Source of the DNA: Eledone cirrhosa
Taxonomy: Eukaryota
Assembly: GCA_964016885.1 (NCBI GenBank)
Contig: OZ024745.1
Location: forward strand, 116,374,001 to 116,438,000
Reading direction: 5' to 3'
DNA length: 64,000 nt
Position numbers and translations under genes: made by a program. Positions 1-64,000 of the stretch are shown here, one piece after another. Position 1 is the stretch's first letter, and each line of letters begins with the position of its first letter. The notes under the pieces are model-generated. The model did no database searches and had not been told where the DNA came from. It saw nothing but the letters and a program-made list of their open reading frames with translations.

Positions 1-410
1 CTCTGTCCTTCACCTCGTCCCAGTTTTTGTCCGTCTGGAGGACTGGACCGAACCGAACCCCTACCAATTTAACCGCTCCTTCCGTCCAGCACCCAACGAC
101 GCTGTTGGACGGCCTGGACCTGCCTCTCCAGGTGCCGAGCTGCAGGCCCACCGACTTTTCCTGGCTGATCATGTAACCGCCTCGTATTCTCCTAGTGTAG
201 TGCCGATCGCCTCGATGTGTTTGGCGTTCGACACCACTACGGTGACATCGTCTGCGTATGCTGATACGGATTTTCCTCATCCCAGTTTGTGCAGTAATAG
301 GTCGAGAGTAAATACGTACAACAGGGACGAGAGAGGACATTCTTGGCGGACCGAGCGCATGATGTTGAACGGTTCCGAACGGTGACCGTTCACTCTCACC
401 ACAGAGCAGA
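1..410 (-). mobile_element. L1/Tx1-clade LINE reverse transcriptase fragment
   Basis: Minus-strand translation gives VRVNGHRSEPFNIMRSVRQECPLSSLLY...SVSAYADDVTVVV (QGCPLS-like and YADD motifs), with frameshifts. Confidence 0.85.
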
Positions 411-434
411 TGTTACCCATTATATATTACAATA

Positions 435-532
435 TATAATGGGTAACATGTATACTTCCCAGTGTAATATAATGGGTAGCATGTATACTTCCCAGTGTAA
501 TATAATGGGTAGCATGTATACTTCCCAGTGTA
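435..532. repeat. 33-bp tandem repeat x3
   Basis: tataatgggtagcatgtatacttcccagtgtaa occurs three times. Confidence 0.9.
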
Positions 533-757
533 GATATTGCAATATAATTAAACCGTAACGAATAATTTTAAGAATTTTAAGAGGTAAATACATTTCTGGT
601 GCGGAGTGAGAAATATACTATTTAATTAGTTGATGATAAGTAGTAAAATACGATGAATGATGGATATTAACTAATATATAATTGAAGAAAGTAAGTTATT
701 AGCTATGGCATGAAGACTATATGGAGATACGGATTTTACATATCACATATGATTTAG

Positions 758-905
758 GATATAAAATATATAGTAAGGTATACAGAAACTATATATGAAG
801 TATGATATAAAATATACAGTAATATATGCAGAAATTATATATGAAGTAACATATAAAATATAAAGTAAGATATGCAGAAATTATATATGAAGTATGATAT
901 AAAAA
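758..905. repeat. ~45-bp AT-rich minisatellite
   Basis: Unit like gatataaaatatatagtaagatatgcagaaattatatatgaagtat repeated 3-4 times. Confidence 0.75.
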
Positions 906-944
906 TCAACGTCAAATAAAATATGTAAGTTATAAAATGCATCA

Positions 945-1280
945 CTCAATACAAAGGTCCCCTTCAGTCACAAATAACCATGGTTTACACCTAGAAAGTT
1001 CCCCTCCGAGAACAAATCTGGGAAAGCTTTGTTTGTGGAAGGCCAGCAGTCACCCGAGCATACCAGCATCCGCCTCTCCACGACACCGACGTTTTCCAAG
1101 GGAAAGACAATGGCCAAAACAGCTAGGCACCAGTGACGTTTCAACTCATTTTTAAAGGTGAGTAAACTAGAGCAACATGAAATAACGTGTCTGGCTCAAG
1201 GACACAACGCATCACCCGGTCCGAGAATCGAACTCACAACCTCCCAATTGCAAGCCTAACGCTCTAACCACTAAACCATT
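945..1280 (-). mobile_element. tRNA-derived CORE-like SINE
   Basis: Reverse strand has an A box (tggtttagtgg), a B box (gagttcgattc) and a CORE-like tgtgtccttgagccagacac. Homologous to 56343-56460. Confidence 0.7.
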
Positions 1281-1639
1281 TGAACACCAAACAATAAAGG
1301 TAAAATCATAATACTAGTCATAATATATTCATATTGTATCATATAGATGTCATATAGTATCATAGAGAGGTCTTATAATATTATATAGATGTCATAGAGT
1401 ATCATATGGTATCATATAGATGCATCAAACAATCCAAAGAAACCGTTTAATATATCGTTGGTTCAAAGGACATTTATAGCTATGGATGATCTGGCATATA
1501 TATGTATGTTTCTCTTTCTCATAATTTCGAGTATCTTTGACCGGCCACCGTCTTGGTGGAAAAAGTTGTAAAAGAAAATAAATGTCATCCGTAGTATCAC
1601 AAGAATGTTTTGCAAATTTTGAAGATGCCAACTACCGCA

Positions 1640-1815
1640 GCCATTTGTTTTCTATTAATTAGGGAGCTGTGCTCTTTGTCCTCAAATCCAAGTTCAGTTA
1701 TACTTTGGTATATAACCTGTAGCTCCAATAATGATGGGTATGAAGCTGAAGGTGAATTTTGGATACTGTATCTGAAAACTTCTCATCAATAGTCCGTTGA
1801 TGACCTCCTTCCCCA
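1640..1815 (-). mobile_element. Degraded C-terminus of an RLE-type (R4/Dong-like) LINE
   Basis: FQIQYPKFTFSFIPIIIGATGYIPK resembles the 'IPVVIGALG' tail of R4-type ORFs (compare 37746-38057). Confidence 0.4.
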
Positions 1816-2080
1816 GTATGTATGTATGTATTATATAGGTAGGTAGGTGTATATGTGTGTATGTATGTTTGTGTGAATGTGCGTGTGGTGTATGTATGTA
1901 TGTTTGTGTGTGTGTATGTATATATGTTTGTACGTATGATTGTATACATGTACGTTTGTATGTATATTTGTATGTATGTGTATTTGTATTTGTGTGTGGT
2001 GTATGTATGAATGTATGTATGTATATATGTATGTAAGTATGATTGTTTGTATGTTTGTATTTATGTATGTATGTATATTT
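1816..2080. repeat. (TATG)n/(TG)n microsatellite
   Basis: Seen directly. Confidence 0.9.
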
Positions 2081-3083
2081 ACATACTTCAGGTCTACCAA
2101 ATGTCACTCCCACGTTATTATTGGTCACCAAAATTGATTTACTGAAGGAGAAAATCAAAATCTATGATCCCGAGTCTGTGAAGTACCTTTACTACACGGC
2201 TACATTTACACACATTGTAGTTTTACTTTTTCTAATCGTCATGTCTCATAAGTTTGTATTAGAAACAATTGTTGTTTATTCCATTCACAACTGACATATT
2301 TATTTCATTTTAAACTTTCTTCCACACTTTACTCTACGATTCCATTTAAATTAGATATGTGTTCATAACTAAAACACGATACAATATTAAAGATTGATTT
2401 GTTAAATGACTAATATTAGTTGTTCTCGTTTTTTTGCCAATCGTGAGCGACTGGCTTTTTTTATTATAATTGTTGTATTAATAATATAAAGATTGCAATA
2501 CGAACATATTCTTCTGAAAAAATATCATGAACAGATATCAACAAATACTTGTTAGTCTAATAGCAAAACAATGTTTAACATATAGGAATATGTTTGATTC
2601 TTTTTACTACCCAATTCTATAATTTCAATAATTTTTATTTATTTAGTATCTTCTATTCTCAACTTATTAACCTATTCTATAGCATTGGCCGAAACCGCAA
2701 CTCCAACTAAATATAATAGCTCTTTTAGACACTACAGTTTTTAGTACGTCATACTATCCAATTTTATATTTTTATATATTTTTCTCTTATTTATTTATTA
2801 TCTCCTATCTCAATTGATTTACCTATTCTATAACGTCCCTTCTCTACTTTCTCCAGAATCCTTTTTCGCCTACTTCCTCTGGCCTAGTTTCATACACACC
2901 CCTTAGAATTTGCTGTATAGAATTCACTTTCAACGCTTGACCGGCTCCACCCACTTGCTCATTGTTCTACAGGTACGTTCAGTCACCCCTACTTCCCACC
3001 CACTGCCACGATAGACTTAATTGTGTTTACAAGAAATTTTGACCAATCCTCTTGACAACTACAATCTTCCCATATAAGGAATT

Positions 3084-3179
3084 ACCCCCTGAAAAGTTCG
3101 GCTATTTATTTACCAGGGTAAAAATTATAATTTAGTCTAGAAATAGCCGTAGAAACGGCTTGAGCTCTGCCGTCGGGGT
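3084..3179 (+). ncRNA. Degenerate type I hammerhead ribozyme
   Basis: acccc-CTGAAAA-g(ttcggctattt...aaatagccgta)-GAAA-cggc ttgagctct gcc-GTC-ggggt. Stems I, II and III and a GUC triplet are present; G8 is A. Confidence 0.6.
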
Positions 3180-3269
3180 CATACATTTTACTATTACCCT
3201 CTCTGCTACCCTAAGTATGAATACTCTGGTGCATTATGGTCCATCTGGTTCCTTACCACAACTCCTTCG

Positions 3270-4065
3270 TTATATATCGAAGCGATTCCTCGAAGTGCTG
3301 GAGACGAACGGGTACCCTACCCCGCTCACAAACAGAGTAAGAGACACCAGACACAAGAGACAGAGAAACACCCAAGGCAAGTGCTTCCTTAAAATACCAC
3401 ACCTGGGCGAGAATACCACCAACGCTATCCGCAAGGCTATACGGAGGGAGGGCCTCGACATCCACCTGGCCCACTCGGGCCCCTCCCTGCGAAGATGCCT
3501 CTCCAGGAAACCCGGGAAATCAAATGACGGGTGCTCCCTCAGAGACTGCCCGATGCGCCATACGAACTGTTGCCTACGCACATACGTCGTGTATAAGATA
3601 GAATGTAACAAGTGCAACCAATACTATATATGTAGCACAATCAGGCCGCTGCACATCCGGATCAAGGAGCACACTAGCACCAGGGCCTCGTCTTTCTGGA
3701 AACACATAGCTAAATGCGGAAACAAAGACGGAAGGCCCATTGTCACAATTCTAGCGACAGAAAGAAACGTCGGCACATTACGATTAAATGAAGCACTTTG
3801 GATCAAACGCCTAGGGCGACAAATAAACAACCGATCCGAGAGAAGCGAAATGAGGTGGTTGGTTTAAGTAAACAAACGATGCAGCAACACACGCACACAC
3901 GCACACACACAAGCGAGACAGCAACACACACAAGCGAGACAGCAACACACGCACAAACACACACACACAGTAGCATTCCACCATACGAACATACTACACT
4001 GACAATACAGACGAACGAGGCAACAACACACACACACACACACACACACTCAAGCGAGACAACAA

Positions 4066-4105
<40 letters not shown>

Positions 4106-4585
4106 CATTCACCAAACAGGCAGAGAATACTATGGACTGACAGCTAACGCCACCCCACTCCCACAATTGAAAGAACTATTTCGGCCGCCGACCTCTGCTT
4201 GACCGACCCAATTTCACGCGCACACGCGCTCTGCTGAATACCTCAGATATTCAAAACAACGAACAGCGGAGGACACGTGTCGCACCTTTCCGCCAGACCC
4301 CCCCCCCCGGAAAAACTCCCCGGTTGATGGATGTGAATCCGAAATATAAGGGACAATTAAATCTCTCCCAAGGTAACTCTATCTCGTGTTATTATTTTTA
4401 TCCTTTACGGTCTTTCCGACATTCTTCTACACGCTACACATCTCAACGTACACTCACTTACATCTCTCTCTCCACCACCGGATCTTGTTACCCGGAGATT
4501 TACCCATCTGCATTGTCGAGGCTTCCAAAACGACTTAAAGAAATATATCTTATTATTCCACAATGCTTCAAGCAAACTTCAATAC
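3270..4585 (+). mobile_element. Penelope-like element, 3' part (GIY-YIG endonuclease plus 3' terminal region)
   Basis: ORF 3160-3867 contains VVYKIECNKCNQYYICSTIRPLHIRIKEH...LRLNEALWIK...INNR, followed by a CA-rich non-coding tail. Confidence 0.85.
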
Positions 4586-4661
4586 TCTCTTATATATATA
4601 TATATATATGTGTGGGGGGTTAACATGTACAATATTAGTGAGAGTGATAATAGGGAGAGTA

Positions 4662-4699
<38 letters not shown>

Positions 4700-4705
4700 A
4701 CACAT

Positions 4706-4784
<79 letters not shown>

Positions 4785-5579
4785 TATATAGATACATATA
4801 TATATGAGGATACAAAAATCTATATATGATATGTATCTATATGTGTGCATGTCTGATTCGATGAATATACATATGTATGTGTAAGTACATTTCGGAGACA
4901 GTAAATTGATTTAAAACCGTTATTACAACTATATAATACATAAATATAACACGACAGTGGCCATACATTACAGAAAACAAGTTCATAAAAGAATAATAAA
5001 TGTTACTTCGCACGTATTTATGAGTATTTTCTTGGTAATATGTATACTATGAATTCATCCATATGATGAAATCAATGCGATAATATATTTTAAATATCTA
5101 CATTTATTCACGAGATGAGATACGAAAGTTTAACATAAATTTGTGAATATAGAATGCATAGAATATGAATCGTTCATGAAATATTTTCAAAATCAGCTCT
5201 AAAATGTTAAATATCAATATTGTAAACAAGAAATACGAATAAATAACGGAAATAAATTCACATCGGTTATATCACATTTGATAGAGAACGACATTATATA
5301 TGCAGAAATCATATTTAAAAGGTGTTATTAGATGAAACTATGTCTTCAAGTGAATTTTATGTAAAAGCCTTATAGTTATATCGTCATATATACCATAATA
5401 CAGTGCAATACACAAATATAACAACAATACAAAGACACAAGTTAAAAATGTGATGAGGGTCTTAATCAATTGTTACGTGGTATATGTTAAATCTCCTTTT
5501 CGAAAACGAGGTGACAGTAGAATCTATGTTTGCCTTGCCATAACATTGATACATATGCCAAAACATTGTGCATACACAC

Positions 5580-5732
5580 TGAGGTGTTCAGTAGCTCCTC
5601 AAACATCAAAGTCTGTTGGGAAGTTAGTGGCACAGAAAGGTCAGTCATAGTAAAGTCACCTAGCATGTCCTTCAGCGCATGCTCTGTAATCCGACCCAAT
5701 GAAAAGTGTTCCAGGTAGAACAGAAACTCCAG
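5580..5732 (-). CDS. Candidate internal coding exon of an unidentified host gene (LEFLFYLEHFSLGRITEHALKDMLGDFTMTDLSVPLTSQQTLMFEELLNTS)
   Basis: ttttAG acceptor, 153 nt open phase 0/0, GTGTGT donor, GC higher than flanks, no recognisable TE motif. Confidence 0.5.
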
Positions 5733-5971
5733 CTAAAATCTAGATGTCAGATACCTCACCATAGCAGCAAGTATTGTACGTGTCGATGTGTGATGTGCTC
5801 ATTCGTATTCTATTTCCTATTAAAATAAGTCTAGAAATAGCAGTGTGGACAAGTTGCTTCCGGTATATTCAGATGAGGAACTACTAAGCCTCGTCGAAGG
5901 AACTGAGCAATGTAGTCTGAAATATGAGACATCAGTCAACTTCTTAGAACTAAACCTATTCCATTAATGTT

Positions 5972-6144
5972 GGCAGTATCGGTAGAGGGTCGGAAGCCAT
6001 GCTTTCCAGCATAGTTACGTCCCTTTACGATCTGAGTTCAAATCCCGCCGAGGTTGACTTTGCCTTTCATCCTTACGGGGTCGATAAAATAAAGTACCAG
6101 TATTGCACTGGGTAATTGCTGGCATTGTGCCTAAAGTAGAAACA
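5972..6144 (+). mobile_element. Abundant ~185-bp SINE (family A)
   Basis: B box gagttcaaatcc; 3' end aaagtagaaaca+ATT; TSD attaatgtt. Confidence 0.9.
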
Positions 6145-6333
6145 ATTAATGTTACACAATGATTAAGTGAAGTTGTTGAGCTCGGTAACGAATTAAGTGT
6201 AGTGTTCGAGATATAAAATACTAGACCGCCGATGACCTTTGTGTCACTTAAAAATGTCCACTTAAAAATAGTTTTTAAATAATTAAAATACACATACATA
6301 ATTTTAAATGAAATTGGAAGTCCTATATATATA

Positions 6334-6407
<74 letters not shown>

Positions 6408-8225
6408 AGTGAGGTGACACACGAGTTGATATATATAAAAAATAGAAAAAAGAAAAAAAGAACACTAGAAAATTCTAAATGGACTTTCTCTAAGAATAAC
6501 ATCAAAACAGTTATTTACAAAATAGAAATTTCCGCATTAATTGTACTGGTTTCGGCTTGTACGCTTTGTCAACGAAAGAAGTATGTAATGCAATTAAATT
6601 GCATATTAATAAGAATAATAAGAATATGGGGAACAAATTTACGTGAAACTTGTTTTATTCCATTTCAGGCGCAACTTCCTTTCAAAGTATTTTCCCATTA
6701 TTTGGCGTTTTGGCTGTATTAAATTACAGACAGGTACACAATCACAGAACTTTAGTAGTATATAGATAGATAATCGTAACTATTTATACACAACTCAGTG
6801 TATATTACAAACTTTAAATTATATATGATTTAGGTACAAATATATTGTGTAAGAACAACGTTTAATGTAAAAGGTTGTGACTTCCATTCAGTTATTCTCG
6901 ATGTACACCGAAAAATTACAAGAAATTGTCTTTACATGATTCATGTATAATTGGATGACGATTAAAAAAGAACACTTATTTTCTGCACGAGAAGATTTTA
7001 GAGTCAACCATTAGTTATATCAGGTACGAAGTAGAATGTAGCTGAAATAGCTAGTATAATTTGCATAAGGTGTATTAATTTTCGGTGCAATTAAATAATT
7101 TAATGCATATTTCGATATATTATTTCAATTCAATTTACTTATAAGTACACATTATAAGTCACACCGTGAAAATGTAAACCAATGTAAACACCCACCTATA
7201 TATATGATTATTTTCTTCTCAAGCACAAACACATTTGAGAGAGTCTTTACATTCAATTATTATCTAGTTTGCACGCATGTATAATCCTGTAACTTCTGAG
7301 AGTGTCGTAGATGTGCTATGTAAATATATAACGTTTGGGGGGATTTTAAACTTGCCGGAGACTATTCCTTTCTAGGTTTGAATACACCAATTTCTATCAG
7401 AGAAGGATAGATAGTGAGATAATAGAAGTGGGAAAGATATATAACAATCACTGCCAGAGAGTAACGATTACTGTTGTTGTTGTAAAGAATACTAACAGAA
7501 AAAAAGCGAGATGGTTTTCGGAAGGAGGTGTGTTGATGAGACAATAGATAATTTAATATAGTTGTTATCTTCCAAGTGTCTGCACTTTTCATAATTACGT
7601 TTTACCATCTATAGTTGCAAACAAGAGATTAGTCAGATATTTTATTCTGGAAGTAAAAACATTGACCAGATTATAGCTTACTACACGTCAAACATTAACA
7701 TTGTATTTGATAATTACATAAATATACAGAGTCTGGCTAACTTACACAGACGCATACATATACAGTACTATTTTCTGAATTGTAAAAGTACACATCAAAA
7801 TGTTCCACAAGAAATACTGCGGCTTAACTGGAGATAAAGATAAATTTAACGCGGATTATATGAGGCATGTTATGTGCAAGACAAAGAGACGGATCATATT
7901 AGAAAAAGAAATACAGAGTTAGTGATGGTAAAACTTATTGGAGGAGAAAGGAAAAATACAAAATCAAAGCAGATGTAGCAGGTGACGATTGATATATACT
8001 GTACAATAATAATATAACTTAATAGGAAGAGCAAGTTAGTGACTAAAGAAATAAGGAAAACTTATCACGTGATACAGCGGTGAAGAAGCCGCACAAAAAT
8101 ACTGCATCTCTATGATGTAATGTTTTTGCAAAGTAGCCACGAAACTGCGCAGTCGAGAATGTTGAGGAATATTGGTTATTTATATTTTTTATTTATGTCT
8201 AATGACTCTTCTTTCTTTATAATGC

Positions 8226-8265
<40 letters not shown>

Positions 8266-8789
8266 CAGTAAATAGTGAATGGTAACAGCAAGATAATTGA
8301 TTGGGAGTGGAGTTGGGAGATGTTGGGGTGTTTACGGAGTGTTTTAGAAAGGGGTTGTAAAGGTGCCCTCCTGCTGGTTGCATCTCAATAAATGACCTTT
8401 GATGAATATAATGGCATGATGTTTTTCAAAGTCTTTTCTTATAGCTGAATCAACTATCTTAAATTTATAGAGAATAACCTCAACAATGTTTTAAATTAAA
8501 GATGAACTTGGGTATGCGCCTGGTGGTGGTGGTGTTGGTGGGGTTAATGAGGTGTAAGATACATCTCCTTTTCACGCATTTTTTAATGGTTATTTTGCTT
8601 TTCACGAGAATGACGTCAATTGCCAACATTGTATTTCACCAAATCGATTTTTTTTAATGAGATGTTTTAAAATAGAACAACAAAAAACTAAACAAAGATT
8701 ACCAGGTATCTTACTTTTCGTTACCTCATCTTACAGTCCATTTTGCATTATTTTGCCTTCTATCTCTTTCAACTTTATATATATATATA

Positions 8790-8990
8790 TAACCTGATTG
8801 TATTTTCGTTGCTTTGGTGTATTATGTGCCTAGGACTTCTGGCGGCAGTTTTCAATTTGCCACGCTATCTAACGTATGTTAATTACTCTAAGGTACAGCC
8901 TATCGGTTCATCGATACATCCTTATCGAGTGCTTTGTATCTCGTTAGCTTGGCCACCGCCATAACTTCGATTTTACTAACATTCCATTTG
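8790..8990 (-). repeat. Dispersed repeat embedded between TA tracts
   Basis: aaatggaatgttagtaaaatcgaa...gcggtggccaagctaacga is shared with 13212-13262 and 60361-60440. Confidence 0.55.
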
Positions 8991-9171
8991 TATATATATA
9001 TAGATATATATATATATATGTGTGTGACTGTATGTGTGTGTGTGAGTGTATGTGTGTGTGTGGGGGGGGGGGGGGGAAACACAAATTTAAATTTTGAAGA
9101 CCAACACACTGCGTTATGCAGATTGTTAAAATTGCCAAGATAACAAAAGAATCTTACCTTAGCAAATATAA

Positions 9172-9360
9172 CTGTTTCTACTTTTGGCACAAGGCTAGCA
9201 ATTACCCAGTACATTACTGGTACTTTATTTTATCGACCCCGTAAGGATGAAAGGCAAAGTTAACCTCGGCACGATTTGAATTCAGAATGTCAAGAGGCGT
9301 AACTCTATGCGTCAAAGCATAGTGTACGACCCTCTACCGATACTGCCAATCCACCGATCC
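9172..9360 (-). mobile_element. SINE family A
   Basis: Full copy with 16-bp TSD accttagcaaatataa (9156-9171 / 9361-9376). Confidence 0.9.
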
Positions 9361-9626
9361 ACCTTAGCAAATATAATTATCCCAAATGGGTTTAAAAATC
9401 CATTATCAAGGGAATAACCCTATGAAATACTTAAAAATCGATCAGATAGACTTGTTTGTATGGGAGCAGATTTAAGTAAAACGAAATGAAAAGATGTTAA
9501 AATGTCGAACGTATGCGTTGTGTAATGTATGATATATGTATGTTATATTCATGTGCGTGCGTGAATGTTTGTATGCGTGTGCATGAAGTTTATGTAGTGA
9601 AACATGTGTGGGAATATGTATATAAT

Positions 9627-9780
9627 TATTTCTACTTTTGGCATAAGGCCATGAATTATCCCAATGGTACTTTATTGCATCGACACCGTAAGGTTGAAAG
9701 GCAAAGTTAACCTCGGCAGGATTTGAACTCCGACCATAAAGGACCGTAATTCTTTGCTGCAAAGCATAGCATCCGACTCT
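9627..9780 (-). mobile_element. SINE family A
   Basis: Homologous to the other copies. Confidence 0.85.
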
Positions 9781-9869
9781 AATAAAACTGGAAAAATATG
9801 TGTGATATATGTATGTGTGTGTGTGTGTGAGTCTAAGTGTGTTTGCCTAGTGAGGACATTGATTTAATT

Positions 9870-10930
9870 TGAAAGAAAGAATGAAACTGGCCGTTATGAT
9901 GTTGAAATCCAGAATTAGACATTCTGGTGCATTTCTGTCCATTCGATTATTGATCTTAAGTTTTAAATGCTTGATTAAGGGGGCTTCCTTAATTCTCAGC
10001 GTTTCTATACTGCGTTCGATAGCTAAGATTGTGGTGGTAATGTTGGCCTGGTTCCTACATTTGATGATGTGCTTGCGAAAGATAGAGGAATTGTTGTTAA
10101 CATGCTCTTTAATACGGAGATGTAACGATCGAATAGTATTGCCTATGTAAAATAGATTACACTTGTTACATTCTAGCCTGTATACTACGTAGGTACGTAG
10201 GCAACAATTAGTGTTGCGGATCGTGCAATTGGCTAGGTTGCATCCGTTATCCTTGCTGGGGGGGGGGGGGGTCCTTGTGAAGAGGCACCTTCAAAGGGAA
10301 TGTCCAGAGTGAGCTAGTTTGGTATTGAGGCCCACTGTTTTGATGGCTTTGCGTATGGCGTTGGTAGTTTCGTCGCTGAGATGTGGAATCTTGAAGAAGC
10401 AACTGTTGTTTGTGTTGGTCCCGTCTCTGGTTCTGGCGTTTCGTTGTGGGGTGGAGAAGGAAGTTGGGTAGCTGTTAATCTCTAGTACCTTGTAGAGTCG
10501 TCTGATACTGGTGGCTCTATTAGCAGCGTCGCTGCATCGGTTGCGTATGCGAGACACTTCGCTTCGTTGAAGATGTACCCTCTTTTAGAGGTTATCGGGA
10601 GGGCAGATTTGTAATGAACAAAATGTCCCTGCTGGCAGCTTTGCAGTAGAAATCGGTGTGAATTTCACCGCTATCAGAGTTGTTCAGTCTGAAATCAAGT
10701 AAAGGGAGGGACCCGGAGTTGGTAGGGTGTTCGATGGTAAACTTGATGTTATTGTCAACATTGTTGAAAGATTCGAAAATCTTGCTGGTATTCTCTTTGT
10801 TGGATATGAGGATGAGTATATGATCCACATATCTAGTGAAGAAAGAGCAGTTGTCGCAGAAGCTGAGTACTCGGCGTTCAAGACTGTTCATATATGGAAT
10901 GACCAGTAAACCCGAGAGGCTGGATCCCAT
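9870..10930 (-). mobile_element. Penelope-like element (RT C-half plus GIY-YIG), frameshifted
   Basis: MGSSLSG...RYVDH...LPLLDF (RT) and CCLRTYVVYRLECNKCNLFYIGNTIRSLHLRIKEH (endonuclease). Same family as 3270-3867. Confidence 0.9.
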
Positions 10931-11201
10931 GGGTAGTCCAGAGGCTCACTCCTTAATCTTACGATCGAAAATTTAACGATCTCAAATATTTTCAGGTTTA
11001 AAAAAACCCGATAATATTTGGGATCGCTAAATTTGCGAAGGTATGATTCTTTTGTTATCTTGATAATTTTAACAATCTTCATAACGCAGTGTGTTGGTCT
11101 TCAACATTTACTTTACTGTTTCCTCTTAAACAGAGCTTCAAGCAAACTACAAAACTCTGTTGTGTGTGTATATATATATATATATATATGTAGGAGGTGA
11201 G

Positions 11202-11303
11202 TTTTATTGTAGTACAATATGTTGATTTAAAACTGCACTATCAACAAGTGTTTTATTGTAGTACAATATGTTGATTTAAAACTGCACTATCAACAAGTGT
11301 TTT
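11202..11303. repeat. ~50-bp direct tandem duplication
   Basis: ttttattgtagtacaatatgttgatttaaaactgcactatcaacaagtg x2. Confidence 0.9.
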
Positions 11304-11330
11304 TTTTAGCCTTCATATCATGTTCTCCTG

Positions 11331-11397
11331 TTTTATCTGATGAAAACACAAATATTATTGTTTGATGATGTTTGTTTTTGAAATGCGCATAATAAAA
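11331..11397 (+). ncRNA. Minimal type I hammerhead ribozyme
   Basis: ttttat-CTGATGA-[15-bp stem II, 14/15 paired]-GAAA-tgcgc-ATA-ataaaa; palindromic stem III ATGCGCAT. Confidence 0.75.
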
Positions 11398-11501
11398 TAT
11401 ATTGAACTCCTTTAACCATCTTTTGATCTTATATTATATATATATATATATATATATTTACATAACAGAGTTTTGTATATATATATATATATTGAAGTTA
11501 T

Positions 11502-11539
<38 letters not shown>

Positions 11540-11631
11540 AAGAAAGTTGGTTGATTAAAAATCTGCCGACATATTCTTTAGACAGACTTGAAACACTCCA
11601 TGGTTTTTGTTCAACCGGGGTTTTATTAAAA

Positions 11632-13080
11632 TAAATAAGAGAGACGGTTTTATTCGTAAATCCCTATTTTATACGTTGTACGTATTTTGAAGACGAAAGG
11701 TAGTTATATAATTACTGCTTTATACGTTCTGTTCAGACAAGTATACAAACGAGATGTAAAATTCCATTGATATGTTGCAGGTCGCACGTGTTATTCACCT
11801 CGCTGACCAATACACATATGGCCAAATATCTCTAGTAGCAGCCCTTTTATGTGCGGGAAATAGTTGTTGTTGTTGCCATTGGTGATTGTAAACTAAATAG
11901 GGTATCAGGTTACCAGATTTGTCACCTGATTCGTAGCAACCGTCCTAGGAACGTTAAAAATGCTATAATCAAAAGTGTAGAACAGAGAATCTCTAGGTTA
12001 TAAGCTAATAGGGAAATGTTCGCTGGCAAGGCTAGATACTATAATAATGCATTAGCTAGAGCCGGTTACCAGGAGAAAATTGAGTACATGCACGTAGATA
12101 GAAACAATTACACACCCACACATAGACACAAACTAACCAAAGGCATGAACATAGGACTCTGTAATGGAAACTGTAGGGGTACTCAAATCCAAAATAATAG
12201 AGACAGCATAATCCCGGCTCCAAATAAATATAATTCCACTACCACCAAGAAGTTAAAAAAGAGAGTGAGAACCCGTTCCGTTCTGTGGTACAACCCAACC
12301 CCCTCTTTAGGACTACAAGAATCTTTTAACACATTAGATAAATGTTTTCCTAGATCACACAAATACAGTCACATATTTAATCGACACACGATTAAACTGT
12401 CTTACTCGACAACCAAAAAATAGCTTAGAATATAGCGAAAATTAAGTATGGAAATGTGGGAATTAAACATAAAGAGAAAACACATAATAGCAAGCATAAA
12501 AACACTGATAGAATAAGCAGCAACTCGAATAACAGAGATAACACCATTAACATAGATGAGACAAACCAACAGATACAGAGACACAGGGAAGGAACAATGC
12601 ACGGTAACGGGAATAATTGCAATTGTAGAGATCATTACGGTTGCCCAGTGTAAATAATTGTCTAGAGAAGAATATTGTTTACGAATGTAGAGTAACAAGG
12701 AGAAGTTAAATTAAAATAAATATCTAAGTGAATAAAATCTAGTCCGAAAATATATAAGAAAAATAAAAAATATAGATTAACAGTTCCTCCGTGTCATCCA
12801 ACGAACCAAGCGACAAATCCGGTAACCTGATACCCTAGTCAGTTTACAGTCACCAATGGCAACAACAACAAATATCTAGAGATATTTGGCCGTATGTGTA
12901 TTGGTCAGCGAGGTGAGTAACACGTGCGACCTGTAACATATCAATGGAATTTTACATCTCGTTTGTATACTTGCCTGAAGAGAACGTATAAGGCGGTAAT
13001 TATATAACTACCTTACGTCTTCAAAATACGTATAACGTATAAAATAGGGATTTACGAATAAAACTAACTTTCTTATTTAT
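11632..13080 (+). mobile_element. 5'-truncated Penelope-like element flanked by ~290-bp inverted terminal repeats
   Basis: 11935-12700 encodes YYNNALARAGY...WYNPTPS...FNRHTIKLSYS...CNCRDHYGCPV. 11632-11934 is the reverse complement of 12801-13080. Confidence 0.85.
12966..13041 (+). ncRNA. Degenerate hammerhead-like motif in PLE terminal repeat
   Basis: tatac..CTGAAGA-gaacg...cgtcttc-AAAA(G12A)-tacgt-ATA..gtata. Confidence 0.4.
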
Positions 13081-13122
13081 TGTTATATATATATATATAT
13101 TAAAATTAAAATTAGAATTTTA

Positions 13123-13258
13123 TTTCTCGCTTTAACACAGCTGATACATGAATGTAATTATGCATACATACATACACGCATACACCTATATATATATATA
13201 TATATATATATAATTGGAAATCAGTAAAATCGAATCTCTGGCGGTTTGCAAGTGAATT

Positions 13259-13343
<85 letters not shown>

Positions 13344-13392
13344 TGTATGCGTTTGTGTACATTTATGTATCAGCTGTGCTAGGGCGAAAAAT
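13123..13392. repeat. Inverted repeat flanking TA tracts
   Basis: cacagctgataca..aatgta..acgcatacacct / aggtgtatgcgt..tacatt..tgtatcagctgtg. Confidence 0.7.
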
Positions 13393-13717
13393 TAGATTAT
13401 AATTTTATTTTTCATTTTAGGCACCGTTAGCTGTAACTCACACGGTATGCAAATGAGGTGACTCAGTAGATGTCTACTTAAGAAAATACTATATATTTTC
13501 AACCATTCAACAGATTGGCAGAGGCATACAGTCCTGCTGAAGGGCAATGACCCAGAAACATGTTGATTGTTCCTCAATGCCAGTGTTGATTACAACACGA
13601 TGATCGCTCATCGGCACGGCACAGCTTTAATCGGGCCATCTGTTTACAAAGGAATCGATTATTATTATTAATATTCGATATAGTTCAAATCTATCATGGA
13701 ACTCAATGTATTCTATT

Positions 13718-13787
<70 letters not shown>

Positions 13788-13885
13788 TCCATATATATAT
13801 ATATATTCATTTAGGTTTGTTGGTTCACCACTGGATAGAACGGGTCATTCCGTATCGTCAACCTTGATGTAATATATATATCTAT

Positions 13886-13949
<64 letters not shown>

Positions 13950-14164
13950 TCTCGCCATAGCTCCGTTAATTTATGGTGATATTTCGCTCCTGATAACAGT
14001 AACCTCTCCCACTCTGTTTGGTTGAGCACACTTCTCTGAGTAGTTTGGGCTGCCTTTTCTAGCAGCTCGTCCCTCAGAGTCCACTGGTTGCTGCCCTGGA
14101 CACGCTGTGAATTTCTCTCTACCACGTGTGGCTGGACGGTCGCTTTAGGTTCTTTTAGTGTTGT
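13950..14164 (-). CDS. Candidate coding exon of an unidentified host gene (TTLKEPKATVQPHVVERNSQ...LLLSGAKYHHKLTELW)
   Basis: Strong catttcAG acceptor, ~70 open codons, GC-richer than flanks. Donor uncertain (GC or GTATAT near 13950). Confidence 0.45.
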
Positions 14165-14411
14165 CTGAAATGTATAGCCTTACACACGCTGATCAACCAT
14201 AAGCTAATCATTTCTGTCAACAAATTAGTTGGTGAAACATATCCTCTTGGATTTGTACGTGTGTGTTAGAGAGTTATCAAGGTACGCATTTGCACTTTGA
14301 CTTATACTTTTAATTATTGTGTGTCTATTTTGCCTTCCATGGGCTATAGATTCCATCCACTGATGGCGCACTATCTCTCTCTCTCTGGTGTGTTATCTTC
14401 TCTACATATGG

Positions 14412-14530
<119 letters not shown>

Positions 14531-14578
14531 AAATTGAAAAAGTGAAGAATAACATGGTCTCTCTCTCTCTCTCTCTCT

Positions 14579-14624
<46 letters not shown>

Positions 14625-14626
<2 letters not shown>

Positions 14627-14879
14627 CTCACTCGAAATGCAAATTAGGCTGCTCAGCCGTTAATATACATAAGGAAAGTATATACTTTCAAACGTTCAAT
14701 CATCTGACAGAAAGGTATACGATGCTGACGATAGCTAATAAGCTTGAAACTAGTACATCGTTCCTGTGTGAGTGTTGAACAAAAAGGCGACGATGGTTGC
14801 CGAGCAATGTACGGCGTAATTCGGGCTGTTTGTTTACAAACAAACCGAACTTGGTAATAAATGTTCGGTAAACCCATAC

Positions 14880-14882
<3 letters not shown>
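14625..14882 (+). mobile_element. HHR-bearing non-coding repeat (inverted homolog of the 19890-20145 and 20320-20512 units)
   Basis: Colinear reverse-complement similarity; flanked by (TA)n on both sides. Confidence 0.8.
14719..14761 (+). ncRNA. Minimal type I hammerhead ribozyme
   Basis: acgatg-CTGACGA-tagct aata agctt-GAAA-cta-GTA-catcgt; perfect 6-bp stem I, palindromic ACTAGT stem III. Confidence 0.8.
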
Positions 14883-14921
<39 letters not shown>

Positions 14922-15108
14922 TCATCTATGTATATATATACATACTAATGTACGTCTGTACACATATATGTAATTACGTATACATACTTATATTTATATA
15001 TATATATATATGCATACATTTAATATAAAAATCTCTTCTACGTGTCTAAAATCCAGAAAAGTGCGATTGAACCCGGGGCTCACGCACACACACAAATACA
15101 CACACACT

Positions 15109-15142
<34 letters not shown>

Positions 15143-15689
15143 CATATATGTGTCTGTTTGTGACTGCGACTGTGTGAGTGCACCTGTGTGTCAGTGTGCA
15201 TGCGTGTGTGTGTGTATGTGCAGGCGCGTAAGTGTGTCTTTGTGTGGGTTTGTTTAAATATCTGCTAAATGTATTGAAATTGTATTTCACTATAACTGCT
15301 TCAAATATTTTGGATTGAGACTCATAATAATATCAATATATAGGAAGATAATCAACATGTTCAGACTTCTGCTTGAAGTAAAGCCAGTAGATTTATGATT
15401 CAACGTCATTTGATGGACACTTTCCATTATTCTTCAGATTCTTCTTTCAATGTATTTTGGCTGATGTTCAAGATGTTCACCTGACTGTGTATATTTCTCA
15501 CTAACTACAGCATTTCTCTTACAAATCCTCTAACTAAACAATATAAAGATTTGATTTATTTCTAGAACACATTTTGTATGACATTTTCAAACGTTGTCAT
15601 ACGTTGGATATCATACCATAAATATCTTATGAGACACATGTCCTCCGGAAACCAACCCCCACTTAAAAAGCAAAAGATACTAAATCAGA

Positions 15690-15818
15690 TTCCTGGGAAA
15701 CACCTTCTCTATTCTGTCCGCCAGGGCTGTGGGACTCCATTTCCTCACTATACAGAGAGATATGAGCGATGACGATGGGAGCTCGGCTCTTCTGTGTTCG
15801 GACACATTGCACCTGTCA
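15690..15818 (+). mobile_element. 3' end of a CRE-like LINE
   Basis: Homologous to the reverse complement of 24928-25170. Confidence 0.55.
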
Positions 15819-16134
15819 AGAGTGCATGCACTATCATATATTTTGATTTCTATTAATTCCCTGGGAATTGGTCGACCAAATGTTTGTTTAATCTCTAAAT
15901 CAGCTGAGACGTTTTTTTTTATCATATATTCCCTTAAAAGAAAACTAAACAAACGAACAGCAACTACAAAAATAAACAACTGCTGTCTCCATTCTGTTCA
16001 TGTATTTCTAGTTCTGTATAGGAAATAGGAAGTAAAGTGATCTATGACATAATCTTTTGAAACACTGATTAGTTGCTACAACATGAAATATTCGAACCTA
16101 TAAATATTGAAGTTCTGTAACGATGACAAGTAAA

Positions 16135-16283
16135 AACCTAAAAATACCCCTCCAAAACCAGTGGTCGACTTGTCCGCCGAATATAAAATGTGGAAGTATG
16201 CGTGCTGCTTCACTTGAACTACAACTCAGAATTGTATGGTCGACCTATGAGCCGGATCGACTTGTACGCCGGCATACACGGTA
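16135..16283. mobile_element. Tc2/pogo-like DNA transposon terminus
   Basis: Ends in cgacttgtacgccggcatacacggTA with internal gtcgac repeats. Confidence 0.45.
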
Positions 16284-17061
16284 GATGTATTTTGTTCAAA
16301 ACGAATCTTAACAGCTATCAGAAAAGACATTAAGAAGCTTATAAATTGTCATATCATCATAGTAACTTTTTTATGCGGCTAATCGTGAGAACAGGAGCGC
16401 ACGAAATAGACAACTAAAAGGATACAATACTATTATCTATGGTCAAGAAAACAGCTACAAATCTGACTTCATAACCTCAGAATTAAAGGAACGCTTTGTA
16501 AGAAAGACATATTTCCTAAACATGATGTAATTAGAACATATTTATTAATAATAGTCAGTATTTTTTCTTCATAGTCAGTATTTTTTTTTCTAAATTTGTA
16601 TATTGCTTGTAATGTTTTTCCCGACTTATGTTGACAAGTTCCAAATAATTCTTTTTTTTTTATTAATTAAATTACCATAATTGGTAATTATTAATAGAGT
16701 TTCTAAATTGCAAAGATTGCAGTTTGGTGAAATGGAAGCGTTCCGATAGGAATCAGAAATTCTTTAGTTTACTCCAAGAAATTGAGTATTTAATATTCTT
16801 CTCTTTTAAAGACCATAATAATTGTGATAATGAAGTAGAAAATGTTTTATCTGGATTAGAGAAAGAATGTTTGTGATTGGAAAAGCGAAACTTAAAGTTC
16901 GATGAAGTGGCACCAATGTAGTTATAAGTATTATTATTATTTGTCTTAATGGTACATATATATACTAAATTATTGTCAAGGCAATTATTTTGTAAAGGGT
17001 ATCCAGATTTCCTTCTACAGTTACAAAGACCGTTGAGGTATGTTATACATCAATTCTGGAA

Positions 17062-17123
17062 TTCTATCTGACGAGGACGTACTGAAAAAACAGCACAGTA
17101 TCTTCGAAATATATATAATAAAA
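17062..17123 (+). ncRNA. Minimal type I hammerhead ribozyme
   Basis: ttctat-CTGACGA-ggacgtactg..cagtatcttc (9/10 paired)-GAAA-tatat-ATA-ataaaa. Confidence 0.6.
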
Positions 17124-17863
17124 CATATATTTTGATTATGTGAATGTCTTAATTTATTAATATTTTGAATAATATTAATAACTCCAGAAAACTTCTTTGT
17201 AGAGTGCTTTTAATCTATTGTAAAACTATATTCATTGAGTAATCAATGAACCATATTAATCTTTGGTATGAACCATATTAATCTTTGGTTATATATATAT
17301 ATATATGGTAATGATGATTCTGTGAGGACGGGTAAAATTCCAGAGTAACAAACTCATCACGTGACCATTAGAAGGCATCTCTCTCTCTCTCTCCCTCACA
17401 CACACTCTCTCTCTCTCTCTCACTTTCTCTCAAGATAGATATATAGTATATATGCATGCATGAAGGTAATTATGTATGTGTATGTCTGTATGTGTATGGA
17501 GATGGAAAAAGGGAGGTAAAAACCAAACACATCGCTTAGCAGAATTCATTTTATTTATTTGAATATATATCTCCGTTTTTGTGATTATTTTCATTTTCAT
17601 ATTGTTACATTGGGGATATGAACGCTAGGACCTTAGGCTATACCTTTATACTATAATGATAACAGTATATTTCAAAGATCCTATTATTTTAGAGTCGTGT
17701 TGTGAAAACGAAAGTAATAAAGTTTAAAGGATATTGAGATATATTTTAGTATTAGTCAAATTTCGTGTATACGTTTATATAGTCGGATGAATGTAGAAGC
17801 ATCTACAAAGGCAATATTAACTAAAATTGCTCAAACTATTTGTAAGACAAACCGATCTTAGAA

Positions 17864-18131
17864 CAGCCATGGGCACCTATGGCTGGCCTAAGTCACCTAA
17901 GTGAAATCTTTCTGATTTTTTAACCCCAACTTTATAGTCGTAATTTATCTTTCTATCATTTTTACGATCGAGGAAAACAACTGTACGAATTCTGAAGAAA
18001 CAAATTAAAACAACCTGAGTTACTGGCCCTTTTTTAATGTGCGAACGAATGTAAATTAGCGCTTCAGGCCCGCCTGATGATGAGCCATATCTCTTTGTGG
18101 CCCGATTCTCGAAAAAAGTTGCCCATGTCTG
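17864..18131. mobile_element. hAT-type MITE
   Basis: TIRs cagccatgggca / tgcccatgtctg and 8-bp TSD tcttagaa / tcttagat. Confidence 0.75.
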
Positions 18132-18461
18132 TCTTAGATAGTCGACCACTAGAGTATTTATATTGAATGAGTTTGTTCACGTAGATTACAAACGAAATAT
18201 AATTGTGCTATATTTAGGAAAAGAGTCAAAGTGTCTGAAAATTATTTCATACGTTGTAAGCATCGAGACAATCATAAAGCTATATGTGTACATTGTTGTT
18301 TATACGTGTATTAATATATATTTATAATGTGCGTACAGACAAGTGTAGGGTCACCCAATAGAAAAGAGCGAACAACACATAATGTGGAAGAGGAGAGTAT
18401 ATATGTTAACAGTTTGTCTTATTTCCGCATGAATAACAATTTCCAATGTTTTATTATGTAT

Positions 18462-18648
18462 AGGGTGTATTGGCAGTATCGATAGAGCGTCAGACACCAT
18501 GCTTTGCAGCATAGAGTTATGTCCCTTTACGTTCTGAGTTAAAATCCCGCCGAGGTTAACTTTGCCTTACATCCTTACGGGGTCGATAAAATAAAGTACC
18601 AGTAATACACTGGAGTAATTGCTGGGCTTGTGCCAAAAGTAGAAACAA
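18462..18648 (+). mobile_element. SINE family A
   Basis: TSD ttattatgtat. Confidence 0.9.
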
Positions 18649-18724
18649 TTATTATGTATGCATATTGCTTTGTATAATGTTTGGACCCCCACTATATCAT
18701 GCTTTATAAATAAATAATATTATG

Positions 18725-19295
18725 ATGACATTTTTGGACAGGCTCATGATATCGTTAACATCTTCCATGTTTATTCTGCAGACTCTGCAACTGTTGACCC
18801 ATATAGGTGTTTTGCCTGCAACTCTCTTTCTTTCGAGCATCAAGTATTTCCTTGTAATTTCCTGTTCTTGGATTGCAAAACCATATCCTTCAAAGTGAAA
18901 ATCAACATTCGGTCAAAGATAGACTAGTGTGCTTATCTATATTCCTCTTAATTCGAAGCTTTATAGCTGATAATTATGCAACTTTTCATCTATGGATCCA
19001 TTGCGATATAACTGTGTAATTTCACTGGGTGTGAGGTTCTGGGTGTGAGGTTCTACAGGGAATATTTCTCGAGGAGCTCCTTTCCAACACCCATGATCCT
19101 ATCTGCCTCATGTAGCAAGACTAGTTCAATAGATCGGCTTCTATGCTTAGTGGTTCGTAGATGTTGCCGCAGGGATATGATGCGATAATCAAATGCTGTT
19201 TTGATTGACGTGAAGCCTAAGCCTTTTTGTGTTACGCTGAAAATCTCGGTGAAAGTTTCCATAAGAGTACGCCTGTCTGTGGAATACTCATCCTG
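18725..19295 (-). mobile_element. R4/Dong-like LINE fragment
   Basis: KGLGFTSIKTAFD...GYGFAIQEQEITRKY...CRVC on the minus strand. Confidence 0.65.
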
Positions 19296-19461
19296 TTGAT
19301 TTCACGAACATATTATTCTATTGATCCAACTATCTGGTACAGTCATCGTAGTAAGCGACGGAGTGCCAGTTACATACATGTAGCAGTCCTCGTTAGAAAC
19401 TGGTGAAACAGACAGGCCACTGATAGAAATGTCGCTAGATTCGGTTGTAAGTATGTAAATT

Positions 19462-19501
<40 letters not shown>

Positions 19502-19524
19502 AATTTATATATATATATATATAT

Positions 19525-19583
<59 letters not shown>

Positions 19584-19726
19584 TGTGTGCTAAGTATTTC
19601 CGTAGGTAAAGGAAAGAAAAGTGCTATATGTATAGTACATTTTTTTTTTCGTGTGTATATACATGTACGTATGCATGTGTATGCATGTGTATATATATTG
19701 TCTACATATACCTATATGTGTGTGTA

Positions 19727-19800
<74 letters not shown>

Positions 19801-20004
19801 AGTATGTATACGTACATACATATATGTATACAGACGTAAAGTAGTATGTATATATATATACATACATGCACACACATATATATGTACGTATGGATTCACC
19901 GAACATTTATTATAATGCTCGGTGTATTTGTAAACAAACATCCCGAATTAGCCGTACAGTGTCTAGCAACCATCGTTGCTCATTTGTTCACCACTGACAA
20001 AGGA

Positions 20005-20047
20005 ATGCTGTACTAGTTTCAAGCTTATTAGCTTTCGTCAGCAACGT
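20005..20047 (-). ncRNA. Minimal type I hammerhead ribozyme
   Basis: acgttg-CTGACGA-aagct aata agctt-GAAA-cta-GTA-cagcat. Confidence 0.75.
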
Positions 20048-20435
20048 ATACATTCATGCCAGATGGTTGAATGTCTGAAAGTATATACTTTCCTTATGCA
20101 TATTAACGGCTGAGCAGCCTAATTTTTATATATCGAGTGAGTTAATGGGCCAGGGTACCGAAAACGATAAACGGAAAAAATGAAACGAAATTTCATTTCT
20201 CACTCTTAGTACGGCTGTTACTTAAATATAAGAATGTATACGTACATACATATATGTATACAGACGTACAGTAGTATGTATATATATATACATACATGCA
20301 CACATATATATATATGTACGTATTGATTCACCGAACATTTATTATAATGCTCGGTGTGTTTGTAAACAGTCATCCCGAATTAAGCCGTAGTGTCTAGCAA
20401 CCATCGTTGCTCATTGGTTCAACACTGACAAAGGA

Positions 20436-20478
20436 ACGCTGTACTAGTTTCAAGCTTAATAGCTATCGTCAGCAACGT
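20436..20478 (-). ncRNA. Minimal type I hammerhead ribozyme
   Basis: acgttg-CTGACGA-tagct atta agctt-GAAA-cta-GTA-cagcgt. Confidence 0.75.
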
Positions 20479-21094
20479 ATACCTTCCTGCCAGATGGTTG
20501 AACGTCTGAAAGTCTTTAAGTTCCTCAAGGATTCGTAAAGACTAGTTACTTTTGAAATATATTTACGGGTTCGTTCATATTTCCGTCGTAGATGGAACTT
20601 CATACCACGGTTAAGATTGATTTGAAAGTATTTGAATACTGCGTTGTTAGAGTACAACAGTAGACATCTTCGAAATTCTGCTCGTTGGTTCTAACCTCAT
20701 AAATTCTACTAAGATTTTTATGCAAGTTATTATGGTTTCGTCTGAAATGTCTTCGAGCATTGTGAGAATATATTATAATACTTTTTGTTAGTTACTGACT
20801 TTTTGGTGTCTTTCCAATAAGTAGAATTTCCTCCTGTATGACTTGTTAAATATCCTGTATATCTCTATATTTGTAGTATTCAAATAGATGTTTCCGGAAT
20901 TATGTATTATATATTTCGTTTCATCGTGCAATTTTACGTTAGTGAATACGAGATAATGTTTTCCTTTTAACAATCATTAATAATTTCTCGAGAGCGTTTT
21001 CTCTTTGTCTATCGTACTTTTTCACACCTCCGCATACTAAGTATTATGTATTTTCTATCTGATAAGAATATTCCCTGGTTCGCCGAGTTATATG

Positions 21095-21171
<77 letters not shown>

Positions 21172-21177
21172 GTGTGC

Positions 21178-21214
<37 letters not shown>

Positions 21215-21229
21215 CGTGTGTGTGTGTAT

Positions 21230-21287
<58 letters not shown>

Positions 21288-21342
21288 GTGGGGATGGGTG
21301 TGTGGGTGTACCTGAGTGTGTGTGTGTGTGTACGCATGTATT

Positions 21343-21445
<103 letters not shown>

Positions 21446-22373
21446 GGGAGTGCACTTACTTATATAGTGCTGTTGGTGTTCCTTTTGCAAACGTCTCTGT
21501 TTATTAAAAACAAATATAACTTGTATGAACATTTCTCTCTGAGTTTGCATATCAATCATTTATACTGCTTCTCCCTTCATACCCCCTCTCTCTCCTCTCT
21601 CTCTCTATCTATCTATCTATCTATCTATCCCCCATCGCTCTCGCTTGTTTTCTCTCCTTGTAAAATTTCATTGCTACGTTTTACATGTAAATCAATACTT
21701 AATGTATAGTATACATGATTTACGGGCGGCCATGTTTTATGGTAAAGTATCAAATTCGTATGATATATTAAATATGTACATATTTCAAAAATATTTGCTT
21801 CACAAATAAGTATAGCACTTAATAAACTTGTGAACTTATAGATTTACATTTAAAAACATGTTCCTCTCAATACTAGAGAAACAGAACATTTCACTTTATG
21901 ATATTAAACATTAACTTATAGATTTTATTTATAGAGAAACTTGGAGGGGCGTGAGAGTCTCAGAGAGAAGGCGTTGTCACATTTATCCCTATATTCTGCG
22001 TTCAAATCATGTGCGCGTTTACTTCACCTTTTTCCTCTTCATCTTTTAGGGTTGGACAATGAAATGAATACGACAGTGCTGGTGTATCCTCTCCTCCTCT
22101 CAGTCCCTGCTGGTTGAAGGATAGTAAGGCTAAGACAGTCACAATGTGTGGTCACTACAACACGAGTATGATACATGCTACCTCATTATTCTCGGTTGTG
22201 AGTGATGACATTAATTATATATAGAATATTTCAAGTTTTTTTCAAATCTATCCACCTAACCTAGAGCTAATGAGAAATATATGCTAACATTTAGATACTA
22301 AATGCGGAAGTGATGTGTCTTTTAGATAATTGAATATTAGAGGAGTTATTCCTGTCTGTCTGTCCAATTCGTT

Positions 22374-22444
22374 TATATAGAGTAAGTTAACCATCTTTTA
22401 TATAGAGTAAGTTAACCATCGTTTAAATAGAGTAAGTTAACCAG
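22374..22444. repeat. ~25-bp tandem repeat x3
   Basis: atagagtaagttaacca x3. Confidence 0.85.
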
Positions 22445-23010
22445 CCATAACTTTGCCGTCATTGAAGGTATGTAACCTAAGAAACATCTATCACTTTACA
22501 GCTGTATGTATATCGTCAACTGAGTCAAGTGTATAGTAAAGGCCCACATTATAGTGCCTTGCTACAAGACAGGGTGTTAGTATATATCTTGGACATACGT
22601 TTCTGTTACGAATTAACTAAATAGAGAAATCAACTGAACCACCATCTGCAAAATTAAATGAATTAGTTTGATTGATACACTTCCTAAGAAGGAACACTTT
22701 TCTTCGCCGTGAAAATACGTTTATGCAATATGTCATCCACACAATTTCTTTACAATATATGTTAAATTTGGTATTAATAATCTAAATGGAGCATAACACG
22801 AAATGTATAAGTATTTTCTATGTAGAATAGTATGTAACTCGTTAATGTAATTACATGATATATATGGAATGAGTTTAATGTAAGAGATCATATGTATATC
22901 TAACCGTTTATCGCTGTGTAAATATTAGTAAACCCCAGCTGAATGTTAATACGTCCTTCATTCAGTTTTAACAAAACTACGTATTTTTTATCGTATTAAA
23001 TCAAATAATT

Positions 23011-23187
23011 GTTTCTACTTTTGGCACAAGGCCAGCAATTAACCAGTACATTACTGGTACTTTATTTTATCGACCCCGTAAGGATGAAAGGCAAAGTTAA
23101 CCTCGACGGGATTTGAACCGAAATAGGACGTAACTATGCTAGAAAGCATGACGTCCAACCCTCTACCGATACTGCCAAAACGCCGCC
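23011..23187 (-). mobile_element. SINE family A
   Basis: TSD attaaatcaaataatt. Confidence 0.9.
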
Positions 23188-23647
23188 ATTAAATCAAATA
23201 ATTTAACTAAATCAAATAATGTAACTTAAATCAAATAATGTAACTAAAACTAATATGAAATTAGTGTATTCAATATCTTAAAATAACATTATCAAGCAGA
23301 ACGGAAGAATGCAGAAATTAAATAGTCAAGCTACAAAGGAAAATTAGGAAAATGTCAAAATGTTACCATTATCAGTAAAAGTGATCTAATTAATATAATT
23401 AAAATGTGCGCTTTTTGTTAAGGTGACATAATGTGATTATAATGGCGCTGTATTGATTGAATAAATTCCAATTCTACGGAAAACATTAGAATGTATAAAT
23501 AATTCTAATCACTGCATATATTGAATTAGAATCTAGTCATATTTCTCAACATAAAACGAAGTATTAAACACTTGATATAACTGTAGAAAAATATACTACA
23601 GTTGCTTTCTTATTTTCATGAATATTAAAGTATCGCTTGTAATTAAT

Positions 23648-23825
23648 TGTTTCTACTTTTTGGCACAAGGCCAGCAATTACCCAGTGGATTACTGGTACT
23701 TTATTTTATCGACCACGTAAGGATGAAAGGCAAAGTTAACCTCGGCAGGGTTTGAACTCAGAATGGCAAGGGCCGTAACTCTATGCGTCAAAGCATGGCG
23801 TCCGACCCTCTACTGATACTGCCAA
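23648..23825 (-). mobile_element. SINE family A
   Basis: TSD cttgtaattaat. Confidence 0.9.
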
Positions 23826-24010
23826 CTTGTAATTAATGTAGATAAAATATATGCTCTTTTATCAATCTTATTGAAATTAACATATCAAACAAATATATAT
23901 TTCATACACCCCATTATTTCTTTACATAGTTACGCAATGCTACATTTATCTTTGATGGAAATGGAGTGGAGTAGTGTAATTCCCGTCTCTCTCTCTCTCT
24001 TTCTCCCCAC

Positions 24011-24052
<42 letters not shown>

Positions 24053-24569
24053 CTCTATCTCTCTCTCTCTGCGGCCTTTACAATGATGAATGGTTCAAGA
24101 CTAGAAAGAGAAAGCTGTCTCTGATACAAATGCAAACTCAAGTGGTATAATGCCCATAATTATCTGTATATCTTTCTGTATAAACACAAGCAGCAGGACA
24201 GAAGCACTCCCGTTCAAGATTAAATACACAGACCCACACTGATCGATACAACTGCATAATTTCCCGGGCACTTGCTTCTAAATAAACTTGAACATTGATA
24301 AAAATACACAGCATGTGAACTGAACAAAAGGAATGAAGGAGGAGAGGAAAGGAAAATGAAAGAAAATGGACAGAAAAGCTAAAAGAAGGTATTCGAAGGG
24401 AAGAAAACAGAAACTAATAGATCCTATACAACAGGGTAGCGTGGTAGAACAGCTTGGAAATGTATCTGTAGAAGTACAAATATAAGGCACGAATTCACAA
24501 ACCCATTTATACACAGACACACACGTTGATTGTGCTTTGTTGCTACTCTGAGTAGAAGCTCCTCATCTT

Positions 24570-25480
24570 GTCTAAATCTCATTTCGGAGTTCAGCTTAGA
24601 TGTAGCTTGAACGTTTGCCATCTATAACGGAAACAGACCTCAATGATGGATATGTGTTCGGATGACTTGGATACGACTTTTCGTATCAACGAATATACTT
24701 TGAGCAGCGACTTTGGGAGATATTTCTAATTCAAACACTACACTATTGCGTTACCTGTTCGAGACGATATCTACAGGCACGGAGTTGCCAGCTACTGAAA
24801 TATTCCAAGATACAGATGGGATGAGGAACACTCTTGGTCACTATCATTCAGAGATCATACATTGAAGATTTGGGCGTATCTCAAACAGTCTAGTGGAGCA
24901 GCGTGCTATGGCAAATAAGGGTCCACATGACAGATGCAATGTCTCCGAACACGGAAGAGCCGAACTCCCACTGTCATCGCCTCCATCTTTCTCCCCCTTC
25001 GGCATCTTTCTGTATAGTGAGCAAATGGGGTCCCACGTGCTGGCCGCCCCACAACCCCGGCGGACAGAATAGAGAAGGTGTTTCTCCCGAGGATTGTAAG
25101 GGAGATGCGCTGGAAGAGCCATTCATTCTCACGAGGCTCACACAAGGGGTTGCCCTACGCAGCGCCTATGGGGGTTAGTAGGGAGGTAGCCCTAAGGCGT
25201 AGGACACCAGGGCACGACCGCAAACCTGTCGAAAGGCGTTGTTATCAGATTTAGAAAAGATCTGTCTATCGATCAAGTCTTCTGTTAGGTGTCTATTGTG
25301 AAATATGTTGTTTGGTGGATATGCGGAAATAGTTTGAGGACAGCGATATTCCCCACCGGTCAAGCAACACCTTCTTCGTGTACCATATGAAGAACAAATT
25401 GGGATTAAAAAGTGGGGGGAGCCGCTGCCATCTAGTGTTTTCCTCAAAAGGTAGCTGAGACTAGACATTTCTAAAGAGGA
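24570..25480 (+). mobile_element. Degraded Tx1/L1-like LINE 3' region, interrupted
   Basis: ALPVRDDIYRHG...DLWAYL-like...KYVVWW remnants; similar in type to 26085-26820. Confidence 0.5.
24928..25170 (-). mobile_element. 3' end of a CRE-like (RLE) LINE
   Basis: EPRENEWLFQRISLTILGRNTFSILS resembles the CRE-clade C-terminal 'PRE..LFQRIS.A.QRGN...IL' motif. Confidence 0.6.
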
Positions 25481-25825
25481 GGCGAAAAGAACGTGAGGGG
25501 CAAATTCTAATGTCTGTGATGTGACACATTAATCCGGGTTTATTCTGCAAAGTGTTGTTCCGAAATATCCAAGGTGATCTCCACAACCTTCCTGCGGGAA
25601 TCTTTCTTACTTTTGTTCTTTAGTTTTACATTTATATTTTTGAAGGTTTGGATTCTTTTTTATATTTTTCACACTCAATATTATGTGAAATGTTGTGCTT
25701 TTACTTTCCTAAACGCCTTGGGAACTTCGTGGCATATAAACGAAATGGCCATCAACACCAGCAACAACATCGTCAACAGCATCATCATCGTCCCAATTAT
25801 CATAATCATTATTATCGGTATCACC

Positions 25826-26009
25826 TGTGAATTGACAGTATCGGTAAAGGGTCGGACGTCATGCTTTGCAGCATAGAGTTAGGGCCATTTATGGTCTGAG
25901 TTCAAATCCCGCCGAGGTTAACTTTGTCTTTCATCCTTACGGGGTCGATAAAATAAAGTACCAGTAATGCACTGAGATAATTGCTGGCCTTGTTCCAAAA
26001 GTAGAAACC
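25826..26009 (+). mobile_element. SINE family A
   Basis: Imperfect TSD attattatcggtatcac / attactatcggcatcac. Confidence 0.9.
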
Positions 26010-26084
26010 ATTACTATCGGCATCACTATCATCATCATCACCTTTATTATTATTATTCGGAATGTCTTCAAGCACTCACAACTC

Positions 26085-26820
26085 ACAGACCATGCGATCG
26101 GTAGAAACTCCACACCAGCGTTCTATAGAGGGTTCCTGGCGAGAAAAAAAGACGACGACGTTCTTGGCAAGACGCTGCACTTTCAGGAAAATCACTTAGC
26201 AACTCTTTTCCAGAGGACTTTCGATCCAGGGCCCATGGATATCTTCCAGAAATGTCTTGCTTGGCAGTGCATTCTACAAGCATGGATGTGTCGTCAGTGA
26301 AGCCTGTCCTGCACGCATTTATCTAGTGTCTAAGTATTGCTGACTCGTGGGTTTATATAGAACACATGCTGTCACCTGTGGGGCAGATCTGTCTATCAAC
26401 CGAGTCCATTGTGAAGGTCGCCCCACTCTCCTTTAAAGGTGAGGAACAGGCAGTTTTTTTCTATACCTGGAGGCAATCACTAAAGATGTCATATGGTTGT
26501 CGCGTTTGATAGCGTTTAAGCCAAGCACTTTTCTTATCGGTGAAGCCCCAATTAACTTTTTCAGGTTTCACTTCAAGAGGAAAATCAGGATGGAAGGGGA
26601 AATGCTGCCTTCCAATCAGTTTGTTTAAAGGTGAGTGAGAGTGGCAAGGACAGTCTTAATGAATGGGCCTGCCATGTGTATGTGCCTGTAGATTGGAGGA
26701 ACAACTGGGAGGAGGTACTTGCCCAATTGACCAAGATGACCGTGGCTTGCCGTGGACTTTCTCACGTTGCAAGGACATTTACAACAGTAAATGTCCTTGC
26801 AAAGTTTTTAATTTGATACT
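26085..26820 (+). mobile_element. Tx1/L1-like LINE 3' ORF2 fragment
   Basis: TPAFYRGFL...TFDPGPMDIFQKCLAWQC...VLHAFI*C..IADSWVYIE (zf-RVT-like region). Confidence 0.65.
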
Positions 26821-26829
26821 TCCCTTTCT

Positions 26830-29040
26830 CAGGACATAAACATACCAGTCAGCAACATTTTCTGTATCTCTTGCAGCCATTTCTTTCCACTTATCCGGTG
26901 CAGATATTTTTCAGTACTCTTTTTTGTCACTCAAAATGCGCCGATTATCAATAGTATTGTACTGGCCTTCATATGCCACATTTTCTTAATTTCAATTGAT
27001 AGATCTTTATATTCACTGAGCTTTCCGAACTCTTTCGCGGAGATATTACGATCTGGTGAAATGCTCATGTCAATTAAAAACATGTTTTCCCTTAATGGCC
27101 CTTCACAATTATATCAGGTTTGTTGGCATTGATTGTTCTGTCATTATTCACAGGGAAATCCCATAGGATTGTTACGTTCTCTTCTTCTGTTATTGCATCT
27201 GGGTGATGGTTGAACAATTTCCCCTCCGTTTTCAAACCATCAAACCTGCACATTACCCAGTGTAAGTATTGCCCCCATTCTATCATGCCTCGTTTTATAT
27301 TCCTGGGCAGCTAATGCCTTGCAGCCTGAAACCAGGTGGTCTATGGTCTCAAAATGTTCATGACAGAATCGACAATTTGTATCAGTTCCATTTCTCATCG
27401 CATTGGCTTGAAAGTTCTGCGTTTGGAGACACTGATCTAGTGAAGCGTAAATGAAGCCCTCACTCTCTACCTTTATGGGAGAGAGCTTGGTCTACATCAG
27501 GTTCTTTCCTACGGAGAACATAATGCCCATGCAGTGGTTTTCGCTCCCAATTAGTGCAGTCTCTATTGGCCTTCATACCTTACCAACACTTTGATAATCT
27601 TTGTGGATTTCATTGCAGAATCGCCATTATTATTTTCAAGAGGGCGGTGGATGGCAGTATCGGTAGAGGGTCGGACGCCATGCTTTGCAGCAAAGAGTTA
27701 CGGCCCTTGCCATTCTGAGTTCAAATCCCGCCGAGGTTTACTTTACCTCTCATCCTTACGGGGTCGATAAAATAAAGTACCAGTAATACACTGGGATAAT
27801 CACTGGCCTTGTGCCAAAAGTAGAAACAATTATTTTCAAACTGTATTCCCAGTTCTTCCGGAAACTTCCTAATTTCCTTTGCGACTGAATGTAACCTCTT
27901 CCTTCTTTCGTGAACTGCGACCATTTTCATAATCCAGTCATCTATGAGTTTAAGGTACTGAATAAGTCCAATGGTCGATATCCTTTATGAAAGCTCCTTC
28001 TGGATCATTCCTCTAACTCTATTTTTCTAGGGAGATAGAGACAATCAACATAGGCTTTTGAGTGATATATTACATTACATGTCAAAACTTTCCATTCTCT
28101 TAATTTCGCTAACGTTCCAATTGATAATATTGAAACTGTAGGTGACAACAGGGACTGCAAGCGCATTTATGACAGATAATTAATCATGTAAACTCCGTTT
28201 ACATGACAGCACGTACTCTCCGGTAGAAACCCTTCCTGAATGCTACCTTCCGGTAGCATTCTCTTTTATGCTGTCATGGCCATCATTGATCCTTAGATAT
28301 CTGTAGGCTTGTTCTTATTCTAGTTCCCTAATTACTGTACTCACATCTATTTCCATTGAGCTTGTGTTTCTCACTCTGCATTTCTTGAATGCTGCTTTGG
28401 CGTATTTTTCCAGTCCAAACCCCATATCATCTCTGAACAATTTGACTATCCTCAGCAGTCCTTCCAGTTCATTTTTGTCATACAGCTTCAAGTCATCCAT
28501 ATAAAACAGCTGATATATTGTTTTGCTCTCTATTTTGTAGTCATATTTTGTTTTGTCGAGTGTTAAAGATAGCGGTGTGAGTGCAATGCAAAATATCTGA
28601 GGAGAATAGAATCTCCCAGAAAAATACCACAGTTGATACTTAGGATGCTGGAGTTTAATTTATAATTCCATCACTGTGTGACAATGATAGGTTCATTTTC
28701 TAGATATACATGTTGTATTTCAGGATGTTGATATTACTGAGGAAATGTTCAGATCATTCAAAGTTTTCAAAATCCATGTGTAGGGAACACTGTCAAATGC
28801 TTTCTTATAGTCAATCCAAGCAGTACTCAGATTTCTATACATTTTATGACAGTTTTCCAGAATGAAAATTTGGTCTTTCCATCCGTAAGACCGACAGCGA
28901 CAACCTTTCTGCTAAATAGGGAATATATGATTTTCACCCATAAATTTGTAGGTTGTCTCAGTCAAGATTTATGTGAGAATTTTGTATGTTGTGGAAAGCA
29001 AATGATAGGGCGATAATTGTTTGGAATATTTGTTTCTGTA
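26830..29040 (-). mobile_element. R4/Dong-like LINE (RT plus restriction-like endonuclease), degraded
   Basis: NYRPIIC, WIDYKKAFDSVP, LFYMDDLKLY, ILWDFPVNNDRTINANKPDII. Confidence 0.9.
27640..27828 (+). mobile_element. SINE family A nested in the R4-like LINE
   Basis: TSD attattttcaa. Confidence 0.9.
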
Positions 29041-29063
29041 TTATTATTATTATCATCATTATT

Positions 29064-29273
29064 TGGATTGGCAGTATCGGTAGAGCGTCAGACACCAAGC
29101 TTTGCAACATAGAGTTATAACCCTTTACGTTATGAGTTCAAATTCCACCGAGATTAGCCTTCCCTTTCATACTTATAAGGTCGATAAAATAAAGTACCAG
29201 TAATGTACTGGGGTCGATTTCATCGACTCCCTTCTCCTTCAAATTGCTGGTCTTGTGTCTGAAGTAGAAAACA
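29064..29273 (+). mobile_element. SINE family A, longer variant
   Basis: Carries an extra gtcgatttcatcgac segment before the 3' end. Confidence 0.85.
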
Positions 29274-30271
29274 TTCTCATATTTATTATATCAAACATAA
29301 ACAATTCAAAATTGCAATATTTTTCTATTATTCATGATTCAAGCATTCTGTTGTTTGCTAAGATTAAACATAATTGACATTAATTATGAGTTTACTTATT
29401 TCATTGAAATTTATAATCCCTATTTTTAACGAGCTTCTCAGTTCATTAATGTTCATGAATATTAAACAATGTTGAATCCAGAATGTTCGGATCTTATGCT
29501 TCTTTTAATTTTATATATGAAAGCGCGCATCTCGAATGCATATTATAAATATATAAATATCTATTGTCAAAACAAGAAAGAGTTACGACATTATAATTAA
29601 ATTATTTCATATTTGCATCAGTACTCTATATTCGATATTACATGCAATCCGCCTTCTTACATTTATTAGAAATGTTCATACTCATTCAGAAGTTCCATTA
29701 CATCAACGTCACATCCATCTCCCTGTCTGAAGGAGAATGCCAATTCTTTGTTCATTTCACTTTATAGTGTAATATTATATATACAAATTTGAATAAATCC
29801 ACATTAAAATTCTTAAGTGATCGAGCATGTTACGATTATATTTCATTGAGAGATTAGGTTTTTATCGAAACATTCACAATTAAATATGTGTACGCTATAT
29901 GTGAACACACGTATCCAACAGCATCAGAAGGCAATAATACCATCTCAGTTATATTTAACTGAAGGATAAGGAATTATGTGATATCATGATGAGTGTAGTA
30001 TAACTCCAATGTTTCCTAAATCATTGTTGCAGAAAATAAACTTGATCAACGTTACTACTTGCAGTCTGTGAAGATATATAAAATGTTAATGTCTTTAAGT
30101 GTTACATTAAAATCTAAAGTAGGATTGGTGCTCAGAAATAACGATGTATACACGAATGTATGTATAGTATATTTGGTAATATACCGTATGTTTAATTACA
30201 AACATTTTGAAGACCTTGCGACTATTTAAAGTAGTGACTATGTCACTTACTTCTTTTTTCAGCAAAGGAAG

Positions 30272-30330
30272 AGAGAGAAACTGACAGATTCTGTTTCACA
30301 CTGTTGGTGTTCCTCAGAGCAACGTACTCG
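30272..30330 (-). ncRNA. Type I hammerhead ribozyme, intact core
   Basis: gct-CTGAGGA-acac caaca gtgt-GAAA-cagaatct-GTC-agt. Confidence 0.85.
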
Positions 30331-30589
30331 CCGACCTCTGTTGAAAATTATAGAGGCTGAATTATTATAGAATTCCGGTAATAATCAGGAACTGATTATA
30401 GAGAGCGATTGCCGGTCCAGCAAAAAATAAAAATTAGGGTTGATGCTCAGAAATAGCGATGTATACATGAATGTATGTATAGTATATTTGGTAATATAAC
30501 CTATGTTTAATTAAAAACATTTTGAAGACCTAGCGCTGTAATTATAAAGTAGTTACTATGTCACTTACTTCTTTTTTCAACAAAGGAAG

Positions 30590-30648
30590 AGAGAGAATCT
30601 GAAAGATTGTGTTTGCCACTGTTGGTGTTTCTCAGAGCGACGTACTCG
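30590..30648 (-). ncRNA. Decayed hammerhead copy
   Basis: CTGAGAA...CAAA...TTC; several core substitutions. Confidence 0.5.
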
Positions 30649-30939
30649 CCGACCTTTTTCCCGAAATTATAGAGGCTGGATTCTTATAGAATTCCAGTAA
30701 TAATCAGGAACTGATTATACAGAGCGATTGCCGGTGCCGCCAACATTAAAAGTTAGGATTGGCGCTCTGAAATAGCGATGTATACATGAATGTATGTATG
30801 TTTGGTAATATACCGCTATTTCGGAGCAACAATCCTAATTTTTAATTATTTTGGACCGGCAATCGCTCTGTATAATCAGTTCCTGATTATTACTGGGATT
30901 CTATAAGAATCCAGCCTCTATAATTTTCAACAGAGGTCG

Positions 30940-31000
30940 GGGAGTACGTTGCTCTGAGCAATACCAACAGTGTGAAAAAGAATCTGTCAGCTTATCTCCC
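30940..31000 (+). ncRNA. Type I hammerhead (G8C)
   Basis: gggag..gct-CTGAGCA-atac caaca gtgt-GAAA-aagaatct-GTC-agc..ctccc. Confidence 0.65.
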
Positions 31001-31245
31001 TTCGTTTGCTGAAATGAGAAGTAAGTGGCATAGTCACTACCTTAAAGTGATAGCGCAAGGTCTTCAACGTTTCTTTAATTAAACATACGATATATTATCA
31101 AATATACTATATATAGATCGCTATTTCAGAGCACCAATCCTAATTCTTAATTTTTGCTGGACCGGCAATCGCTCTGTATAATCAGTTCCTGATTATTACT
31201 GGAATTCTATAAGAATCCAGCCTCTATAATTTTCAGCAGAGGTCG

Positions 31246-31304
31246 GGGAGTACGTTGCTCTGAGGAAGACCAACAGTAGGAAAAAGAATCTGTCAGCTTC
31301 TCTC
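31246..31304 (+). ncRNA. Type I hammerhead, core intact, stem II weakened
   Basis: gct-CTGAGGA-agac caaca gtag-GAAA-aagaatct-GTC-agc. Confidence 0.65.
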
Positions 31305-31552
31305 ACTTACTTTACAGAAATGAGAAGTAAGTGACATAGTCACTACTTTAAAATGATATCGCAAGGTCTTCAAAATGTGTTTAATTAAACATACGATATA
31401 TTACCAAATATACTATACATACATCGCTATTTCAGAGCACCAATCCTAAATTTTAATTATTGCGGCACCGGCAATCGCTCTGTATAATCAGTTTCTTATT
31501 ATTACTGGAATTCTATAAGAATCCAGCCTCTATAATTTCGGGAAAAAGGTCG

Positions 31553-31610
31553 GCGTGTACGTTCGTCTGAGGAAGACCAACATTGTGAAACAGAATATGT
31601 CAGCTTCTTC
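31553..31610 (+). ncRNA. Type I hammerhead, core intact, stems eroded
   Basis: CTGAGGA-agac caaca ttgt-GAAA-cagaatat-GTC-agc. Confidence 0.6.
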
Positions 31611-32649
31611 TGTCCCTTCCTTTGCTGAAATGAGAAGTAAGAGACATAGCCACTACTCTAAAAGGATAGCGCTAGGTCTTCAATATATTTTTAATTAAAC
31701 ATACGGTATATTACCAAATATACTATACATATATTCATCGCTATTTCAGAGCACCAATCCTAATTTATATATATATATGAGCTATGTTAAACAAACCAAT
31801 AATTGAAAGTGATATATATCCACGTTACTGTGGCTTGTGACTATATAACCCAATATTTTCTCTGATCTATTGTAATTATTTCAGTGGTATATCGATTCTT
31901 ATTTTATTTTGTTTTCTCATTCCATTCAGGTTTGATGTTTATAATGTTGTTTACCATTTATTTGTTTAGAAACATTATATCCATACTTGAATGTTTGCAG
32001 CCGGTTTGAGACAATTTTATGCAGAGGAACATGTATTTAAAAATCAATGTTTGTTTACATTGACGAGTAGAATTCAAATTTTTATGCGAAAGTTTAATGC
32101 TTCATAGAATTTTCTAACTATAAAAATAGTCTAAATAATAGGACATATAAGCCACCATAACGGAGGACATTAGCCCCTGATTAAATGTGCTATTATTTAG
32201 ACTACTTTTCGAACGTCGAAACGTTCAAGGGATTTTCTAATTGTCTCATAAATCTTTCAATTTTTTCCCATGCACTAGTTTTAATTATTTTATTTTTTTA
32301 CAAGGTGAATAATTCCATTTTGAAGCAATACATTAAATATATATTTGCGGCGGTGTTACATTCAAGAGAGATATTATTCTATTAACAAATCATATTAGCA
32401 AATCACTTCGGTGCTACTGGACAGAATCTTCTCTGCTAGGGATAATACGGTACCAAATTAATATGGAAATAATTTTTTTCAATACATGTATCACTGACAT
32501 TGAGATTATAATCACGGGAATAGAGTGTTATAAGCCCGCGAATAGAATGTTATACGTCAGCGAATAGCATGGTGAGCGCTCCTATTCATGATTTCACTAA
32601 TATGTACATAAACAAAATGTTGTTTTTTTTAAAGTATATTTATGTGCAT

Positions 32650-33050
32650 TCTCGAAGATTTTAACAATTTGGCGCTTCCTAGAAGGATTAGGAGCAAGAA
32701 ATATCAAAGCAGTTCTCCTCTTTGTCGATTTCCCGAAGACTTTCGACTCAATACACAAAGGTGAAATGGAGGAAATACTTTTGGCATATGGTATACCGAC
32801 TGAAACTATGGGTGCAAAACTGGTGCTGTACAAAGATACCCAAACCATATTATGACCTCCAGATTACAAAAGAGAGTTTTCGACATCGGCGTTAGCGTGT
32901 TACAGGGTGACACAATGGCTCCATGCAGTCTGTCTGAGTGAGAAAGAAAGGTGTCGTTCTGATACTAACGAGAGGTAGATGCAATCTGGATGAGATTATT
33001 ACCGATACTGAATATGCAGATGATCTTGCAATGATATTGGATACAGCACA
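32650..33050 (+). mobile_element. RTE-clade LINE RT fragment
   Basis: LFVDFPKTFDSIH...LLAYGIP...VLQGDTMAP...EYADDLA. Confidence 0.85.
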
Positions 33051-33708
33051 GCTAGGACTAAATACATCAATATAGTTGATTGAAACTAGTATGTCACTAG
33101 TACATACATGGATATGCTAAAAACAAAGAAATATTGTAAAATATGATAATGTAAAAGATCTTTCAGAAGGTGTAGAGAGGCAGTTGGCACAGTTGATCGA
33201 CTTCAAAGACACAAACATTCAAACAAAAATAGGCATACACACGCTTTCTCTCTCTCTCACACACTCACACACGCACATACACACACATACACACACATAC
33301 ACACATGCATACATGCACACATGCATACATGCACATGTCACATACACATCTCAGACAAGTAAGATGGTAAAAATAAGCATTGAGCACATCACAGAATGTG
33401 TAATGAAAGTGCTTTGACAATTTCAATACCATCCGGTTACTAAAGTAATCGAGAAATAGATTAGTTACTTGACAAATAATAGTTTGTTTTTCATTTTATT
33501 TAGACACGAGACCAGAAATTTTGAGAGGATATGGCCATGTCGCATTTAATCACCCTCCAGTATTTGACTGGTGCTTTATTCCAATCCCATTCGCCGTAAA
33601 TAATGAAAGACAAAGTTAATATATTTGTATCTGAACAAACAAACACTTACGTGGTCTATTTTTGGTTAAGTCTTATAAATAGTTGAAAGGAACTTACAAT
33701 AGATATGA

Positions 33709-33830
33709 TTTTGTTCATTCGCAATGCTACTCAGGAAACTCAACCCCTCTATTTTGTTCATTCACCACTGAGGAAACTTAAACCCTCTATTTTGTTCATT
33801 CACCGCTGAGGAAACTCGAACCTTCTTTTA
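33709..33830. repeat. ~39-bp tandem repeat x3
   Basis: ttttgttcattcaccactgaggaaactcaacccctcta variants. Confidence 0.8.
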
Positions 33831-34500
33831 TTCACGTAGTTGATCCACACCTTTTCAACAAAACTATCTCATAGTTTAAGAAAAGCATTTTAAGTATACT
33901 GTGCTGAAAACACTGTTTATTGGTAAAAAAAAATGTCATATTATAGCTGTCTTTATTGATAAAACTAATTCTGAAAAACTTAAGTTTCCATGTTTATTGG
34001 TGGAACGTATTAGATTTATTCATAAACTCTTTATATTTTAATCAATCATGTGTCAATGATTCTCATATCTAAGAACGTATATTAAAATAAGATTAATCAT
34101 ATACGACGTATATATACACGTGTGGGTTCAACAGGTGGTGTATATATGATACAGATTCATATATCTATTTGTCTATTATTTAGGCAACATATATATATTA
34201 CATTACTTTACTTGCATCTTGAAGGCTCTCTGTCGCCTCACGCCTTACAAACACACATATGCGTATACCTATACACACACATACACACACAAACACATAT
34301 ATATATGTATACAAGTGTGAGTGTGTGTGTGTGTGTGCTCGTGTGTTTTGTTCAAAATATCAAAATTATTATACCAATAACACAATTTCAATATCTATGT
34401 GAGTTCCCTAAGTCAGGAAATTTACCGCCATTTTTGCAACGAGGGTTCTATAAGTCGATATTTTATATGCCGATACTTTGCAATATATATATATATAAGG

Positions 34501-34574
<74 letters not shown>

Positions 34575-34650
34575 AGAGAACGAGGAAGAGAAAGAGCGTA
34601 GAAACAGAGAAGGCGATATTACATATAATTTCTTTGGGTTATTTGTTGGT

Positions 34651-34831
34651 GAATTGGCAGTATCGGTAGAGGGTCGGATGCCATGCTTTGACGCATAGAG
34701 TTACGGCCCTTGCCATTCTGAGTTCAAATCCCGCCGAGGTTAACTTTGCCTTTCATCCTTACGGGGTCGATAAAATAAAGTACCAGTAATGAACTGGGTA
34801 TTTGCTGGCCTTGTGCCAAAAAGTAGAAACA
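34651..34831 (+). mobile_element. SINE family A
   Basis: TSD gttatttgttggt. Confidence 0.9.
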
Positions 34832-36117
34832 GTTATTTGTTGGTATCCCGCTGAGATCATGAATCAGGTGTTGTTATTATCGTACACTGTGACTGAACAC
34901 ATGTTTCAGAATCAAAGAGTGTATATTATGACACTTCGATAAATTTGTGAAGTAACTGTCGTATAAGCGAGGAATGAGCCAATGCGGATGTGACATAATT
35001 CTACTCTATAATTAGTGAGTTATGACTCTTGCAGATTAGAATAGTTGAAGTCTAGGATTTAGAAGAGCATATATCAAGCTTAAAAGTCGCAAGATAAAGT
35101 AATAATCACTGGATGATAACAACTGGTTCGGAAGATATTTCTTTCAGCATGCAGACAAGAAATTCTTAATATGGGGATTAATTTTACTTTTAGAAACAAG
35201 CTATTCATTTGGAGGTTTTCTGTCAGTAATCAACCAGTGTCTTTTCAATAGTTCAATGTCTTCATTTCGTAGATTCGTTAATCTCAGCTTTGGATGTTCC
35301 CAGCACGTTCCATTTGATATTATTATTATGTTTATTACTGTCTCTTGCTGCCTGCATGGAGCTTGCTAGATCTGTTGGGCGGTTTCGTATTAGAGATGTT
35401 GAATGGTGATACGTATTAACTATATCGAAGGAGACATCACCTTAGTAAACGACTGGTTTCGTATTGCATTCCCTGGCCTATCGGGTATTCACCCTTAATT
35501 CTACATGCTCATCATGGGTTTACTTTTTATTTGTGTTTAAATGTTACAAATGATTTCCTATTAGTAGCACAAGAGTAGCTGACGTTTCTTGTGTCTTTCT
35601 ATTTCTTCTTCTCTCTCACCTCTTCTCTTTCTCTCATTCTATATTCCGATGAATAACGAACTAATACAGATCACCACTGTAATGTATTGCTCTACTGTCT
35701 TGGTTGTCTTTGTTGACGCAACAAATTTACAAACATTCACCACACATAGACTGATTATTATCAATTCCTGATATGATACGAATATAAATGATTTTGGTTT
35801 CTTTCATAATTGATCGTGTCCATCATTTTAACTATATTTCTACAGTCAACAAAAATTTACAGCTATATCTACAGTTATCACTTGATAGCTAGGGATGCCC
35901 TCAGTGACTTTGAGCATAATTCAGGCCTCGTGTTCTGTGATATCGTTTTCGCCTGACCTCTGATGTATATGATAAAATTTCCTTGCCACTAACTATAATT
36001 TTCCAATTATATTCCCCATACAGGTGGATCATCCAAGAATTGGATTTAATAATAAATGTCACTGGTTTCCATAAACTTGGGAAATTCAATGACATTTTAT
36101 TGTATATTATTATTATC

Positions 36118-36255
36118 ATAGAGTTACATTCCTTTATGATCTGAGTTCAAATCCCGCCGAGGTTAACTTTGCCTTTCATCCTTACGGGCTCGATAAAATA
36201 AAGTACCAGTAATGCACTGGATAATTGCTGGCCTTGTGCCCAAAGTAGAAACAAT
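36118..36255 (+). mobile_element. 5'-truncated SINE family A
   Basis: TSD attattattatca. Confidence 0.85.
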
Positions 36256-37459
36256 TATTATTATTATCAGATATTACACTGTGTTACCTCGCTGAACCAA
36301 ATAGTTTTGATTAAATATTACTAAATATTTAACCTACAAATGTTAAGCCAGCCTACAAATTACCAGGCGACAAATATGTTGACCCTGGTTAGTTTCTGAC
36401 CATCTACAAAAGGGAATTAACATTCTCATTGAGGTAGTTCTCACATAACTAAGAATATGTTGCGACTTAACACTTCTTGAAACAATCATTCAGCCATTTG
36501 GCATTCTCTCAATCTAAAACACCTTTCAATTAATGTTACATAAACGCTGTGTTATTATGTGTTTCCCATGCAGCACTGTAGTACCAACATCTATTATTTT
36601 CCGGGTTTTTTTAATGAAATGAATCTACTGAATTCAAAACTGAGTATCAACTTCATTGATCGCATTAATGTGTGAAAATCTAGAAATGTCTCAGGCGCTG
36701 TCCCCCGCCTTTTATTAATTCATGTTGTGCAATGTTTTATAGTAAGCTCTTTGTTACTGTCAACAATTACTTATCGCATGGCAATGCATCATAAATCAAT
36801 TTGATTTACAAAGTTTCAGGACAAATGTATTATCAAAACAGACAAAATTTAAACCTTTAAAAATACACGACTGCAAAGAATTAACAACAATTAATTTCCA
36901 ATAATTTCTTTCTTTCATATTCACTTTCCAGAAATGTAAATAATATTATTTTACTAACTCCAGCACACGACTAATATTAAATTATTCCCAATATCCTTCG
37001 TGAAAGGTATATTTATTAGATATACTAATACATATAGGCTATCAGTATATATACATCAATGAAGATTGAATCGATGTTTCTATATTTGGAGCAAGAATTT
37101 TATTTCTTGTTTTTTGGGGGGGTTTTCTTTTTTCAATTCTACATTTCGGTACTTGGGAATATACAATTGAGGCATAAACTTTCATTTTTTTATCTTTTAA
37201 ATATCATGAGACATCGCCATCTTTATTCTGTTACGCTAGTGTTATTTAAACATGTTTTATTCATTTCACGGAGTTCCAAGGAAATAATCATATTGATGGT
37301 TTCCGGAACTTTTTAACTTAATAACTAGACTGCATCATCACAATCTAGTATTTTTGCCGTCTGATTTGATTGAATCATAGAAGACCACAGATGTACATTT
37401 GCTTTCGGAGTATTCGAGAAATAATATATTATTGTTATTTTCATTGTCGTTGTTGTTGT

Positions 37460-38340
37460 TATTATTATTCTTTTTTATTTTTTCATTTATCTTGCTTTAT
37501 GTTCATACGAGTTATCACCAAGTCACAACCACTGACCTAAAGAGACAACAAGATCTGCCATGTTCAAGAAAGAACATACATACACACATGCGCATCTTTA
37601 GGTGTTTAGACTTGTGATGTACTTATATTGACAGACTCTTCCTTAGTATATGGGCAGTTCCTATTAGTACTATCTTTTGTATTTCATCTATACGTGGGTT
37701 TTCTGGTATGTGGGATAAGTAATCATTAGACCCCTTAGGTATCATTCATAGATCGCCTACAACCACTGGTATTGTTTTAGTTCTCAACTTCCAGATGCTT
37801 TCCATCTTTATCTCCAAGTCTTTATATTTGCTCAATTTTTCAAATGTTTTCATAGATACATTCTTGTCTATTGGAACGGACATATCAATTAGCAGGCATA
37901 CCCTCTTTTTAAAGTCCTTCAGTATTATATCAGATATATTTACATCTATTTGTTTGGTCTGTTTAGATGCTAAAATTCTACAAAATTGAGATTTGACCTT
38001 TTTCAAGTACGGAAGGTGGTTGATGCTCCCACCAATTCTTTTGATGATGTAGGTCAATGCTTACACATTATCCAATGTGCAGCTATGTCATGCCTGTTTA
38101 GATATTCGGTTGGAGCTATAGGAATGCACATTGAAATTATATGATCATTGGTCTCTGGTTGATTTTTACTTGTACGGCATAATGGGTGGCATTAATTTTT
38201 TATGATGTTGGCTTCATAGTGTTTGGTTAGCAGACACTGATTTGTGCTTATATAATCAGTCCTACAGTCTCCGATATCAGCCCAGAGGATGCCAACCACG
38301 AATAGGTTAAAGTTCTTTCAACATCAGGATTGTTAGCTCT
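37460..38340 (-). mobile_element. R4/Dong-like LINE 3' end with (AAT)n tail
   Basis: IDMSVPIDKNV...EKLSKYKDLEI...IPVVVG, preceded by CxxC/HDIAAHW-like remnants. Confidence 0.85.
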
Positions 38341-39504
38341 GGTCTTTTGTCCTCTCCTTCAGTACAACTTTGAGCATTGGCTCCCTACTGTGAGCCACAT
38401 ATTTGTGCGGGTTGTTTTTCTCCATCTGAACACAGTGCTCTATGCTGATAAGACCTCTTCCACCATTGAAACTAGACTTGCGACCCTTGTCAACATAAGT
38501 GACAGCAGAGTATAACCAGTTATGACTCTTGCTTAGAAGTAATGTAAGGAACAGAGTATGACACTTACATAAATTTAAGCGGACAAAGTGAAAGATGTTA
38601 CAACACCAGAACCAATACTAATCTACCATTATCAAACATTTGAAAACAATTTAAAACTCCAAACTTCGAAAACCATTACAAAATATAGAAAATTTAGCCA
38701 AATCTTAAACGCGTCAGTACATAAATATTATCAGCAAAACCATATATTTATAAAAAATATATATATATATAATTTCATTTGCATGAATTACTTTTTTTTT
38801 GTTGTATACGGTAAATGTGCAAATATATCTATACGTATATATATATACATATATATTATTTTATATTATATTAAGTATGAATCAAAGTTGTAGCTGCCAT
38901 AAAGAAGGTACTAATCGAGCTTTGTAAGGCAAACACAAAGCACTCAATAGAACGGTATGTTGATACATTACCGTCCAAATTAAACAGTTAAAAAGTGTGA
39001 CACCAAGAAAAACGACCAAAGGCAGTGGTCATACATATATCACAACAACGATAAATACAGAAAGGTTGAATGTTAACCTGGACTGTCTCTTATTGATTAA
39101 ACGATTACATTCTCAGATAGGTTTCCGGGAAATCCTGGAAGTTACATAATAAGCTGCATAATGCCCATGCAATACATGTGTACTCTTCCACGATGGAACT
39201 GGAAATCCCTTCATCGGCAGGCGTTGTTTATTGTATCCAAACTTCGTTCTAATGACAGAGGCATTTAGCCATAGTGATAATCCTACGCGTGTTGTCATAT
39301 AACCTATTTCATATATAGACATAAAATAATTTCGCATATGATCGAGACGAAGAGAGAGTATATTTCATTACATATAAAAATAAGAAGACGCATCACTAGA
39401 ACAGACTTTAAAACAGCTATACATATATATATAAATAACAGAATACCGATCTGGAAACATTCTTTAAACTTTTAATTTGTATTTTAAATGAATGTTTTTC
39501 AGTG

Positions 39505-39630
39505 AATATTTAACTCCGTTTCTGTACCAGCCACGGGATGCCAAATATATATTCGATGGCTTGCATAACGTAGAATGCTTCAAATTATTGCATCATCGTT
39601 TACTAGCTGGAATGACCAGTTATATCTATT
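39505..39630 (+). repeat. Unclassified dispersed repeat
   Basis: aatatttaactccgtt...gaatgaccagttatatcta, homologous to 57122-57247. Confidence 0.6.
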
Positions 39631-40287
39631 GACAACAAAACATAAATGGCATTTGAAAGCATATACATTATAATATGTTCAAAGAAATGTGCATACGGAT
39701 AAGCACCTCAATATAATCAGTATATTGGAATCTACTATTACTGTTGAGGAAAAGAGAATATTCTTTTGCCTAGTGATTACATCATGATTAAATATATTCC
39801 TATATGTCACATGTATTATCTATGTTTAATACAAATGCATTTCTGTATATATGTCTGAAAATTATTGATTTTGAAGTACTTCGTTATCTTGTTTACCTCT
39901 GTAATGTTCTTTTTTATATTTTCAATATATAGAAATTAGATTATGCAGCTGCTATAAAACATATGTGATAAACGTACAGACGCCTACACATATCCATCTA
40001 AATATATATTTATTTTTTTTAATGTAGCTATCTCTTTATCTAACTATCTATCGGTGTTTATATATATCTGTGTGTTATTGAAGGATGTGAGAATAAGTAC
40101 TCAATACCGAAACAGAGTTTAAATATTCATATAATATGAGTGAGACTTGTTACTCTAGGGTTTCACATATGCCATCAGAGGATCATCAAGAAAGACACAC
40201 ACACACACAAACCGACAGACAGACGGACAAACAGACACACACACAAACACACACACACACACACACACACATCTATATATATATATT

Positions 40288-40732
40288 GTTATGCTTTGGA
40301 AGGGTCATGTTGCCAATAAGAAACACACTTACCAGTTGCTGTCATTCCAATTTATTGTAAATTAAATTTATAAATTTAAGAATTTATAAATTTCCGGTTG
40401 GTTGGTTGGTTCCACAACCGGACGGTTGTTGATATATTGTCAAAGTTCTTTCGTCACACATTCTGTGACCTCTTCGGTGACTGGGGATTCTTTTCTTTGT
40501 TTTTGCGCCTCAAAAACAAAAACAAAGAAAATAATCCCCAGTCACTGAAGAGGTCACAGAATGTGTTACGAAAGAACTTTGACAATATATGAAGAACCGT
40601 CCGGTTGTGGAACCAACCAACCAACCGGAAATTTATAAATTCTTAAATTTATAAATTTACTTTACAATAAATTGGAATGAACTTCTGGTGCGTGTGTTTC
40701 TTATTGGCAACATGGCCCTCCCAAAGCATAAC
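40288..40732. repeat. ~445-bp palindrome with an HHR motif in each arm
   Basis: Arms of ~220 bp around a spacer at ~40505-40511. A partial family copy lies at 58025-58160. Confidence 0.9.
40541..40583 (+). ncRNA. Minimal hammerhead motif (mirror copy at 40439-40481, minus)
   Basis: gtca-CTGAAGA-ggtcacagaatgtgttac-GAAA-gaa-CTT-tgac. Confidence 0.55.
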
Positions 40733-40991
40733 GATATCGGTTTCAACACACGTTTTCAGATAAAGAATCTTGCTAAACAAATTCAGAAACGAAATAATAT
40801 ATATATATATATTGATACCAGACAGTGCTGCTTCAGGTTCTAAGAATTTATGTTCGACTGAACCAGAATAATGGCTGTTTGACATCATATCTCTATCGCT
40901 TCAGCAACGCAGTAACACGAACGACTGAGCGTTATATACGATCCGTACAGGAGATTATTCCGAACAAGTAAATTCGAAGTAGCATTAACAT

Positions 40992-41362
40992 GTGGGTTGG
41001 CAGCATCGGTAGAAGGTCGGACGCCATGCTTTCCAGCATAGAGTTACGTCCCTTTACGGACTGAGTTCAAATCCCGCCGAGGTTAACTTTGCCTTTCATC
41101 CTTACGGAGTCGATAAAATAAAGTACCAGTAATTTACTGGGTAATTGCTGGCCTTGTACCAAAAGTAGAAACAATTATCATATAAAGATGGCGGGGGATT
41201 TGCAGTCGGATGCCATGCTTTGAAGCATAGAGTTACGTCCCTTTATGATCTGAGTTCAAATATCGCCGAGGTTAACTTTGCCTTTCATCCTTACGGGGTC
41301 GATAAAATAAAGTACCAGTAATATACTGAATAAATACTGGCCTAGTGCCAAAAGTAGAAACA
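40992..41362 (+). mobile_element. Two tandem SINE family A copies
   Basis: The second copy (41188-41362) has TSD attatcatataaag at the tail of the first. Confidence 0.9.
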
Positions 41363-42181
41363 ATTATCATATAAAGTATTTCTTTAAATTGCCCATACTT
41401 TTGGGGAGGAACATCATCCTGAAATCAAAATTTAGCTGACCCACCTTAATGTCCAGAAGAAGAATCAGCAAACAAACACATTTCCAGATATGTCAATATA
41501 CAGGCACCAGATATTGTAGTTAAGGACTATAAAGAAAACACAGTGGAAAAATATTTAATCAAAGTTTTAGAACAAAGGTTATCAACCCATTTCGGCCAAA
41601 CGCCTCATTTTGCCCCTCGAAATCACGAAACGCCCCCGTACCCTATTTTTCCATTTTTCAATATACTACTGATTTTGATATCAGTAGATTACTGGACCAA
41701 ATCAAGTTATGTCAGAATCTTTAAACAATTCTTTAAAAAATACTCGTACGAATTAAAGACAAAAAAGTTTCAGTCCAAAACAAAAGCAAACTATTTCAAA
41801 TTATATATTTTTGAAAAAAAAGACGTGAATGTTCTCAAAGATTTGATCTCAGTCGAAAAGGCTTTTTTTTTTTTAATTCTATATTTCACTGTTAGCTGTT
41901 GTAATATTTTTAGTGGATAGACAATTCTACAATTCAAACTGTAAAGTAAAAATACAAAAGATGCAAAATATGAAGAATTTCTTACCTTTCTCTTCAATCA
42001 CAAACTCAAGGGGAAAATAGTACCTTGCAAAATAAAGTACCTCGATCACAAACTTAGTTGCAACGAATGAATTGAGATGCTTAGTGACAGTGAGCAAACA
42101 ATATCTGTATCCCTTATATATATACATAGACAGATACACACACACATACACGCGCACGCGCACACTAACACACACACACAC

Positions 42182-42455
42182 GCACAAGTGAATGGGCCTT
42201 CTCTCTATATCAGCCTGTGGGTGAGAGAGGAGGAGAGGGAGGGAGCACCCACTCTTTGTGCTCCCGAGGAGGAGGGTTGCACATTCTTTTCGGAGGTGTG
42301 TGCGACCCACGTTAACGCGCCCTCCCTATTGATGACTTCGATTGTTGAATTTGATTTGTTATATGTTTTTACACGTCCTTTAAATGTATGTAAACTCCTC
42401 CCCCCTTGTATTTGTCCCAAATTTTTATGCTCTGGTGGCAAATAAATAAAAAGTT
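42182..42455 (+). mobile_element. Probable Tx1-like LINE 3' end/UTR
   Basis: tgaatgggcc...gcctgt matches the ORF end near 26660; ends in aataaataaaaa. Confidence 0.45.
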
Positions 42456-42528
42456 ATCTATCTATCTATCTATCTATCTCCAACGTGGTAGAACCAATAT
42501 TTCAGATTCCATTATAACTGGTGAAAAT

Positions 42529-42737
42529 AAGGCGGTGAGCTGGTGGAATCGTTAGCATATCTGGCGAAATGCTTAGCGGCACTTCTTTCGTTTTTATGTT
42601 CTGAATTCAAATTCCGCCGCTCTCAACTTTGCTTTTCATCCTTTTGGGGTCGATAAAGTACGAGTTGTGAACTGGGATCGATTTAATCGACGGATCCTAA
42701 ACCCTAAATTTCATGCCTTGTGCCTTTAGTAGAAATG
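42529..42737 (+). mobile_element. Older relative of SINE family A
   Basis: 18-bp TSD attataactggtgaaaat; B box gaattcaaattcc. Confidence 0.85.
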
Positions 42738-42879
42738 ATTATAACTGGTGAAAATGATCACCCACAACCACGTTTGACCCAGTGCCTCTCCTCCAGGACA
42801 TAGTGGCCCTTTTATGTCCTTGAGTTTGAGACCTCTCTACTGCATACACACATACACACACACACACATATATATATAC

Positions 42880-43140
42880 ACTTTACTTTTTTTCTGTCTC
42901 CGGACTACGCCCATGCTGGAGCATCACCTTCTTAAGTTATGGGGACGTCAACAAATCAACAATCATTGGTGGGAGGGCAAACACAAACGCAAAGACATAC
43001 AGACATATATACATATATACGACGCGCTTCTTTTAGTTTCGCTCTATCAAATCCACTCACAGGGCTTTGGTAGGCCCGGGCAGTGGGACTAAAACCGGAA
43101 ACATGTGGTTGAGAAGCAAGCTTCTTGTCACACTGCGCAT
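42880..43140 (-). mobile_element. tRNA-related SINE (second family)
   Basis: Reverse strand aagaagcttgcttctcaaccacatgtttccggttttagtcccactg head and a (TAAAG)-like tail. Confidence 0.6.
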
Positions 43141-43361
43141 ATATATGTGTGTGTGTGTTATCAAGTTAACAATGAAAATAAAAAGAACAAGTCAAGTTAC
43201 TTTATAACTTTGTTTTTATTTTGTAGTTTTTATTTTTATTGTTAATTTAATACCTAATATCTGACTCTGTATCTAAAGAATTAATTAAGCGAAACACAGA
43301 ACTTCTCTTTTGATTTTACAAGATTACATTGAGTCTTATCTACGGTACGGCTGAAAAAAGA

Positions 43362-43435
<74 letters not shown>

Positions 43436-43801
43436 TATATACATATATATATATATATATAAATCTACATATATACATACATACATTTACCTATGTATAT
43501 AGCTATTCATTTTTACTCAATTATACATTTGTATATATACATGCATTTATATTTAAGTGTGTAAGGATGTTGACTTGATTTATGTTGGGTTTTCTTTTTT
43601 GGTAAGGATAGAATTTTGACTCCAGATTTTATTACCTAGGGAGATTAAATACCACAGCTCTCGCTGAAAGCTGACCAGGTTCTCAACCTCATCAAACACC
43701 AACGCCGGCCTGTGTGTGTATTTATGTGTGTATGTATGTATGTATGTATGTATGTATGTATGTATGTATGTATGTATGTATGTATGTATGTATGTATGTA
43801 T

Positions 43802-44410
43802 GTCAGGTCACCAGTTGGTGCTACTGGTAACATGTATCCCAGTACAACCTGTCTCATGGGCGGGTCGTTGGCGACTAAACTGGCAACCCCACTAAGGTTT
43901 CTTGGTGAGGAGGATGACTTTGGACATCCTGCAGGACTAAAAACAAAACCTGTCAAAGGGCAAAGGAGCTCTTAAGAGTCAATGGCCATCCAAAATCACC
44001 GGGAGAGATGACCCCTTAGTCTTTGTCAAGGCAGAATTCTAGGAGAAGGAAAACTCTGATATAACACCTGCAACTCTGATGGTATCCAATGATGTTGACA
44101 TGTTCTTCTTTTTGGTAAATATCATCTTGGTTAAGAGAGTGGGACTGGCTTTGTGCAATGCCTTTGCTCACTATAAAAGCTTCACGGCACAGGCATTGCT
44201 TTATATCTGGAGATCTCTCTGCACTTGTCGTCACGTGGTACCATGGGCCCAGCACTATGTTTCAATAATTGTCACAAGTGTAGTGTTTGTACCAGAGTTT
44301 TCAAGTCGCTGGCTGGACTAAGAAGTCACACTCGTTCAGCGCATCGGTAGGAGTTCTCCTACATGGATATAAAGTAGTGGCCGTACTCGAAAACGAGTTG
44401 GCAGCCACCA
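43802..44410 (+). mobile_element. Non-coding element resembling an RTE 5'UTR, between (TATG)n tracts
   Basis: ctaggagaaggaaaactctgat motif; inverted homolog at 57415-57680. Confidence 0.55.
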
Positions 44411-45478
44411 TGTATGTATGTATGTACGTATGCATGTGTGTGTATGATTGTATGCATGTATATGTAGACACCCACACCTTTCATCACCATTGCTTCTTTT
44501 CCTTGTCGTTTCTGTTGTTCTTGTAACTGTTGTAAAAGTTGACGGTGTCTTTATTTTCATTTTCTTTGATTTCTTTCTTTTATCTCCCTAGGGAATTAGT
44601 TGAGAAGCGTCTTTTATTTATTTTCTTCATTTTCTTCATTCAAATGCATTCACACTCTTTGTCTCAGAGACGTACAAATATGGCTTATAAAACTTACCTA
44701 AGTAAATAGCCTAGCACCCCACCAAAGCTTCAAATGCCCTCCTAACATCCCTTTGCCCCCAGTTGAGAACCTTTGTTTTAGAATATAATAACTGGTGTTT
44801 CGAAAATTATATACAATACTCGTTGATAAAAGACCAGGAGCCCATAATAATTACCGATACATACAGCGGACAGGTAATAACATAACTAGGGCCTATGATA
44901 TTTGAATTCTTGATGTAAAAAAACGAAACAAATTTTCTCCGACGTTCTAATGATGCTTCGAATTCACTGAGGAGTAAAACGTATTATGAATATAGAAATC
45001 AACAAGGATATAGCACAACACTAAAACTATGATAAATATATAATAAACTCTATAACTATATTTACTGCGTAGTGAAAAGTAGGAAATCTGATATTGTAGT
45101 ATTCAGGGATTTCATCAATATTTCATATTTAGTTCTTTATGATATCAAGAGAGAAAATGTCGATAGCATTATCTGAAGCAATGGACATCAACTATGCATT
45201 CAATAAATAATTTTTAATATTCCAAGTGCTAATATTTCTATGAATGTTTGTTTTTACTATTGTTTGAAAAATAATAAAAATGGATTGCAACCGAAATTTA
45301 TTGGTGCACATTTCTAAATTCATCCCTTAGTCAATATTCTTTTTACTTTTATCTCTCTTAACAGAGGTCAAGCCTAGGTGAATAGAGAGACAAATTCTTT
45401 TACGTTTTACAAATATGTTTACCTTTTATACACCGACATCTTTATTGTTTGCAGATATTCAAACTCAGTATTAATAAT

Positions 45479-45643
45479 TGTTTCTACATTTGCCAGAAGG
45501 CCAGCAATTACCCTGTACATTACTGGTACTTTTTTTTATCGACTCCGTAAGGATGAAAGGCAAAGTTAACCTCGGCGGGATTTGAACTCAGTCTGTAAAG
45601 CATGGCATCCGACTCTCTATGGATACTGCCAATCCACTACCCT
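45479..45643 (-). mobile_element. SINE family A
   Basis: TSD actcagtattaataat. Confidence 0.9.
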
Positions 45644-48310
45644 ACTCAGTATTAATAATATTAGTCTTACTAGCATCGGAGATCCAATAACTTTCATGAG
45701 GTCAGATCCCTCGTCGTTGCTAAACATATAAACGCGCATTGAAAAGGACATACCGCACTGATTCTTTGGGATTCAATTGATAACATCGTCTTATACATTG
45801 GAAACATCCTTCTAGTTCATAGGAGAAGTAATATTAGACGTTGCTGCTTCGACAAAATTGCACTTATATTGCATCTGGTTCAACTCCAAGTAGTACACCA
45901 CTTTAGCCTAAGGAATTAGATATCTTAAGCTTATTTGTTTGATAAGTGCAGCTTTGCATGGGTTGTTTATAAGTAGACCATCTCACGAATTCAAAATTGC
46001 AGTAGTCCTCGAAGCGTTCTAACCACATATTTGAAACTAAGGTTTCTGAGTAGCGAATTCAAATCCGCAAAGGGAAAGAAAACAAAAGCTCTAAGCACAT
46101 AATACGGTCTGAAACAAGCCAAGGAGGGAACGTCCCTGTGATAGACTGACCTGCTGAAAATAGCAGCCAAATCCGACCCTACCGTCTTTAAAAAGGAAGT
46201 CACTATATGTACAAAAATATATCTAAAAAGATAGGATTGCCATTCTCTAAAACTTTTCATCGTCGGTCTCATCTGACAGGAATGAACCGAAGTTAGGTGA
46301 CAACAAATGATTGCGTAAGAATGAACACATCTATTATAGAACATATTCCTGGTGAGAATTAACGTTAGGAGACAAAAATTGCTCAACATTTGCTATTAAT
46401 TTATTCACATGCCAAGTGAATGTTTTGATCATACATTCGGCTTCCATGTGCTTATTTGTGAAACAAGATTCACAAGTTAATTACTCAGGTACTAACAAGG
46501 CTGAACAAAAAATGTTTGGGGTTGTTCCCGATAGTTCCCGAAATGATTAAAATAGTACTTGTTTGGCAAATGTTCTCCTTTCGTCGAATAAATATGTCTA
46601 TTTGTATTCTTAATATTATGCATCTAATATTTTCACCGGTAATAATTGTCAATTTTCATGCGGATGACATCTGTGTAATTTGATAGCAGCAATTTGTTTT
46701 ATCTGAACAACAGCAATAATTATTTCAGTAAGATTGACGTTTGTTTACAGTTTAGTGGAGTGCATCATTTCGATATTATATTGCTACATCAGGGGTAGAT
46801 AAATCACCAATGCTATATAGAAAGGTAAGGTCCTTTGAAGTCTCTATATATGAAAGTGACTGACAGATTTTGATGAAATCCATATTGTATGAGATCATCA
46901 ACAAATTATAACTTCTTAGACCTAAGTTGACGTCAACCGTTCATTTAGTTACGGGCATGATAGAGGTGCCTATGTTATATTACTATATAACCCAATTAGT
47001 GTTAAATAAAGTTTTCAATTAAAAGTCCAGTTTATATTCATTTTCAACTTCAAATCGCATGATAATAAATGTATGAGTTTGAAATATTGTAAGGCAGAAT
47101 TACCAAGACACAAAAATGTTCAATTCAAATCTTCAATACAAATTTTCAATTAATGGAAAAGTAATAACACAAATTTAATTATGAGAAGTAACTGGTGTAT
47201 GTTATAAAACATATACGAGAATACGTTTGAAATATTTTTCTTATACTGCTTCCAAATCTATTACACAAATCACATTAATACTCATCATACTTCACGTTTT
47301 ACTGTTTTAATGTTGCAGAGGAAGGGTAAGAGGCGTTAATTTCTTCGCATGTCATTGATTCTAAATAATTCCAAAAGCTAATTCTAAATGTAATACTAAA
47401 TTTAATTTAATACTAAATTTCTATTTAAATTAAATGTGAAAACAACAAAGATATTTTGATTTATAAGTAAAAAGTAAATTCCTATTGAAATAATGTTTAT
47501 ACTGACATAACGTCACACATTTAGAGATAATATTAAATGAATACCAATGAATGTTTGATGTTTAAAGTTGTGAAACAAATTAATACTCGTTTCTTTGAAA
47601 GAAATTATTAAACTCCTTTGCATATATTAGCTACCCACTCAATATTCATCATGTGCACAACACAAATAGCAATCCTTTATTTTCAGTCATTTTGTGTTAT
47701 CCACAAATAACTTTAAATTATTTTATGTCTCATATAAGCACGCATACACAAATTTCTGGGAAAGGGCATAGCCAAATGACATAAAACCGTTAAATTTAAT
47801 GCCATCATTTTTGCGTAACTGATGTAGTTACACATTGAGGGACTACGCTAGACGTTTTAGCAGTCAGCAGCTGCATCATGTCTCTGTCATCTACAAGGCA
47901 CCGAAGGAACGCCTAGCGGATTCTGAATCAATTGTGCTCGAACTTCCGTATTCTTTGTTCCTTGTCAGCCGTAAGACTCCAGTTTTCACACCAATATAGA
48001 ATTACAAGGGTAGAATTACAAGGAAATTGGTTTTCTGGGAAAATTAATGGAAATTCATTTCCATATAATGTTCAACTTCAGCATGGGAGAAGAGTTCAGA
48101 CCCATCCCCGTTTTTTTTTTATCTTTTGTCGGGGTGTCGTTTAGTATCAAGTTGAATCTTATGTATTTTAGTTGTCTAATTCTTTTTTCCATTCAGTATG
48201 AATATTGCTACTAGAAACGTAGATTATATACATACACACATACACTCACATACAGACACGCACATGCGCACATATAATACCCCCCCCCATATATATACAT
48301 GAGGTGTACA

Positions 48311-48613
48311 TTGTCCTGTGCATCTACGACATACATAATGTTCCTTTCCTGTGAGTTTACCCGGCTACACGTTATCCCACTATATCTCTTGTGTACCCAA
48401 GAATGAACGATAAACTACAAGTTAGAAAAAAGCTAAAGCTATTAAAAGACTGTTTTCAAATATATGTGGGTTGTTCAGTTCTTTTGATAGATCTACCTTT
48501 TCTCTAACTTGTTCTGATCTTCCTTTCTTATTGGGTACACGAGAGATGTAGCGTGATAACGGGTAGACAAACAGGAAGGGAAGACTGTATGAAAAAGATG
48601 CACAGGAGTAATC
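48311..48613. repeat. Old imperfect ~300-bp foldback
   Basis: tcctgtgcatct/agatgcacagga; tctcttgtgtacccaa/ttgggtacacgagaga; acaagttaga/tctaacttgt. Confidence 0.8.
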
Positions 48614-48649
48614 GAGGGGAAGAGTGCCGGTTATATAAAGCTTTTCAAA

Positions 48650-49275
48650 GGAAGGCTCAATAGAGGTGGTCGCTGGCTTCCGTTATCTAAGTGGCTTTAT
48701 AAGCAGCGGAGGACGGTACCCTGAGAGCATAATAGCTAGAATAAGGATAGCATGGAAGATATTTAGAGAGCAACTCCTAATGTTGACAACAAAAGGTTTC
48801 TCCATATTTAAAAAAGGACGAGTGTATGACGCCTGTTTCGGAAGTGTGATGCTGCATGGTGGTGAAATATGGGCAGGGACTGCAGAAAACATGCGTAGAC
48901 AGGAGAGAAATAAAGCAGCCATGCTTCGTTTGATGTGTAATGTAAATGTGAGACAAACGTAGAGCTTGGATGAAATTAGGAAGAAGCTGGGTTTAAGAGG
49001 AATCTCTGATGGGGTGCAGGGGAGAAAACTGCGATGGTATAGACATGTAATGCATATGGATGATGATCGTTGGGTGAGGAAGTGCCAGGAAATGCCAGTG
49101 GAAGGGAGCTGCAGTAGAGGTAGACAAAGAATGACATGAGCAGATGTGGTGACAGCTAACCTCAAATCATTCAGACTCACAGAGGAGATTAGGAAGAAAT
49201 GCGGCGAATAGACAAATGCTGTGCTGAAATAGACCCGTCTAAGCCATGCAAGCGTAGAAAGACTTATGTAATAAC

Positions 49276-49333
<58 letters not shown>

Positions 49334-49345
49334 ATGATGATGATG
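48650..49345 (+). mobile_element. RTE-clade LINE 3' end with (ATG)n tail
   Basis: EVVAGFRYLSG...ARIRIAWKIFRE...KGRVYDAC..SVMLHGGEIW...LRWYRHV. Confidence 0.9.
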
Positions 49346-50650
49346 ATTTTATATGTGTGTATATGTATATATAAGATGGTTGACTTGCCACTACATATCT
49401 TCTCACTCCGAAACAAACGCTCTTCTCTTTGTATAAATCATTCGATAATGGACTATCGTCCAACATGAAAGCCTACTTCTAACTTCTTAGATAAATTATG
49501 ATATTATATCATTAGTATATGATGGCGTTTCAGAATTGTTTCTAATGTTATATATGTATATATACATATATGTGTGTGTAGGGGGAGTTTTCGTATTTAC
49601 TTACAGTGTTTTGAGTAGGGTACATCTATTTATCTGTTTCCAATCATTGTACAATTCCCTTGAGGGAAAAATAGAAGAAATACAAGACAAACAAATTGCA
49701 TTTTTGTACAACTGAACATTATTTGGCGGCAAATCTGTTAAAAACGACACTTCATTATAACAAAATTATGTTAATATAATTAGCGTATTTTACATAGGAA
49801 GTAAAGGCTTCTTGTAATCTAGGTTAACACGTTATGGATAGTAAATGAATATTCCATTATTGGAGTTTTCATTTCCATTGGGAAGATGTTAGCTGGTGGA
49901 TACACATATTCTATCTTCACAGGAGTGTACTCACTGTAATCATCTGTATGTGCATTGATCATGTAATTATTCTGATCAATGCAAAATAAAATCAGATATT
50001 ATTTCCAATGGAGTTTTACAGCATATTTTTATCTGAAAAGATGAATTGGATTTCAAATTATATAGTGATACATTTCTTTCAAATTTTGCATTTCATCCAT
50101 TTAAGGTCGATGAATTATTACCCGTCTAGTACAAGGGGTTGATTCTCTATCCTTCTCTCGGAGACTTGCTGTGTTCAAACTTAGAGAGGAGATAGACCCC
50201 ACCTTTTTGTTTTTATAAAATGGCCTAGAAACCCCGTATGTCGATTTGGCGCCCCCACAATTCTCTTAGAAGTTATGGGTCCATACAAACATTTGAAATT
50301 ACTTTTATGGAAATTTGATAATAGCTATCACAGAATAAGGTTTATGATTTTCCCACAACCACGAACAAAATGAAATTATTGCAAAAGAGTGGCGAAGATT
50401 TACGATTTTGCGCCGAATAGCTGAATTAATCTTCATTTTGAAATATTTCACCCCAGAGAAATTAGTGCTTATTTTGAGAAAGGCACCATACTTGAGTAAT
50501 GTTACATCCTCTGCACAGTAAATCGTAAATCCTGTGTATATCTAATATATCGTGATTTATTTTTCATCTAACTAAAGACTGTTAAGTAGCAGATACAGTA
50601 CATTATTTATATTTAGTGGAGATGGGTGAGTAGCAAATAGGTAGGGCACT

Positions 50651-50745
50651 GGGATTGCTATCCGGCACTCGGATTGCTATCCGACACTTGGATTGCTAAC
50701 CATCACTCAGATGGCTACCCGGGACTCGGATGGCTATCCATCACT
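50651..50745. repeat. 20-bp minisatellite x5
   Basis: ggattgctatccggcactc variants. Confidence 0.85.
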
Positions 50746-51573
50746 AGTCCCTTTGTTCCACCTATATTCTGAATGCAAACACTCCGATGCTGATTATTAT
50801 TCAACCCCACCGAGACGATAAACTAAATATCTGTTATGTGCCCAGTCCATGCTCCTCTGCATGTCTTTCACATACAAATCTGAAGTCTAGTACCTTTACA
50901 AAAAATGAAGGAGATTCCGCAGTGTAATTCCTGATGACGTGCATTAAAGAATAGGTTTTACATTCGTTTCGAATTGATCCATCTATTTTACGTTCATACC
51001 ACCCTTGTTGTACTTATGTATTCAATCATTTCTCCGTTTCTAACTAAGTCACGAAATCGTGGAAACCAGAGGAGAGGAATTATAGTTTTTTCTGGGATCC
51101 TCCATGCTAGGAAATTCAGAATATTGCTCTATTATTGCTTTCCAGAACCTGTGAAAGAGTGTTTGCTCCTCTGTAAAAGAATTGGTTTGGTGTAACAGAA
51201 ACCAATATAAAAACATATATTAAATATTTATTGAATGAATCATATTTGGAATGGAATATCACAGTCAGCAATATTACAAGTATATAATAAATCAGAATCT
51301 TTTCAGATAACAAGTTCGTTAATCTTGTGTGAAATATATCGAGAAAGCTACATTCCTTAGGCGAATATAACCATGATATCGAGATTATGAATTCTACAAT
51401 ACTATTGTTTAATTCGTTTTTAAATCATAACATAAATTTCATAAGAAATATACTTATTACGCATGACATCTTTGTATTTCAATCACAGAAAGAAGAGAAA
51501 AGTTGATATATGATATATGGTAGTTTTTAAAGTAATTCAAACAACATATAGATTGCGTATATTATAAAACTCA

Positions 51574-51761
51574 GGGCGGTGTATTGGCAATATCGGTAGA
51601 GAGTCGCTCACCATGCTTTGCAGCACAGAGTTACGGCCCTTTATAATCTGAGTTCAAATCCCACCGAGGTTAACTTTGCCTTTCATCCTTACGGGGTCGA
51701 TAAAATAAAGTACCAGTAATGCACTGACATAATTGCTGGCCTTGTGCCAAAAGTAGAAACA
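51574..51761 (+). mobile_element. SINE family A
   Basis: Full-length homolog. Confidence 0.9.
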
Positions 51762-52499
51762 ATTATATCATAGAACTCTGTGTAAAACGGATCTCTGTAA
51801 ATTAAAGCAGGTCTGAAATCTACTTCATCGACAAGGTTTATTCACATTTGATTTTACCGTGGTTTACCAGTTAGTTCTATTGACATTTATTTTTATTGAC
51901 TGAAAACCGTATCGGCTCAAATAGAAATTGAAAATGTAGTTTTCAGTTAAAACTATGTAATGAAGTCTCAATATAATATGTTCGTTACATGTATACAAAA
52001 ATAAGTTCATGTTTGTTGATGAGATTTTGAATTATGTTGAAAGGAACGTGAGTAATTATTGAAGTAGTATGTTGGGTAAAATACCCTATACTATTTCTTT
52101 TTTGACACTTTAAATAGCAAAGTTGTCAATATTTAGGAAGTCGACAATATAGTTATTTAAACAACTATACTAATTACCACAAATGCCTGATATTATATCA
52201 CTATGTTAGAGATAGTTATATTGAAAATAAATTTTGTATTGTGTAGAGTAGCAAAATGCCTAAAATAGTGTTTTTCTTTTTGGTTACGAGAGTTGGTGAG
52301 TATACATTCTTTGAACATTTATGAATCTCTAGCTCAGAAATAAAACAATAACAAAACAAGAGATAGGCAGATGTGTGTGAGCTTGTCCAATCTCCTCATG
52401 GTGAAAGTCATAATATAATAAAGGGAGGAGTGCGGGACTGCGTCCTGAATATATGTTTTTACCCCGTTTGTAAAATAAGTTGGATTACTTTGAATAAAT

Positions 52500-52580
52500 A
52501 ATTGTTTCTACTTTTGGCACAAGGCCAACAATTACCCAGTGCATTACTGGTACTTTATTTTATCGATCCAGTAAGGATAA
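52500..52580 (-). mobile_element. SINE family A, 3' fragment
   Basis: Homologous to the SINE 3' end. Confidence 0.85.
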
Positions 52581-53359
52581 ATGAATATTACATAAGTCAT
52601 GCACTAACTTTTGAAATGCTTGATTAAATATAAATAGTGTTATTGCTTATTTCAAGATTCACTTCTTTTAAAATGTTCAAATGTCAATACTTCTGGTTAT
52701 GATATAATGGACTCTATATTTTATCGCTTATATAAACGTTCATATACCTGCATTGTTATATTATAACATTTATATTTCCATCACTAATTTTCTCCTTTTT
52801 AATTTTCATAACATTTCACCGTAATGCAGTTTATATATAATATCGTATTTTTTAATGTATCATGGATTACGTTATTGATTGCAGAAGACTGTATAACACA
52901 GTCTCTCTTCAATTTCTGTGCATATTGTCAATTACGATTTTATTTGACGTATCATATCTACAAGCATATATATTTGCATATAATATCAATATGCAGACTA
53001 CACATGCTAGCAGAAAACCACCCGAAGGGTGCTTTTCTGCTAGTGCTAATTAATACGTTACTTTGCTGACCAAACGTTGTCTCAACATATCATTTAGATT
53101 TATTCTCTATAATCTACAACATTTACCATACAAATAACCTAGCACATCATGTAATGTAAGTACATCAAGGTTAATGTATCTAATAAAAGTGACACTGTAC
53201 AAACGACGAAGGTTTCATTACCTTTCAGTTTTGTTTTCCATTAATCTCAAGATAACGTTTGGAAAGAGAGTATATTTGAAGATACATGAGTTATTTTCAC
53301 ATCAGTGTTACAAGTACATGTTGCTATTTAATGTTGTAGTTTAATATATTAATTAATGG

Positions 53360-53857
53360 GGCTCAACCCTGAACACCTATTTGATTTCCATTAGTCTAAC
53401 ACTCGAGGGCATGTCTACAAAGTCCGAAAACAGTACAGTTCCCATGACTTTCGGAAACATTCTCTCACGCTCAGAGTTGCTGAAGCATGGAACAAACTAC
53501 CTGCATCAGTTGTTAGCTGTCGGGACACTGCATCCTTTAAAACCTCCATGGAACACACTACCTGCATCAGTTGTTAGATGTCGGGACACCGCATCCTTTA
53601 AAACCTCCATGGAACACACTACCTGCATCAGTTGTTAGCTGCCGGGACACTGCATCCATTAAAACCTCAATGCTTCCTGAAATTCGCCAACACTACACCT
53701 GATATCCCACCTCCATACACACGCACACGTGTATTTCATGACTCATACACTGTTACCTTTCCTGACATTTGTACATTATTCTATGTGCTATACATGCACC
53801 TTTGATGAGTTGTAATGCACCTGAGCACTGTACACAATAATTTCATTATTATTATTA
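53360..53857 (+). mobile_element. CR1/L2-group LINE 3' end with internal 61-bp triplication and (ATT)n tail
   Basis: NTRGHVYKV...FRKHSLTLRVAEAWNKLPASVV; repeats start at 53486, 53547 and 53608. Confidence 0.8.
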
Positions 53858-53958
53858 TGCCGAGGTTAACTTTGCCTTTCATCCTTACGGGGTCGATAAA
53901 ATAAAGTACCAGTAATACACTGGGCTAATTGCTGGCCTTGTGCCAAAAGTAGAAACAA
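53858..53958 (+). mobile_element. 5'-truncated SINE family A in the LINE (ATT)n tail
   Basis: Homology, with ATT flanks. Confidence 0.85.
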
Positions 53959-56342
53959 TTATTATTATTATTATTCAAGGTAGGGTGTATGTAAACATCC
54001 TTAGTATTATGATTATCTAATATAAAATATACATATTATTGAGAGCAAGCGTTTGACTATAACGATATAACATTCCAATGAAATCCCTCTAAACTCTATC
54101 CTAGCCGTGACATCCACCTTTTCAGGTAAGTATATTCAATTATTTGACACAAGCACAAATTGCATTACGTACAAAACGAGAGGAAATAACATTCTGTAAT
54201 ATTTTTTTTTTTTTCCAGTGACACATTACAGATATAGAGGGTGTTTTATATTTCACTTTATAAATCTAATCTGATTTACTTAATGTATTTAACTGGCTCA
54301 TGTCATTCAGTGTTAATATGCACTTCTGGTAACTAAACATGACAATATACATTACTGAAGAGACATATTGCTCTAATAAAAATGCATTGATCTGAAGCTG
54401 ATCAATCAGTTCACATGTCGTTGGAGATGGTTTCAAAATATATACAGTCACATTCCGGACATGATCTTACATAAGCTCATAAACTTCGTAAGCCACACTG
54501 GGGGTGAATTGGGAGGATTGGTAGTGAGCCTTTCTCCGGGAAAATATGAAGTATATTTAAAAAGTGCAAATGAAGTTTCCGAGTGTAAAATGATTTCCAG
54601 GAATCGGTAATGACCAGCCTTAAGCAGAGGGTTGATGAATACCAAAATAATCGCTACAAGACGAACGCGGTTGCTTTTTGATATGTTAGAGATATTTCCT
54701 CATCTAAGAAGCAAGAAGGGTTGAGAATCGTGTTACAGTAGACAGGGGGTTTTAAATACTTTCTGTACTGTTCTTTCATAGCTAAATGGTGTCACATAAT
54801 TTCGTTGAGCAGGTTGGAATGTAACGAAAGTCTTTTCCAGAATAATGCTGAGTTCAGCTACCTTACAAGATACAGAACTATAATTCACATCTTCAGCACT
54901 TTATACAACTAAGAATTATTGAGAGTTTCTGGATTTCGCAAAATACATAATATTTTTTATTGGAGAAGGTAAGATTTTTTCCGCAAAACTTTGATTGCAC
55001 TGTATGTATTATTTGAAAATGTTATTTATTCATTATAAAAATTAAATGATAGCATTCTATATATAGGTGGGCCCCCTTCATCTCCTTGGAACCAATATAT
55101 CTAGAGCCGGTCCACCACTGGTGAAGAGTACAGTGCATGTGTAAATGTGAGTTGATATGTATGTGTGTGTGTATGTGTGTGTTTGTGTGTGTGTCTGTGC
55201 GTGTCTGTGTCTGTATATGTGAGTGTGTGTATGTGTCTGTGTCTGTTTTGAAACGTCTTCTAATATAATGCTGCTGACGTTACCGGTGATATGAAGGCAA
55301 TTTAGTCTAACAGATTATCAAGTTGGAATGTCAGCCCAGTGCTGATTAACATTCGATTCCATACAAGTACCTGACAGATGTTTTATTTTTGGTTACCTGG
55401 AAGGAGAAAGCAAAGTTGACTTCGGTGTGATTTGAACTTGGAATGTAAGAATCTGGAACAAACATCAGATACTTTGTCTCACTCTCTAACCTCTCTCTCA
55501 GTTTCCAAACATTTAAAGAAAAGAAATTAAACGCTATAAAAGATTTATTGAAATATTCACCGTTTGTTTCATCGCTCCGCTCATTACCAATTACTATTCT
55601 TACGGTAATTACTACTCAATTTGTTTACGAAAATTAGTTTGTATTTATTGTTAATTCCAATCACATTATCGATTTCGGAAAGACAGCATATTTGTTTTAT
55701 TATAGACGCCATACAATATCTTTCAAATAGCTATTGGTGGGAATCGAAACAATGTCGTCAATTCAACTCCACAGGAATGTACACTACATTCTAGACTATG
55801 CCTTTTGTCAAATCCCATGGAATAGTTAACTATATGACGTAGCATGAAATTAATTACTCAAATCTAATTTTAATTAACAAAGCTTAAGGAAAAAGCAAAC
55901 ATGAATTCGTGACTTTTAGAATATTTGTAAGTCAGTCATACAATCAATTCCTGATTCACCAGATGACATAAGAGAAAGATTTAACCTATATCACGCTCTT
56001 TCAGCTGTATTTGTGTCATGAATGTTTTGACGTATAGCAGGTTTTCTGATATGTACAGTACTAGCTAGAGGACACAATGTAGTAAAGGTTGAAATTTTCT
56101 GGAAATTCTATTATATCACGGAAATCTGTTTACAATGCATACTGGGTAATTATAATTATGTAAACGATGACAAAATATTTCAAAATTCATTGGGTGTCTT
56201 AGTGGTACGAAAATAATTCTATTTTGGTACAGGATATAACTGCTAAAATATATATTTTAATACACTTACATCGGCTGCTCGGTGGAAATTTAATTGTAGT
56301 AATCGACAGTTGATCGACATTCGTCAAAGCGTTTCGAAGGCA

Positions 56343-56460
56343 AGTGGCGGAGTGGTAAGAGAATTGGATTTGCAATCGTGAGATTGTGAGTTCAATTCCT
56401 GGACCGAGCGATGCGTTATGTCCTTGAGCAAGACACTCTATTTCACGTTGCTCCTTCTAC
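56343..56460 (+). mobile_element. tRNA-derived CORE-like SINE 5' part
   Basis: A box tggcggagtgg, B box gagttcaattcc, tgtccttgagcaagacac. Confidence 0.7.
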
Positions 56461-57005
56461 TTGGAGTTGCAACCGATATATAGTATTAGCAATTGGAAAG
56501 ACAAACGGAAACATTGTTTACTCGGTCCGATTTGATTGTAGTAATGCCAAACTAAATATCCTAATTGATTTTATGAAGATTTATCAGCTTCGATTTTCTC
56601 CGACGTTGAAGCTTATAAATTATGTTTCAGAAACATACCAGTAACAATTAAGTACCACCTCCATAAAGGTGTGGCTTATGGCGAGGCGAAGATATTACAT
56701 CGTGGATTCAAAACCTAGCATTTACGCGTAGAAATATCAATACTGCGTACATATTCAATCGGTTTGTCAGAACATAGAGACAAATATTCCTCTAGATAAT
56801 ATGCATGCGTGGTCCTGTAAATCCTAATGATGTTGTAGGGGCACCGTATTGTCATAATATATTTCTGGAAGAGCACTCAGTTCTTGTGTGTGCAGTATAA
56901 ATTATATATATATTCACACACACACACACACACATACACAGAGACACACACACACAAATACACACATATATATATGTATATATATATATATGTGTGTGTG
57001 TGTGA

Positions 57006-57048
<43 letters not shown>

Positions 57049-57414
57049 TGCGTGTGTGTGTTGCAAAATAAAGCCTTAAAGGAACATTACCAGTCTGGCT
57101 TCTTGTTATTTTAACCAAACCAATATTTAACTCCGTTCCTGCACCAATCACAGGATTAATCATCAACGATGGATGAGTTGCGTAACATAGAGTGTTTTTC
57201 CTACTATTACATCACGGTTGACTAAACAGAATGACCGGTTATATCTAGTAGTGAACCACTAACATTGTATGTGTATATATATCTATATATATATATATTG
57301 AAGACCATTCGCTATGAGTTTTAAAGTAGTGACTATGACACTTACTTATTCTCTGCAAAAACAGCTGAGAATATTTATATATATATATATGTATATATAC
57401 ATATGTATATATAT

Positions 57415-57680
57415 GATGGCTGCAAACTCTGCTAAGAGTACTGCAATCGCTTGTCAGATTACAGAATGTGGTGCAGTTTTAGGTACCTGTAACATATCGT
57501 AAACAAGGAGTGCCTGTGCTTTGAAGTTTTTTTAATTGGGGAAAGGCATTGCACTCGATCAATCCCACTCTCTGAGCATCGAAAAGAATACCCAAAAAGG
57601 AGAATTGATCAACATCATCGGATGCTTCCGAAGCAGCAGGGGTTTTTTGCAAGAGTTTCCCTCTCCAGAAAGGTCTTTCC
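57415..57680 (-). mobile_element. Partial copy of the 43802-44410 element
   Basis: aaaggcattgcac..cccactctct..caacatcatcggat..agagtttccctctcc is the reverse complement of 44030-44170. Confidence 0.6.
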
Positions 57681-58154
57681 GCACTATTCCCTTAACCTGT
57701 TCAACACCACCATTTTACACCAATACACATTATTATCATTTGATAATGCATAAAAATGCTGAAACCGGTAAGCAATTATTAAATACATAGATAAATAAAT
57801 GCCATTGTTAATTAATAAATAAATGAACTAATACCTTAACACTTCACACAAAGTAAAATATTTTGTATTAATAATTTTCTAGAAAAAAGAGAAGAAAATA
57901 AATTGAAAAGAAATATTTTTCTTCCTAATAATCGTCTTTTTCTCCCTGTTTTCATGTATATATATTATATATATATATATATCCTAACTCGTTTGCTCCT
58001 TCTCCACATTTTATTATATATATAGTTATACTTTGGGAGGGTCATGTTGCCAATAAGAAACACACGCACCAGATGCTTTCACTTCAATATATAACAAGAT
58101 CGGTTTAAACACACGTTTTCAGATAAAGAATCTTGCTAAACTAATTCAGAAACG

Positions 58155-58293
<139 letters not shown>

Positions 58294-58497
58294 AATAAAC
58301 ATGTTTTAACGGTCTATTCTCCGATTTTTACTTTCCCACGTGCTTACGCTCTGCTAACTCTCTAGCCCACTAAATATTAACACTTCGAATATTTAATACT
58401 GCCGGCACTAGTATCGAGCACCTTTGGCATACGCTACTTGGCAAATAACTATATGTATCACCTATCCCTCCTTTTTGTCTCTTTCTCGATACGCAAA

Positions 58498-58581
<84 letters not shown>

Positions 58582-58703
58582 ATTATTATTATTATGTAAT
58601 AAACAACATAAGGCAATTATTCCATTTACCAGTGGTTTCTTAAAAGAAACCACTGGTAAATGGAATAATTGCCTTATGTTGTTTATTACATAATAATAAT
58701 AAT
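58582..58703. repeat. Perfect palindrome with 60-bp arms
   Basis: ...tccatttaccagtggtttctt aa aagaaaccactggtaaatgga... Confidence 0.95.
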
Positions 58704-58767
58704 TAAGCTCTGTTGCTTACATAGAGCACTCTTTTTTCCTGGACTTTTCCGATGGAATTACTTCATT

Positions 58768-58827
<60 letters not shown>

Positions 58828-59285
58828 CTTTCTAATGCAGAGGGAAATAAAAGTCATACGTTGCCAAATAATGTTTGAAAGTCGTAATTGAAATGATATA
58901 CTGTCAACGTTGATTTACTATTATATCGCATTTTTATCCGGAGTTTTACCTTATTCTGTACTTTACACTACTACACTTTGTTTTTCATGATTTTCGTGAA
59001 TAATTGTGATATTAATATTCGGCTATTTATTGCGTCCTAAAGAGAATAAGCTATACAAACATATCTAACAATATGATATAATATTCTATTGAACGATAAA
59101 TAATCAATATATTTACAGTGGTTCCTACAATAGTATTGTTATAAACCAATCGTGTTTGGCTAAATAGAAATGGGAAGTTCGCCTCATTTATATCATAGGT
59201 TCAATCACTGACTATATGAAATCTATCTGTTAACGCATCTTGTGGTAGTATAAAATATGTTTCAAATATATCACCGAAAAAAATA

Positions 59286-59332
<47 letters not shown>

Positions 59333-59341
59333 ATATATATA

Positions 59342-59437
<96 letters not shown>

Positions 59438-59457
59438 CGTGTGTGTGTGTATATATA

Positions 59458-59639
<182 letters not shown>

Positions 59640-59811
59640 AAATGTAATCTGAGTTTTGCGAATATTAATAATTGTTTCTACTTTTGGCACAAGGCCATCA
59701 ATTACCCAGGACATTACTGGCATTCGTTTGCAATTATGCAAACAAGCCTCATTTTTAAAGCCATGTCAGTAGAACGAACCATTCATTTTTGCTCTTGTTG
59801 GCATGTAAACA

Positions 59812-59861
59812 GAACTGCAGACACTAATGTTTCTGGGTATCACCCTTCATCAGTACAGTTC
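59812..59861 (-). ncRNA. Type I hammerhead ribozyme (GUC)
   Basis: gaactgta-CTGATGA-a gggt gat accc a-GAAA-cattagt-GTC-tgcagttc. Confidence 0.85.
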
Positions 59862-60245
59862 ACTGTTCAGCGGCCAACTCTCAGAGCTAGTGAAAATATA
59901 TGCTATTTTCAAACATATAGAGTGACTGATCGGCATATTAGCAGACTGGCTGATAAGTCAGATCTGCATATTAGCACATCGACTGATCAGCCAGATTTAC
60001 ATGTCACCAGACTGACTGGTCAGCTTCCTGTATACGAGAGATAAATGGCCGGCTTTGTCACATTCAAAATAACTTTTTAAAACAATTTTCGCCCTACATG
60101 GCTGAATACAATAAATGTAATCTGAGTTTTACGAATATTAATAATAACATTCGATTAGTTTGCAATTATGCAAACAAGCCTCATTTTTAAAGCCATGTCA
60201 GTAGAATGAACCCTTCTTTCTTGCTCTTGCGTTGGCATATAAACA

Positions 60246-60295
60246 GAACTGCATACACTAATGTTTCTGGGTATCACCCTTCATCAGTACAGTTC
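60246..60295 (-). ncRNA. Type I hammerhead ribozyme (GUA)
   Basis: Identical to 59812-59861 except that the cleavage triplet is GUA. Confidence 0.85.
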
Positions 60296-60451
60296 ACTGT
60301 TCACCTGCCAACTGTCAAGGCTAGTGAAAATATATGCTAATTGCATAATATCTATATATACAAATGGAAGTTCAGTAGAATCGAACCTCCTGCTGCGGCC
60401 AAGCTAACGAATGTAATCCGGAATGTGCAGCTAATCACTAATATATATACC

Positions 60452-60544
<93 letters not shown>

Positions 60545-60548
<4 letters not shown>

Positions 60549-62835
60549 GTGGAACACTGGAAGGTAATATCCGTTTTGGTAGAGCACTCAGTCCATGGGA
60601 CGAGTTAGGTAGAGGTGGTTACACAACAGTTAGTTCACCATACAGGAAACAATTGTTTCACCTTAGCGGATCCTCAGCTCGGAATGGGCATGGTTATAGG
60701 AACAGGAAGGACAACCGTACGAACGCGCATGCGCAGAAACCCGGTCATTTCACACAGGCAATACTATAATGCGTGCGAGAGGTGTAAGGGAGATAACTGC
60801 GAAAGTCCGAAAAGTTTTTAGTTGAAAAATAAAATTACAAAGAATCAGTCCGGAGCCTTGTAGTTATGTAATAAGTGCTTGGCGACGTCTGGACAACGTG
60901 TGAAAAATTGATTTCTCGTGTTTATGCAATCTCTATTGCGTAATCTCTTTAGACTAGTTATTCGTTCGTCAATACATAAGCCACACGTCGGATTTCCCCT
61001 TGCGTATGGCTTGGACTTAGTGATGGATTTCCAATGAATGGAGTAGTCTATACTTGAGTCCTTGAGGGACCATACATGGCTCGTGAGAGTCGTGGATGAA
61101 CGTCCGTCCGGGTACCTGAAGGTAGACTGGTGGTTCAGGAAACGTTCCTTAAATCGTCCCTCCGCCATGCCCACATAGGATTTGATCTCCTGTAGTTCGT
61201 TTGGTCGGTTGGAAGTGACCACAGCTTCATAAATTACAGCTGGTGTGTTGCATTGCTGTTGAAGGGGGCAAGCATCAGGCTTACGGCAAGAGCACCCTAG
61301 TGGGATGTTGCTCCTAGGGCTGCTGGTGATGTAGGCCTTCATGTTCTTAGCGCAGGGGTATCCTAGTTTAACTTAGTGTCGGTTAACTTAGTGTCGGTTA
61401 AAGATGGAGCGGTATTTATGACTTATGGCAACGTGTATATCTAAGAGGGTTAGACATTTTTTCCTACATTGGTTTTAACGTTGAGTGAGAAGGGAGGAGA
61501 GAACCAGATAGTTTGTCTATTGTTGTGCTAACTTTTCCTAATGGTGTTGTTGCTAGTGGGAGAGTAAGTGAGAGGTTGTGAGAAGCCGCTATTAGCTAAC
61601 GCCGTGTTATAGTAGGGTGCCGCCCTGTCAAAGATAGCCTTATTAGAGGAGAGGTTTGAGATTCTAGTACTGATATTCTTAACGAAGTTTCTAAAAACAG
61701 TGGGAGGGTGGCATGAGTCCTTGTGAATGTAATTGAGTTTCTCGTTTAGCTTATGGAAGGGTCTGTGGGTGTGTGTGCGAAGGTCTAAATTAATGTCTAA
61801 GAAATCTACGCTAGAGAGGTTGGTGACTACTGTTATCCTAAGTCCTAACTCATTGAAGATAGAAGCTAAGTCTTTTTTAAACCGGTTGAGGTCGTGACCA
61901 CTTTTATGGCTCGATAAAGTCAGTCCATCGTCGCAGTATATTCCCGTGTTGAAGTCCGGGAATCTAACACGTAATATGTCTAAGATAAATAGGCCAACCA
62001 AGTCACATACGTCAGCACTGTCAAACGATCCCATGGAGACGTCGAATAGGTCTGAAGTTGCAGACTTCTTTGCCCAGGCTACTTCGTCGTTGAAGAGTAG
62101 GGCTTTTTCGGCAGTGAGCGATGATTTCCCTGTCTAAACCATCGACGGTGGTATAAGTGGTAGCGAAGTCCAACGCTTTGTTTAACAGGGTCTCTGAGAT
62201 CGACGGGTAAAAATCGACAATGTCAAACTGTGTGAACTTAGCTTTTTTGGATTTTAAGGAGTTAAACCACTTAATTACGGAGTCGCTGTTCTCCCACTTG
62301 GGCAGGTTGGACTTGGTCCTAATGATCTTAACTATGTTTCTAAGTATGGCCGTACTGATTAGTCCCATATCTGTGCGTGCCGGGTTTCTTAGTCTACATG
62401 TGGGATTAGAAGTAAAGTCTACCTTGTGATCTTTCAGGGCGAGGGACGCCTCCCGCTTAGCTAGAGATTGTAGCTTCTTATCTACCTTAAGGTCGGCGGC
62501 AAGTTCCTTGGCCTATGTATTAATGTCGTGGTAGGCCATAGGGTTAGCTTTCTTATAATTAGAAGTAATAGCGTTATGGACCAGGTGGGTGAAAGTGGTG
62601 TTGTCGACTTCGTAAAATGATTAGTTTTGTCGGAAAGAACGAAGGTGTTATTAGAAGACCTAAATTTCTTAATATCATTTCTGAGTTTCGTTTAAAAGGT
62701 GTTAGTGTGTTTGCGAAAGGAAATGTTAGCGACTAAGTCAAGAAGGTCCATCTCGAAAGGAGCAAGTTCATTTACCTTAGGAGGGTAGGCTCTAGATTTC
62801 AGGTTGAATGTGTTGTTGGTGCCTGTAATTTTCCC
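60545..62835 (-). mobile_element. Penelope-like element, long frameshifted copy (RT plus GIY-YIG plus 3' terminal region)
   Basis: FDIVDFYPSI, MGSFDSADVCDLVG, YCDDG, FLDINL, CSCRKPDACPL, VIYEA...SYVG. Confidence 0.92.
60643..60682 (-). ncRNA. Minimal hammerhead in the PLE 3' terminal region
   Basis: CTGAGGA-tcc gctaa ggt-GAAA-caatt-GTT; palindromic ACAATTGT; stem I eroded. Confidence 0.6.
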
Positions 62836-62859
62836 GTCATATATATATATATATATACG

Positions 62860-63118
62860 GAAAAAAGATGAAATCGAATATGCATCTGGAGTCTTTTTTT
62901 ATTTAATATATATTTATTTGGTTCCTTTACATATTTCGCAGTTCTTCAACTTTTCAAATGTAGGATTGAGATGGAGGGTCTGTGGTTTACAGACCCTCCA
63001 TCTCAACTCACCTTTTGAAAAGCCGAAGAACTACGAAACCGGTAAAGGAACCAAATAAATATATATATTTTTTTTTTAAATAAGACTTCAGTTGCATTTT
63101 CGATTTCATCTCTTTTTC
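62860..63118. repeat. ~260-bp palindrome with HHR-like motifs
   Basis: Perfect 18-bp core arms ttgagatggagggtctgt/acagaccctccatctcaa with diverged outer arms. Confidence 0.88.
63011..63048 (+). ncRNA. Minimal hammerhead variant with a U3-A8 core
   Basis: cctt-TTGAAAA-gccgaagaactac-GAAA-ccg-GTA-aagg; stem II poor. Confidence 0.5.
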
Positions 63119-63179
63119 TTTATACTTTCACTCGTGTAGGACACCTCGGTTATTTTTCATTTTGTAAAAAAAACCTCAC

Positions 63180-63397
<218 letters not shown>

Positions 63398-64000
63398 TAT
63401 ATACATACATATATATGTATACATATATATATATATGTGTGTGTGTGTGTGTATGTATGTATATATATATATACATCTGTCTGTGAGTGCGTGTGTGCGT
63501 GTATGCATGTGTTTGTGTGTGTGTAGGTGTGTGTGTTTGTGTGTATGTGTGTGTGTAATAAATGATCGATAAGCTTTTTAAAAGTCGTTACAATGCAGTA
63601 GAACATACAAAGGGCAAAGGATTCTTCACCGCTGAAAAATGAGGCTTTGCCCTGAAATATCAAATTTCATTGGGTAAAACATTATTTTCCTTTGTTTGGT
63701 TTTGTTTTATTTACCATTATATGCCCTTCGTAGGTTCTACTGCATTGGATCGGATTTTTAAAAAAAATCGAATATATTATTTGGCCATTTCATATAGAGA
63801 TATCAGGGCAACAAGAAACTGACCATCGATCCCATATTCCTAACTCAATAAGCGTCAATTCCTTGCAACTAGGTCGCTCTTTGGGCTTTCACCATTCCCC
63901 CAATCTCCACTTAATATTCTTAATGAAAATATGCTAATATCAATGCTAGTAAGGTAGGAATGTCTCTCTCTCTCTCTTTGTCAATAAATTGGTATAGCTT

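What the first reader, a model, noticed from the sequence alone, without database searches (positions are those of the whole stretch)
19803..20512. Third HHR family: tandem pair 431 nt apart plus an inverted solo copy at 14.7 kb
Seen: three copies of CUGACGA..GAAA-CUA-GUA with an invariant core. Stem I is acgaug/caucgu at 14719 and acguug/cagcgu at 20436, so a double change (A-U to U-G) keeps pairing. The palindromic ACUAGU stem III suits dimeric cleavage between tandem copies. The spacing is close to that of the unrelated 59.8 kb pair (431 versus 434 nt). Inference: a functional minimal HHR dimer.
Basis: partly seen in the sequence, partly recalled or inferred. Interest (0 to 1): 0.7.

Follow-up and report, generated by a model that had tools for sequence, protein, structure and literature searches.

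The report
Aged copies of a hammerhead retrozyme
These are ageing copies of a very abundant protein-free jumping repeat whose roughly 430-base unit carries a hammerhead (predicted self-cutting) RNA motif and is likely copied from a small RNA circle by a borrowed Penelope-type enzyme; the kind of element is already known, and this particular pair is probably no longer active.

Summary
In detail: three type I hammerhead motifs, two 431 nt apart, with the stated stem I change and palindromic stem III. They belong to a non-coding repeat with at least 14,499 copies. Insertions show Penelope-type marks: (TA)n targets, two fixed 3' ends, 5' inversions with the tail on one arm (29 of 36 inverted pairs), arrays of about ten units and no ORF. 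A sister family, 62% identical, keeps the core with double changes in 7 of 11 pairs, so the ribozyme was likely kept under selection in source elements. The units carry an octamer/TATA block spaced like the host's U6/U2 promoters. The window pair is a 1.65-unit insertion that decays neutrally: no intact promoter block, and a C·A mismatch in one stem I. The 'solo' copy is an independent truncated insertion. The motif has canonical, not 'minimal', geometry. The 431/434 match reflects overlapping unit lengths of distantly related families. Cleavage, expression and the helper element were not shown. This is a new member of the metazoan non-LTR retrozymes; the scan had already reported these traits for retrozyme repeats at other loci in this genome.

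The parts
19799..20512 (-). Retrozyme insertion of 1.65 units: 5'-truncated unit (20512-20231) plus full unit (20230-19800); 3' end without tail, joined to (TA)n
20436..20478 (-). Upstream hammerhead (stem I ACGUUG/CAGCGU, U·U at 10.1-11.1); predicted cut between 20442 and 20441
20005..20047 (-). Downstream hammerhead (C·A mismatch in stem I, A-U at 10.1-11.1); predicted cut between 20011 and 20010
20011..20441 (-). Predicted 431-nt monomer, cut site to cut site; 35% GC; folds at -122.8 kcal/mol, z = -6.0
20167..20230 (-). 'Tail' segment between the family's two fixed 3' ends (unit positions about 5 and 64); includes a hairpin and a T6 run
20078..20133 (-). Promoter-like block of the downstream unit: octamer destroyed, TCAG and TATA-like element present
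19800..19895 (-). Self-complementary TA/CA/TG-rich hairpin at the unit end
14624..14998 (+). Independent 5'-truncated copy of the A-U subfamily, about 87% identical to the tandem, flanked by (TA)n on both sides; intact octamer at 14637-14644
14719..14761 (+). Hammerhead of the single copy (stem I ACGAUG/CAUCGU); predicted cut between 14755 and 14756
13361..13799 (+). Fourth, distant relative of the unit, with octamer at 13447 and a decayed hammerhead

Best explanation
The pair and the single copy are ageing insertions of an abundant non-coding repeat whose ~430-nt unit carries a type I hammerhead motif and whose ends bear Penelope-type marks; in young source copies the unit is likely transcribed from an internal snRNA-like promoter, is predicted to self-cleave (probably as a dimer through the palindromic stem III) into a monomer that would be circularised, and is likely copied by a borrowed Penelope-like RT/endonuclease into (TA)n DNA. 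SHOWN: motif, copy number, absence of ORF, tandem/inverted architecture, two fixed 3' ends, (TA)n targets, covariation between lineages, neutral decay of individual copies, and the lesions in the window pair. INFERRED: transcription start about 13-16 nt before CUGA (from TATA spacing), cleavage, dimer mode, circularisation, rolling reverse transcription started at two sites (one per arm), and a Penelope-like helper. The window pair is a 1.65-turn product that has lost its promoter block and probably does nothing now.
For: 9,874 exact core matches and 14,499 flank-selected matches, controls 0 and 2. In 77 loci / 123 segments: 55 3' ends at unit positions 48-65 (42 at 63-65), 56 at the unit end, 12 elsewhere; 93 of those 111 are followed by (TA)4 or (TC)4 within 30 nt; 34 of 77 loci are inverted; 29 of 36 inverted pairs have the tail on exactly one arm, none on both or neither, 7 unclassed. 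This is the PLE structure in PMC8557442 (Fig. 2 legend) and the two RT start sites in PMC11167929. One insertion into a non-microsatellite target has a 9-bp duplication. Two-armed arrays: 9 full units differing at 0-3 of 323 sites (L178); sister locus with 7 + 13 units and no variable column. Tandem neighbours are no more divergent than inverted arms (4.4% vs 4.8%; shared rare alleles 1.3 vs 1.2 per kb, background 0.11). Sister family (9,410 matches; 253/409 identical) keeps the core and ACUAGU, matches Rfam Hammerhead_HH9 at E 4e-7, and ends at homologous points. 92% of cells paired, 7 of 11 pairs with double changes. Five lineage-level changes in the 33-nt core region all avoid the 23 invariant, stem II and palindrome positions (P about 0.001). 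Octamer fixed 80-100 nt before CUGA in three families, absent in eight other hammerhead-like motif sets; host U6 has it at -76 to -78 in 3 of 5 distinct loci, host U2 has TCAG at -57/-58 in 3 of 3.
Against: No cleavage or expression data. 5' ends do not cluster at the cut site (1 of 123 within 5 nt, 3.1 expected): expected for a circle, but it gives no trace of cleavage. Folding does not favour the double hammerhead: 3.9 and 5.8 kcal/mol worse than two monomers in young units, equal in the window, 7-11 above the MFE. Arrays also grow at DNA level (A-B-A-B pattern in L062; shared variants in two of three long sister arrays), and a homogeneous array could be copied as a linear multimer. The tandem-vs-inverted test has little power, because between-locus divergence is only 5.2%. 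No helper with a homologous terminal repeat was found among 20 Neptune-like and 12 Hydra-like loci or in 1.49 Mb of loci. Covariation rests on few events (two families and a few subfamilies), and the 10.1-11.1 'double change' leans on one window copy. The P of 0.001 treats the 10.1·11.1 mismatch as free after the fact; against the 11 invariant positions alone P = 0.11. Pairwise promoter matches to U2/U6 are not significant against shuffles, octamer-to-TATA is 41 nt vs 45-47 in U6, and a T6 run in the tail could stop Pol III. In PMC11167929 the PLE hammerhead was not needed for insertion in vitro; in 10.64898/2026.07.22.740005 only 1 of 9 retrozyme dimers cleaved.
Confidence: 0.72

Rival explanations
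1. Non-autonomous Penelope derivative copied from linear multimeric transcripts; the hammerhead helps only to trim transcripts or is a hitch-hiker, and long arrays come from DNA-level duplication.
For: DNA-level expansion is visible. No 5' ends at the cut site. HHR mutants did not impair PLE insertion in vitro (PMC11167929).
Against: Core and stems are kept across families at 62% identity. Two-armed insertions with up to 20 units show no variable column. Tandem and inverted copies share rare alleles equally.
Confidence: 0.15
2. The units are the pseudo-LTRs of an autonomous Penelope-like element, and the copies are its truncated remains.
For: Tail, inversion and (TA)n targeting are PLE traits (PMC8557442). 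Xenopus retrozymes match pLTRs (10.64898/2026.07.22.740005).
Against: Every copy longer than one unit continues into more units, not an ORF (77 loci; 44 more). Nearby PLE ORFs are separated by (TA)n or are insertion hosts. No open frame in the unit. Neither PLE family checked carries the unit.
Confidence: 0.05
3. One reading: this very pair is a working, maintained hammerhead dimer.
For: All 11 invariant nucleotides and both palindromes are intact in both copies, and the double-hammerhead fold is nested and possible.
Against: No excess conservation of the core in copies. The two units are closer to copies elsewhere (95-97%) than to each other (91.5%). Octamer destroyed in one unit, promoter truncated in the other. 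C·A mismatch in one stem I.
Confidence: 0.08

Closest known systems
Metazoan non-LTR retrozymes (Cervera and de la Pena 2020, PMC7229834; parts 2-4 of 6 read)
   Same: Non-coding, AT-rich tandem units of 150-450 bp with one type I hammerhead each; highly self-paired monomer; circle-to-tandem-cDNA model with PLEs as candidate helpers. Axolotl HHR_Amex2 also has a two-pair helix III and a U·U at the base of helix II and cleaves better as a dimer.
   Different: Here the PLE tail, one-arm-tail inversions and (TA)n targeting are counted directly; the parts read do not describe them for retrozymes. No RNA or cleavage data here.
Vertebrate retrozymes as PLE derivatives (Li, Clavereau, Pollet, 10.64898/2026.07.22.740005; parts 1-3 of 5 read; supplements closed)
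   Same: Monomers, dimers and multimers; proposed mobilisation by PLEs.
   Different: No homologous pLTR was found for this family.
PLE min-HHR (Cervera and de la Pena 2014, PMC4209133; parts 1-2 of 4 read; Lunse et al. seen only as a citation and summary in PMC6765202)
   Same: Type I core with palindromic 15.2-16.2/loop 3, proposed dimer cleavage.
   Different: Helix sizes are canonical, G10.1-C11.1 is absent in this family, and no ORF is flanked.
EN+ Penelope-like elements (PMC8557442 passages and Hydra section; PMC11167929 parts 1-2 of 4)
   Same: Partial tandems, 5' inversion, tail at one end, two RT start sites, AT-rich targets.
   Different: No RT-EN ORF; tail is about 59 nt (about 70 in the sister) against 30-40 bp described.
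Newt satellite 2 (snRNA-type internal promoter; seen only as a passage in PMC2220036; the original paper is not held)
   Same: Hammerhead tandem repeat with an internal snRNA-like promoter.
   Different: The promoter here is inferred from motifs only; the polymerase is unknown.

Membership tests
Type I hammerhead ribozyme | 11 invariant core nucleotides and NUH triplet | tested here: met
   All three copies; invariant in 17 aligned sequences
Type I hammerhead ribozyme | Helices I and II supported by covariation | tested here: met
   7 of 11 pairs with double changes, 92% paired; few independent lineages
Type I hammerhead ribozyme | G10.1-C11.1 pair | tested here: not met
   U·U or C·A in this family, G-C in the sister; U·U precedent in axolotl HHR_Amex2
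Type I hammerhead ribozyme | Rfam hammerhead model at gathering score | tested here: not met
   No hit for window copies; sister 38.9 bits against a cut-off of 52
Type I hammerhead ribozyme | Self-cleavage, monomer or dimer; loop 1-loop 2 contacts | not testable with these tools
   Folding energies do not favour the dimer
PLE min-HHR | Helix II 7-8 bp, helix I 4-5 bp, extra nucleotide after A9 | tested here: not met
   6-bp helix I, 4-bp helix II plus mismatch
PLE min-HHR | Palindromic stem III | tested here: met
   ACUAGU invariant in both families
Non-LTR retrozyme | Tandem 150-450 bp units, each with a type I hammerhead, GC below 50% | tested here: met
   Spacings 412-453 nt; 35% GC
Non-LTR retrozyme | No coding capacity | tested here: met
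   Six-frame translation; 77 loci
Non-LTR retrozyme | Highly self-paired monomer | tested here: met
   z = -6.0; circular z = -8.1 and -10.6; microsatellite hairpins contribute
Non-LTR retrozyme | Expressed as linear and circular RNA | not testable with these tools
   No run on record as RNA was listed
Non-LTR retrozyme | Homology to the pLTR of an autonomous PLE | tested here: inconclusive
   None in the two PLE families sampled; other families not sampled
Autonomous Penelope-like element | RT plus GIY-YIG ORF between pLTRs | tested here: not met
Autonomous Penelope-like element | Tail at one end, 5' inversion, AT-rich target | tested here: met

The most novel reading that the evidence does not exclude
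A cephalopod-type retrozyme superfamily runs a complete parasitic cycle that can be read from the genome: a borrowed U6/U2-like promoter starts just before the hammerhead, dimer cleavage makes a ~430-nt circle, and a Penelope RT rolls round that one circle from two conserved start points into both ends of a (TA)n break, giving back-to-back arrays of identical units. This would supply genomic evidence for the circle-to-tandem-cDNA step that the retrozyme papers only hypothesise, and a ready substrate to test it.
Probability: 0.45. Interest if true: 0.62.

Novelty: new member of a known kind. Interest (0 to 1): 0.36.

Why it matters
As a locus it matters little: it is one decayed insertion among an estimated 19,000 hammerhead-bearing copies. 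As a family it offers a test case for two open points: whether Penelope-type enzymes copy retrozyme RNA circles, and whether hammerheads with palindromic stem III are kept for dimer cleavage. The sister family gives a natural U·U versus G-C comparison at the base of helix II. Retrozymes in cephalopods did not appear in my searches, but the scan has recorded the same traits at other loci in this genome.

Tried and rejected
Rfam: only microsatellite-driven miRNA hits, none at gathering score. No tRNA head. Link to neighbouring PLE ORFs rejected: at L114 the element sits inside a Hydra-like ORF with a 9-bp duplication; L031, L039, L099 are separated from ORFs by (TA)n. A young Neptune-like PLE has two 3' ends 60 nt apart, close to this family's ~59 nt, but the sister family's tail is about 70 nt and no sequence is shared, so it is not named as helper. 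A dead-core (C3G) pair was one segmental duplication, 98.6% over 6 kb, not a lineage. A dimer-circle reading of L062 was rejected because the partial unit differs from both repeat types. Alternative pairing of the UAGCUA/AAGCUU palindromes between copies had zero predicted probability. Sequencing runs: no RNA holder listed; three contig sets from at most one sample, possibly the source, only repeated the tail end and subfamily variants. Rows dropped: 9 overlapping loci of 86 before the counts; overlapping or duplicated loci; L180, with L178 and L062 kept out of its pooled means. Lunse et al. 2017 and Coats et al. 1994 are not held; bioRxiv supplements were not seen and may list such families.

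Full report
Observation. The downstream copy has a C·A mismatch in stem I; the other two have U·U at the base of stem II. A full descriptor finds 7 distinct sites in the window and at most 1 in 100 shuffles. Rfam gives no hammerhead hit for these copies.

The family. The window lies in a 3.0-Gb animal genome rich in (TA)n (that it is cephalopod-like is my inference from recalled genome traits and from earlier scan notes). The 34-nt core occurs 9,874 times exactly. A pattern that fixes only the flanks finds 14,499 copies. By eye, 52 of the first 100 rows match the pattern, which gives roughly 19,000 copies, a rough estimate. The tandem is a 1.65-unit insertion (19799-20512); the 'solo' is a 375-nt truncated copy of another subfamily, about 87% identical, with closer relatives elsewhere.

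Insertion anatomy. In 77 non-overlapping loci (86 fetched, 9 dropped as overlaps), 123 segments end either at unit positions 48-65 (55; 42 at 63-65) or at the unit end (56), with 12 elsewhere. 93 of those 111 run into (TA)4 or (TC)4 within 30 nt. 34 loci are inverted head to head; in 29 of 36 inverted pairs exactly one arm has the tail, and the other 7 have one unclassed end. This is the Penelope-like structure described in PMC8557442 and explained by two RT start sites in PMC11167929. 5' ends are scattered; 1 of 123 lies within 5 nt of the predicted cut, against 3.1 expected. No copy continues into an ORF; nearby PLE ORFs are hosts or neighbours.

Template. Young loci have long two-armed arrays: L178 has 9 full units differing at 0-3 of 323 sites. 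Across older loci tandem neighbours (45 pairs, 4.4%) and inverted arms (61 pairs, 4.8%) diverge equally and share rare alleles equally. That is expected if all units of an insertion come from one monomer, but the test is weak, because different loci differ by only 5.2%. DNA-level duplication also occurs (L062; two of three long sister arrays). Rolling copying of a circle is therefore the best reading, not a shown one.

Is the ribozyme maintained? In individual copies, no: among 30 copies not chosen on the core, private substitutions are 4/330 in the invariant core and 59/5010 elsewhere. In source lineages, likely yes: subfamily changes fall at N7, H17, loop II, the mismatched 10.1·11.1 pair and a stem I pair that stays paired as A-U, G·U or U·G; two CpG-type changes in stem I (positions 224, 225) also exceed 8%, one of them breaking a pair. 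A co-linear sister family (9,410 matches; 253/409 identical) keeps every core nucleotide and ACUAGU, has G10.1-C11.1, scores on Rfam Hammerhead_HH9 (38.9 bits, below the cut-off of 52) and stops at homologous 3' points. On 16 distinct sequences, 7 of 11 pairs show double changes and 92% of cells pair, against 26-44% for slid partners; these are few independent events. The geometry is the canonical metazoan type I of PMC4209133, close to axolotl HHR_Amex2 with its U·U, not the min-HHR. Stem III cannot close in a monomer with a 2-nt loop, so dimer cleavage is plausible from established work, but ViennaRNA does not favour the double hammerhead.

Promoter. A profile of both families picked up a fourth, distant copy at 13361-13672 (E 2e-23) and weakly the 59.8-kb family (E 1e-5 to 2e-3). 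They share ATGCAAAT (the 'octamer' label is recalled) upstream of the core: 140 of 224 copies here at 75-89 nt, 80 of 110 sister copies at 100 nt, 19 of 39 in the 59.8-kb family, and 0 in eight other hammerhead-like motif sets. Host U6 loci carry ATGC(A/T)AAT at -76 to -78 (3 of 5 distinct loci) and U2 loci TCAG at -57/-58 (3 of 3), with TATA-like elements near -31 to -34. The family has octamer, TCAG and TATA at -88, -72 and -47 from CUGA, which predicts a start 13-16 nt before CUGA. Pairwise matches were not significant against shuffles, so this rests on position. Newt satellite 2 is a precedent (passage only). In the window tandem the octamer of the full unit is destroyed (108 of 136 anchored copies keep it) and the other unit is cut at the TATA element, so no intact promoter precedes the pair.

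Spacing. Single-unit spacings are 412-453 nt here (33 values), 434-444 in the 59.8-kb family (4 values) and mostly 466-470 in the sister. The 431/434 match is thus overlap of unit lengths in distant relatives, inside the 150-450 bp range reported for retrozymes.

Helper. Not found. Twenty loci of a young Neptune-like PLE and twelve Hydra-like loci share no terminal sequence with the unit.

Comparison and verdict. It works like, and meets the testable features of, a metazoan non-LTR retrozyme; expression and cleavage could not be tested. Searches for octopus or cephalopod with retrozyme or hammerhead ribozyme listed no paper describing such a family; one search listed none on tails or inversions in retrozymes; these were listings only. 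Earlier scan notes report two-armed rolling insertions and snRNA-like promoters for retrozyme repeats at other loci in this genome; sequence look-ups found no note on this stretch. I saw the two-armed architecture and the octamer before those look-ups; the notes prompted the U2/U6 comparison. New member of a known kind; this locus is an aged copy.

Noticed in passing
window 13361-13799 (+): Distant relative of the unit with intact octamer, decayed core and a different palindromic stem III (ACAUGU); another relative in L118 6795-6945.
   Followed up: partly
window 59.6-60.5 kb (-): Second retrozyme-like family (1,205 exact matches), A·A at 10.1·11.1, mostly one 3' end, shares the octamer-TCAG-TATA block; separated by (TA)n from the PLE upstream.
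   Followed up: partly
window 60.6-62.5 kb (-): Broken Hydra-like PLE (RT and endonuclease fragments) with its own hammerhead-like motif at 60677 and palindromic CAAUUG.
   Followed up: partly
window 3136-3867, 9847-10945, 11337, 12004-12423: Further PLE fragments (GIY-YIG and RT hits) and a hammerhead-like motif at 11337 matching a Hydra-like terminal repeat.
   Followed up: partly
L315-L319 (G000:C1 5.74, 14.04, 30.83 Mb): Sister-family arrays of 31, 15 and 20 units with inverted arms; the 20-unit locus has no variable column.
   Followed up: yes
L265-L284: Very young Neptune-like PLE (97-100% protein identity over 150 listed hits, open frames up to 1,261 aa) with two 3' ends 60 nt apart and (TA)n targets.
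   Followed up: partly
L335-L364: Host U2 and U6 genes lie in tandem arrays; U2 promoters have a TATA-like element and no octamer within 300 nt, while U6 has the octamer at about -77.
   Followed up: partly
L066, L092: 310-nt hammerhead tandem family without the octamer.
   Followed up: no
window, 12 copies from 5962 to 53962: Dispersed ~190-nt SINE-like repeat (families D13/D16).
   Followed up: no
window 40445-40574: Hairpin formed by inverted copies of a hammerhead-like CUGAAGA motif of the Neptune-like terminal repeat.
   Followed up: no
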